Below are positions 1 to 64,000 of a stretch of DNA of 64,000 nt, one piece after another; positions within the stretch are counted from its first letter, which is position 1; each line of letters opens with the position of its first letter. The stretch is taken from sequence record OR525701.1, one strand, 5' to 3'. Source of the stretch: Escherichia phage vB-Eco-KMB38. The notes under the pieces are model-generated. The model made no database searches, was not told the DNA's origin, and worked only from the letters and a program-made list of their open reading frames with translations. The translations under genes were made by a program, and so were the position numbers.

Positions 1-1180
1 CGCCAGGATAAGGTTGAACCGGGTGAGAACGACCTTGTGGAATCACCTTGTTTTGTTCTTTAAGGCTATTAAAAATAATAGCATCCCAAGTTTTAATTGG
101 ACTGAACACAGATTGAATCTGAATTTTAGCATAATAACCCATGTCCAAACTCAAGTTGATGAACTGACGCTTAGCATCAATTTGCAATACACGATATACG
201 TCGATAATGTTATAAGAAATATATCGTTGGTGATTGCTTTCACGAAGTTTAGAAATAGGACCGTCGTATTTCAGTTTACCAACGTTCAATTCAAATTCTG
301 AAATGTAATCCAGAGAATACGACGGTTGGTTCGTGAAAGAGAACTTTTTGTAAAGGTCAATGTAATCAAGAACAGAGATACCGAACAATGTAATGATTTC
401 ACGAGAACCATACATGTTTTCGATAACTTTAACACGAGTTTTACGATGTGGTGATAAACGTTTCGCAGTAGATTCGCCAAAAATATTCTTGATTCGGTTA
501 TACACATATGGAATATCAAATGACTCAACGTTCCATCCAGTCAAAATGACAGGAGTTTTCTGTTGCCAGAAGTTGAGATATTCCATCAACAATTCTTTTT
601 CGTTATCGAACGGCATATAAATGATTTTATCGATAATTTCAGATGGAACTTCATCACCGCCTTGTTCTTGAAGCTTAGCAGCGATTTCAATAGACCATTC
701 TTCTACATTACCATATGGAGAATTCAATAGATCAAATACGTAGAACCTGTCGTCAATTGAGTCATAATGGGTGATAGCATCAATCGGATGTTTTGCTTGT
801 GACGGCTCAGGGAACCCATCCGGAGATGTTACTTCGATGTCGAAGTTAGCCACACGAATTTTTGTATGGTCGTATTTGATTTCATAGTTATAAGTGTCAG
901 ACAAATACGCCAATTTGAAATCGTCCATGCCAAGTGCTTCAAGTCCGATATCTTCCATGCGTTTAATCCATTGGGAGGCATCACGCATATTAGCGAACAA
1001 CTTACGAGTACACGGCTTACCGTAGATATCGAAATATTTCGTAGCCTGACTTTCTGGACAATGAGCAAACAGTGATGGTTTATATTCTACTTCACGAGTA
1101 CGTTCACGGCCATTAGAATCGATGTAACGTTCAAAAATTGAATCACCAATCTGTTCAACCGTTAAGTAAAATTCTTTCAT
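1..1180 (-). CDS. 43: DNA polymerase gp43, N-terminal portion (gene continues past window start)
   Basis: Minus-strand frame from ATG at 1178-1180 translates MKEFYLTVEQIGDS..., matching the T4 gp43 N-terminus including exonuclease FDIE motif; plus-strand ORFs in this span are antisense artefacts. Confidence 0.9.
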   Translation of the reverse strand, partial: MKEFYLTVEQIGDSIFERYIDSNGRERTREVEYKPSLFAHCPESQATKYFDIYGKPCTRKLFANMRDASQWIKRMEDIGLEALGMDDFKLAYLSDTYNYEIKYDHTKIRVANFDIEVTSPDGFPEPSQAKHPIDAITHYDSIDDRFYVFDLLNSPYGNVEEWSIEIAAKLQEQGGDEVPSEIIDKIIYMPFDNEKELLMEYLNFWQQKTPVILTGWNVESFDIPYVYNRIKNIFGESTAKRLSPHRKTRVKVIENMYGSREIITLFGISVLDYIDLYKKFSFTNQPSYSLDYISEFELNVGKLKYDGPISKLRESNHQRYISYNIIDVYRVLQIDAKRQFINLSLDMGYYAKIQIQSVFSPIKTWDAIIFNSLKEQNKVIPQGRSHPVQPYPG

Positions 1181-1238
1181 TTAATTTCCTTTAGACGAGT
1201 TATTGTCTTTTGTTTGTTGATGAACTTATTATACTCCA

Positions 1239-1258
1239 AATGGGACCGAAGTCCCATT
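1239..1258 (-). promoter_or_regulatory. stem-loop with UUCG tetraloop between regA and gene 43 (RNA-stability or operator-type hairpin)
   Basis: aatgggac-ttcg-gtcccatt perfect 8-bp hairpin on the minus strand just after the regA stop, followed by a TATAAT-like element. Confidence 0.3.
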
Positions 1259-1261
1259 GCT

Positions 1262-1639
1262 TTAATTACCAATTGTATATTTTGCTTTCAAAGTCCAGTC
1301 ATCTTTCTGTTTAAAAGAGATAACACGGAAGTTATTAGTCAGGCCAAACAGATCTTCACGAGCAGAGTCTTCAATAACAATCAATCCCCAGTCTTCAAGC
1401 AACTGGGCAATCGAATCACGTCGCTGATAGTCTTCACCATCAATATCAACCTGACGTCCATCCATACGCAACATTTCTTTAAAGTGGACGATGTAGTATT
1501 TACCTTGCTTTTGGAGGATATGACAGGACTGATAAAGAACTTTATCCTTGTTATTAGCGATGCCCATACGGGTCAAAGTCTCTTTGACTTTCAGAAAATC
1601 TTCAGGGTTCTTCAATTTAATTTCAATCATTTTTACCAT
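1262..1639 (-). CDS. regA: RegA translational repressor
   Basis: ORF translation [40 protein letters not shown] matches T4 RegA; true start may be the MIEIK Met at 1630. Confidence 0.85.
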
Positions 1640-2196
1640 TCCAATGCTAATTTTTTAAATTGTTTTTGTTCTTTCACATTTTTTGTAACTTCTTTGAGAA
1701 ACTCATCAGTGACCATGGCCTTCAGTTCTTTAAGGACTATTGGCAACTTGTTATTTTTTTCAAGGAGCCGCTTATACTCGGTAGCATCATTCATGTTGAT
1801 TGTGTAATGTTTCATCAACAGTTTGATAACTAGTAACTCTGAAGTGTCTTCGACTAGTTTAGCCCATTTAGAGAATCGACGGCCATGTGGAATTGCCGCC
1901 ATCATATAGTTGAAGTGCGCTTCATCACTTAATTCAGAACCGACTAAGTTCATCATGTAAACAGCTGGCATACATTCTGGGAACTGGGATAATGAGTTCT
2001 CAACCATAAATTTTGAGTAGTCGACCTGAGCAATTGACATAGATTTCTTTTCATTAATAGCATTAATGATTTTAAAGAATTCATTCTCAGGTTTTTCTTT
2101 AAACATATCAGCACATTTTTGAATCGCATCAGCGTCATTAGACTTCCATGCAATTTGGTGCTCGTTAAGCCGGACGTCATCATCGAATAAGTTCAT
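1633..2196 (-). CDS. 62: clamp loader small subunit gp62
   Basis: 187 aa, ends [13 protein letters not shown] and contains [11 protein letters not shown] as in T4 gp62; position between regA and 44. Confidence 0.9.
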
Positions 2197-2197
2197 A

Positions 2198-3160
2198 TTA
2201 TTTCCAAGTCAGTTCGCAGGTCAGTTGAAGAAGCATATACATAACATGTAATTCAATATTACTTGCTAATCCATGAAACTTATTATTTTCGCCTGCAATT
2301 TCATAAAGCGAAATAATACTTTTACCTGGTGCAACTTTGTCATAACACTCAGAAACTAATTTATCGATGAACCATGAATAATCAGCGGCATATTTTGGAG
2401 CTAATGCACGAAGCTGTTTGATATCTTTATTTTTCATTGCTTCTATGACATCATCTACCGTGCCACGATCATTGGTTACAATCGACAAAATACCTGCATC
2501 AAGAACACCTTTAGACGAGTACTGGTCTAATTGACCAATTGTACGACGAAAGTCTGGGAAGTTCTTTTTAACCAGAGCTGCAACAACTTTCATATCAGCG
2601 ATTTCGATATTTTCGTTCTTACAGATTTCAACCATACGATGAATCATTTTCTTCATCATCGATATTTTATCTTCTTCGGTTGGACGTCCGAATTCGATAA
2701 CTCGACAACGACTACGTAACGGTTCGATAATTCCATCGATGTTGTTGGCAGTAATAATAATAGAACAGTTACTAGAGAATTCTTCCATGAATGTACGAAG
2801 GTGACGTTGTGATTCAGCGAGGCCACTACGGTCAAATTCATCAATAACAATAACTTTAGGCTTGCCTTCCATTGAGACTGAACGAGCGAATGCAGTTAAT
2901 GGACCACGCACAAAATCAATCTTACAATCAGAACCGTTGACGAACATCATTTCGGCATTGATATCATTACATAATGCTTTTGCTACGGTTGTTTTACCGG
3001 TACCAGGAGATGGAGAGTGTAAAATAATATGAGGAAGTTTTCCTTTAGATACTAAAGACTTGAATGTTTCATGGTCATACGCAGGCAGAATACATTCGTC
3101 AATGGAAGAAGGACGATATTTCTGTTCTAGAATGTGTTCTTTGGAATTGATAGTAATCAT
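2198..3160 (-). CDS. 44: clamp loader large subunit gp44 (AAA+ ATPase)
   Basis: 320 aa with Walker [11 protein letters not shown] and Walker B VIVIDEFD; T4 gene order. Confidence 0.9.
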
Positions 3161-3235
3161 GTAATTTTCCTCATTATCATTAAACTGGAGGATTTCTCCT
3201 CCATAATCGTATCACAATAAACGTAAAGCTTTGAC

Positions 3236-3922
3236 TTAGAAGTCGTGAGTAGAATCGGCTTCCATCGCAATAACATAACTTACTTGAGAGCTTTCAAACT
3301 TAGCTGCAACTTTATCACCAGCTCCCCACAACATTACTTTATAATTACCTGGCTGGATTTTCATATTAGCCATATTGATTACGAAGTTAAAGTTATTAGA
3401 ACCGTCATAATCAGTAAGAGTCAAAGAATACTTAGGACGAGTTAGTCCGGAATCTTCAACTTTATTATAGCCATTGATAACAATTTTACCATCTTTATTT
3501 GTAATAGCAATTGTATCAATCTGAAGACCACGTGAAACTCGAAGCAATTGTTGAAGGTCTTCAGCTTTAATTTCAGTAATCACAGAAGCCACTGGGAATT
3601 GAATTGGCTTATTAGGAAAAACAATGGTGCTCTTGTCAGCGGCAGGCCAATAAACTGTGGAACGTGTATCTGCAATTTTAATATTGCCATCAGTATGCAT
3701 TGAAATTTCGGCATCATCAGACACTAGACTCAAAATGCTTAAGAAGCTATTCAAATCATAAAGTGCTACGTCAAAATCAATTTCATCAGAGATATTTGCT
3801 TCCGCATAAGTGGTGCCATTAACTGCACGAGTCATAATAAATTTACCTTGACTCAGCAGAATGCCAGAGTTAATAGAGGCAAAGTTTTTCAGAATAGCGA
3901 TAGTATCTTTAGACAGTTTCAT
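3236..3922 (-). CDS. 45: sliding clamp gp45
   Basis: MKLSKDTIAILKNFASINSG...EADSTHDF, close to T4 gp45 along its length; start set at the MKLSKD Met. Confidence 0.9.
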   Translation of the reverse strand: MKLSKDTIAILKNFASINSGILLSQGKFIMTRAVNGTTYAEANISDEIDFDVALYDLNSFLSILSLVSDDAEISMHTDGNIKIADTRSTVYWPAADKSTIVFPNKPIQFPVASVITEIKAEDLQQLLRVSRGLQIDTIAITNKDGKIVINGYNKVEDSGLTRPKYSLTLTDYDGSNNFNFVINMANMKIQPGNYKVMLWGAGDKVAAKFESSQVSYVIAMEADSTHDF

Positions 3923-3964
3923 TTTATTTCCTTTCAAGACAATTCAAAGTTTATAACAAATTTA

Positions 3965-4381
3965 TTATGCAGCAACCATCTGCTTTTTAATAGCTTCAGG
4001 CAGTGATTCAATATATTCTGGAATTTTAGAAGCAACAATTTCGCCAGCTGCAATTAGTTGTTCGTCGGCATCAACACAGTAAAAATCTTCAAGGCGTTCA
4101 GAACCGTCTTTATCAAGAACGATTTTAGCACCTGCTTCGATAGAATCTTTATAGTGCTTACGCATCAAATGAATCCACATATCAGACACATCGTTATCAA
4201 TAAAGCCATAAATCATAAAACGAGTTTCTTGTGGCAAAGATTGGAGTTTTTTAGCACTTGCGTCATCACAATGCAGGACCCATGCTTTACGAACACGATT
4301 ATGGTTATGTGGGTTAGCGTCAGTACGGATAGAAGTAACTTTCAGATCAGCAGCAGTGAAACCTTTAGCAGTAGTAAACAT
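3965..4381 (-). CDS. rpbA: RNA polymerase binding protein RpbA (by position)
   Basis: 138 aa ORF between 45 and 46 as in T4; sequence not independently recognised. Confidence 0.55.
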   Translation of the reverse strand: MFTTAKGFTAADLKVTSIRTDANPHNHNRVRKAWVLHCDDASAKKLQSLPQETRFMIYGFIDNDVSDMWIHLMRKHYKDSIEAGAKIVLDKDGSERLEDFYCVDADEQLIAAGEIVASKIPEYIESLPEAIKKQMVAA

Positions 4382-4393
4382 ATTATTTCTCTC

Positions 4394-4594
4394 TTATTCG
4401 TAGAAGTCGGTAACTGTCCATGCGGAATTGCGATTAGACATTATTTTATTATACTCATCTTTAAAAGCAGATTTGAGCATTTGTTCAGTAACAATATGTT
4501 CTTCACCTGAAAACGTATTGGTCAAAACATATTTTTTAATTTCAGGGACAACGAGAAGATGTTGGCCGGTTGAATACTCCATGTTGTTCTCCAT
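4394..4594 (-). CDS. hypothetical protein (T4 45.2 position)
   Basis: 66 aa ORF in same orientation between rpbA and 46. Confidence 0.5.
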   Translation of the reverse strand: MENNMEYSTGQHLLVVPEIKKYVLTNTFSGEEHIVTEQMLKSAFKDEYNKIMSNRNSAWTVTDFYE

Positions 4595-4636
4595 TTAATT
4601 TGATGTGGTCATTATAACCACATCATGTTAAAGCGT

Positions 4637-6325
4637 TTATGAAACAGTCATCACAGTAAATCGTCCAACTTTGCTCATTTGAAGATGTTGTCCATAAGCT
4701 TGTGGGTCATGGTCTCTGTGACTAATTATAAACACGTTTGCATCGGTTAGAGAGTTAAGAATTGTTGAAATAGCTTTAATACCTTCAGAATCAGTCGCGG
4801 AATCCATGACTTCGTCCATAATTAATGTATTGATTCTAACACCAGAGACCTTTTCAGCAATATCTCGCCATGTAAACAACAATGCGATATCGATACGTGC
4901 CTTTTCACCTTGACTAAATGAAGCATAACTGAACTCTTCACGGCCACGTGATTTTATAGATTCATTGAATTCTTCGTCAATAGAAAACACGTAATCAGCT
5001 TCCATGATTTTAAGATAATGGTTAATCTGCTTGTTGAACAGAGGCACATATTTTTTAATGATAGCACCTTTAATACCAGAATCTTTTAACATATCTGTGA
5101 TAATACCACGATGGTATTTTTCAAGAACGATATCCGATTTTGTTTTAATGATTTTATCAAGTTCTTTTTGAAGCAAAGCTATCTCATCGGCATGGTCGAT
5201 AAATTCCGCCGAGGCTTGTTCTATTGCAGCTTTAACTTTCTTAGCTTTATCAATAGTGGCAATCATTGCTTGTTTCTTGGTGCGAATATCAGATGCAAGG
5301 TCCTGCTTAGTCTTAACATTAGCTCTATATTCGTCCACTAGGACACTCAGATTATCTCTGTGGCAGGTAAGTTGCTCGAATGAGTGATTACATTCATGAA
5401 GCTTATCGGTAATCTTAGAGACAATAGGATCACCCTGGTGCAACTGTGATGCGCAAGTAGGACATGTACCGCCATCATGATACATCTTAATAACTTTGTT
5501 GTATGAGTCAATTTTAGATTTAATCAAGAATGCTTCTTGTCCTATCTTGTTGAATGCCTCAGTAGGGTCTTCATCAAGAACGATATTAAGTAGTCGCTCA
5601 TTAGCTTCTTCGATCTCTGCTTTTAATGAACGAGCTTCTTTGGCTAGGTCGTCATACATATTCTGTAGACGCGCTACATTATCACCAGATAATTTCTTTT
5701 GACGTTCGATATTTTCGTTATAAATCTTAATTTGTTGGATAATACCATCTTTCTTGGCATCGAGAACTTGTCCCTGGGAATTAAGTTCTCGAACTTGAGA
5801 CTTATTGATTTTATCCATTTCAGCGAGTGTGCCAACTTCTAAAAGGTCTTCGACAAGTTTTCTACGAGCAGGGGTGCTAAGAGCCATGAAAGGGGTATAC
5901 CCTGCCGTCCCAAGCACAACGATTTGTTTAAAAGACGCGTATGACATTCCGATGCTACGTTCAAATTCTTCTTGGAAGTCACGACTGCTGGCAGATTCAT
6001 CGAGACGAACACCGTCAACGGAGATTTCGAAAATATTGGGCTTTTGGCCGCGTCTAATGAAGTATTTTTTATCATCGAATTCCATCCAAAGCTCAACTAA
6101 GAGCTCTTTCTTGTTCGTGCTATTAATGATTTGTCCTTTCTTAACATCACGAAATGGTTTACCGAAAAGTCCGAAAGTAATGGCTTCTAACATCGTAGAT
6201 TTACCACCGCCATTTTTACCGGTGATTAAGGTCTTTTGGACTTTATCTAATTGGATATCGATAGGATTCCCACCTACCGACATGATGTTTTGATAACGAA
6301 CACGATTTAATTTAAATGATTTCAT
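4637..6325 (-). CDS. 46: recombination endonuclease subunit gp46 (Rad50/SbcC-like ATPase)
   Basis: 562 aa, Walker A GKNGGGKST, long coiled-coil middle, CPTC zinc hook, C-terminal signature and D-loop region. Confidence 0.9.
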   Translation of the reverse strand: MKSFKLNRVRYQNIMSVGGNPIDIQLDKVQKTLITGKNGGGKSTMLEAITFGLFGKPFRDVKKGQIINSTNKKELLVELWMEFDDKKYFIRRGQKPNIFEISVDGVRLDESASSRDFQEEFERSIGMSYASFKQIVVLGTAGYTPFMALSTPARRKLVEDLLEVGTLAEMDKINKSQVRELNSQGQVLDAKKDGIIQQIKIYNENIERQKKLSGDNVARLQNMYDDLAKEARSLKAEIEEANERLLNIVLDEDPTEAFNKIGQEAFLIKSKIDSYNKVIKMYHDGGTCPTCASQLHQGDPIVSKITDKLHECNHSFEQLTCHRDNLSVLVDEYRANVKTKQDLASDIRTKKQAMIATIDKAKKVKAAIEQASAEFIDHADEIALLQKELDKIIKTKSDIVLEKYHRGIITDMLKDSGIKGAIIKKYVPLFNKQINHYLKIMEADYVFSIDEEFNESIKSRGREEFSYASFSQGEKARIDIALLFTWRDIAEKVSGVRINTLIMDEVMDSATDSEGIKAISTILNSLTDANVFIISHRDHDPQAYGQHLQMSKVGRFTVMTVS

Positions 6326-6576
6326 ATGTATTCTCTTCGAATGAAGTCCTCTACATATTTTAACATGTCATCTCTATCAGCAAAATATTCATCTAGTTCT
6401 GCATACATAACAACACCTGGTGCATACTCACAGGTAACATACATTGTTCCAAAGAAACGAGGAGTTGATTCCTCGTAATTCTCAGTCCATTCAACGATAC
6501 CAATATAACCGTCACCAATACTAAATTCATGACGATGGATTTCACAATCAGTCTTCGTCATTATACGCATCCTCAA
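6322..6576 (-). CDS. hypothetical protein (T4 46.1 position)
   Basis: 84 aa ORF, start overlaps gene 46 stop region. Confidence 0.5.
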   Translation of the reverse strand: MRMRIMTKTDCEIHRHEFSIGDGYIGIVEWTENYEESTPRFFGTMYVTCEYAPGVVMYAELDEYFADRDDMLKYVEDFIRREYI

Positions 6577-6805
6577 TACACGCTTCAGCCATTTTAAGAA
6601 TAGAGCCGGGAGTATCGTTGTCCATTATATTAAAGCTAAATTCAATAGCCCAGTCGGTGCAGACATGAACTGCTTTAACTTCATTGCCTTCAACGCGTAA
6701 TGGCTCAATCCAATACTTGATGGTGTTCTCGAATCCATCATCATCTTTAACGTCTATTTCAACTTCAAGCCCGAGCCCAGCATTGTTAAATTCATCTAAA
6801 GTCAT
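6548..6805 (-). CDS. hypothetical protein (T4 46.2 position)
   Basis: 85 aa acidic ORF between 47 and 46. Confidence 0.5.
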   Translation of the reverse strand: MTLDEFNNAGLGLEVEIDVKDDDGFENTIKYWIEPLRVEGNEVKAVHVCTDWAIEFSFNIMDNDTPGSILKMAEACIEDAYNDED

Positions 6806-7821
6806 TGTGTTGCCTCAATATAAAGTTCGTTGGAATATTTGACCAGCGCTTCTCTGTCTTCGTCTGAGATATCTGGAATCGCGTCAATATATTCTTTAAT
6901 GATATCTTGAAGTGATTTAATCTCGATTTCCTGGTCATCATCAGATTCAACACTGTTATCAACTTTAGAAACCATACGAAGAGAGTGAACTACTTTTTCA
7001 AGTTCAGATTCAAACTTAGTCAACTCTGAATCAATTTCTGATACTATAACACGTAAGGCTAGATTAGTATAATCAGAATAATTGATTTTGCCTTTAAACG
7101 GATAAGTGATTCGTCGATGCCATGTTGTTTCATTAGGAATAAATTCCATACGTTCAACATCAGTGTCAAATACCCAGAATCCGCGCGGGTCATTCTCATC
7201 ACCTGCAGTAAGTGTCCATGGTGTCCCAATATATTTGACGTTAGCAGCTTCAGAGATTGTGTGGAAGTGGCCGGACCAGACTTGTTTATAGGTCTTTAAG
7301 AAATCAGGTTCAAGCCCATGAGACTTCATTCCTTTATAGAAATAAAAGCCGTTTAATTCCCAGTGACCAACACAATACGCGGCAGAAGAAGTCTTGATGT
7401 GCTCTAAGATTTCACCTGTATTTTCTTCACACATCCATGGAACGATATCAATCAAACATCCGCCAAAATCTACAGTAGTCGGATGCTCGTAAATAGTAAA
7501 GTTTTCAAATTGAGTTAACAATTCAGAAACAGTGTTAGGTGTTATTGTATTCTTAAACGCCATGTCATGGTTTCCTATCGTGACATGAACGTGAATGCCT
7601 GCTTTAGAAATCATATCAACGATTTCACGATTGAATTCCATTGTACGATGTGTTATTGCTTTACGGACGTCAAACCAATCGCCGTACTGAATCCAAGTTT
7701 TAATCCCGTGTTTCTTAGAGTATTCAATTGCTTGACGAATACCATCACGTTGAATATCTTGAACCCATGGGTCGTCTTGTTTGACTCCGATATGGAAGTC
7801 GCCTAAGTGCAAAATTTTCAT
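6802..7821 (-). CDS. 47: recombination nuclease gp47 (Mre11/SbcD-like)
   Basis: 339 aa, MKILHLGDFHIG and GNHD phosphoesterase motifs, close to T4 gp47. Confidence 0.9.
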   Translation of the reverse strand: MKILHLGDFHIGVKQDDPWVQDIQRDGIRQAIEYSKKHGIKTWIQYGDWFDVRKAITHRTMEFNREIVDMISKAGIHVHVTIGNHDMAFKNTITPNTVSELLTQFENFTIYEHPTTVDFGGCLIDIVPWMCEENTGEILEHIKTSSAAYCVGHWELNGFYFYKGMKSHGLEPDFLKTYKQVWSGHFHTISEAANVKYIGTPWTLTAGDENDPRGFWVFDTDVERMEFIPNETTWHRRITYPFKGKINYSDYTNLALRVIVSEIDSELTKFESELEKVVHSLRMVSKVDNSVESDDDQEIEIKSLQDIIKEYIDAIPDISDEDREALVKYSNELYIEATQ

Positions 7822-7867
7822 ATTATTTCCTCATTAGTTAATTCATTTTATCATCCGTTTATAAAGC

Positions 7868-7896
7868 AAAAAAAAAAAGGAACTCCGAAGAGTTCC
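7868..7896 (-). terminator. intrinsic terminator upstream of gene 47
   Basis: ggaactc-ttcg-gagttcc hairpin followed by an 11-nt U run on the minus-strand transcript. Confidence 0.65.
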
Positions 7897-8069
7897 TATC
7901 CACATAGTACACCGTACAGAGGCTCATTTGAACTTTTAAATCGAATGGGCTTGTATGTAATAGTTCCTTCGGCTTTAGCTTTATCATAAGACTCTTTAAA
8001 ACGTCTCATTCTTTCTGCTTTGCCTTTACGGATTTTATCGAAATTTTCAGAAGTCGGGATGTTCGTCAT
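7896..8069 (-). CDS. small hypothetical protein (57 aa)
   Basis: ATG at 8067-8069, translation MTNIPTSENFDKIRKGKAERMRRF...; below the ORF-track cutoff; ends in the terminator. Confidence 0.3.
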   Translation of the reverse strand: MTNIPTSENFDKIRKGKAERMRRFKESYDKAKAEGTITYKPIRFKSSNEPLYGVLCG

Positions 8070-8108
8070 GCATAAGCACCTCTCAGAAAATGCCTAAATC
8101 AATTTCTC

Positions 8109-8330
8109 TCATCGTTTCCACCATTTCTTAACTTGAAATGAATCGACCCACACGAGTTGTTTTGGGTCTGCCTTTACAATAGGCGGACAAATTTCTGTAA
8201 TAGAACCGTCGTGATATTCCTTTTCAGAAATTTTAACACAAAGAGGACCACCCAATTTAACGGTGAACCCTGCGTTCAGCTTCAGACGTTTAAACTTTGT
8301 TTGAACTAGCGCCATTAATGATGTCCTCAA
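8109..8330 (-). CDS. hypothetical protein
   Basis: 73 aa ORF; no a-gt-sized gene present here. Confidence 0.4.
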   Translation of the reverse strand: MRTSLMALVQTKFKRLKLNAGFTVKLGGPLCVKISEKEYHDGSITEICPPIVKADPKQLVWVDSFQVKKWWKR

Positions 8331-8613
8331 TAGCCTGACGAGTAGTAACCCACTGGATTTTAATTAACTTGTCATTATACGGTTGTCGTAGAATATCCCG
8401 AGATTTCTTAATAGCATATTCGTAAGCTTCGAAGTTGTTTTGAATTGCTGCTTCTTGAGCATGTGCATAAAGACGGTTTAGTTCAAAACGATTCTTTTTA
8501 AGAATCTTTTCGGATTTTTTACGTGCTTCAGCTTCATTTTTCTTTTGGATTTCTTGTAGCATTTTAGCTACTGCATCTTCTGCTTCTTTATTTTCAATAA
8601 TCTCGGTAGTCAT
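8290..8613 (-). CDS. hypothetical protein
   Basis: 107 aa ORF, charged helical composition. Confidence 0.5.
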   Translation of the reverse strand: MTTEIIENKEAEDAVAKMLQEIQKKNEAEARKKSEKILKKNRFELNRLYAHAQEAAIQNNFEAYEYAIKKSRDILRQPYNDKLIKIQWVTTRQAIEDIINGASSNKV

Positions 8614-8614
8614 A

Positions 8615-8830
8615 TTATCTCATTAAATTAAAATAAAAACGTCCATCCTCTTCAATACAGAACTCATATTCAACTGGAGTCCCGTTTATCGAAAATGACA
8701 CGTCATGTGGGTTCAAAGGGTCGATGTCAAAATTAATTTTAAATTCACGACCCAACAGTTTTACCAAATAAGGGATTGCTTCGTCAAAAGGTTCTTCTAA
8801 GTAGTTAGAGATGTCAATTGTCATCCTCAT
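8615..8830 (-). CDS. hypothetical protein
   Basis: ORF 8615-8908 trimmed to the internal Met (MRMTIDIS) so it does not overlap gene 55. Confidence 0.45.
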
Positions 8831-9389
8831 ATAAAAAATCCAAACTAGGCGAATCGCTAACAACTTCCTTCTTTTCAGCCCCAGGAGCTTTATAAGCGGA
8901 TTCTTCATAATGCGTCATTTTATCGTAGATGTCTTGAATAAACGTTTCATCTACCAACGCTACCATATCATCGTCATGACTGTCGTAGACATTATGAACG
9001 AAGTAACTATATTTCTTTGCAACTTCCTTACGTTCTTTTTTGATACGTTGGACAAAAGCATTAAAACAAGCTCGAGTTATGTATGCATGTGGGTTATTGT
9101 ACTTAGTTTCGTCGAAATTATGAAGTCCCTTAATAGAGGCTTCAATCCCATCTGCAATCATCTCCTGCTTCCAAGACTGGGTATATCCTGAAAAGTTGAA
9201 ACGTTTGGACAGGCCTTCGGCGATAAGCATAATTGCTAAACCGATGGTATCATTCTGACGAATAATTTTGTTTGGGTCTTTATTATTTAAGAGCTCCTTT
9301 TTCCACTCGATTATAGCGGCGAGAAGCTCTTTATTATTCACATAGTTATTTTTAGGTTTTTGTTCAGTCATAAGTACCTCTTGGCTCAA
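8814..9389 (-). CDS. 55: late sigma factor gp55
   Basis: [27 protein letters not shown]...SPSLDFLYE, near-identical to T4 gp55 over most of its length. Confidence 0.9.
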
Positions 9390-9443
9390 TTCATAGGTCT
9401 ATTATATCATAATATTTAGAGACCTATCTTAAAGCACGAGATA

Positions 9444-9713
9444 CTATCGGAGCAAACAATACGCCTGGAATACTTTTTCCATTAAACGTTTGAACTCATG
9501 GTTATCGATATAAAGCTCAGTAAGACCGGCATTATAAAGAAAATCTAAAAAGTTCTCATGTGTTTCGTTATAGTCGCCTTCGTTTAATTGAGATACATGA
9601 GTTTCCCAAAAACCAACACCTTTAACGAATGGAAAATACGTGACTTTCATGTATTCGTCAACATAAAATTCGCCCAGCTTTTCTTCAGTTATACTGATTC
9701 GAGTTAATTTCAT
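9444..9713 (-). CDS. hypothetical protein
   Basis: 89 aa ORF. Confidence 0.5.
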   Translation of the reverse strand: MKLTRISITEEKLGEFYVDEYMKVTYFPFVKGVGFWETHVSQLNEGDYNETHENFLDFLYNAGLTELYIDNHEFKRLMEKVFQAYCLLR

Positions 9714-9937
9714 TCTAGTTCCTTTGCTGCTTCAAGAGCAGCATCCAGCGAATCAAATTGGTCAACGAAATCAATATTCAACGCATCGTCAACCGTAGCA
9801 TATAACCACCATTGTTTGAATTCGTATTCTAGAATAAATCCAGGACCTTCAATCTGAGGAAGACCTAGACTATTTGTACCAACTTCGTAACCAGCTAGAC
9901 GCAGGTCATTAATCAAAGTTTCTGTTAATACGCTCAT
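9710..9937 (-). CDS. hypothetical protein
   Basis: 75 aa acidic ORF, 4-nt overlap with neighbour. Confidence 0.5.
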   Translation of the reverse strand: MSVLTETLINDLRLAGYEVGTNSLGLPQIEGPGFILEYEFKQWWLYATVDDALNIDFVDQFDSLDAALEAAKELE

Positions 9938-10266
9938 TTTACCGCCTTAACAATTTTAAGGTCAACGAATTTTTTCTTACGTTGATTTTTCATACGACGG
10001 ATAGTCTTTTCAGAGATTTCATGTTTCTGATAAGCTTTAGATTCAACACCAAATGCAGCAACGTCAAATTCAGAAAGAATATATTGTACTAGAATTTCAC
10101 GAATAGAATTACGTCCAATTTTCTGGTCGTGTTTTTGCATGATTTCATAAAGACGGAATTCCCACGCATCAAGAACTTGAGGAGTAACAATATTGCCAGA
10201 TTCCAGAAGAGCAACAACTTTATCGAAAGCGAAAGAATTAACTACGTTTTTGATTTTAGTAGACAT
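9934..10266 (-). CDS. hypothetical protein
   Basis: Start moved to ATG at 10264-10266 (MSTKIK) preceded by gaggaaa Shine-Dalgarno. Confidence 0.5.
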   Translation of the reverse strand: MSTKIKNVVNSFAFDKVVALLESGNIVTPQVLDAWEFRLYEIMQKHDQKIGRNSIREILVQYILSEFDVAAFGVESKAYQKHEISEKTIRRMKNQRKKKFVDLKIVKAVK

Positions 10267-10303
10267 ATTATTTTCCTCGGTTATTTTATTATCCAACGAG
10301 AGA

Positions 10304-10332
10304 ATTATACTCTGCTCTCAAGAGTTTGTATA
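10304..10332 (-). promoter_or_regulatory. sigma70-type early promoter (copy A of a repeated about 28-bp promoter element)
   Basis: Minus strand TATACA-N17-TATAAT; element attatactctgctctcaagagtttgta recurs at 40641. Confidence 0.4.
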
Positions 10333-10572
10333 CTATTTTTTAAGCATGAAAAGCAAGTAATTTGTATCGCGTGGAGTAATATCAACACCCATATCAAAGA
10401 TGCCTTTATAGATTGGGTATTTGTTTTCGGTTGTATCGAAGCTGAAACTATTTCCATCACATCTAACAGTAATAGCATCTGTTAAAATGTCATACTCAAT
10501 CCTAACAATTGAATCCCCGATTTTAACGTCGAGGTGTTTTTTGAATTTGATAAAATCTAATTCTTGAGCCAT
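10333..10572 (-). CDS. hypothetical protein
   Basis: 79 aa ORF. Confidence 0.5.
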   Translation of the reverse strand: MAQELDFIKFKKHLDVKIGDSIVRIEYDILTDAITVRCDGNSFSFDTTENKYPIYKGIFDMGVDITPRDTNYLLFMLKK

Positions 10573-10635
10573 GATATTTTCCTCATTTTAAGACGATAGG
10601 AAGACATGTTATTATCTTCCTATCGTTGTACATTA

Positions 10636-10848
10636 TTAACCGAACTTTTTAGCGCCTTTCCAGCCTTCGTACATAACTGCGCAAGTCAATAGCACGGCAT
10701 GTTGGCATTCTTTGTATTTGTAAATCCAGAACCAGCGTAAAAAGTCTTCATCCTCAACACCGTTGAGTTTCATATTGGCAAAGAATTCGGCACGTTCTTC
10801 ACGAAGTTGCCATGACACAATATTTTCAGGATTCATTTTGTGTTCCAC
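10636..10848 (-). CDS. hypothetical protein
   Basis: 70 aa ORF. Confidence 0.45.
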   Translation of the reverse strand: MEHKMNPENIVSWQLREERAEFFANMKLNGVEDEDFLRWFWIYKYKECQHAVLLTCAVMYEGWKGAKKFG

Positions 10849-10967
10849 GCCCCATTTTCATCGATGAACTTAATCCAGTCATTTACAGACCATTTAGTTG
10901 TATCGCCCTTTGGATTAACATTTAAAGTATATAATCCCTGCTTAAAAAGCATTCGTTTGATATTCAT
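10833..10967 (-). CDS. small hypothetical protein
   Basis: ORF 10833-11060 trimmed to the Met with gaggaaatt SD to avoid a long overlap. Confidence 0.35.
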   Translation of the reverse strand: MNIKRMLFKQGLYTLNVNPKGDTTKWSVNDWIKFIDENGAWNTK

Positions 10968-10974
10968 AATTTCC

Positions 10975-11268
10975 TCAACTGTAACGATAACATTCGTTAG
11001 CTTTACGTTTGGCTTCAGTATGAGAAGTATTATAATCATAATCTTCTTTACTGTAAACATCTTTTTTCAACTTACGAACTTCTTTGCGGAGTTGTCGATT
11101 CATTTCGTTCTTGACTTCAGAATCAACGCCTTTCATACGTTTCCATTTATCTGAGCGGAAGATGTTTTCAACCATGTCTTTGTGGCTAACACCGTCAGGA
11201 GCTTTACGCTTACCAAAATAGTCATAATCACGAACTTTCAAATCTTTACGACGATATGTTTTACCCAT
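10975..11268 (-). CDS. hypothetical basic protein
   Basis: Start at MGKTYRR Met preceded by gaggtac SD; K/R-rich. Confidence 0.5.
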   Translation of the reverse strand: MGKTYRRKDLKVRDYDYFGKRKAPDGVSHKDMVENIFRSDKWKRMKGVDSEVKNEMNRQLRKEVRKLKKDVYSKEDYDYNTSHTEAKRKANECYRYS

Positions 11269-11275
11269 AAGTACC

Positions 11276-11524
11276 TCAGAGGTTGATCGATACAACGCGT
11301 TTGATAAAATTCACTTCACTTACTGAAAGGTCTTTAAGACCGATTGATTCTAAACGCTGAGTAAGCGTCAACATCGGGATATAATCCCAATGAGTTTTAT
11401 TTGCTTGATAAGTACGAACGCCATTAGCAATTTCAACATGCAAATCGGAAATGGTAATGAATACCGGATGCTCGTCATTAACTTTAAGGGTTAGAACAAC
11501 CTTCTTTGAATCTAAACTAATCAT
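11276..11524 (-). CDS. hypothetical protein
   Basis: 82 aa ORF. Confidence 0.5.
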   Translation of the reverse strand: MISLDSKKVVLTLKVNDEHPVFITISDLHVEIANGVRTYQANKTHWDYIPMLTLTQRLESIGLKDLSVSEVNFIKRVVSINL

Positions 11525-11703
11525 GGTTTAATTTCCTTCGCAATTGAACAGAAGATACCACGGTCACAAAGCATTTCACCAATTTCTGGATATTTGATTG
11601 AACGGTACCAAACATCCAGGCTTGAAACTCTGGTTATCTGTATGGCATTACCATTGACAGAATAGTACTGGTCAACCTTAATTTCTTTATCTTCAATTGT
11701 CAT
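11521..11703 (-). CDS. hypothetical protein
   Basis: Internal Met (MTIEDKEIKV); upstream part of the long ORF reads through a promoter-like region. Confidence 0.4.
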   Translation of the reverse strand: MTIEDKEIKVDQYYSVNGNAIQITRVSSLDVWYRSIKYPEIGEMLCDRGIFCSIAKEIKP

Positions 11704-11869
11704 TTTATTTTCCTCTATAGTAGATGGTTTAATCTTAACACATTTATTGAGGATGTAAACTGTTTTATGAAAATATTTTTTGATTTGAGAGGGGCACAAG
11801 GAGATAGTGAAGTGAAGATTCCAATGGATTATATTAGAAATGAGATAAAGAAGACCAGGCGGCACCTGG

Positions 11870-12193
11870 TCAATCTTCTATGATATCAGAGTCATATCCT
11901 AATGAAATCAAGGACTTTTTAAACTCTGCAATATTCTTTTGTTTCTTATCATTTAAAAATATGACAGGATAACGAATATTAAGTGAAGTGAATCCTGCAC
12001 GTTTAGCAAGAGATACGATTAAAGGACGGTCATATTCAATCTTACCATTATTAGTGAGGACTTTATAAAATGTATAAGGAGCATTGAGCTCCTTTAAAAG
12101 TTTTGTAACAGTATAACATCCTGGACAACGTCCAACTTCTTCAGGGATGCCATAAATTTCAATCTTGTTCTTTAAGTTCGAGTTTTGTTCCAC
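11870..12193 (-). CDS. nrdH: glutaredoxin/NrdH-like redoxin (thioredoxin fold, CPGC)
   Basis: KIEIYGIPEEVGRCPGCYTVTKLL thioredoxin-fold start with CxxC; probable GTG start at 12191-12193; adjacent to nrdG/nrdD. Confidence 0.55.
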   Translation of the reverse strand: MEQNSNLKNKIEIYGIPEEVGRCPGCYTVTKLLKELNAPYTFYKVLTNNGKIEYDRPLIVSLAKRAGFTSLNIRYPVIFLNDKKQKNIAEFKKSLISLGYDSDIIED

Positions 12194-12476
12194 GAGAAAT
12201 AATTCCTTGGTAAGCCCAATAAGGAGGATTAACAGAATCCTCACCCGAGTTTTCTTCAGGAAAATAAACCTGGATAACGAAGCCGGATTCATCAAATGTA
12301 AAATAAACTGTAGGCAGTTCACCTAACAATTCGACACGAGCATTAATTTCTTCGAGATCTCGTTCACGTCCAGCCCAAAAACTAGGATTTAGATTACATT
12401 CGTAAAAATAATAGTCATTACCGAACATATCAAACCCCTTCCAACTCTCTACCACGTACCGCTCAAAACTAATCAT
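12159..12476 (-). CDS. hypothetical protein
   Basis: 105 aa ORF. Confidence 0.5.
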   Translation of the reverse strand: MISFERYVVESWKGFDMFGNDYYFYECNLNPSFWAGRERDLEEINARVELLGELPTVYFTFDESGFVIQVYFPEENSGEDSVNPPYWAYQGIISRGTKLELKEQD

Positions 12477-12478
12477 AA

Positions 12479-12694
12479 TTAAGCCTTTTTATCAAGAACA
12501 GAATTCAGTTTGTTAGTAATTTTGTCCAGACGCTCATTGAACTCACTAGAAGATAAACCCTTTTCTGGAGAAATTAAACTAATCACGAAAAATACACCAG
12601 TAAAAGGAATAAGAAAAATAGCTCCAACTGCCATAAACAAAAAGAACGTTACAGTTGTAAGAAAATCAGCTAAACCTTTACGAAATTTGTACAT
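12479..12694 (-). CDS. hypothetical small membrane protein
   Basis: 71 aa, one long hydrophobic segment. Confidence 0.5.
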   Translation of the reverse strand: MYKFRKGLADFLTTVTFFLFMAVGAIFLIPFTGVFFVISLISPEKGLSSSEFNERLDKITNKLNSVLDKKA

Positions 12695-12804
12695 ATTTAC
12701 CCTTAATTAACTAAGCATTGATAATCATTAAACTATATTGCGAATAAAATTCTGGACCAAAACGAAAAATCATATCATTTATAGTATCCATAATGTAATT
12801 CAAT

Positions 12805-13275
12805 TTAATCATGTTTCCACACCCCATCGGTATTTGACCAAAGACGCTGATTATCTGATCCTCGCCACAGCTTTTTAGTCGGAAGATTTTTCTCATACTT
12901 CCCATCAATAATAACATCAACATATTTAAGCATTTCTAGTTGTTTAATATCTTCAAACTTATATCCTGTCCACAACCAAATGCTTTTATTGGGATAAAGA
13001 TTTTTTACTGTTTGAGCAATGCGATGAATAACATCTCGGTTATCAGGATAGAGAGGGTCTCCTCCGGTTATAGTTAATCCTTCTATATAATCATTATTCA
13101 AACATTCAATCAATTGTTCTAGTGTTTCACCAGTGAATGGAATACCATTTCTAGCATTCCATGTTGATTTATTATAACACCCTTCGCATTTATGCAAACA
13201 ACCCGTAACGAAAAGAACGACCCTGCAACCAGGGCCATTCACAAAATCGCAAGGATAAAATCTATCATAATTCAT
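12805..13275 (-). CDS. nrdG: anaerobic ribonucleotide reductase activating protein NrdG (radical SAM)
   Basis: 156 aa with CxxxCxxC-type cluster (GCLHKCEGCYN), overlaps nrdD stop. Confidence 0.85.
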   Translation of the reverse strand: MNYDRFYPCDFVNGPGCRVVLFVTGCLHKCEGCYNKSTWNARNGIPFTGETLEQLIECLNNDYIEGLTITGGDPLYPDNRDVIHRIAQTVKNLYPNKSIWLWTGYKFEDIKQLEMLKYVDVIIDGKYEKNLPTKKLWRGSDNQRLWSNTDGVWKHD

Positions 13276-15089
13276 TGGTGTTTAACCCTATGCATGATTT
13301 CTTTATTTTTGCCGAGATTAAATCCGCGTTCGTTCGGATTTCCCAAATAACCACAAGTTCTTCTTATTGTGTTCATCTTTTTAGGGTCAGTTTCTCCGCA
13401 AACTGAACAAACAAATCCGTTTTCAGTAGGAGTCATTTCATGGGTACTTCCACATGTAAAACATTTATCTACTGGCATATTAACACCAAAATAATCTAAA
13501 TGTTGTGCGGCATAATCCCATACAGCCTCAAGACCTTTTAAGTTATTTTTCATATCAGGAAGTTCAACATAAGAAATGTGACCACCGGTCGCAATGAAAT
13601 GATATGGCGCTTCACGAGAAATCTTTTCAAACGGAGTAATATTTTCTTCTACTGAAACATGGAAACTATTAGTGTACCAGCCTTTATCAGTAACATCTTT
13701 TACACTTCCATATTTTTCTGTATCAAGTTTACAGAAACGATAACACAAGTTTTCAGCAGGAGTAGAATACAAGCTAAAAGCAAAACCGGTTCTTTCAGTC
13801 CACTGTTTAAGATGAGCATTCATTTTAGTTAAAATTTCTTGTCCAATATCACGACCGACAAGAATATTCAATTCGTGAATACCAATGTATCCTAGGGACA
13901 CTGAACTTCTACCGTTTTTAAATAACTCAATTATATCGTCATCAGGTTTAAGACGAACCCCGAATGCACCTTCTTGGTAAAGAATAGGAGCAACAGTCGC
14001 TTTAACTCCTTTTAAGGAACTAATTCTACACATCAAAGCTTCAAAACACAAATCCATTCGTTCATTGAACAATTCGGCAAATTTCTGTTCATTGAATTGT
14101 GTTCCAATATAAGAATCTAACGCAATGCGAGGAAGATTCAGTGTTACAACACCAAGATTATTGCGTCCATCAAGAATTTCATTACCAGTCGAATCTTTCC
14201 ATACACTCAAGAAACTACGGCAACCCATTGGAGAAACTGGAACTGAAGAACCAGTAATAGCTTTATTATTCTTAACCGAAATAATGTCAGGATACATTCT
14301 TTTGCTTGCACATTCTAACGCAAGTTGTTTAATATCATAGTTCGGATCATCTTTATAAAGATTAACACCTTCTTCAACGAACATAACAAGCTTAGGGAAA
14401 ATAGGAGTTATTCCATCACGACCAAGGCCTTTAATGCGGTTTTTAAGAATTGCTTTCTGAATCATTCGTTCAGTCCAGTCGGTTCCTGTACCAAATGTAA
14501 TTGTTACAAAAGGAGTCTGTCCGTTTGAACTAAAGAGAGTATTTACTTCATATTCATAAGCTTGGAATGCATCGTATACGTCTTTTTCTGTTTTAGATTG
14601 AGCATAATTCAACGCATCAGCGATTTGCCATTTTTCTGCATCTTCAACATGTTTAGCGTATGTGCGTTTAACATAAGGAGAAAGAACTTTATCGACATTC
14701 GCAAATGTAGTTCCGCCATATTGGTGTGAAGCAACTTGTGCGGTAATTTGTGCCATAATTGCAGTAGCAACGCCAATAGATTTAGGCGTTTCAATTTGAG
14801 CATTGCCTAATTTAAATCCATTCTCAAGCATCCCCTTTAAATCGACTAAACAGCAATTAGTAAATGGAAGAGCAGGAGAATAATCAATATCATGCATGTG
14901 AATGATTCCGCTTTCATGCGCATTCATAATAAAAGACGGGACCATATTTTTGGCAATGTGCTTAGACACAATACCAGCCATAAGGTCCCGTTGAGTTGGA
15001 AAAACACGAGAATCTTTATTAGCATTCTCGTTTAAAAGGTCTTTATTAGTTTTATGAATTAATCCTTCAATTTCTTTTTCAATTTTCAT
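13272..15089 (-). CDS. nrdD: anaerobic ribonucleoside-triphosphate reductase NrdD, uninterrupted
   Basis: 605 aa continuous ORF, C-terminal Cys cluster CFTCGSTHEMTPTENGFVCSVCGE and glycyl-radical region RRTCGYLG; no intron. Confidence 0.9.
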   Translation of the reverse strand: MKIEKEIEGLIHKTNKDLLNENANKDSRVFPTQRDLMAGIVSKHIAKNMVPSFIMNAHESGIIHMHDIDYSPALPFTNCCLVDLKGMLENGFKLGNAQIETPKSIGVATAIMAQITAQVASHQYGGTTFANVDKVLSPYVKRTYAKHVEDAEKWQIADALNYAQSKTEKDVYDAFQAYEYEVNTLFSSNGQTPFVTITFGTGTDWTERMIQKAILKNRIKGLGRDGITPIFPKLVMFVEEGVNLYKDDPNYDIKQLALECASKRMYPDIISVKNNKAITGSSVPVSPMGCRSFLSVWKDSTGNEILDGRNNLGVVTLNLPRIALDSYIGTQFNEQKFAELFNERMDLCFEALMCRISSLKGVKATVAPILYQEGAFGVRLKPDDDIIELFKNGRSSVSLGYIGIHELNILVGRDIGQEILTKMNAHLKQWTERTGFAFSLYSTPAENLCYRFCKLDTEKYGSVKDVTDKGWYTNSFHVSVEENITPFEKISREAPYHFIATGGHISYVELPDMKNNLKGLEAVWDYAAQHLDYFGVNMPVDKCFTCGSTHEMTPTENGFVCSVCGETDPKKMNTIRRTCGYLGNPNERGFNLGKNKEIMHRVKHQ

Positions 15090-15559
15090 TTTAAACTCTT
15101 TCTAAGCTGCTTTTTGAATGAAGCTATTAATTGTGTTTTAGTATCTGATTCATTATATTCAAATCCTCTTTGAAGCATCTCGGTCATCATTTCCTCTTTA
15201 CCTAGTCTTGAGAACTCTTTAGTTTTGTCTGGAACAAAATTAGGATGGATATTATTATCAGAATAATCTTGTTTCAAATAAGCGAGAAGAGCTTCAAGCC
15301 ATTCTAGGTAGTCGACATCACGGCCTTTAAGACCAGAACGGTTGAACTTATGCTTCATTTGACCTTCTGCTGCGTTGCACAGATTACAGAGTAATCCACG
15401 AACTCTACCGGCTTTTGGCCCGTTTAATTCATGGTCGTGGTCAAGATGGTTACCTTGAACATCAGGGTCTAATTCACGGTGGCAAATAGGACACTTACCG
15501 TTCTGTGCATCATAAAATTTTTGTTTTTCTTCTTTATATTTTGCGCCTGATAATAACAT
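15086..15559 (-). CDS. 49: recombination endonuclease VII gp49
   Basis: MLLSGAKYKEEKQKFYDAQNGKCPICHRELDPDVQGNHLDHDHELNGPKAGRVRGLLCNLCNAAEG, close to T4 endo VII. Confidence 0.9.
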   Translation of the reverse strand: MLLSGAKYKEEKQKFYDAQNGKCPICHRELDPDVQGNHLDHDHELNGPKAGRVRGLLCNLCNAAEGQMKHKFNRSGLKGRDVDYLEWLEALLAYLKQDYSDNNIHPNFVPDKTKEFSRLGKEEMMTEMLQRGFEYNESDTKTQLIASFKKQLRKSLK

Positions 15560-15594
15560 GATAAACCCTTACCTTAAATAGATAAGGGTATTTA

Positions 15595-16008
15595 TTAACT
15601 TAAACGTCTTTCTAAATATTCAATGTATTCTGCGGCTGCTTGCATCAGGTTACCTTCATAGCCGTCGTTATTTTCTTGTCCGGCTAATTTAGCTAAAGCA
15701 TAAGAAATACGTTCACCTTCGAATTCGCCAAGTCCACCATCACAAACTACTTGGTCAATTTCTTCGAGTTCATCTATTGAATGGGATTCCCAGAAGCACC
15801 AAAGAGAAGTATCACGGTCATAGATGCAAAGTTTCTCACCTGTGTTCAACATCACTTCGATAATGCCATGGTCGCCATAACCATCTTCGGTAGTAGTACC
15901 AATTACCTTGATGATCATATCTTTCTTTAATTCAGGAAACTTGACTTGTAGTTCTTCATCTTCTTTAACAATCTTGAACCATTTACCGCGAGTTTCAGAA
16001 ATATTCAT
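15595..16008 (-). CDS. hypothetical protein
   Basis: Start set at ATG 16006-16008 (MNISETRGKW) where the upstream small ORF ends. Confidence 0.5.
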   Translation of the reverse strand: MNISETRGKWFKIVKEDEELQVKFPELKKDMIIKVIGTTTEDGYGDHGIIEVMLNTGEKLCIYDRDTSLWCFWESHSIDELEEIDQVVCDGGLGEFEGERISYALAKLAGQENNDGYEGNLMQAAAEYIEYLERRLS

Positions 16009-16009
16009 A

Positions 16010-16180
16010 TCAATATTCTCTATAAAAGTTACGATGAGAACGTTTAGCTTTGCGAAGCTGACGTTTAGTAGGACGAACTGTAAATGGTTGTCCAGAGAAA
16101 AAATTCGGATCGGTTTTAATAAGCAAATACCAATCATGTTTGCCATTTTTTAATAAACGGTACAATAATTTAACTTGCAT
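16010..16180 (-). CDS. small basic hypothetical protein
   Basis: 57 aa from MQVKLLYRLL; K/R-rich tail; adjacent non-overlapping with next gene. Confidence 0.35.
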   Translation of the reverse strand: MQVKLLYRLLKNGKHDWYLLIKTDPNFFSGQPFTVRPTKRQLRKAKRSHRNFYREY

Positions 16181-16308
16181 AATAATCTCTTCCCATTTCC
16201 ATATCAATTAATTCATTTATTGAAGGTTCATCATAACACGTTTCTTCGTCGTTGTAAACTATTTCAACGTCTGGCTCGACAGTCTCCCAACGAGCAGAAT
16301 ACCACGGT

Positions 16309-16665
16309 TTAACCCCGGAGTTTATTGAGCTCTTCATAATCAATCCAGGATTCTAGCCCTGACGGCAGGTCACATTCAATGTTCCACAGAAGCTCTTCAA
16401 TAGCTTGCAGGCGATTATATTCTTCAACGGTAATGGTAACCATTGGTGCAACCGGTTCTGCCTTTTTAACCATCATATCGTTCATCAGGACGTAAAGGTC
16501 ATCACGAACGGCAGTGTCGCTCCATCCCCATGATTTGGCTTCGTAAGCTAATGATGAAGGGAGCACATTTAAAACTTCAATAATAGTTGGAGCATCAGGA
16601 CCAAGTTCATTGGCACAAACTTCGTATACATCTTGGAAATCTTTAAGATTTAATGAATATGACAT
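16309..16665 (-). CDS. hypothetical acidic protein
   Basis: 118 aa ORF. Confidence 0.5.
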   Translation of the reverse strand: MSYSLNLKDFQDVYEVCANELGPDAPTIIEVLNVLPSSLAYEAKSWGWSDTAVRDDLYVLMNDMMVKKAEPVAPMVTITVEEYNRLQAIEELLWNIECDLPSGLESWIDYEELNKLRG

Positions 16666-16683
16666 TTAAAATATTCTCGCAGT

Positions 16684-16980
16684 TTATTGTTCTACACATG
16701 CACAGGAAACTTCGAAGTCAGGACCACCGTATTCCCAGTGGTATTCACCAACAGGAATCCAGTCACCATGCTCGTTTTCTTCATAGTCCTCAGGCTCAAG
16801 GCCAACGAATCGCCATTGGACACCGATGATTCTATTACCCATCATTACTCGAAATTCGCCCCATGGATTATCAATAGCATACTGAATATCGTTCTTAGCA
16901 CGAGAGCACATTTCTTGATATAACAAAGTTTCTAATTCGTCCTGGTCATAAGGGCCTGGGAAAGTTAAATCGATATTCAT
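16684..16980 (-). CDS. hypothetical acidic protein
   Basis: 98 aa ORF. Confidence 0.5.
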   Translation of the reverse strand: MNIDLTFPGPYDQDELETLLYQEMCSRAKNDIQYAIDNPWGEFRVMMGNRIIGVQWRFVGLEPEDYEENEHGDWIPVGEYHWEYGGPDFEVSCACVEQ

Positions 16981-17240
16981 TTAAAATATTCTCGCAGTTG
17001 GTCAAATCCACCAATGTGACTTCCGTCAGGAGCAAACACTTGAGGCATCGTCAATCCAACATGTGTTTCACGTCCAAGCTTAGCCAGAAGCTCAGCAATT
17101 TTTTCTTCATCGAATACACCTTTTTCCGGCATAACATTAATGAATTCGAATGGCTGTTTCTTAACAGTCAGCAATCGTTTCGCGTTATCACAATAAATGC
17201 ATTTATGAATAGTAGAGTCATACCCGTACACTTTAAACAT
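16977..17240 (-). CDS. nrdC: thioredoxin/glutaredoxin NrdC
   Basis: MFKVYGYDSTIHKCIYCDNAKRLLTVKKQPFEF...GGFDQLREYFK, near-identical to T4 NrdC. Confidence 0.85.
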   Translation of the reverse strand: MFKVYGYDSTIHKCIYCDNAKRLLTVKKQPFEFINVMPEKGVFDEEKIAELLAKLGRETHVGLTMPQVFAPDGSHIGGFDQLREYFK

Positions 17241-17646
17241 TATTTTTCCTTTCATCGATTAAATATGCAATGCCAAATACAATACATGTAATAAAACCTG
17301 TGATACAGATAGAAACCAACAACACTGTACCAAAGAACCAAATCAAGTTATCTTTAGTAGTTTGTTTGATATCCATCTCACGAATTTCTATAGCTATCGT
17401 ATCACCTTTATTCAGAAGCGTATAAAACGACGGTGATACACGCCTGTCAAAAACTCGTCCTTGTTCATCTTTATAAACTGCAATAAATTCTAATTTAGAA
17501 TATTTTCCTGTAGATTGTCCTGAGATTAATTCCACTACCTCCACAGGAATTACTTTAGTTTCCATGTAAGTATTCTGGCTGTTCCAAATGAATGGAATAA
17601 TAGCAAAAACTAAAGCTGCGATAAAACAACGAAGGCTATATCTCAT
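17233..17646 (-). CDS. hypothetical membrane protein
   Basis: 137 aa, N- and C-terminal hydrophobic helices. Confidence 0.5.
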   Translation of the reverse strand: MRYSLRCFIAALVFAIIPFIWNSQNTYMETKVIPVEVVELISGQSTGKYSKLEFIAVYKDEQGRVFDRRVSPSFYTLLNKGDTIAIEIREMDIKQTTKDNLIWFFGTVLLVSICITGFITCIVFGIAYLIDERKNNV

Positions 17647-17951
17647 TATAATGTTCTCTCAAATTTGTGGAAGCATTTACGGCATTTCAATTTCAAGTTA
17701 TCAGTGGTCCAGTTAACCAGTTGGACTTGGATAGTTCCACATTCCGGGCATGGATGTTTTGCTGCCGATTTGGCAGCATTTTCACGTCGTTCAACCATTT
17801 TCATTATTTCGTTCCATGCCGGAGGAACGAACTCTTCTTCACTATGAATTTTATCTCGTTGAACAAATTCAATCTTTGAACTATCGTCAATAAACTTAAC
17901 CAAGCCATGATTAGTGCTCATATCAATATCCTCTAAAAGACGTAGTTTCAT
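17646..17951 (-). CDS. hypothetical zinc-ribbon protein
   Basis: 101 aa with CPEC...CRKC pair. Confidence 0.5.
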   Translation of the reverse strand: MKLRLLEDIDMSTNHGLVKFIDDSSKIEFVQRDKIHSEEEFVPPAWNEIMKMVERRENAAKSAAKHPCPECGTIQVQLVNWTTDNLKLKCRKCFHKFERTL

Positions 17952-18895
17952 TATAAAACCTCAATGGCATTTCGTAAACCGTCCGCTTTCGCATTCAGAG
18001 CTTTTAACGATTTAGTTTGTTCTGCAATCTGGGCTTCGACTTCTTTCAGACGAGATTTGAGGTACTCACGTTCTTCAGCCATGATATCAACCTTTTCTGC
18101 TTTAGGTTCTTTAATAGGCTTAAACACATTAGGGTTCTTCAGTTTAATTTTAATTCGAGAACTGAATAACATTGAACCGTTATCTTCGGTTTCGTCGAAC
18201 ATTTCAACAACATCCATAGTCTGTAACATCATACGAAGTTTATAAGACAGCGAACGAACGGTTTTGTTGTGCTTATTAATTTCTTCGGCTTTCATTGTAC
18301 CGAGATTACGTGAGTAATAATAAGGAACCTGGATATCAATTGATAATGATGCGTTACCATTACCTGTTGGTTTGAATACTGCAGTAACCCAATCTTTAAC
18401 ATGAACTTTATTTGTACGTCCATCGCCACCTGTGAATAATTTACGAGAATGTTTAAAAAGCATATTCACTTGGTTATTGAATTCACAAGCAAATTTATCA
18501 GCAAATTTAGTTTCAGGAATGGTAGATAACCAATCAGCTAAATGAGTCTTTTTAACATCATTAACAATAGTGAATTCAACCAAATCGGTTTTAGATGTCA
18601 CAGATTTAATAAAGCTCGGCTTCATAAAGTTTTTAATGTTATCGCGAGCTACAGTAGAAGATAATAAACGAGAACGTTTGAACCATTGAAGCAGTGTCCC
18701 TAATGAATGAGAATACGCATTTTGAGTATCTTTACAGATATGATTTTCTTGGCCTGTGTATGTACCAAAATCGCGAAGAATACCACTTACTACATCTCGG
18801 TGTGGAACATCAAATCCTAATGAACCAGAAGCACGTTGGGCATGAACGTTAGCGATAAGACCTGCAAAGTATTCAATGTAATGTGAACGTGTCAT
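17951..18895 (-). CDS. hypothetical protein, paralog family member 1 (C-terminal coiled coil)
   Basis: 314 aa ORF with own upstream promoter; shares local similarity with the next ORF. Confidence 0.6.
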   Translation of the reverse strand: MTRSHYIEYFAGLIANVHAQRASGSLGFDVPHRDVVSGILRDFGTYTGQENHICKDTQNAYSHSLGTLLQWFKRSRLLSSTVARDNIKNFMKPSFIKSVTSKTDLVEFTIVNDVKKTHLADWLSTIPETKFADKFACEFNNQVNMLFKHSRKLFTGGDGRTNKVHVKDWVTAVFKPTGNGNASLSIDIQVPYYYSRNLGTMKAEEINKHNKTVRSLSYKLRMMLQTMDVVEMFDETEDNGSMLFSSRIKIKLKNPNVFKPIKEPKAEKVDIMAEEREYLKSRLKEVEAQIAEQTKSLKALNAKADGLRNAIEVL

Positions 18896-18924
18896 AATAT
18901 TTTCCTCTCGTTAAGATAGATTCA

Positions 18925-18953
18925 TTATACTCCAACCATCCTTGGTTGTAAAC
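18925..18953 (-). promoter_or_regulatory. sigma70-type early promoter
   Basis: Minus strand GTTTAC-aaccaaggatggttggag-TATAAT. Confidence 0.5.
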
Positions 18954-18957
18954 TGAT

Positions 18958-19917
18958 TTATGATTTTAATGCATTCATTGCGTTAAAAAGTTTAGAGTAC
19001 TGCAACTGGAGATTCGTTACAACACTTTGAGCATCACGAAGCTTAGCTTGTGCTTTGTCAAGTTCAACAGACAGTTGGTCTATAGTGGCCTTGATTTGAT
19101 TGTAATGGTAATCTTCGGCCGGAAGAAGGTCATTAGAAACATTTAGTTTTACTGCAGACAGTTTGCACACATTTGGCAAACCTTTAAACATTGATTTACC
19201 CGAAGTAGAATAAGCACTTAGGACTTCGGCCTGTTCAATTGGGGTTCCAGTAAGCGATGCTTCAAACAATGCATTTTCCTTTTTAAGATTTTGATAGTAT
19301 TCAGAGTCTTTGTGCCACCATGGCGCAGGAACCTTTTTACCAATAGATACACGAGCCTGGATAGCGATATTGCCCTTATTCTTGATAGGGTCGATAATAT
19401 TAAGCTCACGAGAATAAATTGCTTTAATCTGGTGGATATTATCACCTAAAACTTCCAGTGCTTGGTGGAATACACGAGCAACATTATCATTCTTAGGTTT
19501 ATATGTAAGAGTGAACTCATTCTCACTGATAACCATGATTTCTAACTTATCGTAAGTATATTTCAAATGTTTCATGTTAATTGCTTGAGGACGAATACGA
19601 GAAGCAATGGCCATCAGATTGTTAAGGTTATTTCGGAACTGTTTAGCAAAATATTGTCCGCAGCCGCCGATACAAAAATTACGAAGTTTCTGTTTGGCTA
19701 ATAAACGGCTGAACTCACCATTTTTAATGAACTCTTTAACGGGTGTGTTAGTAACGCATTCAAATTGAGTAAACATACGAGAATTAATCCCATAATATGA
19801 ACAGATTTCCTCAATCTCTTCAGGAGTCTTTACAGGCATACGGATAGGATTAGGTCCTGGAGTATATGCGTTCGAGGTAAATTCTTTGATAAGTTCTCTA
19901 CGTGTAATAAAAGCCAT
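18958..19917 (-). CDS. hypothetical protein, paralog family member 2 (C-terminal coiled coil)
   Basis: 319 aa ORF with own promoter. Confidence 0.6.
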   Translation of the reverse strand: MAFITRRELIKEFTSNAYTPGPNPIRMPVKTPEEIEEICSYYGINSRMFTQFECVTNTPVKEFIKNGEFSRLLAKQKLRNFCIGGCGQYFAKQFRNNLNNLMAIASRIRPQAINMKHLKYTYDKLEIMVISENEFTLTYKPKNDNVARVFHQALEVLGDNIHQIKAIYSRELNIIDPIKNKGNIAIQARVSIGKKVPAPWWHKDSEYYQNLKKENALFEASLTGTPIEQAEVLSAYSTSGKSMFKGLPNVCKLSAVKLNVSNDLLPAEDYHYNQIKATIDQLSVELDKAQAKLRDAQSVVTNLQLQYSKLFNAMNALKS

Positions 19918-19944
19918 TTTATATTCCTCATGTTGAAAAATTTA

Positions 19945-19971
19945 TTATACTCCAACCGTCCTTGGTTGTAC
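19945..19971 (-). promoter_or_regulatory. sigma70-type early promoter (near copy of 18925 element)
   Basis: Minus strand GTACA-aaccaaggacggttggag-TATAAT. Confidence 0.45.
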
Positions 19972-19972
19972 A

Positions 19973-20968
19973 TCATTCCTTAAGAAGTTTTACTACTTGA
20001 ATAAGATTAGCTCGTTCTGTTTTATTTTTACCGTTTAAGCCCGCTAATCGTGAGATTTCATCATCAGTCTGTTGAATAGTTACATTAAGTTCGTTAATCA
20101 AAGCTTCAAAGTATTTGATTTGCTCAGCATGTTTTGATTCAAATTTCTGAACCGGAATAACGTCTTGGTTTAGTTCATCAATAAGGTCTTTAAGAGCATC
20201 TTCTTGGTTGATATCATATTCAACTTCTTTTATTTCTTCAACGAGCTCGTCTTTATATCTAACGTCTTTTAGTCCTGGTGCTGGTCCTGAAATCTCTTCT
20301 TTAAGAGTGCAAACATATCCAATACGATATCCAGTGCCGTCTCGCTTGATATCAACTTCGTCGATAAATCCACAATGTTTGAGACCAGAGCCGATTAGGT
20401 CAAAATATCCTTGACGACGTCCTTCAAACGTTACACGAACTACTAAGACAGTTTTGCCTGCAACCTTTTGAAGCTCACATTTATAAAAGTCAGTTGAACC
20501 TGAATAACGTGGATGAGTTTTAAAGTTCATCTGACGATATATGCCCATTTGTAAACGTGCTGTTACGGCCATAAAACGTGTTTGGTTCTCGTTAAGATGA
20601 GCAACAATCCATTTCAAAGGCATTTTACACTGTTCACGACCGAACAAATCAGTACGTCCTAGATTACGCAGGATGTTGTTAGAGTTAATCATCGACAGAA
20701 CGTTAAGTTTATTCAGCGCGCTGAAGATTCCATCAGCCATTGATTTTCCGTAGCCTTTACACGCTTTAATAAGCGCTCGCGGTAGATTAGTATAGATTTC
20801 AGACGGCATATGAAAATCAAATTTACTAACCAGTAATTGATGAACTTGGATAGCAATTCGTTCATAATTAAGTGCTCTGCGATCATTATGGTCTTTAAAC
20901 CACACTTTAATCTGTGAAGCACATAAACCGTTAATTTCATGTTTTACCGCATCAGATGTAATGCTCAT
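19973..20968 (-). CDS. hypothetical protein, probable paralog family member 3 (C-terminal coiled coil)
   Basis: 331 aa ORF with own promoter. Confidence 0.6.
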   Translation of the reverse strand: MSITSDAVKHEINGLCASQIKVWFKDHNDRRALNYERIAIQVHQLLVSKFDFHMPSEIYTNLPRALIKACKGYGKSMADGIFSALNKLNVLSMINSNNILRNLGRTDLFGREQCKMPLKWIVAHLNENQTRFMAVTARLQMGIYRQMNFKTHPRYSGSTDFYKCELQKVAGKTVLVVRVTFEGRRQGYFDLIGSGLKHCGFIDEVDIKRDGTGYRIGYVCTLKEEISGPAPGLKDVRYKDELVEEIKEVEYDINQEDALKDLIDELNQDVIPVQKFESKHAEQIKYFEALINELNVTIQQTDDEISRLAGLNGKNKTERANLIQVVKLLKE

Positions 20969-21003
20969 AACTATTTCCTCAGATTGAATTGGAACTCAAA
21001 ACC

Positions 21004-21027
21004 ATTATAACCCGTCCTTGGGTAAAG
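21004..21027 (-). promoter_or_regulatory. sigma70-type early promoter
   Basis: Minus strand CTTTAC-ccaaggacgggt-TATAAT, same spacer element with covarying flanks. Confidence 0.4.
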
Positions 21028-21030
21028 CGT

Positions 21031-21558
21031 TTATGCGTGAACCGACTTTAAACGTTCTTCAAATTTCCGAAGAGTACTAATACGTTCTGCTTTCTGTTTT
21101 GTATAGTTTGCAATACGTTCTGAAGTGAGAGCGTATCGTTCGTTTACTGTTTCTTTCATGAAGTCAGGGATTTCACGAGAAGCTTTAATTTCATCAAACT
21201 TATCGAGTACTGCCTGGTCTTCAGCGATTAAATTTTCGTACATCTCGATATCTTTCTTGATAAACTCGATATCTTCCTGGGTTACTTTGGATAAACGAGA
21301 TGCTTTATCCTTTTTGTACTGCTCGTTAGTTTCACGAGACCAGAATAATGTACGTTTTTTGTTAGTGTTTTTGTAGACTTCCACAATTCCAACCGAATCG
21401 ATGATAACAATCCAATTCCAGCGAGATTTGAAAATCTGACCTCCGTCCACGGTAATCTCGTTACCATAAGCAACGTCATTAAAGAACTTGCTTTGTGCTT
21501 CAGATTTAAATTTACCGTCGTTATAATTTACCAGGTTGAAAATATCTTTAGCGTTCAT
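21031..21558 (-). CDS. hypothetical protein
   Basis: 175 aa ORF with helical C-terminus. Confidence 0.55.
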   Translation of the reverse strand: MNAKDIFNLVNYNDGKFKSEAQSKFFNDVAYGNEITVDGGQIFKSRWNWIVIIDSVGIVEVYKNTNKKRTLFWSRETNEQYKKDKASRLSKVTQEDIEFIKKDIEMYENLIAEDQAVLDKFDEIKASREIPDFMKETVNERYALTSERIANYTKQKAERISTLRKFEERLKSVHA

Positions 21559-21585
21559 GTTTTACCTCCAGTAGTTGATAGGTCT

Positions 21586-21614
21586 ATAATAACATAATCA
21601 TAGACCTTGTAAAC
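21586..21614 (-). promoter_or_regulatory. sigma70-type early promoter with inverted repeat
   Basis: GTTTAC-N17-TATTAT followed by agacctatcaac; arms aggtctat/atagacct flank the -10. Confidence 0.5.
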
Positions 21615-21616
21615 AA

Positions 21617-21904
21617 CTAAAAGAAACTTTTTTCGGTATTTTTTCCACTGAACCAAACCGACTTCGGGATTTTTTGTAATTTTTCAGATTTAAGTTTCTC
21701 TTCCTGTTCTTTCTTATACACATCCTTATCGTACTGGAGCATCTCTATGGCATTCTTTTGCAAACGATCTAAGGTAATTAAGGCTTTAGTTTTTCCTTTC
21801 AAGGAAGAGTCCTGGCGAACCTCCTCGCTATATTGCATTGTAGAACTAACCATACGATGAGCATAGAGTTCGACTGCGGCTTTAATTTTTTGCATAAAAT
21901 CCAT
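21617..21904 (-). CDS. hypothetical protein
   Basis: 95 aa ORF with aaagagga SD. Confidence 0.5.
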   Translation of the reverse strand: MDFMQKIKAAVELYAHRMVSSTMQYSEEVRQDSSLKGKTKALITLDRLQKNAIEMLQYDKDVYKKEQEEKLKSEKLQKIPKSVWFSGKNTEKSFF

Positions 21905-22042
21905 AACATATCCTCTTTGATTTGTACATCATTATTTTTAAATATTTCTATGCCCTCAGTAGGTTCCTGGTGTCCTTCTTTGAGGTAAGCCATATGATTA
22001 TTCATCTTTATGGCTTTTGTTACCTCAGAACTTCCTATAAGC

Positions 22043-23023
22043 TTATTTCAGTAAAGTTACTTCAGAGATTTCCTCCCAACCATCTTTATCAGTTGAAATA
22101 AAATCTGCTACATAAAGAGCCGTACGTAATGACACATTGCGAAGACGAGATATGTTAGCCTTCATCCAGGACAATGCTTTATACGTTTCTGCATCCGTCA
22201 GACCACGTTTCTGCATCATGTCAGTAGATAATATTACATCTTCAACTCGAACCATAATCTCTTCATTAGAGTGTACTCCAAGGTCAAGATACACTGAACG
22301 AGATACTAAAGCTTGAAGGTGTGGAGCAAGTTTCGAACCACGTTCTAACTCTTTATCGATATCAACGTTTGTAATGAAAACGATAGTACCTTCAAACTCA
22401 AATTCTTTATCAATACCCTTATCATCAAGATAAGATGATGCAGTGCTCCAGCAAACTTTGCGTTTATCACCAGTATCTAATGCTGCTTTAAGAAGGTTCA
22501 AGATATCCATATCCGAGAATACGTCAACGTCGTCGATTAAGAGAACGCTGTCTGCATCACGGTTGAGCCAAAGTTGTTCGTAAAGGCCAATACCTGAGAT
22601 TTTACCATTAATGCTTTTGTATTTGATGAAACCGTTATCATTAGCATTATTAAGCGCTCTATCCAGAGAATACGTCTTACCAATACCGGCTGCACCTGAA
22701 ATAATGAGTGAACGAATTTTGCCATCGATAATGCCATTCGTCATCATGTTCATTACTTTAAAGCGTTTGTTGATACGAGTTTTCATATCTTCAGTGCTTT
22801 CAACAACTGCAACTGGTGATGTCTCAGCTCCTTCCATTACGATATCTGATTTGAAGACCCATACTCCACGTTCAGAACCATCAATCATAACGAAAATTTT
22901 ACCGTCACCTAAGTGGGAACATTCAGGATTAAGCTTTGCCGGGAACCAGGTCTTTGTGGCAACATAAGAACCGGAGATTTCGTTATTACGATAGATACCT
23001 TTTTTGATTTGAACGTTGAACAT
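22043..23023 (-). CDS. P-loop AAA+-type ATPase, function unknown
   Basis: Walker A GAAGIGKT, Walker B VLLIDDVD, sensor-like FITN; start set at second ATG (MFNVQ) which has a ggaga SD. Confidence 0.65.
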   Translation of the reverse strand: MFNVQIKKGIYRNNEISGSYVATKTWFPAKLNPECSHLGDGKIFVMIDGSERGVWVFKSDIVMEGAETSPVAVVESTEDMKTRINKRFKVMNMMTNGIIDGKIRSLIISGAAGIGKTYSLDRALNNANDNGFIKYKSINGKISGIGLYEQLWLNRDADSVLLIDDVDVFSDMDILNLLKAALDTGDKRKVCWSTASSYLDDKGIDKEFEFEGTIVFITNVDIDKELERGSKLAPHLQALVSRSVYLDLGVHSNEEIMVRVEDVILSTDMMQKRGLTDAETYKALSWMKANISRLRNVSLRTALYVADFISTDKDGWEEISEVTLLK

Positions 23024-23061
23024 TTTATTCTCCAATTTACTCATTTCGTTTCGATAGGTCT

Positions 23062-23090
23062 ATAATAACATATCCTAAAAGCATGTACAC
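23062..23090 (-). promoter_or_regulatory. sigma70-type early promoter
   Basis: GTGTAC-N17-TATTAT-agacctatc on the minus strand upstream of the ATPase gene. Confidence 0.45.
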
Positions 23091-23137
23091 TACTTTTTAA
23101 AAATATTTTGACCCCCTAAAGGGCCCGAAGGCCCTTA

Positions 23138-24127
23138 TCATTTATAGTATGAATTGTGGTTTTCTAAGTAGACTTGCTCAAGGAAGTCATCCCAGAAACT
23201 CATATCTACTTTTTGCTGCATACCGTTCTTAGCAGCTTGTTCTGCCGCATGTTCAACTTGGTCAACGATATCTTCTAGGAATTCTTGTACAGTTTTAAAT
23301 GTATGTTTACCAAGCTTAACATCGAGAATAAATGGAGCATCCTTAAGCGGGTAAACCAGGTCGCCGGTTTTGTAAATTTCTAAGAGCTGAAGTCCACCAC
23401 GGCATGCATGACTCAATGCTTTCCAATCAATACCTTCATTGGCTTCTGCCTTACGAGCACGTTCACCGTAGTTCTCTTCAAGTTTAACCAGGATGGCATT
23501 GAACTCTTTATTGGTTAACGTATCTTGGAATTTACGGTCCAACAGACTATAGAATGTTTGCTTACCTGTTTTCTCGTTTTCAGTTTCAACCCATGAAGCA
23601 AATTCACCTACAGGCAGAACATTCTTCATATGTGATAAACGAATTACTGCACCATTATCAAAGTATTGTCCCCATTCATTAGAACGTTTAAGGGCTTGGC
23701 GGAGAACAGCCAGACGAGAACCCTTGACACCGTATTTAGAAGCTTGCTTACGGACGTACCCTAAATAAGATTTCATGTTAGTGGTATAGAAACGAGACCT
23801 GTTATCTTGAATATACTTCCATACATCAGGCAAATCAGATTTAACTACTAGACTTGGTGGAGTGTGAAGCATATCTAATGCGACGGTTTCACCATCTGCA
23901 GCTAGTTTAAAGAAATATTTGAGACTATACAACTCGTGGTCAATATCATCTTTAGTGTTTTTAGATGATGTGTTATTCGTGTTCTTGCTCATGTGTTCTT
24001 TAACATTACCGGTCAAGATATCACGAGCGTGAGGGACATAAATTTCTTTAAAATCGACGTCAGATTCAGGAGTAGACGTTCCATAAAGGTGGCTACCAAA
24101 GTAGCCTTTCATAATTGTTTTCATCAT
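23138..24127 (-). CDS. Pol-beta-superfamily nucleotidyltransferase-fold protein, function unknown
   Basis: N-terminal GSHLYGTSTPESDVDF (G-S...D-x-D) then ALDMLH acidic strand and helical C-terminal half; ATGA stop-start overlap with upstream membrane ORF. Confidence 0.6.
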   Translation of the reverse strand: MMKTIMKGYFGSHLYGTSTPESDVDFKEIYVPHARDILTGNVKEHMSKNTNNTSSKNTKDDIDHELYSLKYFFKLAADGETVALDMLHTPPSLVVKSDLPDVWKYIQDNRSRFYTTNMKSYLGYVRKQASKYGVKGSRLAVLRQALKRSNEWGQYFDNGAVIRLSHMKNVLPVGEFASWVETENEKTGKQTFYSLLDRKFQDTLTNKEFNAILVKLEENYGERARKAEANEGIDWKALSHACRGGLQLLEIYKTGDLVYPLKDAPFILDVKLGKHTFKTVQEFLEDIVDQVEHAAEQAAKNGMQQKVDMSFWDDFLEQVYLENHNSYYK

Positions 24128-24597
24128 TTAGCCTTATATTCAAGGGTAGGACAGACTTTTTCTTTACGAGCTTTAAGGTATTCACCTATTAATGATTTCT
24201 TACGTTCAATAGGCCCAAGTCCATTTTTAATTCGTTCTTGGTTTTGTGCAATGAGCTCAATTTCTTTATAATATTTTCTGTCGTTATATTTGTCTAACAA
24301 CCAAGATGGACCAATTACCGCCCCGACAGCAATAAGAACCATTACTGATATTGTTAAAATGCCTATACCAATTGAGGCTGGAACTAATGTCCATAGACTG
24401 CTAAAAACAAAGAATTTAGTTAAAATTTCCTGGCCAATGATTGTGGCTGCTGCTAAAATCGCAAATCCAATAATCGAAACAGCTAATACCGGAATAAACG
24501 TTTTCCAAAAATAAGCACATAATGTTTTCGGACGATTCCATGTACTATTGAATGCGGCATAAATTTTATAGTGCCAAGAGTTTTCATTGATAATCAT
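24124..24597 (-). CDS. hypothetical membrane protein
   Basis: 157 aa, two to three hydrophobic helices, basic C-terminal tail. Confidence 0.5.
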   Translation of the reverse strand: MIINENSWHYKIYAAFNSTWNRPKTLCAYFWKTFIPVLAVSIIGFAILAAATIIGQEILTKFFVFSSLWTLVPASIGIGILTISVMVLIAVGAVIGPSWLLDKYNDRKYYKEIELIAQNQERIKNGLGPIERKKSLIGEYLKARKEKVCPTLEYKAK

Positions 24598-24606
24598 AAT
24601 AATTCC

Positions 24607-25137
24607 TTATTTCAAAGTTGGGATAATAGAATCAAGATAAGCTTTAAGAGCAACTGCTTCATCTTTGTCTAATGCAACGATATGTTGACGAAGGTCATCA
24701 ATTTGGCGAATAACTACAACATCACCATCTTCATAAGAAGGATTAACACTCAGGACTGTTGTATAGTCAGGGTTGTCCGGATTTGTAATAAAAGCATTAC
24801 GGCATTTAGCCCATTGAAGTTTGGCCTTTTTGGCTGTTTCAGATTCCATGAATTCTTTCACTTTAGTGACGAATGTTTTCCAATTATTAATAGAAAAACA
24901 TTCGTCTTCTGTTTCGATATTAACCCCACTATAAAGTCCATGATAAAAACGAACTTGAAGGTCTTCGTTAATGTTAATTACAGATGCATGGCCTGGTGGA
25001 TTGAGTTTCAAAATCTTGTCCAGTTCCATAGGAAGAATAGTAACCGCATCATCTTCTTGTGTCAGAACGTAAGCATACCCGCGTTTTTCAATACATAAAT
25101 CACCAAACAACTCAGTCGTTTCAATTACAGTTTTCAT
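24607..25137 (-). CDS. hypothetical protein
   Basis: Start at MKTVIETT ATG; track start is a TTG. Confidence 0.5.
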   Translation of the reverse strand: MKTVIETTELFGDLCIEKRGYAYVLTQEDDAVTILPMELDKILKLNPPGHASVININEDLQVRFYHGLYSGVNIETEDECFSINNWKTFVTKVKEFMESETAKKAKLQWAKCRNAFITNPDNPDYTTVLSVNPSYEDGDVVVIRQIDDLRQHIVALDKDEAVALKAYLDSIIPTLK

Positions 25138-25138
25138 A

Positions 25139-25318
25139 TTATTCACCAATTAAAGTTTCAACAAAATTCACCAAATCATTCTGACAAGCATCAACCTGAT
25201 TTTCATAAAAGTCTACGTTATCATTTACCGCGTGATAAGCTACATCATTCAAATCTGAATCGGCTTCACGTAAGTCACGGATAAGGTCCATCAATTTATT
25301 AGCTTGTTCACGGGTCAT
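25139..25318 (-). CDS. small hypothetical acidic protein (59 aa)
   Basis: MTREQANKLMDLIRDLREADSDL...; stop overlaps next start (TAATATG); below track cutoff. Confidence 0.3.
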   Translation of the reverse strand: MTREQANKLMDLIRDLREADSDLNDVAYHAVNDNVDFYENQVDACQNDLVNFVETLIGE

Positions 25319-25483
25319 TTTACCATACTCGCTTCAATAAGATTCACTATGCCGTTTACCATGTTATAAGTAAACATTGGATAATTGTATTGTACTACAA
25401 CATAAGCGATAAGCAAAAGTTTCATTTTGTTCTCCATTTGTTTTTGGTAGGACTACTATAACACAGTCCTACCAAGATGTAAA

Positions 25484-25717
25484 CTACCGATTGTGTTTTA
25501 AATGTTGATAAAGTTCTTCAACTTGTTTAGGGTCCAAAACAATTAAGTCATTTTCTTGACGAAGATAAATCCATCCCTTATCCCCAGGACCATTTTTACA
25601 AAACATCACCACCGTATCATCATCTTCAGCGCTTTCAGGTAAAAGTTCAAGTACACCGTCTTCAGATTTTCCAGTATAATCGTAAAGCATAATATCCTCA
25701 CATAATCTCGTTAACAT
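25484..25717 (-). CDS. hypothetical protein
   Basis: 77 aa ORF downstream of a promoter at 25455-25484. Confidence 0.45.
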   Translation of the reverse strand: MLTRLCEDIMLYDYTGKSEDGVLELLPESAEDDDTVVMFCKNGPGDKGWIYLRQENDLIVLDPKQVEELYQHLKHNR

Positions 25718-25877
25718 ACATTTGCAATTCGGTGTGCGTATCAGCCATCTTTTTCATAGCTCTGTTAATGTCGATATCACCGTCTTCACACCCATGGGCA
25801 TTTTCCCAATCAGATACAGCGTTAGCATACTCTTCAATCAAAAACATTAACTTAGAAATTTTTTCTTTACGTGACAT
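25698..25877 (-). CDS. hypothetical protein
   Basis: Start at MSRKEK ATG with gaggaga SD. Confidence 0.4.
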   Translation of the reverse strand: MSRKEKISKLMFLIEEYANAVSDWENAHGCEDGDIDINRAMKKMADTHTELQMYVNEIM

Positions 25878-25944
25878 AACGTTCTCCTCTAGTAAGTAAG
25901 GTCTACTATAACACAACCTGAGGAGAAGTAAACTGTTAAATGCA

Positions 25945-25980
25945 AAAAAGCCCCAACCTTTCGGAAGGGGCTTTGATTAG
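25945..25980 (-). terminator. intrinsic terminator, copy 1 of a 36-bp direct repeat
   Basis: agcccc-ttccgaaaggtt-ggggct hairpin (GAAA loop) then UUUUU on the minus transcript; identical 36 nt at 26568-26603. Confidence 0.6.
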
Positions 25981-26534
25981 TTTTTGTAATATCGTAAAGG
26001 GTTGATATGGAATGAAAGCATTGCGCGTGGAATAGGACGACTCAAAAGACTCTTAAGTTTCCAACCACAGTAAACACGCAGATAAAATGTAATACCACCA
26101 ACCTTAAGATAAGGTATAGCAGCGAATAATCCCCATGCAGACTCGTTCCAAACTAAAAGATATCCATGATGTGCCGGATCAGGAGATCCAGATTTAGTTT
26201 CAGCGTTGCCTTTATAGTGCCATTCTGATGAAGCTTCGCGACCTAAAACATGATACGAAAAATTATATGCTTTGTTGCGCCATAACCAAGCTACGCGTTG
26301 AGCATATTTACCTATAACAGGAATTTTACGTATTTTAGACCAACGTTCAACATGACCACGGTCACCATCGATAGGATTATCGTAAGTCATCATCCAGTCA
26401 AAGCCATAAGGTAGTTTACCTGTTTTTTCACTATGGAATGGAACTACAAATGGTGCTAGAATAATTGCTAAAATCGCTGCGATCCAATCTATAGGAACAA
26501 GAACAACCCAACTTATGTATTTTAAAAATTTCAT
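25977..26534 (-). CDS. hypothetical membrane protein, late-promoter driven (T4 rI.1 position)
   Basis: 185 aa, N-terminal TM segment; TATAAATA late promoter 25 nt upstream; flanked by identical terminator repeats. Confidence 0.55.
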   Translation of the reverse strand: MKFLKYISWVVLVPIDWIAAILAIILAPFVVPFHSEKTGKLPYGFDWMMTYDNPIDGDRGHVERWSKIRKIPVIGKYAQRVAWLWRNKAYNFSYHVLGREASSEWHYKGNAETKSGSPDPAHHGYLLVWNESAWGLFAAIPYLKVGGITFYLRVYCGWKLKSLLSRPIPRAMLSFHINPLRYYKN

Positions 26535-26558
26535 ATATCCTCTCTTAGTTTACAAGGA

Positions 26559-26566
26559 TATTTATA
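26559..26566 (-). promoter_or_regulatory. late promoter TATAAATA
   Basis: Exact TATAAATA on the minus strand 25 nt upstream of the 26534 start. Confidence 0.55.
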
Positions 26567-26567
26567 C

Positions 26568-26603
26568 AAAAAGCCCCAACCTTTCGGAAGGGGCTTTGAT
26601 TAG
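26568..26603 (-). terminator. intrinsic terminator, copy 2 of the 36-bp direct repeat
   Basis: Same 36 nt as 25945-25980, immediately after the rI stop. Confidence 0.6.
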
Positions 26604-26902
26604 ATAGATGTAGGCTCTAATTTTATTTTCATGAACTCGGCAAATTGTCTGGCAGTTTTTATGCCTTGTTCCTGGCATTCAAATGCATCATCACAGGGGC
26701 TATTTTTGTAATGCTTTGCCATATACTTATAGAATTTTTCAGAATTCTCGACATTTTGAATTTCGAACAAAGTATATACGTTTTTAATCCCTGATTCCAT
26801 AAAGTTATCAAAGTACGGGTCAACATATGCAGTGCCAACAATAGGAGTCGTTGCTGCAAAAAACCCCAGCATCGCCACAATGGCTATCGCTCTTAAGGCC
26901 AT
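26600..26902 (-). CDS. rI: lysis inhibition regulator RI (antiholin)
   Basis: MALRAIAIVAMLGFFAAT...VDPYFDNFMESGIKNVYTLFE resembles T4 RI; signal-anchor N-terminus; position next to tk. Confidence 0.8.
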   Translation of the reverse strand: MALRAIAIVAMLGFFAATTPIVGTAYVDPYFDNFMESGIKNVYTLFEIQNVENSEKFYKYMAKHYKNSPCDDAFECQEQGIKTARQFAEFMKIKLEPTSI

Positions 26903-26914
26903 ATAGGCCTCCTG

Positions 26915-27127
26915 TTAATTTTGGCCAGTATTTATTTTTCGCCTTTGGACGGCCTTAACATCTGCGAGGTATTTTTCCAGCTTGCGCTTGCGTGTATAAT
27001 CAGCTTTAGAACCAGTTTGACGGATATCCTCGTTTAAATGAGAAATAGAATGTCCTAATTCTCTTCGGATTTCATCCAATTGGGTTACAGTAAGATTACG
27101 AAGTTGTCTTTCGTTTAATTGCTGCAT
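26915..27127 (-). CDS. hypothetical protein (T4 rI.-1 position)
   Basis: 70 aa ORF with minus-strand TATAAATA 25 nt upstream. Confidence 0.5.
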
Positions 27128-27151
27128 ATATACCTCTTGGTTAGATATTAG

Positions 27152-27159
27152 TATTTATA
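27152..27159 (-). promoter_or_regulatory. late promoter TATAAATA
   Basis: Exact TATAAATA on minus strand between tk and the 26915-27127 ORF. Confidence 0.5.
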
Positions 27160-27736
27160 ACAACCCTGTCAAATCATTCCAATGCTTCCGGCATAATGAC
27201 ACATATCTATCAGTATCACCAATTTCAATTTGACTGCCATCTGTAATTGGAAGTCCGTCTTCCGTGACTCTAGCTACCATTGTGGCCTTTTTACCGCAAT
27301 GACAGACACCTTTAAGTTCAACAAGCTTATCGGCGATAGCCATTAATGCTTGAGAACCTTCAAATAGATTACCTTTAAAATCTGTTCGTAGTCCATATGC
27401 CATTACCGGCACATTGTATACGTCAACAATACGACTAAGTTGATACACCTTTTCAGTAGTTAAGAACTGAGCTTCGTCAACAAATACACAGTGAATATCC
27501 TTTTGTGCTGCAGCCCATTTATAAAATTCAAAGATATCCATGTCTTTTGTAATTATATTGGCATCCTGACGAATACCAATGCGAGAGACTATTTCACCTT
27601 TTGAATCACGAGTATCAATAGCCGGTTTAAGAACTAATACACCCATGCCACGTTCTTTATAGTTATGTGCGGCAGTAAGTAATGAAGCAGACTTACCTGC
27701 GTTCATTGCTGCATATGTAAAAATTAAACTAGCCAT
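27155..27736 (-). CDS. tk: thymidine kinase
   Basis: 193 aa, P-loop AMNAGKSASLL, DEAQF, C-terminal CHCGKKA...C zinc motif. Confidence 0.9.
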   Translation of the reverse strand: MASLIFTYAAMNAGKSASLLTAAHNYKERGMGVLVLKPAIDTRDSKGEIVSRIGIRQDANIITKDMDIFEFYKWAAAQKDIHCVFVDEAQFLTTEKVYQLSRIVDVYNVPVMAYGLRTDFKGNLFEGSQALMAIADKLVELKGVCHCGKKATMVARVTEDGLPITDGSQIEIGDTDRYVSLCRKHWNDLTGLL

Positions 27737-27745
27737 AAGAGTCCC

Positions 27746-27928
27746 TTATAGTGAATTCACATAGTCAATGAGTTCTTGTTCTTTCCTGTCAAATGATTCC
27801 ATCAATGCTTGATATTCTTCGTCTGTCAAAGGAGCGTATTCATCATACGCACTGGTGGCTGCTTGTTCATCCAATAGGTCATGGATAAGTTCGAACAGTT
27901 TAGTTTTCTCTTCTTTAGTCAATTTCAT
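27746..27928 (-). CDS. hypothetical acidic protein
   Basis: 60 aa ORF. Confidence 0.45.
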   Translation of the reverse strand: MKLTKEEKTKLFELIHDLLDEQAATSAYDEYAPLTDEEYQALMESFDRKEQELIDYVNSL

Positions 27929-28152
27929 TTAGGTTCACCTTCTTTAACGAAATCCGGGTAAGGGTAAAATCCTGAGTAAAACCCTTCACCTTTATGATTG
28001 CTACAACCTTTGTTCGAACAGTAACACCAATAATCAAAATCACAAGCCATTTCGTCATTGCATAAAGCAAAAACTACAGGCCATTCGCATTTTTCGCATT
28101 TAGCACCTGTAAGAATTTTTGTTTGACTCATAGCCATGTCACCTTTAAGCAA
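27925..28152 (-). CDS. hypothetical cysteine-rich protein
   Basis: 75 aa with CEKCEW...C..C.C...C pattern. Confidence 0.45.
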   Translation of the reverse strand: MLKGDMAMSQTKILTGAKCEKCEWPVVFALCNDEMACDFDYWCYCSNKGCSNHKGEGFYSGFYPYPDFVKEGEPK

Positions 28153-28355
28153 TATTCTTCTACATGTTGTTTACGGCCTTTCTTATCAATAAAGGTATAT
28201 TCAACGAATGTTCCGATGTAGTCTTTATCTACATCATGTGGACTATTAATTGGACATTTAGTACGACAAATGCGTTCCCATTGACGAATAATTACTGTCT
28301 TATTCTTTGGGTCATATGGATGTGGATAGTGTATATTCATAACAATGGTTCCCAA
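28128..28355 (-). CDS. hypothetical protein
   Basis: 75 aa ORF. Confidence 0.45.
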   Translation of the reverse strand: MGTIVMNIHYPHPYDPKNKTVIIRQWERICRTKCPINSPHDVDKDYIGTFVEYTFIDKKGRKQHVEEYCLKVTWL

Positions 28356-28834
28356 TCAACAATCACAATTTCTAGTTTAGTGGAATATGTATCTAAAATC
28401 TCTTCGATGACATCCCAGTTTCCACCACCGATACCTGCACCAATTCTTGGCATATAAATTACAGGCTTTGTTATCTTATTCTTTCCGAATTCATTTAATT
28501 CTATTATACAATTCATTAAAGCAGAGTACTCAAAATTAGGTCCCGGCTCAAACTGTGTATAAAGATTAAAGCAATAAGCTTTATGGGTCTTAAAATATTT
28601 TTCATAAACTGAATAAGTCCCGAGTTTAGACTCATCTCCATATACAGTTTGAAGTTTATCGGCTTCCAGAATTTTTGGATAAGCCTTTGCTAATTGTCCT
28701 GCTACACCGGCGCCCATTGTATGAAAACAATTACACCCATGAGCAATATTATTACCTTTAGAAAACAGGGCGACAATATCGCCCTTGATATAGTTTTTAA
28801 TCACTTGCTGCAAGTCCTCTAGTATAAGAGTCAA
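28337..28834 (-). CDS. macro-domain (ADP-ribose binding/processing) protein
   Basis: NIAHGCNCFHTMGAGVAGQLAKAYP aligns to the macro N-x-x-N...GGGVxGAI loop and PRIGAGIGGGN to the second glycine loop (compare E. coli YmdB VNAANPSLMGGGGVDGAIH / FPAISTGVYGYP). Confidence 0.65.
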   Translation of the reverse strand: MTLILEDLQQVIKNYIKGDIVALFSKGNNIAHGCNCFHTMGAGVAGQLAKAYPKILEADKLQTVYGDESKLGTYSVYEKYFKTHKAYCFNLYTQFEPGPNFEYSALMNCIIELNEFGKNKITKPVIYMPRIGAGIGGGNWDVIEEILDTYSTKLEIVIVDWEPLL

Positions 28835-29144
28835 CTAGGCGGTCTACCATAGAATTGCATGCTGCCTTATCTTTAGGTTCCGCCACCGAGCATTCTAATA
28901 TTTGCCATTTTTTATGATATCGTTTAATTAAGGTAGACGCCTTGAACCTACTAGACGCCCCATCTTTTTCTCCGTCTTTATACGCATATAACAATTTTTG
29001 TGAAAAATCTACTTTACACTCTTGACTTTTACCACAATAATCAGACGCCGTTCTGTTTGTATACTCCGTTACATCAGTATATGTAGTATTAGCAAGAGCG
29101 TTAAATGAAACCAAGCCAACTATTAAAGCCAACATTTTGGTCAT
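28797..29144 (-). CDS. hypothetical secreted protein
   Basis: 115 aa with signal peptide MLALIVGLVSFNALA. Confidence 0.45.
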   Translation of the reverse strand: MTKMLALIVGLVSFNALANTTYTDVTEYTNRTASDYCGKSQECKVDFSQKLLYAYKDGEKDGASSRFKASTLIKRYHKKWQILECSVAEPKDKAACNSMVDRLVDSYTRGLAASD

Positions 29145-29683
29145 TCTTTTATTTCCAGTAGTTTATTTGATTTAAGGTAATTAGCCTTTTCTAGGACTTC
29201 AGAAGCATATTTACTTCCAGCACTTGTCTTCCATCCCGCATTGTATGAGGATATAGCTTTTCTTATATCCCCGTTATGTATATTTAACCAATAAGAAAAT
29301 TCGATATAAGCCCATCTGGTTGAATTAGACCGCTTAGATAGCATTTTCTTAATTTGGGCATCAGTCATATTATAACCAAGCTGGTTAATTCTTGCCCTCA
29401 TTGTTGGTAGATAGTTTTGGAACATTCCATACGCATGGTGACCTTTCTTATCTTTAAGATTAATACCAGCAGATGATTCCTGCCATAGTATTGCGGCCAT
29501 TATGTATCCAAGTCCTTTCTTATGCATATTTTCATGCGTTTTAAATTTTCCATCCTTAGAAAACTGCTCCCCAAACTGATAAGCATAATTCAAGTTATCG
29601 AGTTGGACATTACTAAAAGTATGCTCGGAGCTATGTGCTGATAATGAAAGAGCAAATAGACCAGCGAGTAGTGCTTTTCTCAT
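29141..29683 (-). CDS. periplasmic lytic transglycosylase-like protein (SLT domain)
   Basis: Signal peptide then WQESSAGINL...YGMFQ, the SLT catalytic E-S...GxxQ pattern. Confidence 0.6.
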   Translation of the reverse strand: MRKALLAGLFALSLSAHSSEHTFSNVQLDNLNYAYQFGEQFSKDGKFKTHENMHKKGLGYIMAAILWQESSAGINLKDKKGHHAYGMFQNYLPTMRARINQLGYNMTDAQIKKMLSKRSNSTRWAYIEFSYWLNIHNGDIRKAISSYNAGWKTSAGSKYASEVLEKANYLKSNKLLEIKE

Positions 29684-29691
29684 GTTTACCT

Positions 29692-30150
29692 CTAGATTTT
29701 AATCACTGCTTTAGAAGCTTTTCCTGGTAGTCGTTTACTGTTAATAATAGCCATTCTGCATTGAAGAGTCTTCATTTTGAACGCTGGATTTTCGCGACAA
29801 ACTGTAAGTCCTAACCAAAGATTTCCATCAGTTATTTCTAAACGGCCCGGGCGATATTCGACACCTTCGACAAAATCTTCATCAACATCTGGACGTGCCG
29901 GCATTGATAAAAATTCTGCAACTTCTTTAACATGATTTTTTACTTTACGAAATAATTCAAAAACGTAATTCTCATCTATTTCTCTCTGGATGGCACGATC
30001 TAAGAGATGTTGAGAATACTTGATATGAAAGCCGGGTAGCCCAAGAGACTTTGCAGCATCTTTTATACCGGCATTTATTTTGCGGAACTCCGTTTCAAAG
30101 ATTCGACGGAGTTTATTACGGCGGATAAAAACGTCTGAATTGATAGTCAT
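29692..30150 (-). CDS. regB: RegB endoribonuclease
   Basis: MTINSDVFIRRNKLRRIFETEFRKIN...RLPGKASKAVIKI, close to T4 RegB; start at the MTIN Met. Confidence 0.85.
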   Translation of the reverse strand: MTINSDVFIRRNKLRRIFETEFRKINAGIKDAAKSLGLPGFHIKYSQHLLDRAIQREIDENYVFELFRKVKNHVKEVAEFLSMPARPDVDEDFVEGVEYRPGRLEITDGNLWLGLTVCRENPAFKMKTLQCRMAIINSKRLPGKASKAVIKI

Positions 30151-30178
30151 TTTGATTTCTCCTCTAGTTGACATGTCT

Positions 30179-30207
30179 ATAGTAACACAACTAGAGGAGA
30201 AGTAAAC
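30179..30207 (-). promoter_or_regulatory. sigma70-type early promoter
   Basis: GTTTAC-ttctcctctagttgtgt-TACTAT on the minus strand upstream of regB. Confidence 0.45.
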
Positions 30208-30211
30208 TACT

Positions 30212-30427
30212 TTATTGATAAAATGGAGTTAAAGCCCAAGATTCTTTAGATACCATATTGGCGAAATGCCTCATCTCTTCGATTTGGCGACGACGTTGGT
30301 CAGCATAGTCTTCTTCGCCTTCTTCCTTACAATCTTCAAGGTCTTCTTCAAGATACTTTAAGTATTCACTACAAATTTTGTTGACTTTTTCTTGAAAGTC
30401 CAATAACCCGGTAATAGTAGAAGCCAT
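30212..30427 (-). CDS. hypothetical protein
   Basis: 71 aa acidic ORF. Confidence 0.45.
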   Translation of the reverse strand: MASTITGLLDFQEKVNKICSEYLKYLEEDLEDCKEEGEEDYADQRRRQIEEMRHFANMVSKESWALTPFYQ

Positions 30428-30693
30428 TAGTATTTTTCCTCAGGTCGAAATACTGCACGGCATGCCCACATACTAGCTTCTTTTAGATGTTGCTTAGCAT
30501 ACTTAAGAGCCTGCACTGCATCCATATCTTCTTTGGTTTGTTGCTCTGTTTCGTTTTCTTTCAAGATATATGCTTCTTCAATCAGAGCATCAAACATCAA
30601 TCCAAGACGGACTTCAGCATCTTTGATAGCGTTCACTTTATTGATTTTATCGTCGGTATGCGGCTTGTAGCCTTTGATGTCTTCAATCGACAT
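30427..30693 (-). CDS. hypothetical protein
   Basis: Start at MSIEDIKGY ATG with gaggaaatt SD. Confidence 0.45.
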   Translation of the reverse strand: MSIEDIKGYKPHTDDKINKVNAIKDAEVRLGLMFDALIEEAYILKENETEQQTKEDMDAVQALKYAKQHLKEASMWACRAVFRPEEKY

Positions 30694-30907
30694 AAGGAAT
30701 TTCCTCATCGGTGGCAAGGTCATATTCGACCAATTGGATAGGCTCGTTAATACCATATCCACGTACAGTGATATCAGTTGTCGGATAGTTTCCAGTAATA
30801 TCACCCATTCTAAATGCTTCAATGAATGATTGCTCGCCTGAGCAACTAAACCAGGCGGCAAAACATTTTAAAACATCTTCAGACCCTTCTATAATCAATT
30901 TAGCCAT
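30683..30907 (-). CDS. hypothetical protein
   Basis: 74 aa ORF. Confidence 0.45.
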   Translation of the reverse strand: MAKLIIEGSEDVLKCFAAWFSCSGEQSFIEAFRMGDITGNYPTTDITVRGYGINEPIQLVEYDLATDEEIPYVD

Positions 30908-31269
30908 TATAGACTCTCGGTAAAGGTACGAGCGATAACGTCGCGCTGCTGTTCCGGAGTCAGAGAGTTAAAGCGAACTGCATAACCGGATACACGGATG
31001 GTCAGCTGCGGATATTTTTCTGGATGCTTAACTGCATCTTCCAGAGTTTCACGACGCAGAACGTTAACGTTCAGGTGTTGACCACCTTCAATTTTAACTT
31101 TAGGTTGATGTTCAATTTCAATTTCACGAGCATTCAAACCGTAGAAAATTTCCGGGTCTACAATAGCGTCTTCTTTAAAAGTCTTAGAGACAATAATCCG
31201 GGCTTGAGTACCGTCTTCAAAATAAATAGTGCCTTTATGTTCACCTTCAAGAATTTGATATGCTTTCAT
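30907..31269 (-). CDS. autonomous glycyl radical cofactor (GrcA/YfiD-like)
   Basis: C-terminus [33 protein letters not shown] is essentially the E. coli GrcA tail including the RVSGY glycine-radical motif. Confidence 0.8.
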
Positions 31270-31275
31270 ATAACC

Positions 31276-31584
31276 TCAATTAGAAAATAAATTTATCCAA
31301 GATTTTTCTTTAATCAAAAATGGGTCGGAATTAAACGCCATTAAACTTTGAGTGATTAATCCCTTAAATGGCCCATCAATAAATTCCATTTTGAAATGCG
31401 GAATACTAGTCATCAACCGTGCATTAGGAGCAGTACAAAGAACCTGCTGCCCTGCGAACGGACCTTTAGTCAAACGATATCGTTTAGGTTTAAAATGGTA
31501 AATCTCATAATTTTCTACAAGGGCCCTTTTATTGCATACTGGGCTATTATAACAATACTCAAAAACTTCAATAGTGGTCATCAT
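31276..31584 (-). CDS. hypothetical protein
   Basis: 102 aa ORF. Confidence 0.5.
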   Translation of the reverse strand: MMTTIEVFEYCYNSPVCNKRALVENYEIYHFKPKRYRLTKGPFAGQQVLCTAPNARLMTSIPHFKMEFIDGPFKGLITQSLMAFNSDPFLIKEKSWINLFSN

Positions 31585-32120
31585 TGCATTCCAATCACAA
31601 AAAATTGAGGACGAGCATTACCGCCGATGCAATATTTGCTTTTGCAACAGTGTTGGACTGTTTTAATATGGATGTCGTAAATCTTATCCATATCAGGAGC
31701 TTTAATAGGCTCGTCAATTATATACAGAATACGAGAAAGCGTTAATCCACGGAATTTATGTCCTTCATTACCAATAAAACTACGGACAGAATCAGTAAAT
31801 AAACGGAATCGAATATCGTCGCTAGAATAACGAGAAAATTCTTTTTTAATGTTGCCAACAGAAATTTTAGCATAAGCTGAAGTATTAGAAAGAACAATAA
31901 CTGTTCCACCATCATATAGCCAATTAACAGCAAAATTAGTTACTGCGGTCGATTTACCTGATTGTCTGCCGCCGTCTAAACGAAGTGTACAGTACTGCTT
32001 GAGTACGTCTTCAAATGGTGGGGCATAACCGTTCTTACAAATTTCTTCTACTCTAGCATCAGAATGGTGTGTAAAAGCATTCATCAGGGATAGATAAGGT
32101 CCGGTTAAAAATGTTCTCAT
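31581..32120 (-). CDS. small P-loop NTPase-like protein
   Basis: GGRQSGKST Walker A and ILYIIDE Walker B-like strand. Confidence 0.55.
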   Translation of the reverse strand: MRTFLTGPYLSLMNAFTHHSDARVEEICKNGYAPPFEDVLKQYCTLRLDGGRQSGKSTAVTNFAVNWLYDGGTVIVLSNTSAYAKISVGNIKKEFSRYSSDDIRFRLFTDSVRSFIGNEGHKFRGLTLSRILYIIDEPIKAPDMDKIYDIHIKTVQHCCKSKYCIGGNARPQFFVIGMQ

Positions 32121-32292
32121 TTAGTTTCTCTTAAGGTTGGGGCCGTTCCGTGGCACATGTTAGGTCCTTCGACTCGCTATGTAAACCCATTACCGCATTG
32201 CGCTCGACCTTATTACAGGTTGGAAAAGGTACATCACTCAGAGGACTCGACGTTCATGAGGAGAGGTTGCGTTTCCCTTTATTAGGCAAGAA

Positions 32293-32622
32293 TTATACTC
32301 TAGGCTTTTGAGCTTGTTTGGTATTGGATTCCCATGCAGCTTTGGTAATTTTGTTAGCGGCATAACCAAAGGCATTAGATAGAACACCTTTAGAGTTGAA
32401 TACATCCAATCCAATAAGTACACCGGCTGTGTTAAATTTAGGAGCAAAGTACGCATTAGTTTTAGAAAGAGCTTTTTTCAATTCAGGGTCTTGAACCAAA
32501 CCATCAAAAACGCCTTTACTATTTACTTTATATGTTACTTTGGGATTTTTACCTTCTTCGATAGCAGCTTTCTGTTCCGCAGATAATGTAACTTCAGTGA
32601 TAAACTCTTGATACGTTTTCAT
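32293..32622 (-). CDS. internal protein (capsid-targeted, CTS MKTYQEFITE)
   Basis: N-terminus matches the T4 internal-protein capsid targeting sequence consensus MKTYQEFIAE. Confidence 0.65.
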   Translation of the reverse strand: MKTYQEFITEVTLSAEQKAAIEEGKNPKVTYKVNSKGVFDGLVQDPELKKALSKTNAYFAPKFNTAGVLIGLDVFNSKGVLSNAFGYAANKITKAAWESNTKQAQKPRV

Positions 32623-32647
32623 TTTGTTCCTATTGTTTTAATTTATG

Positions 32648-32962
32648 TTATTCTTTAGGGAAGTTTTTAGAGTATGCATCATAAAGTTTATTACCAATAC
32701 GACGGAAGACTTTAGCTGCAAAACGGTTTTCAGGGTTTTTAATCATGATTTGCATCATGTAAGTTCCTGCATCCGAAAGAGCTTCTTCATAGTACCCATT
32801 AATTTCTTTAAGAGTCCTACGTTTACCGCCAGGACCATCAACAGTAATTTTCCATTTACCTGTAGAAGTGCGGCTCGGTGGTTCAACTTGTTCAATCCAA
32901 ATATAACCGCCTTCAACGCGTTGGTTGGCGGATTCTGCAATAAATTCTTTATACGTTTTCAT
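32648..32962 (-). CDS. internal protein (CTS MKTYKEFIAE)
   Basis: CTS at N-terminus; body unrelated to neighbouring IP. Confidence 0.65.
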   Translation of the reverse strand: MKTYKEFIAESANQRVEGGYIWIEQVEPPSRTSTGKWKITVDGPGGKRRTLKEINGYYEEALSDAGTYMMQIMIKNPENRFAAKVFRRIGNKLYDAYSKNFPKE

Positions 32963-33025
32963 TTTTGTTTCCTTGTTTGTTTTGATAGAGCAATTATACC
33001 ATATTAATACTTAAGCGTAAACCGT

Positions 33026-33286
33026 TTAAGCTTTACCGCCAGAAATAATTCCGAAGTTGTTAAAATCATATCCAATATCGCCAACGTCTACTTTAGGGCT
33101 TGCTACAACATAAGCAATTTCACTACGTTTTGCATAGGTGTTGATTTCTTTACCATCGCCACCTAAGAAAGAATATCCATTACGTTTTAACGAGCCAAAG
33201 TCTTCCGCATCACCAATGAAAGCTTTAACTTTAAATTTAGGACCTTTGGCATCTGCTTCAAAGATAAATTCTTGATACATTTTCAT
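33026..33286 (-). CDS. internal protein-like (CTS MKMYQEFIFE)
   Basis: CTS-like N-terminus. Confidence 0.6.
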   Translation of the reverse strand: MKMYQEFIFEADAKGPKFKVKAFIGDAEDFGSLKRNGYSFLGGDGKEINTYAKRSEIAYVVASPKVDVGDIGYDFNNFGIISGGKA

Positions 33287-33292
33287 TTTTCC

Positions 33293-33706
33293 TTAGTAAA
33301 TTGATTTACCATAGTATTTGTACCAAGTCGGACGTTGAGCAATTTTTTCATCTAAGCGTGCTTGACTTATCGCAATGGACGCTTCGGACGGGACATAATT
33401 ATTACGAAATTCGGCAGGTATGTCGGAAATATCCTGGACCGTCGTGTCCTTTATTTTGAAACCGCGTTTCAAACATTCAGCGATTAGCTCGATTTGACGT
33501 AAACGTAAAAATTCGAGTTTGTCGTAAAAGAATGTTACGTGACCTGTGCCTAAGATAAATGTTGGAGAGATTTTAAAATCCTTTACACGTTTACCATTTT
33601 GGACATGTTTACGGACTGCACCAAATACGCGTGGTAATTCACGATACTCAGCCATAAGATGTTGGTCGGTCAGTTCAGAAACAAGTGTTAAATTGATACG
33701 AGTCAT
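33293..33706 (-). CDS. denV: endonuclease V (pyrimidine dimer DNA glycosylase)
   Basis: [35 protein letters not shown]...[13 protein letters not shown], near-identical to T4 DenV. Confidence 0.9.
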
Positions 33707-33733
33707 AATTTCCTCCAAGTAGTTGATGAATGT

Positions 33734-33763
33734 ATAGTATCAAAACCCTTGGAGGAAGTAAAC
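33734..33763 (-). promoter_or_regulatory. sigma70-type early promoter
   Basis: GTTTAC-N18-TACTAT on minus strand upstream of denV. Confidence 0.4.
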
Positions 33764-33764
33764 A

Positions 33765-34046
33765 CTATTTTTCTGAAGCGCCTGAAATATATTTTTCAAG
33801 ACGTTGTTTCATCAGCGAGCCGTTCTTAGCGATTTCTTCCGGTTTATCGCACATACGCAACAAGGCTTCAAGCTTAACGATATCACTGGTGCGCTCAAAT
33901 TTGCGAGTATCTATCTTACTAGCAAGTTCAGAAATACGTGCTAATAGACTTTCAGCTTCAACCAAAGCTGCACCTAGCTTAGTTGCAAATGTGTCAGTAG
34001 CTTCGTTAAGAATAGATTCTGATAAAAATTCACTATATGTTTTCAT
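33765..34046 (-). CDS. internal protein-like ([13 protein letters not shown])
   Basis: Start set at the MKTYSEFL Met; helical body. Confidence 0.6.
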
Positions 34047-34531
34047 ATATACGCTTTCCAAGTTCCTGTTTTAAATGTTGATATTACGCGTTTCGCGCGA
34101 TTGGGTGTCTGACGATACCATTTAGATTGGGCTAGATTTACTGCCGCTTCGTCCCAACGTTTCTGTTGAAGCATACGAAGAGAATTAGTAAAACCGGCGA
34201 CGCCTGCTACACCCATTTGGAAGACCATATTGACCAATGCACAACGACGAACCGCATCTAAAGAATCGTATACCGGTTTAAGTTTAGCATTACCCAAGAT
34301 TCCGCGAACGGCTTTATCAACGTCTTCATTAAATAGCTTTTCAGCCTCATCAAGGGTAATTGGACCGTTGCATTTACGGCCGATCATTCTGTCAAGTTCA
34401 GCTTTAGCTACGGCTAAAGATGGGTTCTTTGTTACTAAATGGCCTATGCCAATCGTCCAAAAGCCTTCAGTGTCTTTGTATAAAGTCAGTCTAAGACCTT
34501 CGTCATTACGAAGCATTTCAAATATATTCAT
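34043..34531 (-). CDS. e: lysozyme (endolysin) e
   Basis: [32 protein letters not shown]..., close to T4 lysozyme; ggaggtatt SD. Confidence 0.9.
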
Positions 34532-34565
34532 AATACCTCCCACGTTTATAGGAGGTATTTATTAC

Positions 34566-35024
34566 TTATAGGAGGGTAGTGAGCACCTTATATAATGATT
34601 TGCCCATTACATATTCCCATTGAGAAGGTTTAATTAAAGCGAATGCATCAAATTCAGGAATCTGACGTCCGTCCGGGAATGTATGATAGGAATTACAAAC
34701 ACTATTTCTGAATTGCTCGTGCTCTACAGGGATGGTATATAGGAACAGGTGAATATTCTTATTGTCTGAGTAATGATGTTCACCTAGGTCTTTCAGGAAG
34801 GCAGGGTCATATTGTGTAAACCCAGTTTCTTCTTCGCATTCACGAATAGCGGCTTCGATAGGAGATTCGCCGGGCTCGACACGACCTTTAGGAATATCCC
34901 ACCGATGAGCTAAAGAACCTTTAGGACGAGAACCAGTTACACGCCCCATGAATAATTCTTTATCTTCGGTAAGGAAAATAATACCAGCTGATAGTTCTTT
35001 CACTTTATTTTTCTTACTCATCAT
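34566..35024 (-). CDS. nudE: Nudix hydrolase NudE
   Basis: Nudix box GRVEPGESPIEAAIRECEEETG; start at ATG overlapping upstream stop (ATGA). Confidence 0.75.
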   Translation of the reverse strand: MMSKKNKVKELSAGIIFLTEDKELFMGRVTGSRPKGSLAHRWDIPKGRVEPGESPIEAAIRECEEETGFTQYDPAFLKDLGEHHYSDNKNIHLFLYTIPVEHEQFRNSVCNSYHTFPDGRQIPEFDAFALIKPSQWEYVMGKSLYKVLTTLL

Positions 35025-35512
35025 CTCAAATTCCTGCATTCAGTAATAAAACGTTCAACTTCATTATTCTTGGCCTTTATCTTGGCTTTATGTTCTTGTA
35101 AACTACTTTTAATAAGATTAATAATGATGGCGGCGGTACCGCCGCCAATGATGCCACCAACACCACTTATGATACTAGATGCTAATAAGATAGCAATAAT
35201 ATCAACAAAACCGAAAGAACTCACCTTAGTACTGAAAAACCATATAGACGGTGCAAATATAATCCATCCTGTTATCCATTGACACTTATTGAAAAACTTT
35301 TCAAGCTCAGCTTGAGTTGTTCGTATTACTTCATCGATAGGTTGATATCCATTAATGTATCTGTTCACGATAATACCTGCTGGCTGGTCGATTTTAAATG
35401 CTTGACAATGGCGTTTCACTAAGTATGATGGACATCCTGTCCAATCTATAGAATAATATGAAATACCTTCGTCGCCATCGTCCATGTTTGTCCAGTGAAT
35501 TTTATGTATCAT
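35021..35512 (-). CDS. hypothetical membrane protein, C-terminal FITECR motif
   Basis: 163 aa, glycine-rich TM segment, ends ERFITECRNLR. Confidence 0.5.
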   Translation of the reverse strand: MIHKIHWTNMDDGDEGISYYSIDWTGCPSYLVKRHCQAFKIDQPAGIIVNRYINGYQPIDEVIRTTQAELEKFFNKCQWITGWIIFAPSIWFFSTKVSSFGFVDIIAILLASSIISGVGGIIGGGTAAIIINLIKSSLQEHKAKIKAKNNEVERFITECRNLR

Positions 35513-36198
35513 TACCAGCCTTCCATAGGGAATTCCAGATAAACTTGGGCGTTGACACGAATTTCATTGGTAATCTTTTTAACTCGGTCTGTATTACGAG
35601 ATACACGTCCGAACCAACGCCATCCATTACTAATTGCACGAGAACCAGTGTGCCATGTTTGCCAATCAAACTGAAGAAGAGTACGATCTGGAGCTTCCCA
35701 TTTCTCTAGTTCGCCTTTTTCGATTTTTTCGAGGACTTCTTTGTGCCACTGGCGATAGATAAGTTCGCCATCAGGAATCTGACTGAACTCTGCAGTTCCT
35801 GTTGCAAAATGAGTAGGACACACATCAGCGTTAACAAGACCAAGAATATGTTCAGAATGGTAACGAGGGTTGTCATAATCAGGTTGTCCTGCAGTAATAA
35901 AGTGTTGACCTACCGGAATATCAGGGCGTGGTACATCGTCATGGTGATAACCTGGGATAGCAGGGTACCAACCAGGCATCAGCATGTGGACTCGTGAATC
36001 AAATACAACCTGGTCGGTGTTCCAATCATCAGGCAAGTTCATGATGAAGCTGCGAGTAATAGGACCGCCGTTATTATAAGCAAATTCTAAACTACAGTTA
36101 AAGAACATAGGCTCGTTCTTGATTTTATCATTAGAAATACCGCCGGCAAAACCACCTACTGCACGAGCTTGACTATTAAACACTTTAGAACTATTCAT
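35512..36198 (-). CDS. hypothetical protein
   Basis: 228 aa ORF, W/H-rich. Confidence 0.5.
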   Translation of the reverse strand: MNSSKVFNSQARAVGGFAGGISNDKIKNEPMFFNCSLEFAYNNGGPITRSFIMNLPDDWNTDQVVFDSRVHMLMPGWYPAIPGYHHDDVPRPDIPVGQHFITAGQPDYDNPRYHSEHILGLVNADVCPTHFATGTAEFSQIPDGELIYRQWHKEVLEKIEKGELEKWEAPDRTLLQFDWQTWHTGSRAISNGWRWFGRVSRNTDRVKKITNEIRVNAQVYLEFPMEGW

Positions 36199-36199
36199 A

Positions 36200-36505
36200 T
36201 TATTTTCCTCGACATTCTTTAATGAAATTTTCTAGATTGGTAGATTCAATAGCTTTTTTACGAGCTTCTGCGTGTTCTTCTTCAGACAATTTACGTTTAT
36301 AATTGACCCAGACATTATGGTCGAAACCAGTCGTGGCATATAATATCAATGCTCCAACGAATAGCAAAAACGGCGATAAGAATACAAAACCAGGAACACC
36401 ATCCATATCGTAAGCCTTTTGTAATACTGCAACAGAAAGAGCTACGTAAAAAGGTGATGCAAGTATTGTTAAAAGACCAATTCGGTTGGTTTCTGTTAAT
36501 TTCAT
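36200..36505 (-). CDS. hypothetical membrane protein, C-terminal FIKECR motif
   Basis: 101 aa, two TM helices, ends LENFIKECRGK. Confidence 0.5.
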   Translation of the reverse strand: MKLTETNRIGLLTILASPFYVALSVAVLQKAYDMDGVPGFVFLSPFLLFVGALILYATTGFDHNVWVNYKRKLSEEEHAEARKKAIESTNLENFIKECRGK

Positions 36506-36531
36506 AATATTCTCCTCAAGTTGATAGGACT

Positions 36532-36561
36532 ACTATAACATAGTCCTATAATTGTGTAAAC
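36532..36561 (-). promoter_or_regulatory. sigma70-type early promoter with inverted repeat around -10
   Basis: GTTTAC-N18-TATAGT; arms ataggacta/tagtcctat flank the -10. Confidence 0.5.
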
Positions 36562-36573
36562 AGTTTTGTGAAG

Positions 36574-37530
36574 TTATTTGAAAGGTTTTACCATATGGAA
36601 ATTTTGTTTGAAACGTTTGACGTAATCGTCATGTCCTAAGCGTTGGTACATACTTACAACTTTGCTGTAGTTTTCCCAGGCGTATTCACGGAACCAACCG
36701 GAGGTGATGCTTGTGCAAACTTTTTCTAATGCCATCATGAAACTGGCTTCAGAGTTAATTTCAAAGTTATTAGGAATCTGAGAACGTTCTAATGCTAGTA
36801 CACATGATTCTTCATATACACCGGCCAATTTGACCATTTCTGGTAACGATTCGAACTTCTCGCGTGAGGTCATGACTTCAGAACCATCTTTCATGTAAAA
36901 TGTATAAGCCGGACGGTCTGTTAGTGCAATGGCTTCGTGAATAGTATCATGGTCATATGTGTAGATGTCATCTTTAAAGAATGCGCTTTTAGAAGTGTCA
37001 AGAATCGGGTGAGCATAGTTCAAGGTTTCTTTCTGGCGTTTCAGCATAATTTCAGTAAGTTCATCGTTCAGTGTAACACCTTTACCACGAAGATACTGGA
37101 TATGGTTCATAGTCTTTAAAAAGAATGGATTATTTTTCTTGAAACGATGAGACATTTTAATTGCAAGACATATCTCAGGAGTTGCCCAGTAAAACCCGGT
37201 CAAACGATCTTTAGTCAAATTTTTCTTGGCGTATTTTAAAAGGTCATAAGAAGACGTGAAATCTTCAGGAGTGAGTTCACCGACTAATTCACGAACATTA
37301 GTGATTGCCGGAACAATATATGCTTCAAAATGAGTTTCGCGTCCATTATGGAAGCATTTGAAAACTTGGACATCAGGGTTATCTTGGTGAACATATACAC
37401 CCATCATTTGATTTTTGAATGCATTCCAAGAACCTTGGTCCGCAATAAAGTCCCAATCGCTATTTTTGATAGCGCTAGAATCAATAAGACCATGATAGTG
37501 AAGTGCACGAGAACCAATAACTAACATCAT
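36574..37530 (-). CDS. hypothetical protein, possible nucleotidyltransferase fold
   Basis: N-terminal VIGSRALHYHGLIDSSAIKNSDWDF resembles a G-S...D-x-D NTase core; weak. Confidence 0.5.
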   Translation of the reverse strand: MMLVIGSRALHYHGLIDSSAIKNSDWDFIADQGSWNAFKNQMMGVYVHQDNPDVQVFKCFHNGRETHFEAYIVPAITNVRELVGELTPEDFTSSYDLLKYAKKNLTKDRLTGFYWATPEICLAIKMSHRFKKNNPFFLKTMNHIQYLRGKGVTLNDELTEIMLKRQKETLNYAHPILDTSKSAFFKDDIYTYDHDTIHEAIALTDRPAYTFYMKDGSEVMTSREKFESLPEMVKLAGVYEESCVLALERSQIPNNFEINSEASFMMALEKVCTSITSGWFREYAWENYSKVVSMYQRLGHDDYVKRFKQNFHMVKPFK

Positions 37531-37558
37531 AATATTTTCCTCGGATTAATTCATCAAC

Positions 37559-37810
37559 TTAAATTTCACGACATGCGATATTATATTCATCCCATAGGTC
37601 ATCATGTGAAGCCTCTACCAATGGAACGATTGTACCGTTTATGTCTTCATTATAAGGGCAAATTGTACAGTGCGCATCTTCGAATCGGATGCCTTTGTGT
37701 TCAGATTTTTTATAACGCATATCGAATAACTTTGCAAACTTTTCACGAGTAATAGTTTTAGCAACTACTTCGGTTCCAATACTTTCGTAATAAATCATTG
37801 TGGACTCCAT
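37559..37810 (-). CDS. hypothetical protein
   Basis: 83 aa ORF. Confidence 0.45.
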   Translation of the reverse strand: MESTMIYYESIGTEVVAKTITREKFAKLFDMRYKKSEHKGIRFEDAHCTICPYNEDINGTIVPLVEASHDDLWDEYNIACREI

Positions 37811-37826
37811 TTAATTTGATAGGACT

Positions 37827-37856
37827 ACTATAACATAGCCCTATCTTGTTGTAAAC
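37827..37856 (-). promoter_or_regulatory. sigma70-type early promoter with inverted repeat
   Basis: GTTTAC-N18-TATAGT-agtcctatc; spacer atagggcta pairs with downstream tagtcctat. Confidence 0.45.
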
Positions 37857-37860
37857 TGTT

Positions 37861-38058
37861 TTAGCAAGAATAACTAGACGATACCCAGCCTTGAACAGTA
37901 ATGCTATTATTAGATAATGAGATTGCGTTCTGGAGATTCAGACCTGCGTTATCTTCAATCCATAATGTAACTTCTTCGCGTTCTTCTGTTGCAATTTGGA
38001 ACAGGTTTTCCAGGGCAGCTACTGCCGTACGTACAGCACAATCTAATTCACGAGACAT
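37861..38058 (-). CDS. hypothetical protein, family ending W-V-S-S-S-x-x-C (member 1)
   Basis: 65 aa, ends GWVSSSYSC. Confidence 0.5.
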   Translation of the reverse strand: MSRELDCAVRTAVAALENLFQIATEEREEVTLWIEDNAGLNLQNAISLSNNSITVQGWVSSSYSC

Positions 38059-38067
38059 ATGGTTTCC

Positions 38068-38340
38068 TTAGCAAGTGTGAGAAGATGCGATCCAACCACC
38101 AGTTTCGAGGCTCAGGTTGTAGTCGTATTGGTAAACGTCAGCCCATTCAGCATAGCCGTTTTTTGTACAACGTTCAAGATCGGCTTTAAGCTGTCCGGGT
38201 GAATGATATGTTCCACCCATACCATAAGCTGGATACAAGTCGAATGTTGTGTTTTGTTTATCAGCAATTTCTTTGGCAGCCTCAATAGCTGCATAGATTT
38301 TTGCTACAGCTTCAGCCAGTTCGGTTTGTTCTTTAGACAT
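38068..38340 (-). CDS. hypothetical protein, same family (member 2)
   Basis: 90 aa, ends GWIASSHTC; internal GMGGTYHSPG. Confidence 0.5.
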   Translation of the reverse strand: MSKEQTELAEAVAKIYAAIEAAKEIADKQNTTFDLYPAYGMGGTYHSPGQLKADLERCTKNGYAEWADVYQYDYNLSLETGGWIASSHTC

Positions 38341-38349
38341 AATGATTCC

Positions 38350-38655
38350 TTAGCACAACGCAGAAGACGAAACCCAAGCACCTTCAGTAATAACGTAACC
38401 ATTACCTTCACGCTTAACATCGCCACCATTATTTTCAATTTCATCTTTCATCCACTGGGATACGATTTCACCCTTAGGATAATAAGTACGACCGCTACCA
38501 TAATCACCTACAGAAAATGATACAGAATATTGGTCTGCGATCTTTGTTGCTTCTTCTTCGATACGTTCAGCTTGATTCAGAAGTTTATAAATTGCATCTG
38601 AAGCGGATTTGGCATCATTAAACTCTGGTACTTTAATTTCAATAATCTTACTCAT
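38350..38655 (-). CDS. hypothetical protein, same family (member 3)
   Basis: 101 aa, ends AWVSSSALC; internal YGSGRTYYPKG. Confidence 0.5.
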   Translation of the reverse strand: MSKIIEIKVPEFNDAKSASDAIYKLLNQAERIEEEATKIADQYSVSFSVGDYGSGRTYYPKGEIVSQWMKDEIENNGGDVKREGNGYVITEGAWVSSSALC

Positions 38656-39011
38656 TTTCTACATTCCTTAATAAAGTTTTCTATTGTTTCATTTTCACGT
38701 CTAGCTAGGAGTTCATTATAACTAATCATTTGAGAAGCGTAAACCTTTTTATTTTTCTTGTTATGGTTTATAAAATCGTAGTAAAAATAGACTACAGTAC
38801 AAAAGGATGCGATGGATGCAAAGGCTTGGGTATACCGTAAGTCCTGCCATTGGTCTGTGAATCCACCAGTGTTCCCTATAAATCCTAACACAACGCCGTC
38901 AATAAGAAATCCAACTAATCCAAAGGCAAATCCCATGCCAATACTCATAATAAAAATTAGAATGTTCTCACCAAGAGAAGGCCATACGGTTAAGAGTTGA
39001 GGTTTTTGCAT
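38652..39011 (-). CDS. hypothetical membrane protein, C-terminal FIKECR motif
   Basis: 119 aa, two TM helices, ends IENFIKECRK. Confidence 0.5.
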   Translation of the reverse strand: MQKPQLLTVWPSLGENILIFIMSIGMGFAFGLVGFLIDGVVLGFIGNTGGFTDQWQDLRYTQAFASIASFCTVVYFYYDFINHNKKNKKVYASQMISYNELLARRENETIENFIKECRK

Positions 39012-39385
39012 CTTATTTCCTTAACGAATTCCATAGCTTCTTCATATTCATACTTTTTAACAGCTTCATCATACTGAGCTTGGGCTTTTGCGCACTGAAC
39101 TTTCCACTCGCGAACTCGAGCTCTGTGATGACGGCCTTGGTGCCAATATCCTGCCCAATTAATAGGCATTAATAAAAACGGTACAATAAGTGGTGCGACG
39201 AACATTAATGAAAACGCTGCATCAGACGATATAACTTTATTGGAATCTAAAATAGCTCCTATAATCATAAAGATTAAAAATGCTAAAGCTAAAATAGGGC
39301 CAAATAGTACTTCGTTTGGGATTAATTTACGTTTGTATTCGTATGCCCATGGCTTAATTGGCATGTACAGGGTTGGCTTTGACAT
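38990..39385 (-). CDS. hypothetical membrane protein, C-terminal FVKEIRCK variant
   Basis: Start set at MSKPTLY ATG inside the upstream ORF end; TM helices. Confidence 0.45.
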   Translation of the reverse strand: MSKPTLYMPIKPWAYEYKRKLIPNEVLFGPILALAFLIFMIIGAILDSNKVISSDAAFSLMFVAPLIVPFLLMPINWAGYWHQGRHHRARVREWKVQCAKAQAQYDEAVKKYEYEEAMEFVKEIRCKNLNS

Positions 39386-39956
39386 ATTCTCTACATTCCA
39401 TAATAAATTGCTCAAGGATTAAATTGTTAGTGAAATTAGGACTAACAACCATAGTTTCATAAAGCGCATCAATAGCACTTAAAGCATCAACTCTTTTAAG
39501 CAAAGGCTTGCCTTCATACATAGTTTCAGAATCGACGATTAACGTAAAGTAATATTTTTTATTATCGACTAGAACTTCTGTGTCGATATAAAACATATTA
39601 GACCTCAGAAGCTTATCTCTAAAACCATAATAATCTTCTGAACGTTCGCTGATATATTCCCATTCAGTGTTTAAACAACAAACAGACCACGTAGGAGCAA
39701 CGAAATCAGTGAATCTAATATCATGGTCTGCAACTAGTTTAGCAATAGCTCCGATATCATGAATCATAATACCTGGGGCTAATAAAGATTTTCTGCTATG
39801 GCTAGCCGTTTTCTCAGTGGTCTCATAAGAAGCTGACCAGTACCATTTACGTCCGGTTGCAACATATCGTAATGAATCAACTAAAGACGTAGGTGGATTT
39901 ACCTTATCTCGGAACTCTTCGAACATCGAGTCAATATCATTATTTTGGTTTCGCAT
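39354..39956 (-). CDS. hypothetical soluble protein with FIMECREY near C-terminus
   Basis: Start at second ATG (MRNQNND) which follows an aaggag SD. Confidence 0.5.
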   Translation of the reverse strand: MRNQNNDIDSMFEEFRDKVNPPTSLVDSLRYVATGRKWYWSASYETTEKTASHSRKSLLAPGIMIHDIGAIAKLVADHDIRFTDFVAPTWSVCCLNTEWEYISERSEDYYGFRDKLLRSNMFYIDTEVLVDNKKYYFTLIVDSETMYEGKPLLKRVDALSAIDALYETMVVSPNFTNNLILEQFIMECREYVKANPVHAN

Positions 39957-39974
39957 GTTAACTCCTTTATCATC

Positions 39975-39997
39975 CAAAAGGAGGACCGGAGTCCTCC
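39975..39997 (-). terminator. intrinsic terminator
   Basis: ggaggac-tccg-gtcctcc hairpin followed by UUUUGG on the minus transcript. Confidence 0.55.
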
Positions 39998-40005
39998 GTA
40001 TTATT

Positions 40006-40599
40006 TTATTTCAAAGAGTTAATATATTCTTGTACATCAGCAGAAGTGGTTTCGACACCGGCTGGAGTACCATTGAACGTTTCAACACGAGTCAGAGTGT
40101 CTTCGATATCAACCTTAGTCAGTGCAGCGATTTCAATTACATCATCGGCCGTAGAGATACCAAGGGCATTGGCTGCTCGAGTTTCACGAATGTATTCGAG
40201 TTTGATTGCCAGATTCTGACGAGCATCATCAAGTTCAACCACCTTACGAGCAATTTCAATTCGCATAGCGGCATACCCGTCGGCTTTTGTATTAAGTTGT
40301 TCGGCAGTTCGACGATACAGAAGACCAAGCTTAGCATGCATGGTAACATCTTGTCCTTCGGCCAAGAGCTTACGAATTTCACGTTCCTTAGAAGCGGCTT
40401 GTTTATTCTTTTCAATAACAAGTTCGCGAATACGTTTTTCTTCATTAATAGATTTAACAGAAGCCGTTTTTAGTTCTTTGATTTGGGTAATCAACTTATC
40501 TGCAGCTGCGTTATACTGTTCTTCGACAGTCAGATTTTTAGCCATAGCAGTACCCAGTTTAGTGCGGATGAATTCAACAAGTTTCTTCAGTGTGTTCAT
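40006..40599 (-). CDS. hypothetical coiled-coil protein
   Basis: Start at MNTLKK ATG with aaagg SD; heptad-like charged helical sequence. Confidence 0.5.
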
Positions 40600-40640
40600 A
40601 TTATTACCTTTCAATTGGTGGTTTATTATCCAATGAGAGC

Positions 40641-40670
40641 ATTATACTCTGCTCTCAAGAGTTTGTAAAT
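40641..40670 (-). promoter_or_regulatory. sigma70-type early promoter (copy B of the repeated element)
   Basis: ATTTAC-N17-TATAAT; 27 of 28 nt identical to 10304-10332. Confidence 0.4.
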
Positions 40671-40897
40671 TATTTTTTAATCAAATTGACATAAAACTTG
40701 GCGTCTTCCGGGTGCATGCCTTCACAGTATTCTTCAACCATGAACTTCTTAACAGCTTCATAAGGACCACTCAGATTAAGCTCAGTTGTCCAGAACTTGG
40801 AATCTTGGGCTGAATCGATACGAACTTCAGGGTGACGGTTGCGAATAACTTCTTCGGTATATTCATAATCAACGACATCAATACTAACTTTAGCCAT
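40670..40897 (-). CDS. hypothetical protein
   Basis: 75 aa acidic ORF. Confidence 0.45.
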   Translation of the reverse strand: MAKVSIDVVDYEYTEEVIRNRHPEVRIDSAQDSKFWTTELNLSGPYEAVKKFMVEEYCEGMHPEDAKFYVNLIKK

Positions 40898-40943
40898 TTT
40901 GTTTTCCTCTTGATTTGATGTGATTACTATAACATAAACTTAC

Positions 40944-41108
40944 TTAGATGTAAATTATTTCAACGTCACCTTTAGCGGCTTTATAACCTTCAGCCCAAGA
41001 TACAACAGAGTTTTTATCTGAGGATTCAAATTCAGGCATTGGACTTTCACCGATATTCACACAGTATGTTTCTTCATTTTCATCGAACCAAATAATTAAA
41101 GTAGTCAT
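40944..41108 (-). CDS. small hypothetical protein (54 aa)
   Basis: ATG at 41106-41108 after gaggag SD and a promoter; below track cutoff. Confidence 0.35.
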   Translation of the reverse strand: MTTLIIWFDENEETYCVNIGESPMPEFESSDKNSVVSWAEGYKAAKGDVEIIYI

Positions 41109-41138
41109 TTTGTTTACTCCTCTGTAGTTGATAAGTCT

Positions 41139-41166
41139 ATAGTATCACCATCCTTGGTGCTTGTAC
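41139..41166 (-). promoter_or_regulatory. sigma70-type early promoter
   Basis: GTACAA-gcaccaaggatggtga-TACTAT-agacttatcaac. Confidence 0.4.
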
Positions 41167-41176
41167 ATCGTTATTT

Positions 41177-41482
41177 TTAATTTTTCCAACTTAACAACTT
41201 GTAGTGTCCTTCATTCGTACGAGGTTTATCCCAAGAAATACTAATATATGATTCGCTATCAATAGAAGTCGCCGGGTTTTTCTCTACCGTAAGACCTTCA
41301 CTTTCCAGCCATTCAATAGTATTTGCGCATAAATCAGAAGAACACCTCATCGGGAACCGGCAAGATTTTTCACCTTTAGCTGCAGTGTTATACATCTTTT
41401 CTAGAATACGCTTTTGCACGTTTTTAAAAATAGTTTCAGCAGATTCTTCAGATTTTTTATTCAGTTCAGTATAAAGACTCAT
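41177..41482 (-). CDS. hypothetical protein
   Basis: 101 aa ORF. Confidence 0.5.
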   Translation of the reverse strand: MSLYTELNKKSEESAETIFKNVQKRILEKMYNTAAKGEKSCRFPMRCSSDLCANTIEWLESEGLTVEKNPATSIDSESYISISWDKPRTNEGHYKLLSWKN

Positions 41483-41510
41483 AACATTTTCCTCTGCGGT
41501 TGATAAGTCT

Positions 41511-41539
41511 ATAGTATCATGTCCTTAGAAGAAGTAAAC
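41511..41539 (-). promoter_or_regulatory. sigma70-type early promoter
   Basis: GTTTAC-N17-TACTAT-agacttatcaac. Confidence 0.45.
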
Positions 41540-41571
41540 ATCTTTATGAAATATTTTTATGCCCTAGATAC

Positions 41572-41605
41572 CAAAAAGCCCCAACCGTAAGGAAGGGGCA
41601 TTCTA
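41572..41605 (-). terminator. intrinsic terminator (variant of the repeated hairpin)
   Basis: gcccc-ttccttacggtt-ggggc hairpin then U run on minus transcript. Confidence 0.55.
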
Positions 41606-42070
41606 TTATTTAATTTGTTTAGCAGACCAGATACGGTCTTTAATAAGTTTTTGGATATCTTCAACATACTCAAGGCTATGAGCGTGAGGATTATCTTTGA
41701 AACTATGTGCTCGTGCCAGTTTCTGGCCTTCTGTTTTGATTACTAAAAGCTCTTTAAGAATTGCTTCATACTTAGAAATAATTCCTTTGGCGATATTTTT
41801 TTCTTGAGCTGTTTTAGGGTCCGCTTTTGGCGCAGGTGCTTTACCTGTAGCTTTCTGGAACAATTCACCTGATGCAGCTAGGCTTTTAAAAACTCGGCTA
41901 ACAGTATTAGCATTAGTAAAACCTTCGGCTTTAAAATCTCTAATAAAACGGAAACGTTCTTCATCGGAGGCGTCTTTGTAAGAATATTTACCTGCTTGAA
42001 TTGCTGCAATCGCAGCGGCTTTTACATCTGAACTAGATTGTTCAGTCAAAAATTCAGCGTATGATTTCAT
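41606..42070 (-). CDS. internal protein-like (CTS MKSYAEFLTE)
   Basis: 154 aa with CTS-like N-terminus, Ala/Lys-rich body. Confidence 0.55.
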   Translation of the reverse strand: MKSYAEFLTEQSSSDVKAAAIAAIQAGKYSYKDASDEERFRFIRDFKAEGFTNANTVSRVFKSLAASGELFQKATGKAPAPKADPKTAQEKNIAKGIISKYEAILKELLVIKTEGQKLARAHSFKDNPHAHSLEYVEDIQKLIKDRIWSAKQIK

Positions 42071-42115
42071 GTTGCTTTTCCTAAGTTAATTAACTTATCT
42101 ATTTATTATTATACC

Positions 42116-42143
42116 AAAAAGCCCCAACCTTTCGGAAGGGGCT
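42116..42143 (-). terminator. intrinsic terminator (third identical copy of the hairpin repeat)
   Basis: aaaaagccccaacctttcggaaggggct identical to 25945 and 26568 copies. Confidence 0.55.
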
Positions 42144-42149
42144 AAGCCT

Positions 42150-42456
42150 TGCGGCAACCTTGTCGGGGTTCCACCTGCTAAGGCAAGTGTTTGTACGAAA
42201 CGCCGGGATTCGAACCCGGTTATTAAGTAGTTGACGCTACTCAATATTTTTAAAAGGCCATATCTCGACCATATCCGAACGTTCCGTCAAAAACGCTACT
42301 CGGCTTACGGCAAAGATATTTCCTCGAATCGATAATTCTGTGCGCCGTTTCTGCTGTGAGATAAGGGACTTTAAGATGTCAACTCATGTACGCCTTAAAG
42401 TCGGGTCTTATTCAGGGAACATCAGTCCGACGACTTGCCGGTAGCGACCCGGCTTC
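42150..42456 (-). ncRNA. putative stable small RNA(s) with tRNA-like T-arm
   Basis: About 300 bp with no ORF and high GC for this genome; minus strand has canonical CCGGG-TTCGAAT-CCCGG T-arm and a 7-bp acceptor-like pairing. Confidence 0.4.
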
Positions 42457-42801
42457 TTATTTTGGCATATCATCAATTTGCTCTCGACGCCGACGCCATA
42501 GATTAATCGCTTCATTAACACATTCGGCGTTTGGTATATGACGGCAATAATATAATGATTCACGTTTCTGGAACCGATGTTGCAACGGGATTTCGTTTAA
42601 AAGGTCTTTACGGTCAAAGTATTCAAAACTAGTTAACCCAGAACGGTTTTTAATGAACTTCCAATGTCCAAATTCATTTTGAACATAGATGTAATCGGCA
42701 TGCTGATACAGCGAATTAATCAATCGATGAGAAATAACTGTATCATATTCGTTAAAATAAAACGTTAAATCATGAACTACCAGATAAACATTGCCTTTCA
42801 T
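42457..42801 (-). CDS. hypothetical protein
   Basis: ORF 42457-42849 trimmed to the internal Met so it does not overlap tRNA-Arg. Confidence 0.45.
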   Translation of the reverse strand: MKGNVYLVVHDLTFYFNEYDTVISHRLINSLYQHADYIYVQNEFGHWKFIKNRSGLTSFEYFDRKDLLNEIPLQHRFQKRESLYYCRHIPNAECVNEAINLWRRRREQIDDMPK

Positions 42802-42821
42802 ATTTTCCTCACTTAAAGTTG

Positions 42822-42896
<75 letters not shown>

Positions 42897-42902
42897 AATA
42901 TA

Positions 42903-42976
42903 TGACCCAGACCAGATTCGAACTGGTAACCTTTCCCTTATGAGGGGACTGCTGCTAACCGTTGAGCTACAGGGCC
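42903..42976 (-). tRNA. tRNA with anticodon CAT (Met, or Ile2 if lysidine-modified)
   Basis: GGCCCTGTAGCTCAACGGTTAGC...CCTCATAAGG...ACCAG-TTCGAAT-CTGGT; anticodon loop CTCATAA; D-stem pairing imperfect by hand. Confidence 0.6.
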
Positions 42977-43055
42977 TAAATAACTTTCTATTATGAAAGG
43001 CACTTTAGAGCACCTTTGGTAATAGATGGTATGAATTAATAATAACACATAATTC

Positions 43056-43571
43056 TTAAAGCAAATCAATCATTTTAACAGTTGGCAAAACGATTTCTTC
43101 TTCAATATAAGCAAATTCAACACATTCAACTACACGCAAGAAATCATAATCATAATATTCAGAAGCATGACCAAGAATACCAACGAGACCTTCTGATACT
43201 AAATATCCATTCTCACGGAACAGGTCGAATACACGCGATTCGTCTTCTTCAGATTTATTACCAAGGTCGACTTCAATATCAAAGACCTTTTTAATGAATT
43301 CTGGATAAAGCTGGTCTGAGAACAGTCCTTCAACCAAGTATTCGTAGATTAAAAGCGAGCAATCACTGAATGGTGTATTACCACAGTAACGTTCAGCTTT
43401 AGTGCTGGAATGACGACTCTTAAATTTCTTCAAAAGATATTTAAACTGTTGGAGCTCATGCTCTTCCACTTCAAACAATGTTTTGGTTTTATAGTTGTCA
43501 CCATCATTTTCATAAGTAGTGACATCAATTACGTAACCCTTAGGAATTGTACTGCCTAAACAAATATTCAT
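43056..43571 (-). CDS. hypothetical acidic protein
   Basis: 171 aa ORF. Confidence 0.5.
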   Translation of the reverse strand: MNICLGSTIPKGYVIDVTTYENDGDNYKTKTLFEVEEHELQQFKYLLKKFKSRHSSTKAERYCGNTPFSDCSLLIYEYLVEGLFSDQLYPEFIKKVFDIEVDLGNKSEEDESRVFDLFRENGYLVSEGLVGILGHASEYYDYDFLRVVECVEFAYIEEEIVLPTVKMIDLL

Positions 43572-43575
43572 TTAC

Positions 43576-43866
43576 TCACCGTACCATATTAATGTAATTA
43601 TATTCAATGCAACGTAATTTCAAAGGATTCTTGAAAATATCATATTCAAGAGGGCCTTTTTCTGTTTCAATAAAGAAATCAAAGTTAACTGTGTTAAATT
43701 TATCATCTTCACAGAGTAATTTAACTTGCGAAGATGAACGGTCGATATAAACCTTTTCAACCTCAAAGTTAGTCAGAATACCATAGTCATTAACTAGTGC
43801 TTTAGCTGCACGTTGATCGCTTTCATATCCATTCTCGACAGATTTTACTTTAGCATAAAGAATCAT
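43576..43866 (-). CDS. hypothetical protein
   Basis: 96 aa ORF. Confidence 0.5.
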   Translation of the reverse strand: MILYAKVKSVENGYESDQRAAKALVNDYGILTNFEVEKVYIDRSSSQVKLLCEDDKFNTVNFDFFIETEKGPLEYDIFKNPLKLRCIEYNYINMVR

Positions 43867-44225
43867 GAGTGTTCCACCACTTCAAAGGTATGAGCATCAA
43901 CAATATGATACCAGTCAAAATTTTCTTCTGCGTTTTTATAAATTTCGCGAAGAGCCTCAACAGTTTTTCCTGTAGCAACAAGGTCGTCAATACCGCCAAG
44001 AGGATAACAGTCATATCCAGCAAACAGAAGGAAATTAATAGTTTCTGTAGGTTCTGGATGCAGAACACCGTTATCGTCTACCACTTCAAAGAAAGTGTAA
44101 GAAGGAGTACAAGTTTTAATCCAAGCCCATGCTTGAGCTGCTGAATCAAATGGTCTGCGTATCAAACGACAATCAGGGTCTTTAGAAGGATTTGCTTCAA
44201 AATCTGCATATACATGATATTTCAT
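43863..44225 (-). CDS. hypothetical protein
   Basis: 120 aa ORF; 43850-44068 ORF is an alternative frame. Confidence 0.5.
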   Translation of the reverse strand: MKYHVYADFEANPSKDPDCRLIRRPFDSAAQAWAWIKTCTPSYTFFEVVDDNGVLHPEPTETINFLLFAGYDCYPLGGIDDLVATGKTVEALREIYKNAEENFDWYHIVDAHTFEVVEHS

Positions 44226-44432
44226 TTACTCACCTTTTGCAATTTTATCCATAACAATAGCGATTAAACCGATTAGAAATGCTACTACCAATGAGATAGA
44301 ATTTTCTGTTGTTGTCAGTAGTCCACAAATGAATCCTACAAACATCGAAAAACTAAAGGCCATTGAAGCAATTACTACAGCAACATTACGAATCAGTTCA
44401 GCGCGTTTCATTTTATTTCTCCATTTACTCAT
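44226..44432 (-). CDS. hypothetical small membrane protein
   Basis: 68 aa, two hydrophobic helices. Confidence 0.5.
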   Translation of the reverse strand: MSKWRNKMKRAELIRNVAVVIASMAFSFSMFVGFICGLLTTTENSISLVVAFLIGLIAIVMDKIAKGE

Positions 44433-44446
44433 TTGTTTTGATAGGA

Positions 44447-44478
44447 CTACTATAACATAGTCCTATCGTGTTGTAAAC
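44447..44478 (-). promoter_or_regulatory. sigma70-type early promoter with inverted repeat
   Basis: GTTTAC-N18-TATAGT; arms gataggacta/tagtcctatc. Confidence 0.5.
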
Positions 44479-44481
44479 TAC

Positions 44482-44769
44482 TTACAGAAGAGTTTTTGCA
44501 ATAATTTTAAGCTGAGCTACAGAAATATGCTTAGCTTTAAACAGTGCAGTCTCTTCAGCCGGAGAGATAACAATAGTAGCGCCATCTTTCTTAGCAGACC
44601 ATCCATCCCCTAAGTAAACAGTACCTTTTACTTCTTCACCATCAACCAGACTAATCATTGGTTTACCCTCACGTCCTTTATTTGTTTTAATAACTTCAGA
44701 AGTAAGGGATGCTTCGGTCAGAGTAGAAACGTTAGCAACAGGTGATATAAATTCTTTATAGGTTTTCAT
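44482..44769 (-). CDS. internal protein (CTS MKTYKEFISP), T4 ipI position
   Basis: 95 aa with CTS N-terminus located just upstream of 57B as ipI is in T4. Confidence 0.6.
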   Translation of the reverse strand: MKTYKEFISPVANVSTLTEASLTSEVIKTNKGREGKPMISLVDGEEVKGTVYLGDGWSAKKDGATIVISPAEETALFKAKHISVAQLKIIAKTLL

Positions 44770-44803
44770 TTTATTTCCTTGAGGCTGTTTATTTGATAGG
44801 ATG

Positions 44804-44832
44804 ATAGTAACACACCATCATCCTTATGTAAA
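44804..44832 (-). promoter_or_regulatory. sigma70-type early promoter with inverted repeat
   Basis: GTTTAC-N17-TACTAT; arms aggatgat/atcatcct. Confidence 0.45.
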
Positions 44833-44846
44833 CTGTTTTGTGAAAA

Positions 44847-45532
<686 letters not shown>

Positions 45533-45536
45533 TTTA

Positions 45537-46271
45537 TTACCTTAAGATTTTTTCAATTTTAGAATAAAGCTCTTCTAAAGAGCCGTCGTTTGTAATAACT
45601 AAGTCGCCTTCTTCAATAGGCAACCCAGCTTCTGTAATATGTTTATCAGTGGATTCCGTACCAGAGCGAACCACATGAATAACTGTAGCACCCATCGCTC
45701 TAGCGGTTTCCATTTCATGGACTTGGCGTGTATCGGTCACAACGTAGTAATCGAAATCACTTCCAATATAATCCATATAGTTTAATGCAAAAAGCTTAAC
45801 CCAATACATACGGTCAAATAAATTAACGACAACATCCGTACCGAGGGCTTGCATAAGACGGCGGATCGACCACGTGTCGTTGATATTATTTATAGCTTCA
45901 CGCAGGGCTTCGTACGGTTTAATATCTAGATATGAGTATCCACCTTCTAGTGATGATAATACGTTAACACCATTAATTGGCAGGTATTGTCGTTGTAAAT
46001 AAATTAGCGTTTCTTCCATTAATTCAATAACATCTAATTTATTGAGATTTAATGGTGTTTCACGGTCGTATCCAATACCTTCAAAGTATTCGTATTTCAA
46101 CTCAGTGAATACATCCGGGTTTTCGACGTGTTTACGCTCCCAAGCTATTGCTAGAGAGTCTTTAATTGGATATGCTAATTGATATTTTATGGATTTAAAG
46201 TTTGAATTGATGTAATCAGCAGTAGTGTCTTTACCACTACGTTTGATGCCGCTTAAAAAGATTAGCTCCAT
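45537..46271 (-). CDS. 1: deoxynucleoside monophosphate kinase gp1
   Basis: MELIFLSGIKRSGKDTTADYINSN...WSIRRLMQALGTD...GATVIHVVR, close to T4 gp1. Confidence 0.9.
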   Translation of the reverse strand: MELIFLSGIKRSGKDTTADYINSNFKSIKYQLAYPIKDSLAIAWERKHVENPDVFTELKYEYFEGIGYDRETPLNLNKLDVIELMEETLIYLQRQYLPINGVNVLSSLEGGYSYLDIKPYEALREAINNINDTWSIRRLMQALGTDVVVNLFDRMYWVKLFALNYMDYIGSDFDYYVVTDTRQVHEMETARAMGATVIHVVRSGTESTDKHITEAGLPIEEGDLVITNDGSLEELYSKIEKILR

Positions 46272-46325
46272 AGGTTTTTCCTCATATAATTTATGAACGA
46301 TTATAACATATGGAGCTAGAAGCGA

Positions 46326-46916
46326 TTAGCGCAAGGAAGGATGTCTAGAAATGGATTTAGATTCGGCAGCTTGACGTGGTTGTTGAGATACAATGACTTC
46401 GCCATCCTTTTCTATCGTCATATACGCGTAGTGAATAGTTGCTACGCACGTAACGGCAGGATCAGAGTCTTCAGTGTAACTAAATTCAATTTCGCTCAAA
46501 TCGGAAATCCATGGTTTATAGAAATTTGCCGTCAAAACCACTTCAGTCTTATTGTTGTTTAAAATGTGCAAAGTAACAAACTCAGGACCATCGGAGTGTG
46601 CCGTATTATGGCCGGTTATATAGTTATTAGTGCTGAGCATCCATTTATACATGTTCATCCAGGACGTCATGTCTTCATCAACTATAAATCGTACAATAAA
46701 AGGGTCATATTCAAATGTAGTGCCTGCACGCATTGCACGACCTAGCCCCATTGTGCCAGTCACAGTTTCAACAACAGGAATTCTCACACCTGGCAGTGGA
46801 GCCGTTTGGGCATTGAGCACAAAACCTGAAGTTCGTGTACTATCCGGGATATCCACAACAAAGTTTGTTATATTTGTTTGGTTAAAAATCTGTCTCGCTG
46901 GACGAGTCATAAGCAC
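46326..46916 (-). CDS. 3: tail completion / sheath stabiliser gp3
   Basis: 196 aa ORF in T4 gene 3 position; start may be a few codons downstream. Confidence 0.7.
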   Translation of the reverse strand: MLMTRPARQIFNQTNITNFVVDIPDSTRTSGFVLNAQTAPLPGVRIPVVETVTGTMGLGRAMRAGTTFEYDPFIVRFIVDEDMTSWMNMYKWMLSTNNYITGHNTAHSDGPEFVTLHILNNNKTEVVLTANFYKPWISDLSEIEFSYTEDSDPAVTCVATIHYAYMTIEKDGEVIVSQQPRQAAESKSISRHPSLR

Positions 46917-47012
46917 CTCAAAAACGCTTTAATAAAAATGCAGTATAATGGTTTTAGGTCTCTTCCATTAATCCGGTTCAACAGAATATCAGACGAACGG
47001 AAGAGAATAGAA

Positions 47013-47834
47013 TTAAGACTTCCAAACAGTATTCGCAGAGAAACGTTTTCCTTTTGACATAAACTGCTGAGTAGGTAACATGATTATGTTAGCCCAGTCT
47101 TTAGGAGCTATTTCTGTTATTGTTCCTCTAATGTGGCCTGGCAGGTATGCTTTAATCATTTTGTCGGCACCTTGAAATCCTTTCACCTTGCTCCAATCTA
47201 TCTTCAACTTTGTGTTATTAGTAATAGTAGTTGTGCTAGCATATTGCTTCAGCAATTCTTCAAGAAACTGTTGACGTGCTTTAGGTGGGATATAGTGCAA
47301 GTTTAACCCATACATCAAATTATGTTTACCTAATCCTAAATAAATAATCAAAGGATATCTGTCCCAATACGGCAGAGTATCCTTATGTTTAGCATCATAC
47401 ACGTAAGTATAAATTTTGCCTGGCGTAGGCTTGACTACTTTATGACCTTTTACACTTTTCTTAATTGTTTCAACAAACCACTTAGATGATTTGTTGTTTA
47501 CTGCTGCGCCTTCATTTCTAATCTTTTCTCGTATTGAACTGCGAAACGAGTTTATCATCAGAAGTTGACGTTCTTGCTTATTGAGTTTATTTTTAGGTTT
47601 AGATTCAAGCGTTTCAATTTTCTGTGCAGTCTTAATAGATGATGCATATCTAGACATTGCAGATGTAAACGACGAGTATTTTATTCCTTTTGATTCTGCA
47701 AATGCTTTTGCAGTGATTCCTTTCTCTTTAGCTTTCTTGTATTCTAATCCTATCTCAATCCATTTTCTTTCATTTATAGACTGAGCAATCTTAGGGGCTT
47801 GTACGCCTTCAGATATAATTTGGAATATGCTCAT
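47013..47834 (-). CDS. 2: DNA end protector gp2
   Basis: 273 aa basic ORF between 3 and 4 as in T4. Confidence 0.75.
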
Positions 47835-47836
47835 AA

Positions 47837-48286
47837 TTACCCCTTGTATCCGAGTTTCCTAAGTCCGTCTTCGGTTAGAACTCGAAATTTTATATTTCTC
47901 TTTTCAGCAACAGCTGAGGCGGCTTTCCATTTGTCACAGTTCACGGACCAGGTATATATTTCGTTCATATAACGTTTCTTTGCGGCGGTCGTAAGATTTA
48001 CAGGCTTAATAGGCGGCTGAGTTTCTTTCTTTGGTTTTATTTCTACAAAGAACTCTTGACCTGATGCATCTTTCATCCATATATCCATAAAGTATCGACG
48101 TTTTTTACCTTCTGCGTTACAGAAATATGGAATTACTGCTGTTTCGCTGCCCCATGCAATAATTTCTGGATTTTTATCTAACCATTCGAAAAAGAATTTT
48201 TCCCAGTTTGAACGATATGTTATTTTGGTATGGTCTCCACGGTATTTTTTTAAATTTTTCGGGACCCATTTACCAGAGTAGGCCAT
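47837..48286 (-). CDS. 4: head completion protein gp4
   Basis: Start set at [10 protein letters not shown] Met, about 150 aa as in T4 gp4; minus-strand late promoter 27 nt upstream. Confidence 0.75.
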
Positions 48287-48297
48287 GTTGTCCTCCT

Positions 48298-48305
48298 TAT
48301 AAATA
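48298..48305 (+). promoter_or_regulatory. late promoter TATAAATA for gene 53
   Basis: Exact TATAAATA 43 nt upstream of gene 53 start. Confidence 0.6.
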
Positions 48306-48312
48306 GTATTAT

Positions 48313-48320
48313 TATTTATA
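48313..48320 (-). promoter_or_regulatory. late promoter TATAAATA for gene 4 (divergent)
   Basis: Exact TATAAATA on minus strand, back-to-back with the gene 53 promoter. Confidence 0.6.
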
Positions 48321-48347
48321 CCAATTTCATATTGGAAGGAGACTATT

Positions 48348-48923
48348 TTGTTATTTACATTCTTCGACCCAATAGGATATAGTGCTAAAACCATTAATAA
48401 GAATGCACCTACTATTCCTATGACAGACATATTTCGTAACTATAAAGAGTACTTTAAGCGTGTTGCTGCCAATTATAGATTACGTTCTTATTATATTAAA
48501 GGTTCTCCGCGTCCTGAAGAACTAGCAAACATAATTTATGGAAACCCTCAATTATACTGGGTCCTTTTGATGTGTAATGATAACTATGATCCGTATTATG
48601 GTTGGATTACATCTCAGGAAGCAGCGTATCAAGCTTCTATTCAGAAATATGCAAATGCCGGCGGAGACCAAATTCTTTATCATATTAACGAAAAACGCGA
48701 GAAATTTTATAACTTAGTTTCGTATCCAGATGAGCCATTAGTATGGTATGATAAAGGCGATAAAGCTCGTAAGTATCCACAATATAAAGGACCTTTAGCT
48801 GCAGTAGATACTTATGAAGCGGCAGTATTAGATAATGAAAAACTTCGTAAAATAAAAATTGTTGCAAAAGAAGATATAAACTCGTTTATCACAGATTTGA
48901 TTCGTGAGATGGAGATTGCATAA
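48348..48923 (+). CDS. 53: baseplate wedge protein gp53
   Basis: 191 aa ORF at the T4 gene 53 position, immediately upstream of gene 5; sequence not independently recognised. Confidence 0.8.
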   Translation: MLFTFFDPIGYSAKTINKNAPTIPMTDIFRNYKEYFKRVAANYRLRSYYIKGSPRPEELANIIYGNPQLYWVLLMCNDNYDPYYGWITSQEAAYQASIQKYANAGGDQILYHINEKREKFYNLVSYPDEPLVWYDKGDKARKYPQYKGPLAAVDTYEAAVLDNEKLRKIKIVAKEDINSFITDLIREMEIA

Positions 48924-50656
48924 TGGAAATGATTAGCAGTAGCCTTAATTGGTTCGTGGGTGTTGTCGAGGACAGAATGGACCCATTAAAACAAGGGCGA
49001 GTTCGAGTTCGAGTCGTTGGTCTTCATCCGGCACAGAGAGCACAAGGTGACGTACAAGGTATTCCTACAGAAAAACTTCCGTGGATGACTGTTATTCAAC
49101 CTATTACGTCTGCGTCAATGTCAGGTATTGGTGGTTCTGTTACAGGTCCTGTTGAAGGAACTCGAGTATATGGTCATTTCTTAGACAAATGGAAAACAAA
49201 CGGTATTGTACTCGGTACATATGGTGGAATTGTACGCGAAAAGCCTAATAGACTCGAAGGTTTTTCCGACCCTACAGGTCAATATCCACGGCGTTTAGGT
49301 AATGATACGAACGTATTAAACCAAGGTGGCGAAGCTGGTTATTATTCGAACTCTAACGTAATTCAAGATAACAACTTGGATTATGGTATAAACCCAGACG
49401 ATACAGATTTAGCAAATATTCCAGAAGATGATGACCCTAATTTTACAATAACAGAAATGTTACGTCGTGACGAAGGTCTTCGTGATAAAGTGTATTGGGA
49501 CCATCTCGGGTATCCTACAGTAGGTATTGGACACCTTATCGTAATGGAAAAGACCCGAGACATGTCTCGAATTAATAAATTGTTATCCGATCAAGTAGGG
49601 CGTGAAGTAACAGGAAATCCGGGAACTATTACATTAGAAGAAGCAACAGCGTTATTTGAGAAGGACCTTGCTAAGATGCAGAAAGACATTCGTTCTAATT
49701 CTAAAGTAGGTCCTGTTTATGCTAAAATGAACAGATCTCGCCAAATGGCATTAGAAAACATGTGCTTCCAAATGGGCGTTGGTGGTGTAGCAAAATTCAA
49801 TACTATGCTTAAAGCAATGGCCGAAGGTGATTGGAAAACTGCATACAAATCTGGGCGCGATTCATTATGGTTCCAACAGACTAAAGGACGCGCTTCACGT
49901 GTAACAACAATTATTTTAACCGGTAACATGGAATCATATGGTGTTCCTGTTAAAACACCGCCTTCACCAGGAGTTGGTGCTGATTTAGTTACTAGAAATA
50001 CCGATCCAGACGACCCGGCAGGTCCTCCTGTTCCATTAGATTCACGCATCCTTTTTAAAGAACCAGAATCAAGTTATCGCGGTGAATACCCGTATGTTCA
50101 TGCTATGGAAACAGAAAGTGGTCATATCCAAGAATTTGACGATACTCCAGGTAATGAACGTTATCGCTTAGTTCATCCAACAGGGTCATATGAGGAAGTT
50201 TCTCCGTCTGGTCGTCGCACTCGTAAAACTGTAGAAGACCTTTTTGACATCACTAATGGTGATGGGAATTTCCTGGTTTCTGGTGATAAACTTGTTAACG
50301 TTGGTGCTAACGAAATATATTATAACATGGCGGACCGCCTCCATCAAATAGACGGCAATGACACAATCTTTATTCGTGGCAACCAAGTTAAAACTGTTGA
50401 AGGTGATGGAACTCTTTACGTTAAGGGCAATATCAAAATAGTCGTTGACGGGAATGCAGATATTCTTGTTAAAGGTGATGCTAAGACTCAAGTTGAAGGG
50501 AATCATGACTATACTGTCAATGGTAATGTTAAATGGACTGTCAATGGTAATGTTGATATGACTGTTGCTGGCAATTGGTCGGAGACAATGACTACAATGA
50601 GCTCAATAGCTTCAGGACAATATACTGTTGACGGATCTCGTATTGATATTGGGTAA
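48923..50656 (+). CDS. 5: baseplate hub / tail lysozyme gp5
   Basis: 577 aa, N-terminal OB domain, central T4-lysozyme-like domain (EGLRDKVYWDHLGYPTVGIGHL) and C-terminal VxGxxxxx beta-helix repeats. Confidence 0.92.
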   Translation: MEMISSSLNWFVGVVEDRMDPLKQGRVRVRVVGLHPAQRAQGDVQGIPTEKLPWMTVIQPITSASMSGIGGSVTGPVEGTRVYGHFLDKWKTNGIVLGTYGGIVREKPNRLEGFSDPTGQYPRRLGNDTNVLNQGGEAGYYSNSNVIQDNNLDYGINPDDTDLANIPEDDDPNFTITEMLRRDEGLRDKVYWDHLGYPTVGIGHLIVMEKTRDMSRINKLLSDQVGREVTGNPGTITLEEATALFEKDLAKMQKDIRSNSKVGPVYAKMNRSRQMALENMCFQMGVGGVAKFNTMLKAMAEGDWKTAYKSGRDSLWFQQTKGRASRVTTIILTGNMESYGVPVKTPPSPGVGADLVTRNTDPDDPAGPPVPLDSRILFKEPESSYRGEYPYVHAMETESGHIQEFDDTPGNERYRLVHPTGSYEEVSPSGRRTRKTVEDLFDITNGDGNFLVSGDKLVNVGANEIYYNMADRLHQIDGNDTIFIRGNQVKTVEGDGTLYVKGNIKIVVDGNADILVKGDAKTQVEGNHDYTVNGNVKWTVNGNVDMTVAGNWSETMTTMSSIASGQYTVDGSRIDIG

Positions 50657-50659
50657 TAT

Positions 50660-51175
50660 ATGGCACAAATACTTCCTTTAAATACCGACTTAGGAGAAGA
50701 CATGGAAGGGGCGTCTATTAACGTCCTTTTTACTCCACAGTTAGAAACAACCGAAACTTTAGTGTCAATAAATATAACAGATTATGAACCAACACAAGGC
50801 ATTACTGTAGATGGTAATCGTTTATATGGAACATATGAAAGTGTGTTTAGCTTTTCTTCGGATGCATTGAAATACCGATTAAATGATGATTTTGAAACCG
50901 CATCTTCATGGGATGATTTACCAAAAGATGAATCAACACAGTTATATTTGTGGAGAGCTCCTCAGAATCTTCGTAAAGTGTTTAGTTATACGGTTGAAAT
51001 GATTTATAACCACCAAGAAGAAAGTTCATCAGGCGGTTCTAGAAGTGACTCTGGTGTAGAACCTCCACCGGCTCCAGTACAAAAAACTCTTACTAAGGTT
51101 TATACAAAAACTATAGTAGGAAATTGGAGCAAATGGGCTCATCAATTACGAAACTATGTTTATGCGAGGCCATAA
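50660..51175 (+). CDS. 5.1: gp5.1-like protein
   Basis: 171 aa ORF between 5 and 5.4. Confidence 0.6.
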
Positions 51176-51176
51176 A

Positions 51177-51470
51177 ATGTCTGGATTAAGTTACGACCAG
51201 TGCGTTACAACAGGTCATGAAGCATGGCCTCCTACTGTAATAAATGCTTCCCAATCTAAAGTGTTCACCGGCGGTATTCCTGTTCTTGTAGCAGGAGACC
51301 AAATAACACCTCATACAGAAATTAAAAAACCGTACGAGACTCATGGAGGTGTTACTGAACCTCGTACATCTAAAGTATATGTCACCGGTAAAAAGGCCGT
51401 TCAAATGGCTGACCCAATTTCATGCGGGGATACTGTTTCTCAGGCCTCGTCAAAAGTCTTTATAAAATAG
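51177..51470 (+). CDS. 5.4: PAAR-repeat spike tip protein gp5.4
   Basis: [21 protein letters not shown]...[18 protein letters not shown], near-identical to T4 gp5.4. Confidence 0.85.
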
Positions 51471-51478
51471 GAATTAAA

Positions 51479-53449
51479 ATGGCAAACACTCCTGTAAATT
51501 ATCAATTAGCCAGAACAGCGAATGCTATTCCCGAGATTTTTATCGGTGGTACATTTGCCGAAATCAAACAAAACATTATCGAATGGCTCAATGGGCAGAA
51601 TGAATTTCTTGATTATGATTTTGAAGGTTCACGTTTAAATGTATTGTGCGACCTTTTAGCATATAACACTCTTTATATCCAACAGTTCAGTAATAGTGCA
51701 GTGTATGAAAGCTTTATGCGTACTGCTAACTTGCGCAGTTCCGTTGTACAAGCGGCGCAGGATAATGGATATCTGCCTGCATCTAAATCAGCAGCACAAA
51801 CAGAAATTATGCTCACATGTACGGATGCATTAAATAGAAACTATATCACTATTCCACGTGGTACTCGTTTCCTGGCGTATGCTAAAGGTACTTCTGTAAA
51901 TCCATATAACTTTGTTTCCACCGAAGACGTCATTGTAGTTAAAGACAAAAATAATCAATATTTCCCACGTCTTAGGTTAGCTCAGGGACGTATTGTTCGT
52001 ACTGAATTAACATTTGATAAATTAAAACCTATCATTATTCGTGATAAGAACATTGACCGTAATTTGGTTAAATTGTATGTTGACGGAGCAGAATGGATTA
52101 ACTGGACTCGCAAATCGATGGTTCATGCTGGTTCTACTTCAACCATTTATTATATGCGAGAAACTGTTGACGGGAACACTGAATTTTATTTTGGTGAAGG
52201 TGAAATCTCTATTAACACATCAGAAGGTGCTTTAACATCCAACTACATTGGTGGCCTTAAACCTGTCCAGGGTTCTAAAATCGTAATTGAATATATTTCT
52301 ACTAATGGTGCTGAAGCAAATGGTGCAGTAGGATTCTCTTATGCTGATACATTAGCTAATATCACAGTTATTGGAATTAATGAAAACCCAAGTAATAACC
52401 CTGACTTCGTTGGTGCGGATGGCGGTGGCGACCCTGAAGATATTGAACGTATCCGTGAATTAGGTACAATTAAACGTGAAACTCAACAACGATGTGTGAC
52501 TGCGACAGATTACGACACATTCGTCTCTGAACGATTTGGTTCTATTATTCAAGCGGTTCAGACATTTACAGATTCATCTAAGCCTGGGTACGCATTTATT
52601 GCTGCTAAACCTAAGTCTGGGTTATATTTGACTTCCGTCCAACGAGACGATATTAAAAATTATCTTAATGAGTATAACTTAGGGACGATAACTCCTGTTG
52701 TTATTTCTCCTGATTATTTGTTTATTAAAATGAATATTCGCGTTACGTATGCATTGAACAAATTACAGGAATCTGAACAATGGTTAGAAGGCCAAATTAT
52801 TAATAAAATCGACCGGTATTATATTGAAGACGTGGAAATTTTTAACTCGTCATTCGCAAAATCTAAAATGCTAACGTATGTCGATGACGCAGATATTTCT
52901 ATCATTGGTTCGTCTGCGACTATTCAAATGGTTCGCGAGGTACAGAACTTCTACAAAACACCTGAAACAGGTATTAAATACAATAACCAGATTAAAGATA
53001 GAACATTAGAATCTAACGTGTTTTCATTTGATAGTTTACGCGTTGACCCTGAAACAGAAGCTACTATTAAATATGACGTTCGCATTGTAGGTTCAGATAG
53101 AAATGACCGTGGCATTGGACAAGTTATCATTGGTCCGTTTGCAGATGGCGACGTTATAGAAAATGCTTATATTCAACCATATACTGGTGACGATTTTAAT
53201 AAACTTCATGTTACGGACGGAAGAAACAAATATTACTCTATAGGTGAAGTAAATTATCCGGCTGATTCAATTTATTGGAATATAGCTAAAATTGATTTAA
53301 CTTCTGATAGGTTTGAAGTTCAAACTATTGAACTCTATTCAGACCCAGCTGATGATGTTATCTTTACTAAAGACGGGTCGTTAATTGTATTTGAAAATGA
53401 CTTACGTCCGCAATATTTAACCATAGATTTGGAGCCTATTTCACAATGA
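51479..53449 (+). CDS. 6: baseplate wedge protein gp6
   Basis: MANTPVNYQLARTANAIPEIFIGGTFAEIKQN..., near-identical to T4 gp6; start at the MANTPV Met. Confidence 0.92.
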   Translation: MANTPVNYQLARTANAIPEIFIGGTFAEIKQNIIEWLNGQNEFLDYDFEGSRLNVLCDLLAYNTLYIQQFSNSAVYESFMRTANLRSSVVQAAQDNGYLPASKSAAQTEIMLTCTDALNRNYITIPRGTRFLAYAKGTSVNPYNFVSTEDVIVVKDKNNQYFPRLRLAQGRIVRTELTFDKLKPIIIRDKNIDRNLVKLYVDGAEWINWTRKSMVHAGSTSTIYYMRETVDGNTEFYFGEGEISINTSEGALTSNYIGGLKPVQGSKIVIEYISTNGAEANGAVGFSYADTLANITVIGINENPSNNPDFVGADGGGDPEDIERIRELGTIKRETQQRCVTATDYDTFVSERFGSIIQAVQTFTDSSKPGYAFIAAKPKSGLYLTSVQRDDIKNYLNEYNLGTITPVVISPDYLFIKMNIRVTYALNKLQESEQWLEGQIINKIDRYYIEDVEIFNSSFAKSKMLTYVDDADISIIGSSATIQMVREVQNFYKTPETGIKYNNQIKDRTLESNVFSFDSLRVDPETEATIKYDVRIVGSDRNDRGIGQVIIGPFADGDVIENAYIQPYTGDDFNKLHVTDGRNKYYSIGEVNYPADSIYWNIAKIDLTSDRFEVQTIELYSDPADDVIFTKDGSLIVFENDLRPQYLTIDLEPISQ

Positions 53450-56400
53450 CAGTAAAAGCGCCAGCAGTCACGAGTCTCAGATTATCTAAATTGTCCGCAA
53501 ACCAAGTTCAAATTCGCTGGGATGAGGTTGGCGCTAATTTCTACTATTTTGTGGAAATAGCTGAGACCAAAACAGCTAATGGGGAAGCAATTCCCCGTAA
53601 TAGCTATAGATGGACTAATTTAGGATATACCGCTGATAACAATTTCTTTGAGTCTGGTTTAAATTCATTAACAACATATATGATGCGTGTGGCTACAGCA
53701 GCGGAGGGATTTGAGCAGTCTGATTGGAGATACACCGAAGAGTTTGAAACATTTGAAATAAACGCTTACACATTCCAACATATGATTGAAATGCAATTAG
53801 CTAACGAGTTTATTTCTGAAAAATTTACAAAAAATAATACCAACTACGTTGATTTTAATAATGACACGATCATGGCAGCACTGATGAGCGAGTCGTTCCA
53901 ATTTAGTCCTGCATACACCGATGTGTCATCGATTAGAAATTTTATAATTGGCGAAAATCAGTATCATGAAATCCAGGGGCATATCCAGGACGTATGTAAA
54001 GATATAAATCGAGTATATCTAATGGAATCTGAAGGAATTCTTTACCTTTTTGAAAGATTCCAACCTATTGTAAAAGTGTCTAATGATAAAGGCCAAACAT
54101 GGAAAGCTGTTAAATTGCTTAATGACCGTGTAGGATATCCACTTTCACGAACTGTATATTACCAATCAGAATATACGACGTATTTGCTCGGTTATGATAA
54201 GATTTTTTACGGGCGTAAATCATCCGATATTCGTTGGTCTGCTGATGATGTTCGTTTCAGTTCACAAGATGTAACATTTGCTAAAATCGGGGACCGATTA
54301 AATTTAGGTTTTGATGTAGAGATTTTCGGTACATACGCGTCATTACCAGGAAACGTATCACGTATTGCAGAAGCTATTACTTGTAATGACGACTATGTTT
54401 ATATTGCGGCAAGAGATAAAGTTCGCTTCGTTAAAACCAGTAACGCTCCTATTGATTCAGATCCATTATCTCCGACCTATTCCGAACGGTTGTTTGAACC
54501 CGAGACGTTTACAATAACAGGCAACCCTAAAGCAGTTTGTTATAAAATGGATTCTGTTGGTGGAAGAATATTTGCTCTTATTATTGGTGAAGTCGAAAAT
54601 GTTAATGACGACCCAAGAACAAAGCCTATTTTGGATTCTGTTGATAAAGGTGTATACGTTTTAGACCATGACGCTGGAACATTTAAAAGGATATTTGGTA
54701 ATACCGAAGAAGAACGCCGTCGTATAGAACCGGCTTTCACCAATATGTCTACTGATGGTGTTGAGCTTTATATCTCTTCTAGTAATTTTAAATTTTTAGA
54801 ATCTGATATTGTTGACGACCCAGAAACGCAATCTAAGTATGAACTTTTAAGAGCAGTTAAGTATGAATATCCTAGAGAATGGCTCGCAGATAAACATTAC
54901 CATATGATGATTTTCGCATCAAACGAAGAAAGTAATTGGGAAACTTTTTCACCAACTCCTATGCAGTATTATGCAGAACCTTTCTTTAGTTATTCTAGAA
55001 AATCAGGCACACGTTCTTGGATTAATAACTCTGATAGAGCGGTAGTGATTTATTCTGATTTGCTTTACACAAAGGTAGTGGAAAGCCACCCTAGCACTTC
55101 ACCTGATCGTAAAGTTCATGAATACTGGAATGATGGCGATTGTAAGATTGTTATGCCGAATATAGAATTCACTGGATTTAAAAAATACGCATCTGGTATG
55201 TTGTTTTATAAATCATCAGGTGAAATAATTTCATATTACGATTTTAGTTATCGTGTTAGAGATAACGTTTCTATAATTTGGAAGCCCACTAACGTATTCT
55301 TGACCGCCTCATTACAAAACCAAGAAAAAGAAACTTCTTGGGTTCCTGTTGAAGAGACAGGTCTAGCTGATCCGGATTTACGCCCATTACTCACTACAAT
55401 GATGCCAGAGTCTTATCTGTTGGATAATACAAACTTTGAAGCATTTTGTGAAGCGTATATTCAATATCTTTCTGATGGATACGGGACTCATTATAATAAC
55501 TTATTGAATTTGATTAAAAATAAATACCCACGAGAAGAACACGCATGGGAATATCTTTGGTCCGAAATTTATAAACGGAACATTTATTTGAATGCTGAGA
55601 AACGTGATTTAGTTTCTAGGTTCTTTGAGTCCAGAAGTTATGATTTTTATTCTACTAAAGGAACTGAAGCGTCGTATAAGTTTTTGTTTAAAGTTCTTTA
55701 TAACGAAGACGTTGAAGTGGAAATTGAGTCATCTGCTGGAACAGAGTACGATATCATAATTCAATCTGATTCTATAAGTGAAGATTTGGTTGGACAAACT
55801 ATATACACCGCTACAGGTAGATGTAATGTTACATATTTAGAAAGAAGCTATTCTAAAGGTAAATTACAATGGACTGTGACTATTCATAACCTTTTAGGTA
55901 GGCTTTTAGTCGGTCAAGAAGTAAAAGCCGAAAGACTAGCAGATTTTGAAGGTGAAATAGTTCGCGGTATTAAAGGTAAAGAACTTGCCCAAAACACTAT
56001 CGATTATTTTAATCGTGGTAGAGCTTATTACGTCATGAAAATAAAGTCAAATCTTCCGTCCTCTCGTTGGAAATCTGACGTACTACGTTTTGTACATCCG
56101 GTAGGATTTGGATTTATTGCAATAACCTTATTAACAATGTTTATTAATACAGGATTAACGCTTAAACATGTTGAAACTATTATTAATAAATATAAAAATT
56201 ATAAGTGGGATTCCGGACTGCCTACGGAATATGCAGACCGCGTCGCTCGTTTAGACCCTCAAGGTAATGTAGAATTCAGTCCTGTTACAGGTGAAGTAAT
56301 TTATGATGCTGGTCCTTATGCTGGTATCGAATACCCTTTACCTGCAAATTATAACGAAGAAAATGATAACTCTATTTTCCAAGGACAATTACCATCTGAA

Positions 56401-56544
56401 CGACGCAAGCCAATGAGCCCATTATTTGATGCATCAGGTACAACGTTCTCTAGATTTAGAGAGCTTGTTAATGAAAGATTGCTAGATAACGTGGGAAATC
56501 CTAGAGACCCGATTAATCCACCACAGGTTAAATTAGATGAATGA
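53446..56544 (+). CDS. 7: baseplate wedge initiator gp7
   Basis: 1032 aa ORF in T4 gene 7 position and size. Confidence 0.88.
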   Translation: MTVKAPAVTSLRLSKLSANQVQIRWDEVGANFYYFVEIAETKTANGEAIPRNSYRWTNLGYTADNNFFESGLNSLTTYMMRVATAAEGFEQSDWRYTEEFETFEINAYTFQHMIEMQLANEFISEKFTKNNTNYVDFNNDTIMAALMSESFQFSPAYTDVSSIRNFIIGENQYHEIQGHIQDVCKDINRVYLMESEGILYLFERFQPIVKVSNDKGQTWKAVKLLNDRVGYPLSRTVYYQSEYTTYLLGYDKIFYGRKSSDIRWSADDVRFSSQDVTFAKIGDRLNLGFDVEIFGTYASLPGNVSRIAEAITCNDDYVYIAARDKVRFVKTSNAPIDSDPLSPTYSERLFEPETFTITGNPKAVCYKMDSVGGRIFALIIGEVENVNDDPRTKPILDSVDKGVYVLDHDAGTFKRIFGNTEEERRRIEPAFTNMSTDGVELYISSSNFKFLESDIVDDPETQSKYELLRAVKYEYPREWLADKHYHMMIFASNEESNWETFSPTPMQYYAEPFFSYSRKSGTRSWINNSDRAVVIYSDLLYTKVVESHPSTSPDRKVHEYWNDGDCKIVMPNIEFTGFKKYASGMLFYKSSGEIISYYDFSYRVRDNVSIIWKPTNVFLTASLQNQEKETSWVPVEETGLADPDLRPLLTTMMPESYLLDNTNFEAFCEAYIQYLSDGYGTHYNNLLNLIKNKYPREEHAWEYLWSEIYKRNIYLNAEKRDLVSRFFESRSYDFYSTKGTEASYKFLFKVLYNEDVEVEIESSAGTEYDIIIQSDSISEDLVGQTIYTATGRCNVTYLERSYSKGKLQWTVTIHNLLGRLLVGQEVKAERLADFEGEIVRGIKGKELAQNTIDYFNRGRAYYVMKIKSNLPSSRWKSDVLRFVHPVGFGFIAITLLTMFINTGLTLKHVETIINKYKNYKWDSGLPTEYADRVARLDPQGNVEFSPVTGEVIYDAGPYAGIEYPLPANYNEENDNSIFQGQLPSERRKPMSPLFDASGTTFSRFRELVNERLLDNVGNPRDPINPPQVKLDE

Positions 56545-57541
56545 TTCAAGTGTTGTCTATCGTGCGATAGTTACTTCAAAATTTAGAACTGAAAAAATGT
56601 TGAATTTCTACAATTCAATAGGTGATGGTGATAATAAAAACACCATCTTTATAACGTTTGGTCGGTCTGAACCATGGGCTGCTAATGAAAATGAGGTGGG
56701 CTTCGCCCCACCGTATCCAACAGACTCGGTTTTAGGTGTAGCAGATATGTGGACTAACATGATGGGTTTAGTTAAAGTTATCCCATCTATGTTAGACTCG
56801 GTTATTCCTAGACGTGACTGGGGAGATATTCGTTATCCAGACCCTTATACATTCAAAATAAATGATATAGTCGTATGTAATACAGCCCCTTATAATGCTA
56901 CTGAAGTCGGGGCTGGATGGTTAGTATATCGTTGCGTAGATGTTCCTGATGTTGGGATGTGTTCTATTGAGTCTCTCGACAACAAAGAAGAATGTCTTAA
57001 ATTAGGTGGTAAATGGACACCTTCTGTTAGGTCAATGACTCCTCCTGAAGGTCGTGGAGATGCTGAAGGGATTATCGAAGTTGGTGATGGATATATATGG
57101 GAGTATCTTTATGAGATTCCACCTGATGTGTCTATAAACCGATGTACTAATGAATATATAGTCGTTCCATGGCCGGAAGAAGTTAAAGAAGACCCTGCTC
57201 GTTGGGGATATGAAAACAATCTAACCTGGCAACAAGATGATTTTGGCCTTGTGTATAGAGTTAAAGCAAACATAATTCGTTTTAAAGCCTATTTAGACTC
57301 AGTTTATTTCCCTAATGCAGCACTGCCTGGTAATAAAGGATTTAGACAAATTTCTATTATCACAAACCCCTTGGAAGCTAAACTCCGTCCTAATGACCCT
57401 AATATAAAGGCTGAAAAGGATTATTATGACCCTAGAGATTTACAGCGTCATTCTGGTGAAATGATTTATATGGAAAACCGTCCACCTATTATTATGGCAA
57501 TGGACCAAACCGAAGAGATCAATATTTTGTTTATGTTCTAA
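56537..57541 (+). CDS. 8: baseplate wedge protein gp8
   Basis: 334 aa ORF in T4 gene 8 position and size. Confidence 0.88.
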   Translation: MNDSSVVYRAIVTSKFRTEKMLNFYNSIGDGDNKNTIFITFGRSEPWAANENEVGFAPPYPTDSVLGVADMWTNMMGLVKVIPSMLDSVIPRRDWGDIRYPDPYTFKINDIVVCNTAPYNATEVGAGWLVYRCVDVPDVGMCSIESLDNKEECLKLGGKWTPSVRSMTPPEGRGDAEGIIEVGDGYIWEYLYEIPPDVSINRCTNEYIVVPWPEEVKEDPARWGYENNLTWQQDDFGLVYRVKANIIRFKAYLDSVYFPNAALPGNKGFRQISIITNPLEAKLRPNDPNIKAEKDYYDPRDLQRHSGEMIYMENRPPIIMAMDQTEEINILFMF

Positions 57542-57545
57542 TTTA

Positions 57546-57567
57546 GGGAGACTTCGGTCTCCCTTTC
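57546..57567 (+). terminator. hairpin terminator after gene 8
   Basis: gggagac-ttcg-gtctccc hairpin followed by TTTCGTG, directly before a late promoter. Confidence 0.5.
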
Positions 57568-57570
57568 GTG

Positions 57571-57578
57571 TATAAATA
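57571..57578 (+). promoter_or_regulatory. late promoter TATAAATA for gene 9
   Basis: Exact TATAAATA about 26 nt upstream of gene 9 start. Confidence 0.6.
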
Positions 57579-57603
57579 GTATAAACTATTAAGGATTAGC
57601 CAC

Positions 57604-58467
57604 ATGTATATTCAAACTCCAAAACAATTGATTGACGTTGGCGAAATTGGTAACGCTTCTACAGGCGATATCCTTTTTGACGGCGGTGTTAAAATAAACA
57701 ATGATATAAACGCTATTTACAATGCGTTTGGTGACCAACGAAAAATGGCAACTGCTAATGGGACAGGACCGAATGGACAAATAATCCATGCCACTGGATA
57801 CTACCAAAAAGGAGGCCCTACTGATTATTTCACCCCTGTTCCAGTAGGAAGTAGACACGACATAGATGCTTCTACCGGTGGTGTTATTGTTACTGTTGCT
57901 AGAGGTGAACTCGGCGATTCCGTGGAATTTATAAATTCAAACGGATCAATTTCGGTAAACAACCCATTAAGTATCCAAGCATTAGATTCTATTAAAGGTG
58001 TTGCAGGTAATTTAGTTATAACCACACCTTATACTAAAGTTACTCTTCGTTGTATTTCTTCTGGTGCAGGCGGTTCAATATGGGATTATTCTACAGAAAG
58101 TATGTTTAGTCATACCGAAATTCCTGTAGACGGGACATGGAATATTATTTCGGACTATGTCAATATTCCTCTATTTTATAAAACTGAATATAACGCTGCT
58201 AAACTTTTGGTTACATGCCAATCTGCCAACGGTAGAAAAATTAAATCATGTGAAATAAATATTCTAATAGATACAATTAATTCAAGAGTTATTTCAACCG
58301 AATACGCCGTGATGCGCGTTGGTAATGATAACGAAGAAGATGAAATTGCGAATATTAGTTTTTCGATAATTAACAATTTTGCCACTATGACAGTTTCTTC
58401 ACATATAAATGGTCTTCGAGTGGCAGCTAAAGTTATTTCAACTCAGAAAATTAGGGTCGCTCAATAA
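57604..58467 (+). CDS. 9: baseplate wedge / long tail fibre socket gp9
   Basis: MYIQTPKQLIDVGEIGNASTGDILFDGGVKINNDINAIYNAFGDQRKMA, close to T4 gp9. Confidence 0.9.
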   Translation: MYIQTPKQLIDVGEIGNASTGDILFDGGVKINNDINAIYNAFGDQRKMATANGTGPNGQIIHATGYYQKGGPTDYFTPVPVGSRHDIDASTGGVIVTVARGELGDSVEFINSNGSISVNNPLSIQALDSIKGVAGNLVITTPYTKVTLRCISSGAGGSIWDYSTESMFSHTEIPVDGTWNIISDYVNIPLFYKTEYNAAKLLVTCQSANGRKIKSCEINILIDTINSRVISTEYAVMRVGNDNEEDEIANISFSIINNFATMTVSSHINGLRVAAKVISTQKIRVAQ

Positions 58468-60281
58468 TGAAACAAAATATTAAAATTGGGAACGTCGTTG
58501 ATGACGGACAAGGCGATTACCTTCGTCGTGGTGGTGCAAAAATTAATGAAAACTTTGATGAGTTGTATTATGAATTAGGCGATGGCGAAGTTCCGTATTC
58601 CGCTGGTGCCTGGAAAACATACCATTCTTCAGATGGACTTAATTTAGCTGCTGAATGGGGTAAATCATACGCAATTGATACTTCAACAGGGCGTGTTTCT
58701 ATAAATTTACCTAAAGGAACAGTGGAAGATTATAATAAAGTAATTAGAGCCCGTGATGTATTCGCCACATGGAATATTAACCCTGTAACATTAATTGCTG
58801 CCAGCGGTGATACTATTAAAGGTTCTTCTAGCCCAGTAGAAATCAATGTACAGTTTTCAGACTTAGAATTAGTTTACTGTTCTCCTGGGCGCTGGGAATA
58901 TGTTAAAAATAAACAAATAGACAAAATTACTAGTTCTGATATTAGTAGTGTAGCTCGTAAAGAATTTTTAGTCGAAGTTCAAGGTCAAACTGATTTTCTT
59001 GATGTATTTGGGCCTGTTTCTTATAATGTGAATAATATCCGTGTAAAACATCGTGGTAACGAATTATACTACGGTGATGTGTTCAGTGACAATAGTGACT
59101 TTGGTTCTCCAGGAGCTAATCCTGGTGAAATCGTTGCATTAGATGGTAAAAACATCCGTTTAAGACAACCATGTAATATCGGCGACACCGTACAAATTGA
59201 AACCTTTTTAGATGGGATTACACAATTACGTAGTTCTTATTCTCGCCGCCAAATACGTATTTTAGATTCGAAATTAACAACCCGTCCTTCCTTAGAAGGA
59301 AGTGTATATGTCGCGGATTTGTCAACTTTGAAATCTATTCCTTTTTCGGCATTTGGAGTTAATCCTTCAGAACCGGTCAATACCAATTCTTTAGAAGTTC
59401 GTTTTAACGGTATTCTTCAAGAATTAGCTGGTACTGTTGGTTTACCTATGTTCAGATGTGAAGGTGCTGATGCAGAAACTTCTACCGAGTGTTCAGCTTT
59501 AGGTGGGACTTGGGTTACATCTAACACCGATTATTCTATTGAATACGATGATAACGATGCAACTATTGCACGTGCTTTAGTCTTTGACCGTAAGTTTGAA
59601 GACCAAGACATTATTGATATTACATGGTTTAATAACGATTTAGGCACTTTATTAAGTATCGATGACATTTTAGATACAACTGATGAAAGGTATGTCGCAC
59701 AAGGTGCAACCGTAAATGTGACCGGCGATGTGGCTTTGACCGATTTCAATAATATCGGATGGCCTAATGTAGAATCTGTTCCTGCATATAGCAGGGAATT
59801 CTCGTCTATTGCAAATATTTTTAACACCATTTACCCTGTCGGTACTATTTACGAAAATGCAGTGAACCCTAATAACCCAGCCACGTATTTAGGATTTGGT
59901 TCTTGGAAATTATGGGGACAAGGAAAAGTATTAGTTGGATGGAACGACGATATTAGCGATCCTAATTTTGCATTAAATAATAACGACCTTGATTCTAGCG
60001 GGAATCCTACACATACCGCCGGTGGAACACTCGGAACAACGTCTAACACACTAACTAATTCTGATTTACCTCCTACTCAAACTGACGAGAAAGTTCTTAT
60101 TTCCGATGAGAACGGTACAATTATTATTGGTGGTTGTCAATACGACCCTGATGCAGAAGGTCCTATATACACCAAATACCGTGAAGGCCACGCCACAACG
60201 AATAGTACACACATACCGCCTCAAGCCGTAAATAATATTCAACCGTCAATTACCGTATATCGTTGGGTAAGGATTGCATAA
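58467..60281 (+). CDS. 10: baseplate wedge protein gp10
   Basis: 604 aa ORF in T4 gene 10 position and size. Confidence 0.88.
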
Positions 60282-60940
60282 TGACCATACTTAATACTAA
60301 AGCGGGAGTAATATCCCGCGAAGCAGATTTTTTAGGATTTAGAAAAAATCCTACTCAAATTGATATTTTAAACAACCAAGGCGTAGGTTCTGTAACCATT
60401 TCTCAATTGGCAAAAGGATTCTACGATGATAACGTAGAATCTGCAATAAACGATGTTCATAATATTGCTAGAGCAGATGTAGGAACAGTTACAATTAACA
60501 CCTCAGGTGTATCTCCTGAAGGAACTTCACAGGTAGATTATTGGTCCTTTAGTGGAAGTGTAACTGACCCTAGTTTGCCCGATGGAAGCCCTGTTATTGT
60601 AAAAGTTTATGGGCTTCCTGTTAATGCTACTGTAGGTATGACAGCCGACGAATTTGTTGTACAATTACGTACTACTCTCCGGAATGCGATTTCCGACCAA
60701 TTGGCTATTGCAGAGTATAAAGATGACCCTAATGTTGGGACTAAATTACAAATAACATATTTAGATAACCAAAGACACGTACTCCCAACGTATTCCGCTT
60801 ATGGTATCACGGTTTCTCAAGAAATAGTGTCTCAGGCTAAGTCTGGGTACGGCACTTGGAATTTACTAGGTGCGCAAACCCTTACTCTTGACAACCATAC
60901 TTCACCTACAACCTTTTATTATTTTGTGAGAACCGCATGA
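60281..60940 (+). CDS. 11: baseplate wedge protein gp11 (short tail fibre attachment)
   Basis: Start at [20 protein letters not shown], like T4 gp11; TAATG overlap with gene 10. Confidence 0.88.
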
Positions 60941-62487
60941 GTAACAATACATATCAACACGTTTCGAACGAATCCGTATATGTTGAATTTGACCCTGTAG
61001 GGTCAAATTTTGATAGTTCAATAACCAATGTCCAGGCAGCCTTAGCCTCAATTAGCGCATATGGTGTTAAAGGTGTTCCTGACGCAAGCGAAGCAGAAAA
61101 AGGTGTAATTCAATTAGCGACAGAACAAGAAGTTCTTGATGGATTTAATAGTACTAAAGCCGTTACACCCGCCACATTAAATGCAAGACTTCAGTATCCG
61201 AACGCGTCAGAAACACAGTACGGCGTAACTAAATATGCAACACAAGAGGAGGCCATTGCTGGCACTTTAGACACTGTTTCTATTACTCCGCTTAAATTAA
61301 ACCAAACTATTGATAACACGTTCTCTACTCGTTATTCAACAGAAACAACTAACGGTGTTATTAAAATTGCAACTCAAACCGCTGCACTTGCCGGGTCTGA
61401 TGACACCACAGCAATGACTCCGCTTAAAACGCAGCAATTAGCAATAAAATTAATTTCTCAAATAGCTCCTAATAATGACCCGGCTTCAGAATCTATTACC
61501 GGTGTTGTGCGTTTAGCTACGGTGGCTCAAACACGTCAAGGAACTCTTCGCGAAGGATATGCAATTTCCCCGTATACCTTTATGAATTCTGTTGCAACAC
61601 AAGAATATAAAGGTGTTATACGTCTAGGAACACAAGCGGAAATTAATAGTAATTTGGGAGATGTTGCTGTAACAGGTGAAACGCTAAATGGTAGAGGAGC
61701 TACCGGTTCTATGCGTGGAGTCGTAAAATTAACGACGCAGGCCGGTGTTGCACCCGAAGGCGATGGCTCTGGAGCATTAGCATGGAACGCAGATGTAATT
61801 AATACACGCGGTGGGCAAACTATTAATGGTTCTTTAAATTTAGATCACCTCACAGCAAATGGAATTTGGTCGCGTGGCGGAATGTGGAAAAACGGTGACC
61901 AGCCAGTTGCAACAGAGAGATATGCATCTGAACGTGTTCCTGTTGGAACAATTCAAATGTTCGCAGGTGATAGCGCTCCTCCGGGTTGGGTTTTATGTCA
62001 TGGTGGGACCATTTCTGGAAACCAATTTCCGGACTATCGAAATGTGGTTGGAACGAGATTTGGCGGTGATTGGAATAATCCTGGAATTCCAGACATGCGC
62101 GGTCTTTTTGTTAGAGGAGCTGGCACAGGCAGCCATATTTTAAATAATCGCGGTCAAGACGGCTATGGAAAGGATAGATTAGGTGTAGGATGTGACGGCA
62201 TGCATGTTGGCGGTGTCCAAGCACAGCAAATGTCATATCATAAACACGCTGGTGGATGGGGCGAATATCAACGTCATGAGGCACCATTCGGAGCATCCGT
62301 ATATCAAGGTTATTTGGGTACTAGAAAATACTCTGATTGGGATAATGCGTCATATTTCACAAATGACGGCTTCGAATTAGGTGGTCACCGTGACGCAACA
62401 GGCACTCTTAACCGTGAAGGACTTATCGGATATGAGACTCGTCCATGGAATATATCTTTAAATTATATTATTAAAGTCCATTACTAA
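60937..62487 (+). CDS. 12: short tail fibre gp12
   Basis: 516 aa with repeated GVIx[10 protein letters not shown] motifs and C-terminal receptor-binding domain, T4 gp12-like. Confidence 0.88.
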
Positions 62488-62496
62488 GGGTAAAAA

Positions 62497-63939
62497 ATGA
62501 TCGAATTAAAAAGTCTACCATACGTTGATGGCCCTCCTGATGAGGGTCAAAAACGTTTAAACTGGATTAAAAATTCAGAAGAAATAACTGGCGCTGATAC
62601 GTTATACGGTTCTGAAGGAGTAATGAACCGTCCAATAACAGAAGTTCAACGAAATGTAGAAACAATTAACGATAACGTTAAGACTATCGCAGAATCTTTA
62701 GATATCGCTAATGCTGATATTGTCACAATTAAAAGTATCTTGGATGTTTCTGGTGATGTAGATGCTTTAGCACAAATTGGACATAACACTGATGATATTG
62801 AAGTATTAAAACACACCGTAAATTCACACGGTGTTGATATTTTAAACACTGAAGAAAAACTAGATGATACTATTGCTAATATCGGAGTAGTTAATCCAGA
62901 AACAGATTCGGTGTATCGTACGGTGCGTAACGACCTTCTTTGGATTAAAACCGAATTAGGGCAATATACTGGACAAGATATTAATGGTGTCCCAACCGAA
63001 GGTAATGAAAGCACCGGGATGAAACGACGTATTATTACTAACAGTTCAGTGTTGGTTGACCAAGGCGTTCGTTTAACCGAGTTAGAAAATAAATTTGCCG
63101 ATTCTGACGTTGGGGCTCTGACAACCGAAGTTGAAAACCTCCGTCAAGAAATAGGTCCTAGACCATCGTTAACAGTACCGGTTTACACTCGTTTATCCGG
63201 TATTGATTCATCCATTTCTATCCAAACTAGAGATATTGCGGCATTAAAAGATTTTGTTGGATATCCTAATTCAACCGCTATTAAAACTCAAGTCGAGGCC
63301 AATCGTCTTTCTATATCAACAATAAATTCAGACATTAACTCGCCTGGCGGTATTAAACCACGTTTGACAACGTTAGAAACTACTATAGGCTCTCCAGATT
63401 TACCAACTACTCTTCAGGGTAAGATCAAATTAAATACCGATTCCATTTCAGGTATTAACACAGTTTTAGGTGTTGATTCTTCTAGTGGTTTACGTTTTAA
63501 CGTAGCATGGCTCAATCAGGTGGTTGGCGTTGATTCAAATGGTGGACAACCTGAACCGGCTGGTTCACTTTTATATAGGACTCGTATTCTTGAAACTGGT
63601 GTTACTGACCTAGGCAATAACATTCAAAACGTTCAAACCGAATTGGGAACTAATTCGTCCGGTATTAAAGGACAAGTGACTAGTTTAAATAAACTTATAA
63701 GCGGCACTAACCCAAACGGTCAAACCATAGAAGAACGTGGTATATTGCCAACAGTTAAAAACCATGACACAACAATTATGGCTTTAACTACGCGTGTTAC
63801 CACTTTAGAAACAGACCTTGCTGCAGCAGAAGCAGAAATTCAGGCCCTTAAAGAGGCTGGATATATTGAAGATGCTCCTTCAGACGGTAAATTCTATGTT
63901 CGCAAAGATGGTGCATGGGTTGAACTTCCTACAGCTTAA
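62497..63939 (+). CDS. wac: fibritin (whisker) Wac
   Basis: 480 aa coiled-coil protein ending in foldon-like GYIEDAPSDGKFYVRKDGAWVELPTA. Confidence 0.88.
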   Translation: MIELKSLPYVDGPPDEGQKRLNWIKNSEEITGADTLYGSEGVMNRPITEVQRNVETINDNVKTIAESLDIANADIVTIKSILDVSGDVDALAQIGHNTDDIEVLKHTVNSHGVDILNTEEKLDDTIANIGVVNPETDSVYRTVRNDLLWIKTELGQYTGQDINGVPTEGNESTGMKRRIITNSSVLVDQGVRLTELENKFADSDVGALTTEVENLRQEIGPRPSLTVPVYTRLSGIDSSISIQTRDIAALKDFVGYPNSTAIKTQVEANRLSISTINSDINSPGGIKPRLTTLETTIGSPDLPTTLQGKIKLNTDSISGINTVLGVDSSSGLRFNVAWLNQVVGVDSNGGQPEPAGSLLYRTRILETGVTDLGNNIQNVQTELGTNSSGIKGQVTSLNKLISGTNPNGQTIEERGILPTVKNHDTTIMALTTRVTTLETDLAAAEAEIQALKEAGYIEDAPSDGKFYVRKDGAWVELPTA

Positions 63940-63943
63940 TGAA

Positions 63944-63963
63944 AAGGGCCTTCGGGCCCTAAA
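63944..63963 (+). terminator. GC hairpin after wac (weak terminator / RNA-stability element)
   Basis: agggcc-ttcg-ggccct hairpin, no strong U tract; same hairpin in inverse orientation at 23119-23134. Confidence 0.35.
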
Positions 63964-63971
63964 GGATTTAT

Positions 63972-64000
63972 ATGTCAGGTTATAATGCACAAAACCCTAA
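63972..64000 (+). CDS. 13: neck protein gp13, first 9 codons (runs off window end)
   Basis: ATG at 63972 after aaagga SD; MSGYNAQNP matches the T4 gp13 start. Confidence 0.6.

Follow-up and report, generated by a model that had tools for sequence, protein, structure and literature searches.

Co-varying inverted repeats in the early-promoter cassettes of a T4-type coliphage and their probable action as hairpins in read-through RNA

The stretch of DNA analyzed here, referred to as the window, covers 64,000 nucleotides of Escherichia phage vB-Eco-KMB38 (OR525701.1), a T4-type, RB69-like Mosigvirus. It carries about 20 predicted T4-type early promoters on the minus strand and none on the plus strand. 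The pattern GTTTAC-N16–19-TAYWAT has 10 matches against 0.32 expected, every one on the minus strand, which bears out the minus-strand GTTTAC/−10 promoter pattern reported in a preliminary description of this DNA. A weight matrix trained on the −35 and extended −10 blocks only retrieves 18–21 sites on the minus strand and none on the plus strand, whereas each shuffled sequence yields 0–1 at the lowest threshold; the minus-strand sites correspond to about 20 cassette copies across the 48-kb early region. A-rich tracts are seen 5′ of the −35 at window promoters, and every RB69 orthologue of these promoters is an early promoter predicted, rather than mapped, by Nolan 2006. The T4 records NC_000866 and AF158101 have no annotated promoter features, and a literature search found no genome-wide 5′/3′-end map for T4 or RB69.

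The promoters lie between genes: the distance from the upstream stop to the ATG is about 66 nt at promoter 36537, and at promoter 44454 the −35 is only 3 nt from the upstream stop. The cassette would span an intergenic gap of about 65–70 nt and be composed, in this order, of a putative A/T-rich UP region, GTTTAC, a 17–18-nt spacer, TGnTAnnnT, a conserved, probable start region (a)g(a/t)CCTAtcaa, and the Shine-Dalgarno sequence (SD). Because C-rich positions occupy −3 to −1 in the early promoter logo of Nolan 2006, +1 is most probably the A of cctAtc (the A of CCTATCAA).

Table 1. Promoters and inverted repeats of the window (all positions are those of the window)
Feature	Position	Strand	Details
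Early promoter, 5′ of RB69ORF133c homologue	36521..36561	−	−35 GTTTAC 36556-36561; −10 TATAGT 36532-36537; ATG 36505
Class A repeat ataggacta/tagtcctat	36524-36549	−	9-bp stem, 8-nt loop tgttatag
Early promoter, 5′ of tRNA.4 homologue	44440..44478	−	−10 44449-44454
Class A repeat gataggacta/tagtcctatc	44440-44467	−	10 bp
Early promoter	25444..25484	−	−10 25455-25460
Class A repeat ttggtaggact/agtcctaccaa	25444-25475	−	11 bp
Early promoter, 17-nt spacer	21580..21614	−	−10 TATTAT 21586-21591
Class A repeat aggtctat/atagacct	21580-21607	−	8 bp
Early promoter, internal-protein gene	44798..44833	−	−10 TACTAT 44804-44809
Class A repeat aggatgat/atcatcct	44798-44824	−	8 bp
Early promoter, 'aaactct...gagTATAAT' cassette family	40634..40670	−	−10 40641-40646
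Class A repeat tgagagca/tgctctca	40634-40657	−	Absent from the preliminary description
Early promoter	37818..37856	−	−10 37827-37832
Class A repeat gatagggcta/tagtcctatc	37818-37845	−	10 bp including one G·T; absent from the preliminary description
Early promoter without strong repeat	23019..23090	−	−10 23062-23067
Flipped-loop promoter cassette, repeat acgataggaaga/tcttcctatcgt	10593..10626	−	12 bp, 10-nt loop taataacatg; absent from the preliminary description
regB early promoter	30157..30207	−	−10 30179-30184
regB class B repeat ttctcctctagttg/caactagaggagaa	30157-30201	−	14 bp; 5′ arm immediately 3′ of GTTTAC; 3′ arm over SD
denV early promoter	33710..33763	−	−10 33734-33739
denV class B repeat ttcctccaag/cttggaggaa	33710-33757	−	10 bp, over SD
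Composite cassette: terminator hairpin 25947-25974, then early promoter	25882..25974	−	−10 25905-25910
Class B repeat ttctcctc/gaggagaa	25882-25927	−	Downstream of terminator hairpin

About one third of the early promoters sit within short inverted repeats whose arms change together. The five repeats listed originally are all present in the sequence, 1–7 nt from where they had been placed. As RNA, the hairpins have minimum free energies of −12.7 to −18.4 kcal/mol, with z-scores of −2 to −5.4: −12.7 kcal/mol (z −2.0) at 36521..36561, the RB69 orthologue of which is Pe:67959 (Nolan 2006), −16.6 (z −5.4) at 44440..44478, −18.4 (z −3.6) at 25444..25484, −14.1 at 21580..21614, −16.8 at 44798..44833, and −13.8 at 40634..40670. 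The cassette family of the last promoter has other arms elsewhere, namely gggacca/tggtccc at T4 motB, tgggagta/tactccca in L135, and cgagaga/tctctcg at RB69 Pe:42515. Rfam 15 covariance models run over 20000-48500 recognized two tRNAs only, with no match for the repeats, and a literature search yielded no account of dyad symmetry at early promoters of T4.

The complementarity is specific to each promoter. In 9 of 17 window promoters, the spacer and the sequence 3′ of the −10 share a complementary run of at least 8 contiguous bases; the longest such run averages 7.1 within promoters versus 5.0 between them. When spacers were permuted against the downstream blocks of other promoters, a procedure that preserves both the AT bias and the promoter consensus, the observed value was reached in 0 of 20,000 permutations. 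The analysis was widened to 191 non-identical promoters from T4, RB69, VR5, PM2, F48, KMB20, and metagenomic relatives, with orthologous loci supplied by a protein-based IMG/VR search (two) and a metagenome scan (eight). Complementarity of at least 8 bp is present in 33% of these promoters versus 2.65% of cross-promoter pairs. An IMG/VR pattern scan returned mostly chance matches in unrelated contigs; its single-promoter sources served as a negative control, and 5.7% of such matches reach at least 8 bp.

Covariation was assessed on 106 promoters with an 18-nt spacer, aligned without gaps and chosen without regard to the repeat. One fixed helix has 53.1% of its cells paired, versus 46.4 ± 0.9% in shuffled alignments (0/500), and a covariation score of 0.294 versus 0.205 (0/500), the p-values throughout being optimistic because orthologues and paralogues are not independent; in slid registers, 32–44% of the cells are paired. 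Stepwise compensatory paths are visible in the aligned sequences of orthologous promoters, where one apparent intermediate is provided by a pair of the promoter orthologous to 25460: G-C in the window, G·T in RB69, and A-T in the metagenomic locus L131. One objection to such figures is that the promoter consensus has some palindromic character of its own (TAGGA..TA/TA..TCCTA) and lies in AT-rich DNA. Indeed, the consensus of the 106 promoters includes T..GA.TA ... TA..CCTA, and about 6% of cross-promoter pairs attain 7 bp. The permutation that retains composition and consensus nevertheless never attains the observed value, the slid registers agree with the excess over cross-promoter pairs, and arms unlike the consensus exist, such as gacaagacta, tgagagca, gggacca, and tgatgaggta. 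The permutation, wider-set, and fixed-register controls refute an artefact of chance or consensus, to which we attach a negligible probability. The compensatory arm changes announced in the preliminary description therefore withstand correction for consensus and AT bias, a formal covariation check of the kind that it proposed is significant, and the inverted repeat is a real, selected hairpin. Recognition of the arms as a protein operator was rejected, as the arms have no half-site in common.

The repeats adopt two geometries, as testified by the bimodal start of the 3′ arm, either at −1 to +4 after the −10 or at +9 to +18 over the SD. In class A (47 promoters of the set of 191, 34 distinct 5′ arms), the stem closes tightly around the −10. 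Class A stems have a mean length of 9 bp and a GC content of 43%, with loops of 6–19 nt; the loop is exactly the extended −10, and the dyad axis falls between −12 and −11 in 21 of 36 stems, giving one common register. With +1 at the A of cctAtc, the class A 3′ arm corresponds to about −7 to +2. In class B (25 promoters of the same set, 17 distinct 5′ arms), the spacer pairs with the SD of the next gene through helices of 8–14 bp across GGAG, with loops of 17–44 nt and the 5′ arm positioned as in class A. All cases cited in the preliminary description belong to class A, and the class B geometry had been missed.

Class B includes the promoters of regB and denV. Pairing of the SD is kept at denV in T4, VR5, PM2, KMB20, and F48, with differing sequences and 5′-arm positions. 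Across denV and regB, T4, VR5, and RB69 carry the 5′ arm in the spacer, PM2 and KMB20 have it between the −10 and +1, and in F48 it overlaps the −10. In all denV/regB orthologues examined, the partner of the SD precedes the proximal start site as placed by the Nolan 2006 logo, so that the 5′ arm would be missing from the proximal RNA. The predicted probability of an unpaired SD is 0.71 in promoter-proximal RNA and 0.24 in read-through RNA for regB, and 0.65 and 0.12, respectively, for the composite cassette at 25882..25974. For class B as a whole, it drops from 0.65 in the short RNA to 0.17 when the RNA reads through, and for class A from 0.63 to 0.53. The predicted pairing of the SD in long transcripts, the feature that defines the hairpins of T4 e, soc, 49, and I-TevI, is thus found in class B only, the class A SD not being masked.

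The cassettes also coincide with sites of gene gain and loss. About half of the indel events relative to RB69 have one junction within a promoter or terminator cassette (23019-23083, 25972/26567, 41494, and 44747-44801), as anticipated by the breakpoint comparison suggested in the preliminary description; further junctions relative to L002 are at 40919 and 44478. Two promoters of the window are chimeric, each joining parts of two RB69 promoters. The promoter at 44440..44478 has its 5′ half from Pe:76812 and its 3′ half from Pe:76459, and ipI, located between the two in RB69, is missing at this position of the window. The promoter at 23019..23090 combines Pe:55296 and Pe:55018, with RB69ORF102c missing, and its crossover sits in the common tgtTATTATagacctatc core. 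Moreover, the segment 44747-44801 is present twice in RB69, where its copies flank an additional internal-protein gene. Gains and losses concern ORFs that are ORFans or DUFs, not homing endonucleases, and insertion of homing endonucleases was rejected as the cause of the indels on this ground. The conserved cassette core probably doubles as a homology patch for the gain and loss of ORFans.

The repeats belong to the promoter-early stem-loop (PeSL) cassettes already described for T4-type phages, and we propose that they constitute the stem-loop of these cassettes and most likely act as a hairpin in read-through RNA, a reading to which we assign a probability of about 0.55. Since the 5′ arm is part of the spacer and precedes the start site, RNA initiated at the promoter would lack it. 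Both arms would be present only in transcripts that enter from an upstream promoter, so only such RNA could fold the hairpin, which would thereby distinguish read-through RNA from promoter-proximal RNA. For regB, denV, and the other class B genes, translation would then proceed mainly from the gene's own, briefly active early promoter. The class A stem would leave the ribosome site uncovered and may most likely be an intercistronic RNA stem-loop serving as an attenuator, a 3′-end barrier, or a processing barrier. The spacer and the −10/+1 stretch provide the sole sequence-free bases in the gap, which probably dictates where the stem lies. The RNA model offers no specific function for class A. 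An RNA-only constraint would moreover predict a preference for G·U over A·C on the sense strand, and its absence counts against the model, although the counts are neutral or underpowered: 9 versus 5 internal mismatches, 42 versus 45 helix extension gains, and 8 versus 12 fixed-register cells.

The same lack of G·U preference suits a structure formed in DNA, in which the repeat is extruded on supercoiled DNA and exposes the −10 in a loop, either aiding the capture of RNA polymerase or inactivating the promoter. The exact match between the class A loop and the extended −10 points in this direction, as does the common register: promoter melting starts at −12/−11, where the axis of most class A stems lies, and this register would also fit a DNA-level role. 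According to Hinton 2010, T4 early promoters carry an unexplained extra consensus and the mechanism of their shut-off is not known; the inactivating version could contribute to that shut-off. The cassette at 10593..10626 further indicates that the arms have met in DNA at least once. At the corresponding place, RB69 Pe:42816 has the extended −10 catgtTATTA, of which the window loop, taataacatg, is the reverse complement, and the loop orientation is polymorphic among Mosigviruses (flipped in about 22 records, sense in about 79); a scan of eight loci revealed no further flipped-loop cassette. The stems are, however, short (mean 9 bp, 43% GC) for loops of 6–19 nt, and each single strand would regain only −6 to −10 kcal/mol as a DNA hairpin against the loss of 26–32 bp of duplex. 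Extrusion at such a cost would be very expensive, and loops of 8–12 nt also seem to speak against it. Class B repeats, with their long loops, cannot be cruciforms yet share the 5′-arm position, the denV orthologues keep the SD pairing and not the placement relative to the −10, and the fixed register is simply the tightest possible loop around the conserved TGnTAnnn. The preliminary description named a hairpin or a cruciform without choosing between them; the evidence leans toward an RNA hairpin in read-through transcripts over a DNA cruciform, which we regard as unlikely. Still less probable, in our estimate, is its more specific version, in which class A alone presents or hides the −10 in a loop on supercoiled, modified DNA, with a heritable on/off flip of the loop by template switching; if it were true, the exceptional strength of T4-type early promoters, or else their unexplained shut-off, would owe something to it.

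The authors of the PeSL work assigned the stem-loop to intrinsic termination or attenuation of upstream transcription, and one GC-rich stem-loop of phage phi1 cut downstream lacZ expression about as strongly as rrnB T1 (Arbiol et al. 2010, PMC2839356). In line with this, class A stems seldom follow an existing true terminator: under a broad definition they accompany 1 of 21 promoters with an upstream terminator hairpin versus 40 of 168 without (p about 0.05, the cases not being independent). The effect is gone when all repeats are counted (5/21 versus 58/168), and a strict definition gives 0/12 versus 63/177 (p 0.009) but misses the long-loop terminator of the 25910 family, so this scarcity is suggestive only. 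The combination of a GC-rich stem and a U-tract occurs in none of the 49 class A or 26 class B stems: at least five T within 8 nt after the stem are found in 0/49 and 0/26 (mean 1.3–1.9), the tails are A-rich, and the stems are AT-rich (GC 0.43–0.44) relative to true terminators in the same regions. As the stems here are AT-rich and lack a T-run, they do not qualify as canonical terminators, the role of the phi1 stem is not simply transferable, and intrinsic termination appears quite improbable. Alternatively, the repeats could have no role in expression and be a recombination device or a mutational by-product, palindromes recombining or template-switching well and templated correction matching the arms. 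Such an origin accords with the junctions relative to RB69 and phiE142-like contigs that fall in cassettes, with the two chimeric promoters, with the polymorphic loop inversion, and with the proposal of the PeSL authors that the stem-loop is a possible recombination target (PMC2839356). However, the crossovers appear to lie in the conserved −10/+1 core, that is, in the loop and not in the arms; they would mismatch the arms, yet 34 arm sequences stay complementary. In addition, 6 of the 31 window repeats of such size enclose a promoter −10 although promoters cover a few per cent of the sequence, and class B invariably targets the SD. We hold a purely recombinational or mutational origin to be unlikely.

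If the read-through hairpin is the correct reading, at least a third of T4-type early promoters would double as switches that report the promoter of origin of an mRNA, and genes such as regB and denV would be translated only in the first minutes of infection despite later read-through. The mechanism of the four known late-promoter cases would be extended to the early class, and the 'extra consensus' around T4 early promoters would be accounted for. The cassettes are also seams where T4-type phages gain and lose small genes, which is relevant to reading and engineering therapeutic coliphage genomes. For the most part, the finding confirms by formal statistics elements already named in 2010–2014.

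The closest known system is the PeSL cassette, a repeated intergenic unit of variable early regions made up of an A/T-rich region, an early promoter, a stem-loop, and an SD. The likeness noted in the preliminary description extends to each of these elements: the window has 18–21 predicted promoters on the minus strand, stems of at least 8 bp at 9 of 17 of them with class A around the −10, about 20 intergenic copies in variable early regions, and indel junctions flanking ORFans between close relatives. According to Arbiol et al. 2010 (PMC2839356), the PeSL stem-loop is most commonly situated between the boxes or overlapping the −10, as is often the case here, and the usual T4/PST stem, AGNA-loop-TCNT (Comeau et al. 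2014, PMC4122927), agrees with tAGGAc...gTCCTa; the PST figure legend of the latter paper places stems 'just upstream' of the promoter. Analogues at the T-even internal-protein locus are credited to Repoila et al. 1994 (in PMC2839356/PMC4122927), and Arbiol et al. 2010 (PMC2839356) applied inverse PCR to infected cells to detect mini-circles excised by cassette recombination. The present phage, an RB69-like Mosigvirus, differs from the published PeSL cases, and the accessible parts of the PeSL work neither test covariation nor separate the SD-pairing class.

Promoters of the phage N4 virion RNA polymerase contain a DNA hairpin extruded from supercoiled DNA, with 5–7-bp stems and 3-nt loops, and are used by a phage polymerase; to our knowledge, no other promoters are well established to include a DNA hairpin. 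The repeats described here resemble them as short inverted repeats at phage early promoters, unlike them in that 8–12-nt loops hold an ordinary sigma-70 −10 and that extrusion is hypothetical. The inversion of the 10593..10626 loop between perfect arms, relative to RB69, is the signature of inter-strand template switching. This type of quasi-palindrome mutation was reportedly first described in T4 rII by Ripley and co-workers. It is a mutational mechanism that accounts for one event and not for the upkeep of 34 arm pairs.

Class B finds its counterpart in T4 e, soc, 49, and I-TevI: in their long transcripts the ribosome-binding site is masked by a hairpin, whose 5′ arm contains an embedded promoter that yields translatable RNA (PMC3014915); regB and denV are not among the cases listed in that review. 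In class B as well, the 5′ arm precedes the start of the embedded promoter and the 3′ arm is the SD, which is predicted to be accessible in proximal RNA but sequestered when the RNA reads through. The embedded promoter is late in the four T4 genes, whereas that of class B is of the early sigma-70 type, so the gate would limit translation to the immediate-early window instead of delaying it to late times.

By its sequence the window comes from a T4-type phage, an RB69-like Mosigvirus, since positions 34000–40000 share 100% identity with Escherichia phage AlbertHofmann (MZ501047) and ~96% with RB69. Minus-strand early and middle genes, from gene 46 to gene 4, fill positions 1 to ~48400, a part syntenic with RB69 31–81 kb and T4 33–77 kb, and plus-strand late baseplate genes lie beyond. 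Two tRNA genes, at 42823–42896 and 42903–42976 (minus strand), are the tRNA-Arg and tRNA-Met of RB69; segment 41494–42113, which flanks them, is replaced relative to RB69. GC-rich short-loop hairpins at 57545–57564, 60986–61009, and 35128–35147, in the late region and within genes, are ordinary terminator-like or chance repeats without relation to promoters; one of them, agggagacttcggtctccct, sits after gene 8.

The early promoter pattern that the preliminary description had noted on the minus strand is confirmed: GTTTAC-N16-19-TAYWAT has 10 matches in the window, all on that strand, versus 0.32 expected. A weight matrix made solely from the -35 and extended -10 blocks detects 18–21 minus-strand sites, which are predicted rather than mapped promoters, no plus-strand site, and 0–1 site per shuffled sequence (lowest threshold). 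The same matrix finds 25 sites in RB69, where every compared site is an early promoter predicted by Nolan et al. (2006). The five inverted repeats previously described as closing round the -10 element (class A) were all found as described when the minus strand was read at each place and checked again by an independent inverted-repeat census of the window, which added another. A second class, in which the spacer pairs with the Shine-Dalgarno sequence (SD), had been overlooked (class B).

Inverted repeats at early promoters in the window
Feature	Position	Strand	Stem
Class A	36524–36549	-	9 bp, 8-nt loop
Class A	44440–44467	-	10 bp
Class A	25444–25475	-	11 bp
Class A	21580–21607	-	8 bp
Class A	44798–44824	-	8 bp
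Class A, added by census	40634–40657	-	8 bp
Class B, regB	30157–30201	-	14 bp
Class B, denV	33710–33757	-	10 bp
Class B, one other gene	25882–25927	-	8 bp

As a control that keeps both AT bias and promoter consensus, the spacer of one promoter was matched with the downstream block of another. In the window, the longest Watson-Crick run averages 7.1 within promoters versus 5.0 between promoters and reaches at least 8 bp in 9 of 17 promoters, a count and a mean attained by none of 20,000 permutations. The promoter set was widened with T4 (1–100 kb), RB69, VR5 (Dhakavirus), PM2 (Mosugukvirus), F48 (Marfavirus), KMB20 (Karamvirus), and IMG/VR and metagenome contigs. Runs of at least 8 bp are present in 33% of 191 non-identical promoters from T4-like sources, versus 2.65% of cross pairs, and in 5.7% of 35 chance search-pattern matches from unrelated contigs. 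Run lengths are bimodal, with a chance-like mode at 4–5 bp and a second one at 8–14 bp; 10 of 24 T4 promoters carry the feature, for example those of dmd, motB, mobD.2, ipI, regB, and denV. When 106 promoters with an 18-nt spacer, unselected for the repeat, were aligned without gaps, one fixed helix gave 53.1% paired cells versus 46.4 ± 0.9 after shuffling and a covariation score of 0.294 versus 0.205 (0/500 each), p-values that are optimistic because the sequences share kinship. Slid registers of this alignment gave 32–44% paired; these and the cross-promoter control retain the kinship, and both concur. The compensatory change proposed for the arms thus exceeds the cross-promoter, slid-register, and shuffle controls, with consensus and AT bias kept. 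GTTTAC-N18-TATAGT sites with complementary flanks (aaatatgt TATAGT atgttt; atttgtttc/gaaacaaat) were also seen in IMG/VR contigs that are not obviously T4-like (L021, L040, L055, L064, and L087), and the promoter-repeat arrangement may occur outside the T4 group too.

The two classes differ in geometry. The class A 3′ arm starts anywhere from the last -10 base to four bases beyond, and the loop (median 8 nt) is the extended -10 itself; 21 of 36 stems fall in a common register, in which the dyad axis lies between -12 and -11. In class B, the 5′ arm carries CTCC immediately 3′ of GTTTAC and the 3′ arm lies over the SD, with loops of 17–44 nt. The 191-promoter set contains 34 distinct 5′ arms in class A and 17 in class B. 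One cassette frame, aaactct[arm]gagTATAAT[arm], stays constant and holds four different arm pairs: tgagagca/tgctctca (window 40646), gggacca/tggtccc (T4 motB), tgggagta/tactccca (locus L135), and cgagaga/tctctcg (RB69). Promoter 25460 and its orthologues differ stepwise at one base pair: the window has G-C, RB69 has G.T, and a metagenomic locus (L131) has A-T. Such variety of arm sequences rules out a dimeric protein operator.

Early promoters have C-rich positions at -3 to -1 (Nolan et al. 2006), so the predicted transcription start is the A of cctAtcaa and the 5′ arm would be absent from the promoter's own RNA; both arms would be present only in RNA reading through from an upstream promoter. 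For class B, the predicted probability of an unpaired SD is 0.65 in the promoter-proximal RNA versus 0.17 in the read-through RNA, and the SD is thus predicted to be masked solely in the latter. The strongest argument for such masking is the comparison of denV orthologues, whose arms are atctcctgtag/ctacaggagat in T4 and VR5, ttcctccaag/cttggaggaa in RB69, gtcctcc.../...ggaggac in PM2 and KMB20 (5′ arm between -10 and +1), and tagtagcct/aggctacta in F48 (overlapping the -10). The orthologues agree neither in sequence nor in placement with respect to the -10; what is constant is an SD paired with some segment upstream of the proximal start site. Potential stem-loops ahead of ipIII, ipII, denV, and tk were reportedly remarked on by Valerie and colleagues as early as 1986. 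SD masking of the kind predicted for class B is established, with late promoters, for e, soc, 49, and I-TevI of T4; the review describing these (PMC3014915) lists no early-promoter cases and considers tight control of regB necessary. In VR5, the regB promoter (14333) and the denV promoter (16442) carry a near-identical cassette, atctcctgtagg.atgaTACTATa.acctatcaactacaggaga, which points to copying of the entire promoter/SD-masking cassette from gene to gene.

Class A does not mask the SD (predicted unpaired probability of 0.63 in short versus 0.53 in read-through RNA), and a canonical terminator is excluded since none of 49 class A stems is followed by a T-run. We favor an intercistronic RNA stem-loop on the read-through RNA, which could serve in attenuation or as a 3′-end or processing barrier. 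Its placement round the -10 is perhaps forced by crowding: the cassette gaps, just 65–70 nt, accommodate UP region, boxes, start block, and SD, leaving only the spacer and the -10/+1 stretch free, and the common register gives the tightest possible loop round TGnTAnnn. Promoters that already have a terminator hairpin upstream seldom carry class A (1/21, versus 40/168 of the others), a weak hint in favor of the intercistronic stem-loop.

It is improbable that the class A repeat acts instead at the DNA level. As DNA, the hairpins have folding energies of just -6 to -10 kcal/mol per strand, loops of 8–12 nt would raise the cost of extrusion, and class B allows no cruciform. A DNA-level role might bear on the shut-off of T4 early promoters, which still lacks an explained mechanism (Hinton 2010). 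Under an RNA constraint, G.U should outnumber A.C on the sense strand; the counts (9 versus 5, 42 versus 45, and 8 versus 12 in three versions) are neutral between RNA and DNA, which leaves the DNA-level reading some room. The arms are able to pair in DNA during replication, and the hairpin to outlast the promoter, as shown by the perfect 12-bp repeat at 10593–10626. Between its arms stands taataacatg, and RB69 has there the reverse complement, catgtTATTA, an extended -10 within predicted early promoter Pe:42816. With the -10 thus in the wrong direction, the promoter should be dead in the window phage and the hairpin intact. Both orientations are common in Mosigvirus records (~22 flipped and ~79 sense), and the flip bears the hallmark of an inter-strand template switch; no second flipped loop was found in a scan of eight loci.

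The comparison with gene-content breakpoints that the preliminary description had proposed gives a positive outcome: about half of the indel events relative to RB69 have a junction in a promoter or terminator cassette, and two window promoters are chimeric. The single promoter at 23019–23083 stands where RB69 has two promoters (23982 and 24260 in the RB69 locus, L129) flanking ORF102c, which is missing in the window, and is a chimera of both, joined in tgtTATTATagacctatc. Promoter 44454 (44440–44478) is likewise a chimera of Pe:76812 and Pe:76459 (L129 45422/45775), with ipI missing. In both, the crossover falls within the conserved -10/+1 core. Segment 44747–44801 is duplicated in RB69, with its copies round an extra internal-protein gene, and further junctions occur at 41494 and, against contig L002, at 40919 and 44478. 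A 185-aa DUF7338 ORF (25977–26534), absent from RB69, is flanked by identical terminator-like hairpins, aaagccccaacctttcggaaggggcttt, at 25947–25974 and 26570–26597, an arrangement suggestive of a cassette inserted between two copies of one stem-loop. The gained or lost ORFs are DUFs or ORFans, with no homing endonucleases among them.

The promoters with these repeats are PeSL-type (promoter-early stem-loop) early-promoter cassettes, a known kind, in an RB69-like phage, with four of seven listed PeSL features found. The resemblance already suspected holds: cassettes lie at indel junctions, and AGGA...TCCT in the window fits the AGNA-loop-TCNT that Comeau et al. 2014 (PMC4122927) give for T4/PST. 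By the original definition, PeSL stem-loops are not confined to terminators ahead of the promoter: Arbiol et al. 2010 (PMC2839356) explicitly give them five positions, of which those between the boxes or overlapping the -10 are the commonest. To the known PeSLs, our analysis adds a formal demonstration of covariation, a class of repeats, widespread at early promoters, that is predicted to mask the SD, and a polymorphism in which the loop is flipped.

Follow-up and report, generated by a model that had tools for sequence, protein, structure and literature searches.

The question raised by this locus is why three consecutive small genes of a T4-type phage encode proteins that finish in nearly the same eight residues. 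The DNA analysed, a stretch of 64,000 nucleotides from Escherichia phage vB-Eco-KMB38 (referred to throughout as the window), comes from an RB69-like Mosigvirus, and all three genes are annotated coding sequences in the Mosigvirus records whose annotation was read. Each is preceded by a Shine-Dalgarno sequence, AAGGA, at 6-8 nt from the ATG, and the spacers between the genes, which contain AAGGA, are 9 nt long. That the three are tandem paralogs, as the initial annotation proposed, was confirmed by BLASTP (E=1e-6 for the 90- and 101-aa proteins, 4e-4 for the 65- and 90-aa proteins and 2e-3 for the 65- and 101-aa proteins) and by a family HMM that recovered paralogs A, B and C (3.9e-25, 4.4e-23 and 1.5e-6, respectively) with no other match among the 529 ORFs of at least 30 aa in the window. 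All three proteins end W-[VI]-[SA]-S-S-x-x-C, and even when relaxed, this tail pattern was found in no window ORF besides these three. The glycine-rich segments that had been noticed, GMGGTYHSPG and YGSGRTYYPKG, are likewise present. The coordinates of these genes and of the surrounding features are collected in the table.

Features of the small-gene array and its surroundings, with positions numbered along the window
Feature	Position	Strand	Remarks
Paralog A, 101 aa, RB69ORF139c	38350..38655	-	GDYGSGRTYYP subtype; C-terminus GAWVSSSALC; phrog_899
Paralog A tail codons, W-V-S-S-S-A-L-C	38353..38376	-	
Paralog B, 90 aa, RB69ORF137c	38068..38340	-	AYGMGGTY subtype; C-terminus GGWIASSHTC; phrog_899
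Paralog B tail codons, W-I-A-S-S-H-T-C	38071..38094	-	
Paralog C, 65 aa, RB69ORF136c	37861..38058	-	Minimal subtype without Gly-rich loop; C-terminus QGWVSSSYSC; phrog_4882
Paralog C tail codons, W-V-S-S-S-Y-S-C	37864..37887	-	Third Ser is AGT
Partner gene, 318 aa, RB69ORF134c	36574..37530	-	phrog_2141; DUF7277 (residues 2-101) and DUF7275 (residues 120-305)
83-aa ORF	37559..37810	-	phrog_3723; separates the array from the DUF7277+DUF7275 gene
50-nt repeat, copy 1	37813..37862	.	Directly after paralog C; early-promoter-like site and stem-loop; 86% to copy 2
Early-promoter-like site, TTTACA-17-TGnTATAGT	37855-37827	-	Within copy 1 of the 50-nt repeat
50-nt repeat, copy 2	36518..36567	.	Directly after the DUF7277+DUF7275 gene
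Promoter-like site, TTTACG-17-TATAAT	38715..38743	-	Lies within the e.3-like gene, ahead of the array

The initial annotation had taken a change between serine codon classes in the tail as a mark of selection on the protein. Within the window the TCN/AGY switch is real and occurs once, in the 65-aa gene (tail codons TCG TCT AGT ... TCT TGC TAA); the corresponding codons are GCA TCT TCT ... TGC TAA in the 90-aa gene and TCG TCT TCT ... TGC TAA in the 101-aa gene. The wider claim is borne out by other phages, from which 183 distinct tail-bearing ORFs were surveyed: every one of the six Ser codons, the two Cys codons and the three stops is used at the tail, with TCN and AGY at Ser(-4) in 142 and 41 ORFs and at Ser(-3) in 134 and 49, TGC and TGT at the tail Cys in 128 and 55, and TAA, TGA and TAG as stop in 154, 23 and 6, respectively. 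This diversity indicates that selection acts on the protein, and it led us to reject the idea that the tail is a signal in RNA or DNA, such as a ribosome-binding site or a terminator.

When 1.84 billion cluster representatives were searched exhaustively with a profile, 153 proteins were recovered at E<=1e-3. Seven of these were spurious repeat matches in long proteins with Ig, PKD, MucBP or HA repeats (e.g., P0038, P0128, P0151, P0153 and P0138), leaving 146 small proteins, clustered at <=50% identity. Loss of the terminus from homologs in related phages had been named as a refuting result; homologs in distant phages keep it, the tail W-x-[S/A/P]-S-[S/T]-x-x-C being present in 141 of the 146, with Trp, Ser(-4) and Cys invariant among the tail-bearing representatives. 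The chain ends with the Cys in 133; approximately seven of the other 13 have one residue after the Cys and the others are truncated or tail-less, which argues against a chemistry requiring the free carboxylate of Cys. The usual body consists of a long N-terminal helix (..EAE.IADE.G..F.F), an A-Y-G-M-G-G-T-Y-Y-P loop and a variable acidic linker of ~22 residues with a net charge of about -4. Consistent with the earlier remark that no named family has this terminus, Pfam, NCBIfam and PADLOC gave no match to the small proteins, and a sequence-profile search of the PDB, seeded with the three paralogs, returned only noise. By HMM score they belong to two PHROG clusters of function unknown, phrog_899 (1.1e-22 for the 101-aa and 1.9e-18 for the 90-aa protein) and phrog_4882 (1.7e-36 for the 65-aa protein), so that PHROGs set the 65-aa subtype apart from the other two. 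All members are named 'hypothetical protein' at their source but one, P0188, for which the JGI name 'RraB' is unsupported, with no Pfam family at E<=0.01. A tblastn search with the 101-aa protein matched 484 phage records. The tail family is large and almost phage-only.

The terminal Cys had been suggested to be modified or to bind metal. Metal binding within a single chain is unlikely, because a single Cys is invariant and 73 of the 146 members have no Cys besides it, which does not fit the three or four conserved Cys/His ligands of a zinc ribbon or another single-chain metal site. That the tail may be a place of modification or docking is strongly, if indirectly, supported by the linkage described next.

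The tail genes are accompanied by a second gene. In the window, 331 nt downstream of the 65-aa gene and on the same strand, lies a gene whose product matches DUF7277 (E=9e-28, 97.2 bits) and DUF7275 (E=4e-78, 262 bits) in Pfam, well above the gathering threshold of 27 bits for each. For five distant metagenomic members, located on a 371-kb jumbo phage and on contigs of 128, 163, about 90 and 73 kb, a DUF7277+DUF7275 gene encoding ~300-345 aa was found 0-4 genes downstream, again on the same strand. Searching outward from the small proteins, the partner gene was downstream in 35 of 37 loci, that is, in 35 of the 35 testable ones, since the remaining two contigs end before the partner could appear. 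The reverse search, from the partner, found family HMM matches in 72 of 80 viral loci, or 74 of 80 when two loci with tail-only ORFs are included; every one of the 152 matches in the 72 loci is on the partner strand, and 150 are upstream, within ~3.3 kb. Pooling 115 loci placed 331 small ORFs upstream of the partner in the same orientation, none on the opposite strand and three downstream, with a median gap of 308 nt; these counts are inflated, since the two sets share loci and a relaxed pattern was used. Counts by genus among isolated phages agree (Aeromonas 59/59, Shigella 18/18, Escherichia 252/259).

The module is found in RB69-like, JS98-like and rV5-like phages, in phages of Aeromonas, Acinetobacter and Pseudomonas, in jumbo phages and in Myxococcus phage Mx1, which also has the pair of a tail gene and a DUF7277+DUF7275 gene. 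Since the flanking genes vary by lineage (RNA ligase/PNKP, NAMPT, gp59/gp32, ribonucleotide reductase or a T7-like kinase), the linkage is more than simple conserved synteny. A tblastn search with the partner matched 733 of the 50,697 phage records; among 185,579 species genomes the partner was found in five, all of them metagenome-assembled contigs and four with tail ORFs upstream, and 72,556 plasmids gave three weak matches. Neither tail genes nor a DUF7277+DUF7275 gene was found in the whole genome of T4, in which e.2 and e.3 abut. Divergent actinophage homologs of the partner have no tail ORF upstream, indicating that the enzyme can exist without tail partners. Across very divergent phages, the tail and partner genes thus co-occur almost without exception, in the same order and on the same strand.

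Upstream of DUF7277+DUF7275 genes, the tail is also found on proteins of other kinds. Thirty-eight tail-bearing ORFs in this position escape the family HMM, including the 65-aa subtype, a 52-aa type and types of 139-154 aa (...HAWCSSSMSC) and 146-159 aa (...AVDWDSSSMYC), and the tail itself has variants such as WYSSSMQNC, W-x-G-S-S-C and WYSSHC. Some phages have four to six consecutive small genes upstream of the partner gene; for example, blocks of four tail-bearing genes occur, the loci L082, L084 and L089 have five upstream profile matches each, and up to six profile-matching copies occur per DUF7277+DUF7275 gene. Several proteins, the 65-aa paralog among them, keep the tail and have no Gly-rich loop; what all share is therefore the tail, terminal Cys included, and not the loop. 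The tail behaves like a portable tag on unrelated-looking bodies, and the data show a two-part, almost phage-only module consisting of one conserved enzyme and a variable set of small proteins with an invariant tag.

AlphaFold2 modelled the 101-aa protein from a 137-sequence alignment with high confidence (pLDDT 94, pTM 0.80) as helix 15-43, strands 47-49 and 56-59, helix 67-75 and strands 79-83, 86-91 and 93-96, followed by a short terminal helix (97-100) that covers S-S-x-x-C and is packed on the domain, the tail Trp being in the last strand. For the 65-aa paralog (70 sequences, pLDDT 76) the predicted order was helix, hairpin and terminal helix, the same element order as in the C-terminal part of the 101-aa model at lower confidence; this model fits a trimmed version of the 101-aa domain and points to related folds, in line with the expectation that the paralogs would not have unrelated ones. 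A Foldseek search of the 101-aa model against the PDB found no solved structure at E<=1e-3, and a BFVD search found only uncharacterised phage proteins.

The predicted position of Trp in the last strand and the packing of S-S-x-x-C on the domain would fit a tail that served folding, oligomerisation or an inter-subunit metal site. The small proteins would then act on their own as effectors, perhaps as acidic decoys or as DNA mimics directed at host proteins, and their linkage to the partner would reflect only co-regulation or co-transfer in a mobile cassette. The acidity of the linker would suit such a role, the long N-terminal helix could mediate oligomerisation, and in the window the enzyme cassette is bracketed by the 50-nt repeat and has a promoter-like site of its own. 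Nevertheless, we regard this explanation as unlikely, since co-transfer alone does not account for an order and strand that stay constant at enzyme identities down to ~38% and in unrelated neighbourhoods, and since it leaves unexplained both the joint absence of the two parts from T4 and the occurrence of one tail on different bodies only beside a DUF7275 enzyme.

The N-terminus of the partner, VIGSRA...SDWDFI, is an hGS...DxD motif and conforms to the hG[GS]-x(9-20)-Dh[DE]h pattern of the polymerase-beta-type nucleotidyltransferase superfamily; an hEhEI strand downstream of DxD, judged by eye, contains a candidate third acidic residue. Among 41 diverse representatives (<=65% identity), G5, D24 and D26 are conserved in all 41 and S6 and A8 in 39 each, and some 50 others reach at least 90% conservation, including K124, S126, H127, R128, H173, H193, D194, H197, E239, E240, E247 and R248 as well as the block KVCTSITSGWFRE. 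HMM searches against the PDB with the whole partner and with its N-terminal domain gave no match, to a nucleotidyltransferase or otherwise. Alignment by hhalign to a verified MNT, HI0073 (1NO5), placed the DxD motifs in register at a match probability of only 1.3%, Pfam DUF6036 matched one of 35 partner sequences weakly (E 0.07), and a PADLOC match to Cas8b (E 0.0077, 13.6 bits) was weak and not credible. One GenBank annotator had named a homolog of the partner a putative nucleotidyltransferase. The partner is therefore nucleotidyltransferase-like by a short motif, an assignment that we could not support statistically by sequence or profile. A disulfide or thiol relay from the tail Cys to the partner Cys in KVCTSITSGWFRE was rejected, because two Cys-less partner lineages still have four tail genes; the actinophage homologs have neither the KVCTSITSGWFRE Cys nor tail partners.

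Taken together, these observations led us to a proposal that we consider about evenly balanced between right and wrong, namely that the tail is a docking or modification site for the DUF7277+DUF7275 enzyme. The small proteins would be cytoplasmic, with the W-x-[S/A]-S-S-x-x-Cys-COOH tail serving as a tag that the enzyme encoded downstream would bind and, most likely, modify covalently by placing a nucleotide or phosphate on a Ser hydroxyl or the Cys thiol. Covalent modification is suggested by the hGS...DxD...E signature at the N-terminus of the enzyme together with the invariant His, Asp, Glu, Arg and Lys residues of its C-terminal part. The variable acidic bodies and the variation in copy number suggest exchangeable substrates or adaptors, which may act on host targets early in infection. 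We consider less likely a broader form of this proposal, an almost phage-only tagging system in which the enzyme would read the tail and use nucleotide-dependent chemistry at Ser or Cys to activate a shifting repertoire of small effectors or to join them covalently to host targets or nucleic acids. If true, such a system would follow a tag-and-enzyme logic like that of ubiquitin-like or sortase systems, yet be unrelated to them in sequence and fold.

Gene order of the same kind is known from MenA/MenT, AbiEi/AbiEii and MNT/HEPN loci, in which a small gene precedes a nucleotidyltransferase gene, and it raises the possibility that the small proteins are instead non-covalent regulators or inhibitors of the enzyme, comparable to an antitoxin or a cysteine switch, with the Cys thiolate or carboxylate plugging a metal site of the enzyme until the enzyme is released or redirected. 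The near-obligate linkage would be accounted for, the invariant cluster H127, H173, H193, D194, H197, E239, E240 and E247 of DUF7275 could bind the metal, and the terminal Cys is the sole Cys in half of the members. Up to six small genes per enzyme, with varied bodies and one tail, would be unusual for an antitoxin, however, and the actinophage enzyme homologs have no such partner. In addition, the toxicity of the enzyme is a supposition, and the PADLOC models gave no credible match to the enzyme and none to the small proteins. We accordingly rate non-covalent regulation or inhibition of this kind as improbable. The cellular systems themselves differ further from the phage module, to which they have no detectable sequence or profile similarity. 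They resemble it in having a small gene directly upstream of an hGS...DxD protein of ~300 aa, but each of them is a toxin-antitoxin or defence locus with a single partner, whereas the phage module is almost phage-only, contains up to six small genes and has a defined C-terminal tag. For the proposed modification of the tail, MNT-HEPN provides a precedent, in which the transferase AMPylates the protein it is paired with.

A second type of modification would make the small proteins RiPP-like precursors or scaffolds, with the C-terminal Ser-x-x-Cys converted to a small product or to a ring such as aminovinyl-cysteine and the enzyme acting as maturase. Multi-precursor RiPP clusters have tandem small precursor genes next to one enzyme, much as related small genes stand beside one enzyme here, and epidermin and other AviCys-forming peptides likewise end S-x-x-C-COOH, with Ser at -3 and a terminal Cys. 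Lanthipeptide and AviCys systems are recognised by an unstructured precursor, a variable core and genes for a dehydratase and a LanD-type decarboxylase. The tail proteins are instead predicted to be compact domains (pLDDT 94 for the 101-aa protein), their presumed core is the invariant part, which is the reverse of RiPP logic, and in some (~7 of 146) the Cys is followed by another residue; the five neighbourhoods inspected contained no gene for a LanD-type flavoprotein, a dehydratase or a radical-SAM protein. Maturation of a RiPP at this locus thus seems very improbable.

Other known systems share single features with the proposed enzyme and tag. Ubiquitin-like or sulfur-carrier proteins with E1, CaaX prenylation and sortase/exosortase systems all join a short invariant C-terminal motif on varied bodies to a dedicated enzyme. 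The tail proteins differ from ubiquitin-like and sulfur-carrier proteins in having neither a beta-grasp fold nor a C-terminal Gly-Gly, and from CaaX proteins in that their Cys is last (133 of 146) rather than fourth from the C-terminus. GlnD is a uridylyltransferase that acts on a Tyr in the Gly-rich loop of PII, a protein of ~110 aa. Its pairing with PII resembles that of a protein of ~100 aa with a conserved Y-G-x-G-x-T-Y loop and an enzyme in which a nucleotidyltransferase head may be joined to a helical domain rich in His and Asp, but what the phage proteins share is the tail and not the loop, and no sequence, profile or fold search that we made found homology to PII or GlnD.

Searches by sequence for either part, and by fold for the small proteins, found no relative of known function, and a literature search with the ORF names, the motif, the PHROGs and the DUFs found no relevant paper. 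By HMM score, the window proteins fall into phrog_899, phrog_4882 and, for DUF7277/DUF7275, phrog_2141, and the PHROG and Pfam entries are clusters of function unknown that record neither the tail as a hallmark nor the link between the small proteins and DUF7275. The pairing of tag and enzyme thus appears to be undescribed, and it may yet follow a familiar logic. The module is present in hundreds of sequenced lytic phages, and an invariant tag on diversifying small proteins, variation in copy number and a highly conserved enzyme that is nearly always paired with them are together the hallmarks of a system dedicated to an enzyme and its substrates or adaptors.

The setting of the array also has a bearing on when and how it might be used. 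The array lies in the hyperplastic e-segB region, with e.2-like and e.3-like genes on either side, and the stretch 37500-39100 matches 238 phage records. The promoter-like site upstream of the array is at the place equivalent to a T4 middle-promoter match annotated in phage SA79RD, and the region of copy 1 of the 50-nt repeat is annotated as a terminator in a relative. The two copies of the repeat bracket a cassette composed of the 83-aa ORF and the DUF7277+DUF7275 gene. The T4 early- and middle-type promoter-like sites and the bracketing repeat fit early expression and modular shuffling, and the location of the genes within such a promoter-like block of the e-segB region suggests that they act in taking over the host or in countering its defences. 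With a promoter- or terminator-like element and the 83-aa ORF between them, the array and the partner gene may be separate transcripts. The 83-aa ORF is probably not part of the core module, since it is confined to enterobacterial T4-like lineages. Two GenBank records use the label 'sulfurtransferase' here, which refers to the adjacent e.4-like membrane protein rather than to these genes. Finally, the 1.6 kb from 37500 to 39100 is 100% identical to Escherichia phage AlbertHofmann, an E. coli phage of the BASEL collection, so that a phage with this stretch is available for direct testing, with T4, which lacks both parts, as a natural negative background.

Two copies of a 50-nt direct repeat, each containing an early-promoter-like site and a stem-loop, flank the cassette that comprises the 83-aa ORF together with the DUF7275 gene. 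Promoter-stem-loop elements have been proposed as shufflers of cassettes in the hyperplastic regions of T4-type phages, and the repeat resembles these elements. The DNA underlying the ends of the small e.3/e.4-like membrane-protein genes, TTTATTAAGGAATGTAGAAAATGA, is also repeated in the window (78-91% identity) and includes the Shine-Dalgarno sequence of the next gene together with the overlapping ATGA start/stop. The C-termini of these neighbors read ..NFIKECR(G)K or ..FIMECRE.

Features of the window and of compared phages
Feature	Sequence	Coordinates	Strand	Remarks
50-nt direct repeat	window	36518-36567; 37813-37862		copies 86% identical
Ends of e.3/e.4-like small membrane-protein genes	window	36200-36227; 38652-38676; 39386-39407	minus	
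tk.1	phage T4 (L137)	10346-10534		62 aa; weak family HMM match
Enzyme homolog gp16	Gordonia phage Smoothie (L129)	3809-4600		
Enzyme homolog gp196	Streptomyces phage Annadreamy (L130)	3878-4633		

Upstream of the enzyme gene, four viral contigs (L082, L084, L089 and L080) carry five consecutive family genes, and in the first three of these a sixth lies just downstream of it; in these arrays the tail is reduced in length or deviates in sequence (W-x-G-S-S-C, WYSSHC, WQPSAGTC). RB69ORF139c is annotated in the RB69 reference record (P0002) as a 71-aa product ending ..SQWYEK, shorter than the 101-aa protein of the window and of the other listed Mosigvirus records, whose proteins are 97-100% identical to that of the window; the RB69 record probably contains a frameshift or sequencing error that accounts for the short form. 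The metagenomic protein P0154 (134 aa) has a complete tail, ..WAASSQSC, followed, after readthrough via a Trp codon, by a second, degenerate copy; this protein represents two tandem copies fused together or else the product of a phage in which TGA is recoded as Trp.

Among 1265 ORFs of T4, Tk.1 gave a weak match to the family HMM (14.8 bits, E 0.002) that covers the helix-strand-YG.G.TYY part, and the tail is absent from this protein. Tk.1 may be a remote, tailless relative, and T4 itself does not encode the enzyme. The enzyme homologs of the two actinophages are shorter, have RRTITSLTKG or KKTITSFSKGWF in place of KVCTSITSGWFRE, and are not preceded by a gene with the tail.

Finally, several database labels at the locus look like annotation errors. 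In the phage HX01 RefSeq record (NC_018855.1), within the stretch matching window positions 37500-39100, the name "tail completion protein" is given to the 90-aa paralog and "major capsid protein" to another small ORF; the e.4-like membrane protein is called "sulfurtransferase" in two other records.

Follow-up and report, generated by a model that had tools for sequence, protein, structure and literature searches.

What is encoded by the GC-rich, apparently non-coding stretch that lies beside the tRNA genes of Escherichia phage vB-Eco-KMB38 (OR525701.1)? The segment occupies positions 42150–42456 of the 64,000-nucleotide stretch of DNA analysed here (the window). An earlier interpretation, made from the letters alone (the sequence-only reading), had proposed for it either a counterpart of the two stable RNAs of phage T4 or a degenerate tRNA with a long variable arm. 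Based on the results below, we suggest, with a probability of about 0.88, that positions 42460–42116 of the minus strand are the 3′ end of a tRNA operon that encodes orthologs of T4 rnaD and rnaC, this estimate covering the identity of the two RNAs and their biogenesis jointly. The structured RNA locus is real, but it is already known in T4.

Composition and surroundings of the segment

The GC content of 42150–42456 is 48.2% against a window mean of 37.4% (sd 3.1%, 307-nt windows). Only 0.2% of the 307-nt windows are as GC-rich, and the value is the maximum of the whole stretch, so that the elevated GC content described from the sequence was confirmed. The absence of an ORF was confirmed as well: the segment contains just mechanical ORFs of 34–51 aa on both strands, none of them credible and none conserved as coding.

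All neighbouring genes are located on the minus strand. In the 5′ to 3′ direction of this strand, tRNA(CAU) and tRNA-Arg(UCU) are followed by a 114-codon ORF, the non-coding stretch, a terminator hairpin and the next gene. The following features were assigned to the locus:

42976–42903, minus strand: tRNA(CAU), called by ARAGORN and Rfam, upstream in the same minus-strand unit
42896–42820, minus strand: tRNA-Arg(UCU), called by ARAGORN and Rfam, upstream in the same minus-strand unit
42457–42801, minus strand: 114-codon ORF, phrog_3355 (unknown function), between tRNA-Arg and rnaD
42339–42460, minus strand: rnaD ortholog (T4 species 2 RNA), ~122 nt, from alignment to T4 rnaD (L001:1729–1846)
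42333–42338, minus strand: 6-nt spacer GAAUUA between rnaD and rnaC, from alignment with T4
42194–42332, minus strand: rnaC ortholog (T4 species 1 RNA), 139 nt, 138/139 identical to the T4 feature L001:1584–1722
42144–42193, minus strand: GC-rich 3′ trailer, 50 nt, 56% GC, with small hairpins, between rnaC and the terminator
42116–42143, minus strand: intrinsic terminator of the tRNA/rnaD/rnaC unit, a hairpin followed by UUUUU

Both flanks named by the sequence-only reading were found, namely a terminator (a minus-strand hairpin with a U-run, 42143–42116) and a small ORF that ends at 42457. The stem of the terminator has an internal mismatch, and for this reason it was missed by the sigma-70/terminator scanner. 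Two terminator hairpins of almost the same sequence (AAAAAGCCCC...GGGGC, read on the plus strand), at 41571–41600 and 42114–42143, close consecutive minus-strand units. No T4 late-promoter motif (TATAAATA) was present near the locus, and the count of this motif across the window was at chance level.

A PHROG search with the flanking ORFs returned only families of unknown function. The 114-codon ORF (42457–42801, minus strand) is 'RB69ORF150c'-like, and its TAA stop overlaps nucleotides 2–4 of rnaD. In T4, tRNA-Arg abuts rnaD directly, without an intervening ORF. Since the stop codon lies within the first four nucleotides of rnaD in KMB38, the 5′ end of this RNA must form differently here. The tRNA(CAU) gene (42903–42976, minus strand) was assigned to Met by ARAGORN and is given in the Bas47 record as tRNA-Ile reading AUA (lysidine type).

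Correspondence to the stable RNAs of T4

The species 1 and species 2 RNAs of T4 have been known and sequenced since the 1970s. According to older work (1970s–80s), a species 2–species 1 dimer reportedly accumulates in RNase P-deficient cells, and an RNase III site is said to lie 3′ of species 1. The T4 tRNA cluster forms one precursor of ~1.75 kb, which ends after the species I gene. Besides the RNAs of species I and II, eight tRNAs are derived from it, and T4 does not depend on the region (PMC2330249). Both RNAs (RNAC and RNAD) accumulate late, and their presence was confirmed by northern blot (PMC9697503). In a 2025 study, a T4-like phage was evolved on host ECOR34, and all of its lines converged on one rnaD SNP (PMC12685909).

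The window belongs to a Mosigvirus and shows 100% identity to two members of Mosigvirus phapec2, Escherichia phages PTK and AlbertHofmann (Bas47). Queried by BLAST, the 371 nt around the segment matched ~800 T4-like phages. In T4 (MT984581), the same query gave a ~90% match covering the annotated rnaC, rnaD and tRNA-Arg. The comparison with the T4 stable RNA sequences, which the sequence-only reading had put forward as a check, matched both genes, and the idea of a counterpart was upheld by a base-for-base alignment with T4 rnaD and rnaC (MT984581). The ends of the RNAs in KMB38 were transferred from the T4 annotation. As in T4, only a 6-nt spacer separates rnaD from the rnaC gene that follows it. 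The rnaC gene closes the 3′ end of the tRNA cluster on the tRNA strand, after rnaD and before the trailer and terminator, and the trailer (42144–42193) is nearly identical in T4. In rnaD, the 5′ 50 nt and the 3′ 25 nt are nearly identical to T4, and the centre is not alignable.

A scan of Rfam 15, which was likewise a well-chosen check of the sequence-only reading, returned no family for the segment in either gathering or E-value mode, for the sole reason that Rfam contains none for rnaC or rnaD. This does not speak against a structured RNA, which stands on the covarying folds described below. The state of annotation in related genomes is uneven. In the Bas47 record, 42071–42456 is unannotated, and the RB69 record has nothing at the locus. 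In the records of PTK and of many Tequatrovirus phages, 'hypothetical protein' CDSs are placed here on either strand. Miscalls also occur, among them 'tRNA-Met' in PG7, 'tRNA-OTHER' in G9062 and, in some records, 'terminator' over the rnaD 5′ hairpin. The two RNA genes are properly named in a few T4-type records only.

Small protein-coding genes, as given in many GenBank records, would agree with the CDS features of PTK and many Tequatrovirus phages and with the mechanical ORFs of 34–51 aa. However, these ORFs vary between records and fall on both strands, substitutions are paired across helices and do not follow codon position, and the curated T4 records annotate RNAs, which northern blots detect (PMC9697503). 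We therefore consider a coding function to be next to negligible in probability, and the segment is treated below as the rnaD/rnaC locus.

Folds of rnaC and rnaD

The following structural elements were assigned within the two RNAs:

42325–42331, minus strand: 5′ strand of the acceptor-like stem of rnaC (nt 2–8), pairs with 42202–42196
42285–42290, minus strand: kiss partner 1, UUGACG (rnaC nt 43–48), apical loop of the long arm, complementary to nt 97–102 in 25/25
42231–42236, minus strand: kiss partner 2, CGUCAA (rnaC nt 97–102), apical loop of the 10-bp hairpin, covaries with nt 43–48
42203–42219, minus strand: T-arm CCGGG UUCGAAU CCCGG (rnaC nt 114–130), 100% of cells paired, 2/5 pairs compensatory
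42196–42202, minus strand: 3′ strand of the acceptor-like stem of rnaC (nt 131–137), directly abuts the T-arm
42437–42453, minus strand: rnaD 5′ hairpin, 5-bp stem and invariant 7-nt loop GUCGCUA, seen by covariation
42340–42347, minus strand: rnaD 3′ strand CGGCGCAC, pairs with GUCGUCG (42434–42428) and closes the long rod

The homologs of rnaC were aligned (A2), and a covariance model (R1) was built from them. In the window, R1 gave a single match, to rnaC, with 169.8 bits. The minimum free energy of rnaC is −50.2 kcal/mol (z = −4.9). When the fold was applied to 25 distinct homologs, taken from several genera of T4-like phages and from Klebsiella phages that are unclassified, 94% of the cells were paired and compensatory changes occurred in 27 of the 48 pairs. 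In the controls, sliding the 3′ partners by 1–3 columns left 36–44% paired, and shuffling (n = 500) gave a mean of 11.5 compensatory pairs, with 0/500 shuffles reaching 27. Taken at the level of sequence comparison, this supports a tRNA-shaped four-way junction for rnaC.

The T-arm described by the sequence-only reading, CCGGG-UUCGAAU-CCCGG, is indeed present on the minus strand at 42219–42203. It is contiguous with the acceptor-like stem, and both helices covary. This terminal stem comprises 7 bp, in which A4-U135 becomes G-C in 14/25 sequences. The two U.U mismatches of the stem are conserved and are replaced by U-A and C-G in Tegunavirus. The remaining arms are a long composite arm (nt 10–77, ~68 nt) and a 10-bp hairpin (nt 87–112, 26 nt), and in all 25 homologs the apical loops of these two arms form 6 bp with one another (UUGACG with CGUCAA). 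Double changes in this loop–loop contact have arisen independently in Tegunavirus (UUGAUG/CAUCAA, C-G to U-A) and in Klebsiella phages (UUGGCG/CGCCAA, A-U to G-C). Since the kiss is absent from R1 and the alignment was not fitted to it, the covariation of the two loops is an independent test. Homologs of 42194–42332 with a changed kiss are located at L339:401–543, L340:400–542 and L005:601–742.

After the acceptor-like stem, rnaC continues with a tail UACAA, conserved as GU(A/U/C)CAA, and CCA is not encoded. The homologs from Kanagawavirus and Winklervirus have a non-canonical T-loop (UGCAUGC or UGCAUUC), and the case for any function that depends on a genuine tRNA elbow is weaker for this reason.

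The same T-arm had led to the proposal of a degenerate or unusual tRNA with a long arm, whose acceptor stem would be formed by 42287–42280 and 42202–42195. The strand that follows the T-arm (CGUUUCGU, 42202–42195) can pair with ACGGAACG (42287–42280), ~85 nt upstream, and to this extent the proposal holds: an 8-bp pairing is possible in KMB38. It is also used by the best Rfam tRNA match, a weak one to tRNA-Sec (42195–42287, 17 bits against a gathering score of 47, E = 3.1). A pairing of the same type gave rise to ARAGORN's tRNA-Met call in PG7, where ARAGORN and the depositors alike called the homolog a 95-nt 'tRNA-Met'. However, this helix does not covary, as it shows no compensatory change and has an A.C mismatch in 8/17 homologs, whereas the competing 5′-terminal stem does; the strand that follows the T-arm in fact pairs with the rnaC 5′ end (42331–42325). 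The segment required for the helix is already taken by the kissing loop and a covarying stem, and the 45 nt that would have to be discarded show high conservation and are engaged in pairs with other parts of rnaC. Furthermore, ARAGORN found no tRNA in 42150–42460, and no Rfam tRNA model reached its threshold. A degenerate tRNA with a long variable arm is thus very unlikely, and the four-way junction of rnaC is retained.

For rnaD, 21 sequences were compared, including one from Escherichia phage A5-4. In the consensus fold 98% of the cells were paired and 7/23 pairs were compensatory, and 0/500 shuffles were as good. The minimum free energy is −36.2 kcal/mol (z = −2.4), and the fold of the window's own sequence agrees with the consensus. 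These data support an rnaD molecule in which a hairpin is followed by a long irregular rod that joins the 5′ and 3′ parts and bears an exchangeable tip. The rod consists of three helices. The order of 5′ hairpin, closing rod and apical hairpin is shared with the homologs, and the apical hairpin is variable: three unrelated versions exist among the relatives, of which KMB38 carries the 'window type'.

Of the two further GC-rich stems seen by the sequence-only reading, gccgg...ccggc is the stem of the rnaD 5′ hairpin (42453–42437) and covaries by both A-U to G-C and C-G to A-U changes. Its closing pair is A-U in 13, G-C in 6 and G-U in 2 sequences, and in phage A5-4 its third pair is A-U in place of C-G. 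The other stem, gtcgg...ccgac, was present in neither the minimum-free-energy nor the consensus fold. The helix predicted to close the rod (42340–42347/42434–42428) shows just one-sided changes, from G-C to G-U, which are consistent with this pairing but do not prove it. An asymmetric internal loop, GACUGA/GAAA (42421–42427 with 42348–42351), lies between covarying helices of rnaD and is invariant in 21/21 sequences; it may be a protein-binding motif.

The folds also bear on whether rnaC and rnaD act as small RNAs that regulate host or phage mRNAs by base pairing. Such a role would fit the label 'small regulatory RNAs', which the literature gives without evidence, and the invariant stretches of rnaD, for example GGACUGAUGUUCCCUG. 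The convergent rnaD SNP suggests a host-specific effect (PMC12685909), which would also be in line with it. However, the most conserved nucleotides of both RNAs are buried in covarying helices or in the kiss, and we regard regulation by base pairing as improbable.

Distribution, biogenesis and comparison with known systems

Homologs of rnaC without rnaD were found between the tRNA genes of Karamvirus, Kanagawavirus, Winklervirus, Tegunavirus and Gelderlandvirus, as well as in T4-like phages of Klebsiella for which no genus is recorded. In these other genera, rnaC is located 4–6 nt after the CCA end of a tRNA and just before the next tRNA, which is a tRNA-like spacing. The reverse arrangement is known from phage CUA3 (L140), where rnaD is present without rnaC and runs straight into the GC-rich trailer, as though rnaC had been cut out with precision. 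Yersinia phage vB_YenM_P8 (L148) likewise carries rnaD and then no rnaC. The two genes behave as independent modules. Because they occur independently of each other, a shared function is not required.

An rnaD-like element was found directly after tRNA-Tyr in Escherichia phage A5-4 (L142:203–323), a member of Vequintavirinae, outside Straboviridae. This suggests horizontal transfer of the rnaD module from one tRNA cluster to another among myoviruses that are not related. Elements of this kind were also observed in W70, DCP80 and Pectobacterium phage DU_PP_IV.

A stricter pattern scan combined with R1 found no homolog in bacterial genomes, and in metagenomes it matched only close copies of T4-like type; distant relatives could have escaped, since a match to the pattern depends on the conserved loop motifs. 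A loose pattern scan of viral contigs gave almost only chance matches, and R1 found no significant match in 37 loose-pattern loci (L024–L060), which served as negative background. The exact rnaD core pattern occurred at only three loci in viral contigs. A weak second R1 match (23.5 bits) with two T-arm-like hairpins was noted at L103:1073–1188 (minus strand) of a Karamvirus-like contig and could represent a further tRNA-like element or a pair of tRNAs.

The position of the segment in KMB38, at the operon 3′ end beside a structured trailer and terminator, could also mean that it acts solely in cis on the 3′ processing or stability of this operon's transcript, where it would shield the RNA from exonucleases or guide its processing, without a trans function. 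The region is dispensable in laboratory hosts (PMC2330249), and a trans function has never been found (PMC3014915). However, rnaC is mid-cluster and not terminal in the other genera, the T4 RNAs accumulate as discrete stable species (PMC9697503), and the conservation of the kiss, of arm lengths and of loop sequences goes far beyond the needs of a protective 3′ hairpin. We consider a purely cis-acting element unlikely, with slightly lower odds than for the regulatory small RNAs discussed above.

For the rnaD and rnaC orthologs, we propose the following pathway, drawn from the T4 literature and the anatomy of the locus. Both RNAs would be co-transcribed with the tRNAs and then excised by host tRNA-processing enzymes. 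The stack of the rnaC terminal stem and T-arm (12 bp) may serve as the minimal unit recognized by RNase P and the 3′-trimming enzymes. In papers of the 1970s–80s, both RNAs are reported to be released by RNase P and RNase III. The fit of rnaC to RNase P is imperfect, since the stem has two U.U mismatches and the annotated 5′ end lies 1 nt outside it. The accumulation of the RNA would be explained by its closed, kissed fold, which probably leaves few accessible single strands.

As to function, rnaC has neither a free anticodon-like loop nor an encoded CCA and hence is not a decoder. It is possible, although we hold this only tentatively, that rnaC is a tRNA mimic which would occupy or recruit a host or phage tRNA-binding factor. 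Since the phage can do without this region in laboratory hosts, such a role would be accessory and would depend on the host. The idea of a decoy is argued from the shape of the RNA and carries low confidence. For rnaD, the convergent SNP on ECOR34 hints at a role in host range (PMC12685909). A broader and rather doubtful proposal joins these points. In it, rnaC would represent a distinct tRNA-shaped, kiss-locked family outside Rfam, spread over at least seven T4-like genera and Klebsiella T4-like phages, and would act as a decoy or adaptor for a host tRNA-binding factor, e.g., a tRNA-directed defence or a tRNA-processing enzyme; rnaD would be a separate, horizontally moving module, including in Vequintavirinae, that tunes host range.

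The locus itself is a rediscovery, and what is added here is its annotation and a testable fold. Both RNAs are missing from Rfam and are unannotated or mis-annotated in most genome records. The comparative folds of rnaC, with its covarying kiss, and of rnaD give concrete mutations and probes, by which the old question of the role of these RNAs becomes testable in the BASEL phage collection.

Among known systems, the tRNA-like domain of tmRNA and YrlA (Y-RNA-like) present an acceptor/T-arm mimic on a different body to tRNA enzymes. At most rnaC works alike and is not a member of either group, as it has no Ro-binding helix and no tag ORF. For tmRNA there was no ARAGORN call and no Rfam match in the segment, and the sole YrlA match falls on genuine tRNAs. 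A tmRNA was rejected as an identity for the locus on ARAGORN finding none.

With a canonical tRNA (RF00005), rnaC shares a 7-bp terminal stem abutting a 5-bp T-stem, the UUCGAAU loop, the four-way junction, the location in a tRNA cluster and the tRNA-like spacing. In contrast, it is 139 nt long, and lacks a D-arm, a 7-nt anticodon loop and an encoded CCA. Its two other arms, one of ~68 nt and the other a 10-bp hairpin whose loop has 6 nt, are tied by the kiss.

The closest counterparts are those of T4. T4 rnaD (species 2 or species II RNA, 118 nt) has the 5′ hairpin, the closing helices, the invariant GUCGUCGGACUGAUGUUCCCUG segment and the 3′ CACAGCAGAAACGGCGCAC segment in common with the window. 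It differs in the apical hairpin of ~45 nt, which is swapped for an unrelated sequence that still forms a hairpin, and in the 3′ end (...GCGCACCA in T4 and ...GCGCACAG in the window). At the level of the locus, the spacer is of the same 6-nt length with 5/6 bases identical, the trailer is near-identical and the terminator is of the same type, whereas in KMB38 an ORF parts the rnaD/rnaC pair from tRNA-Arg. With T4 rnaC (species 1 or species I RNA, 139 nt), the KMB38 gene, although unannotated, shares 138/139 nt, the strand and the position after rnaD, and nothing material differs within the RNA.
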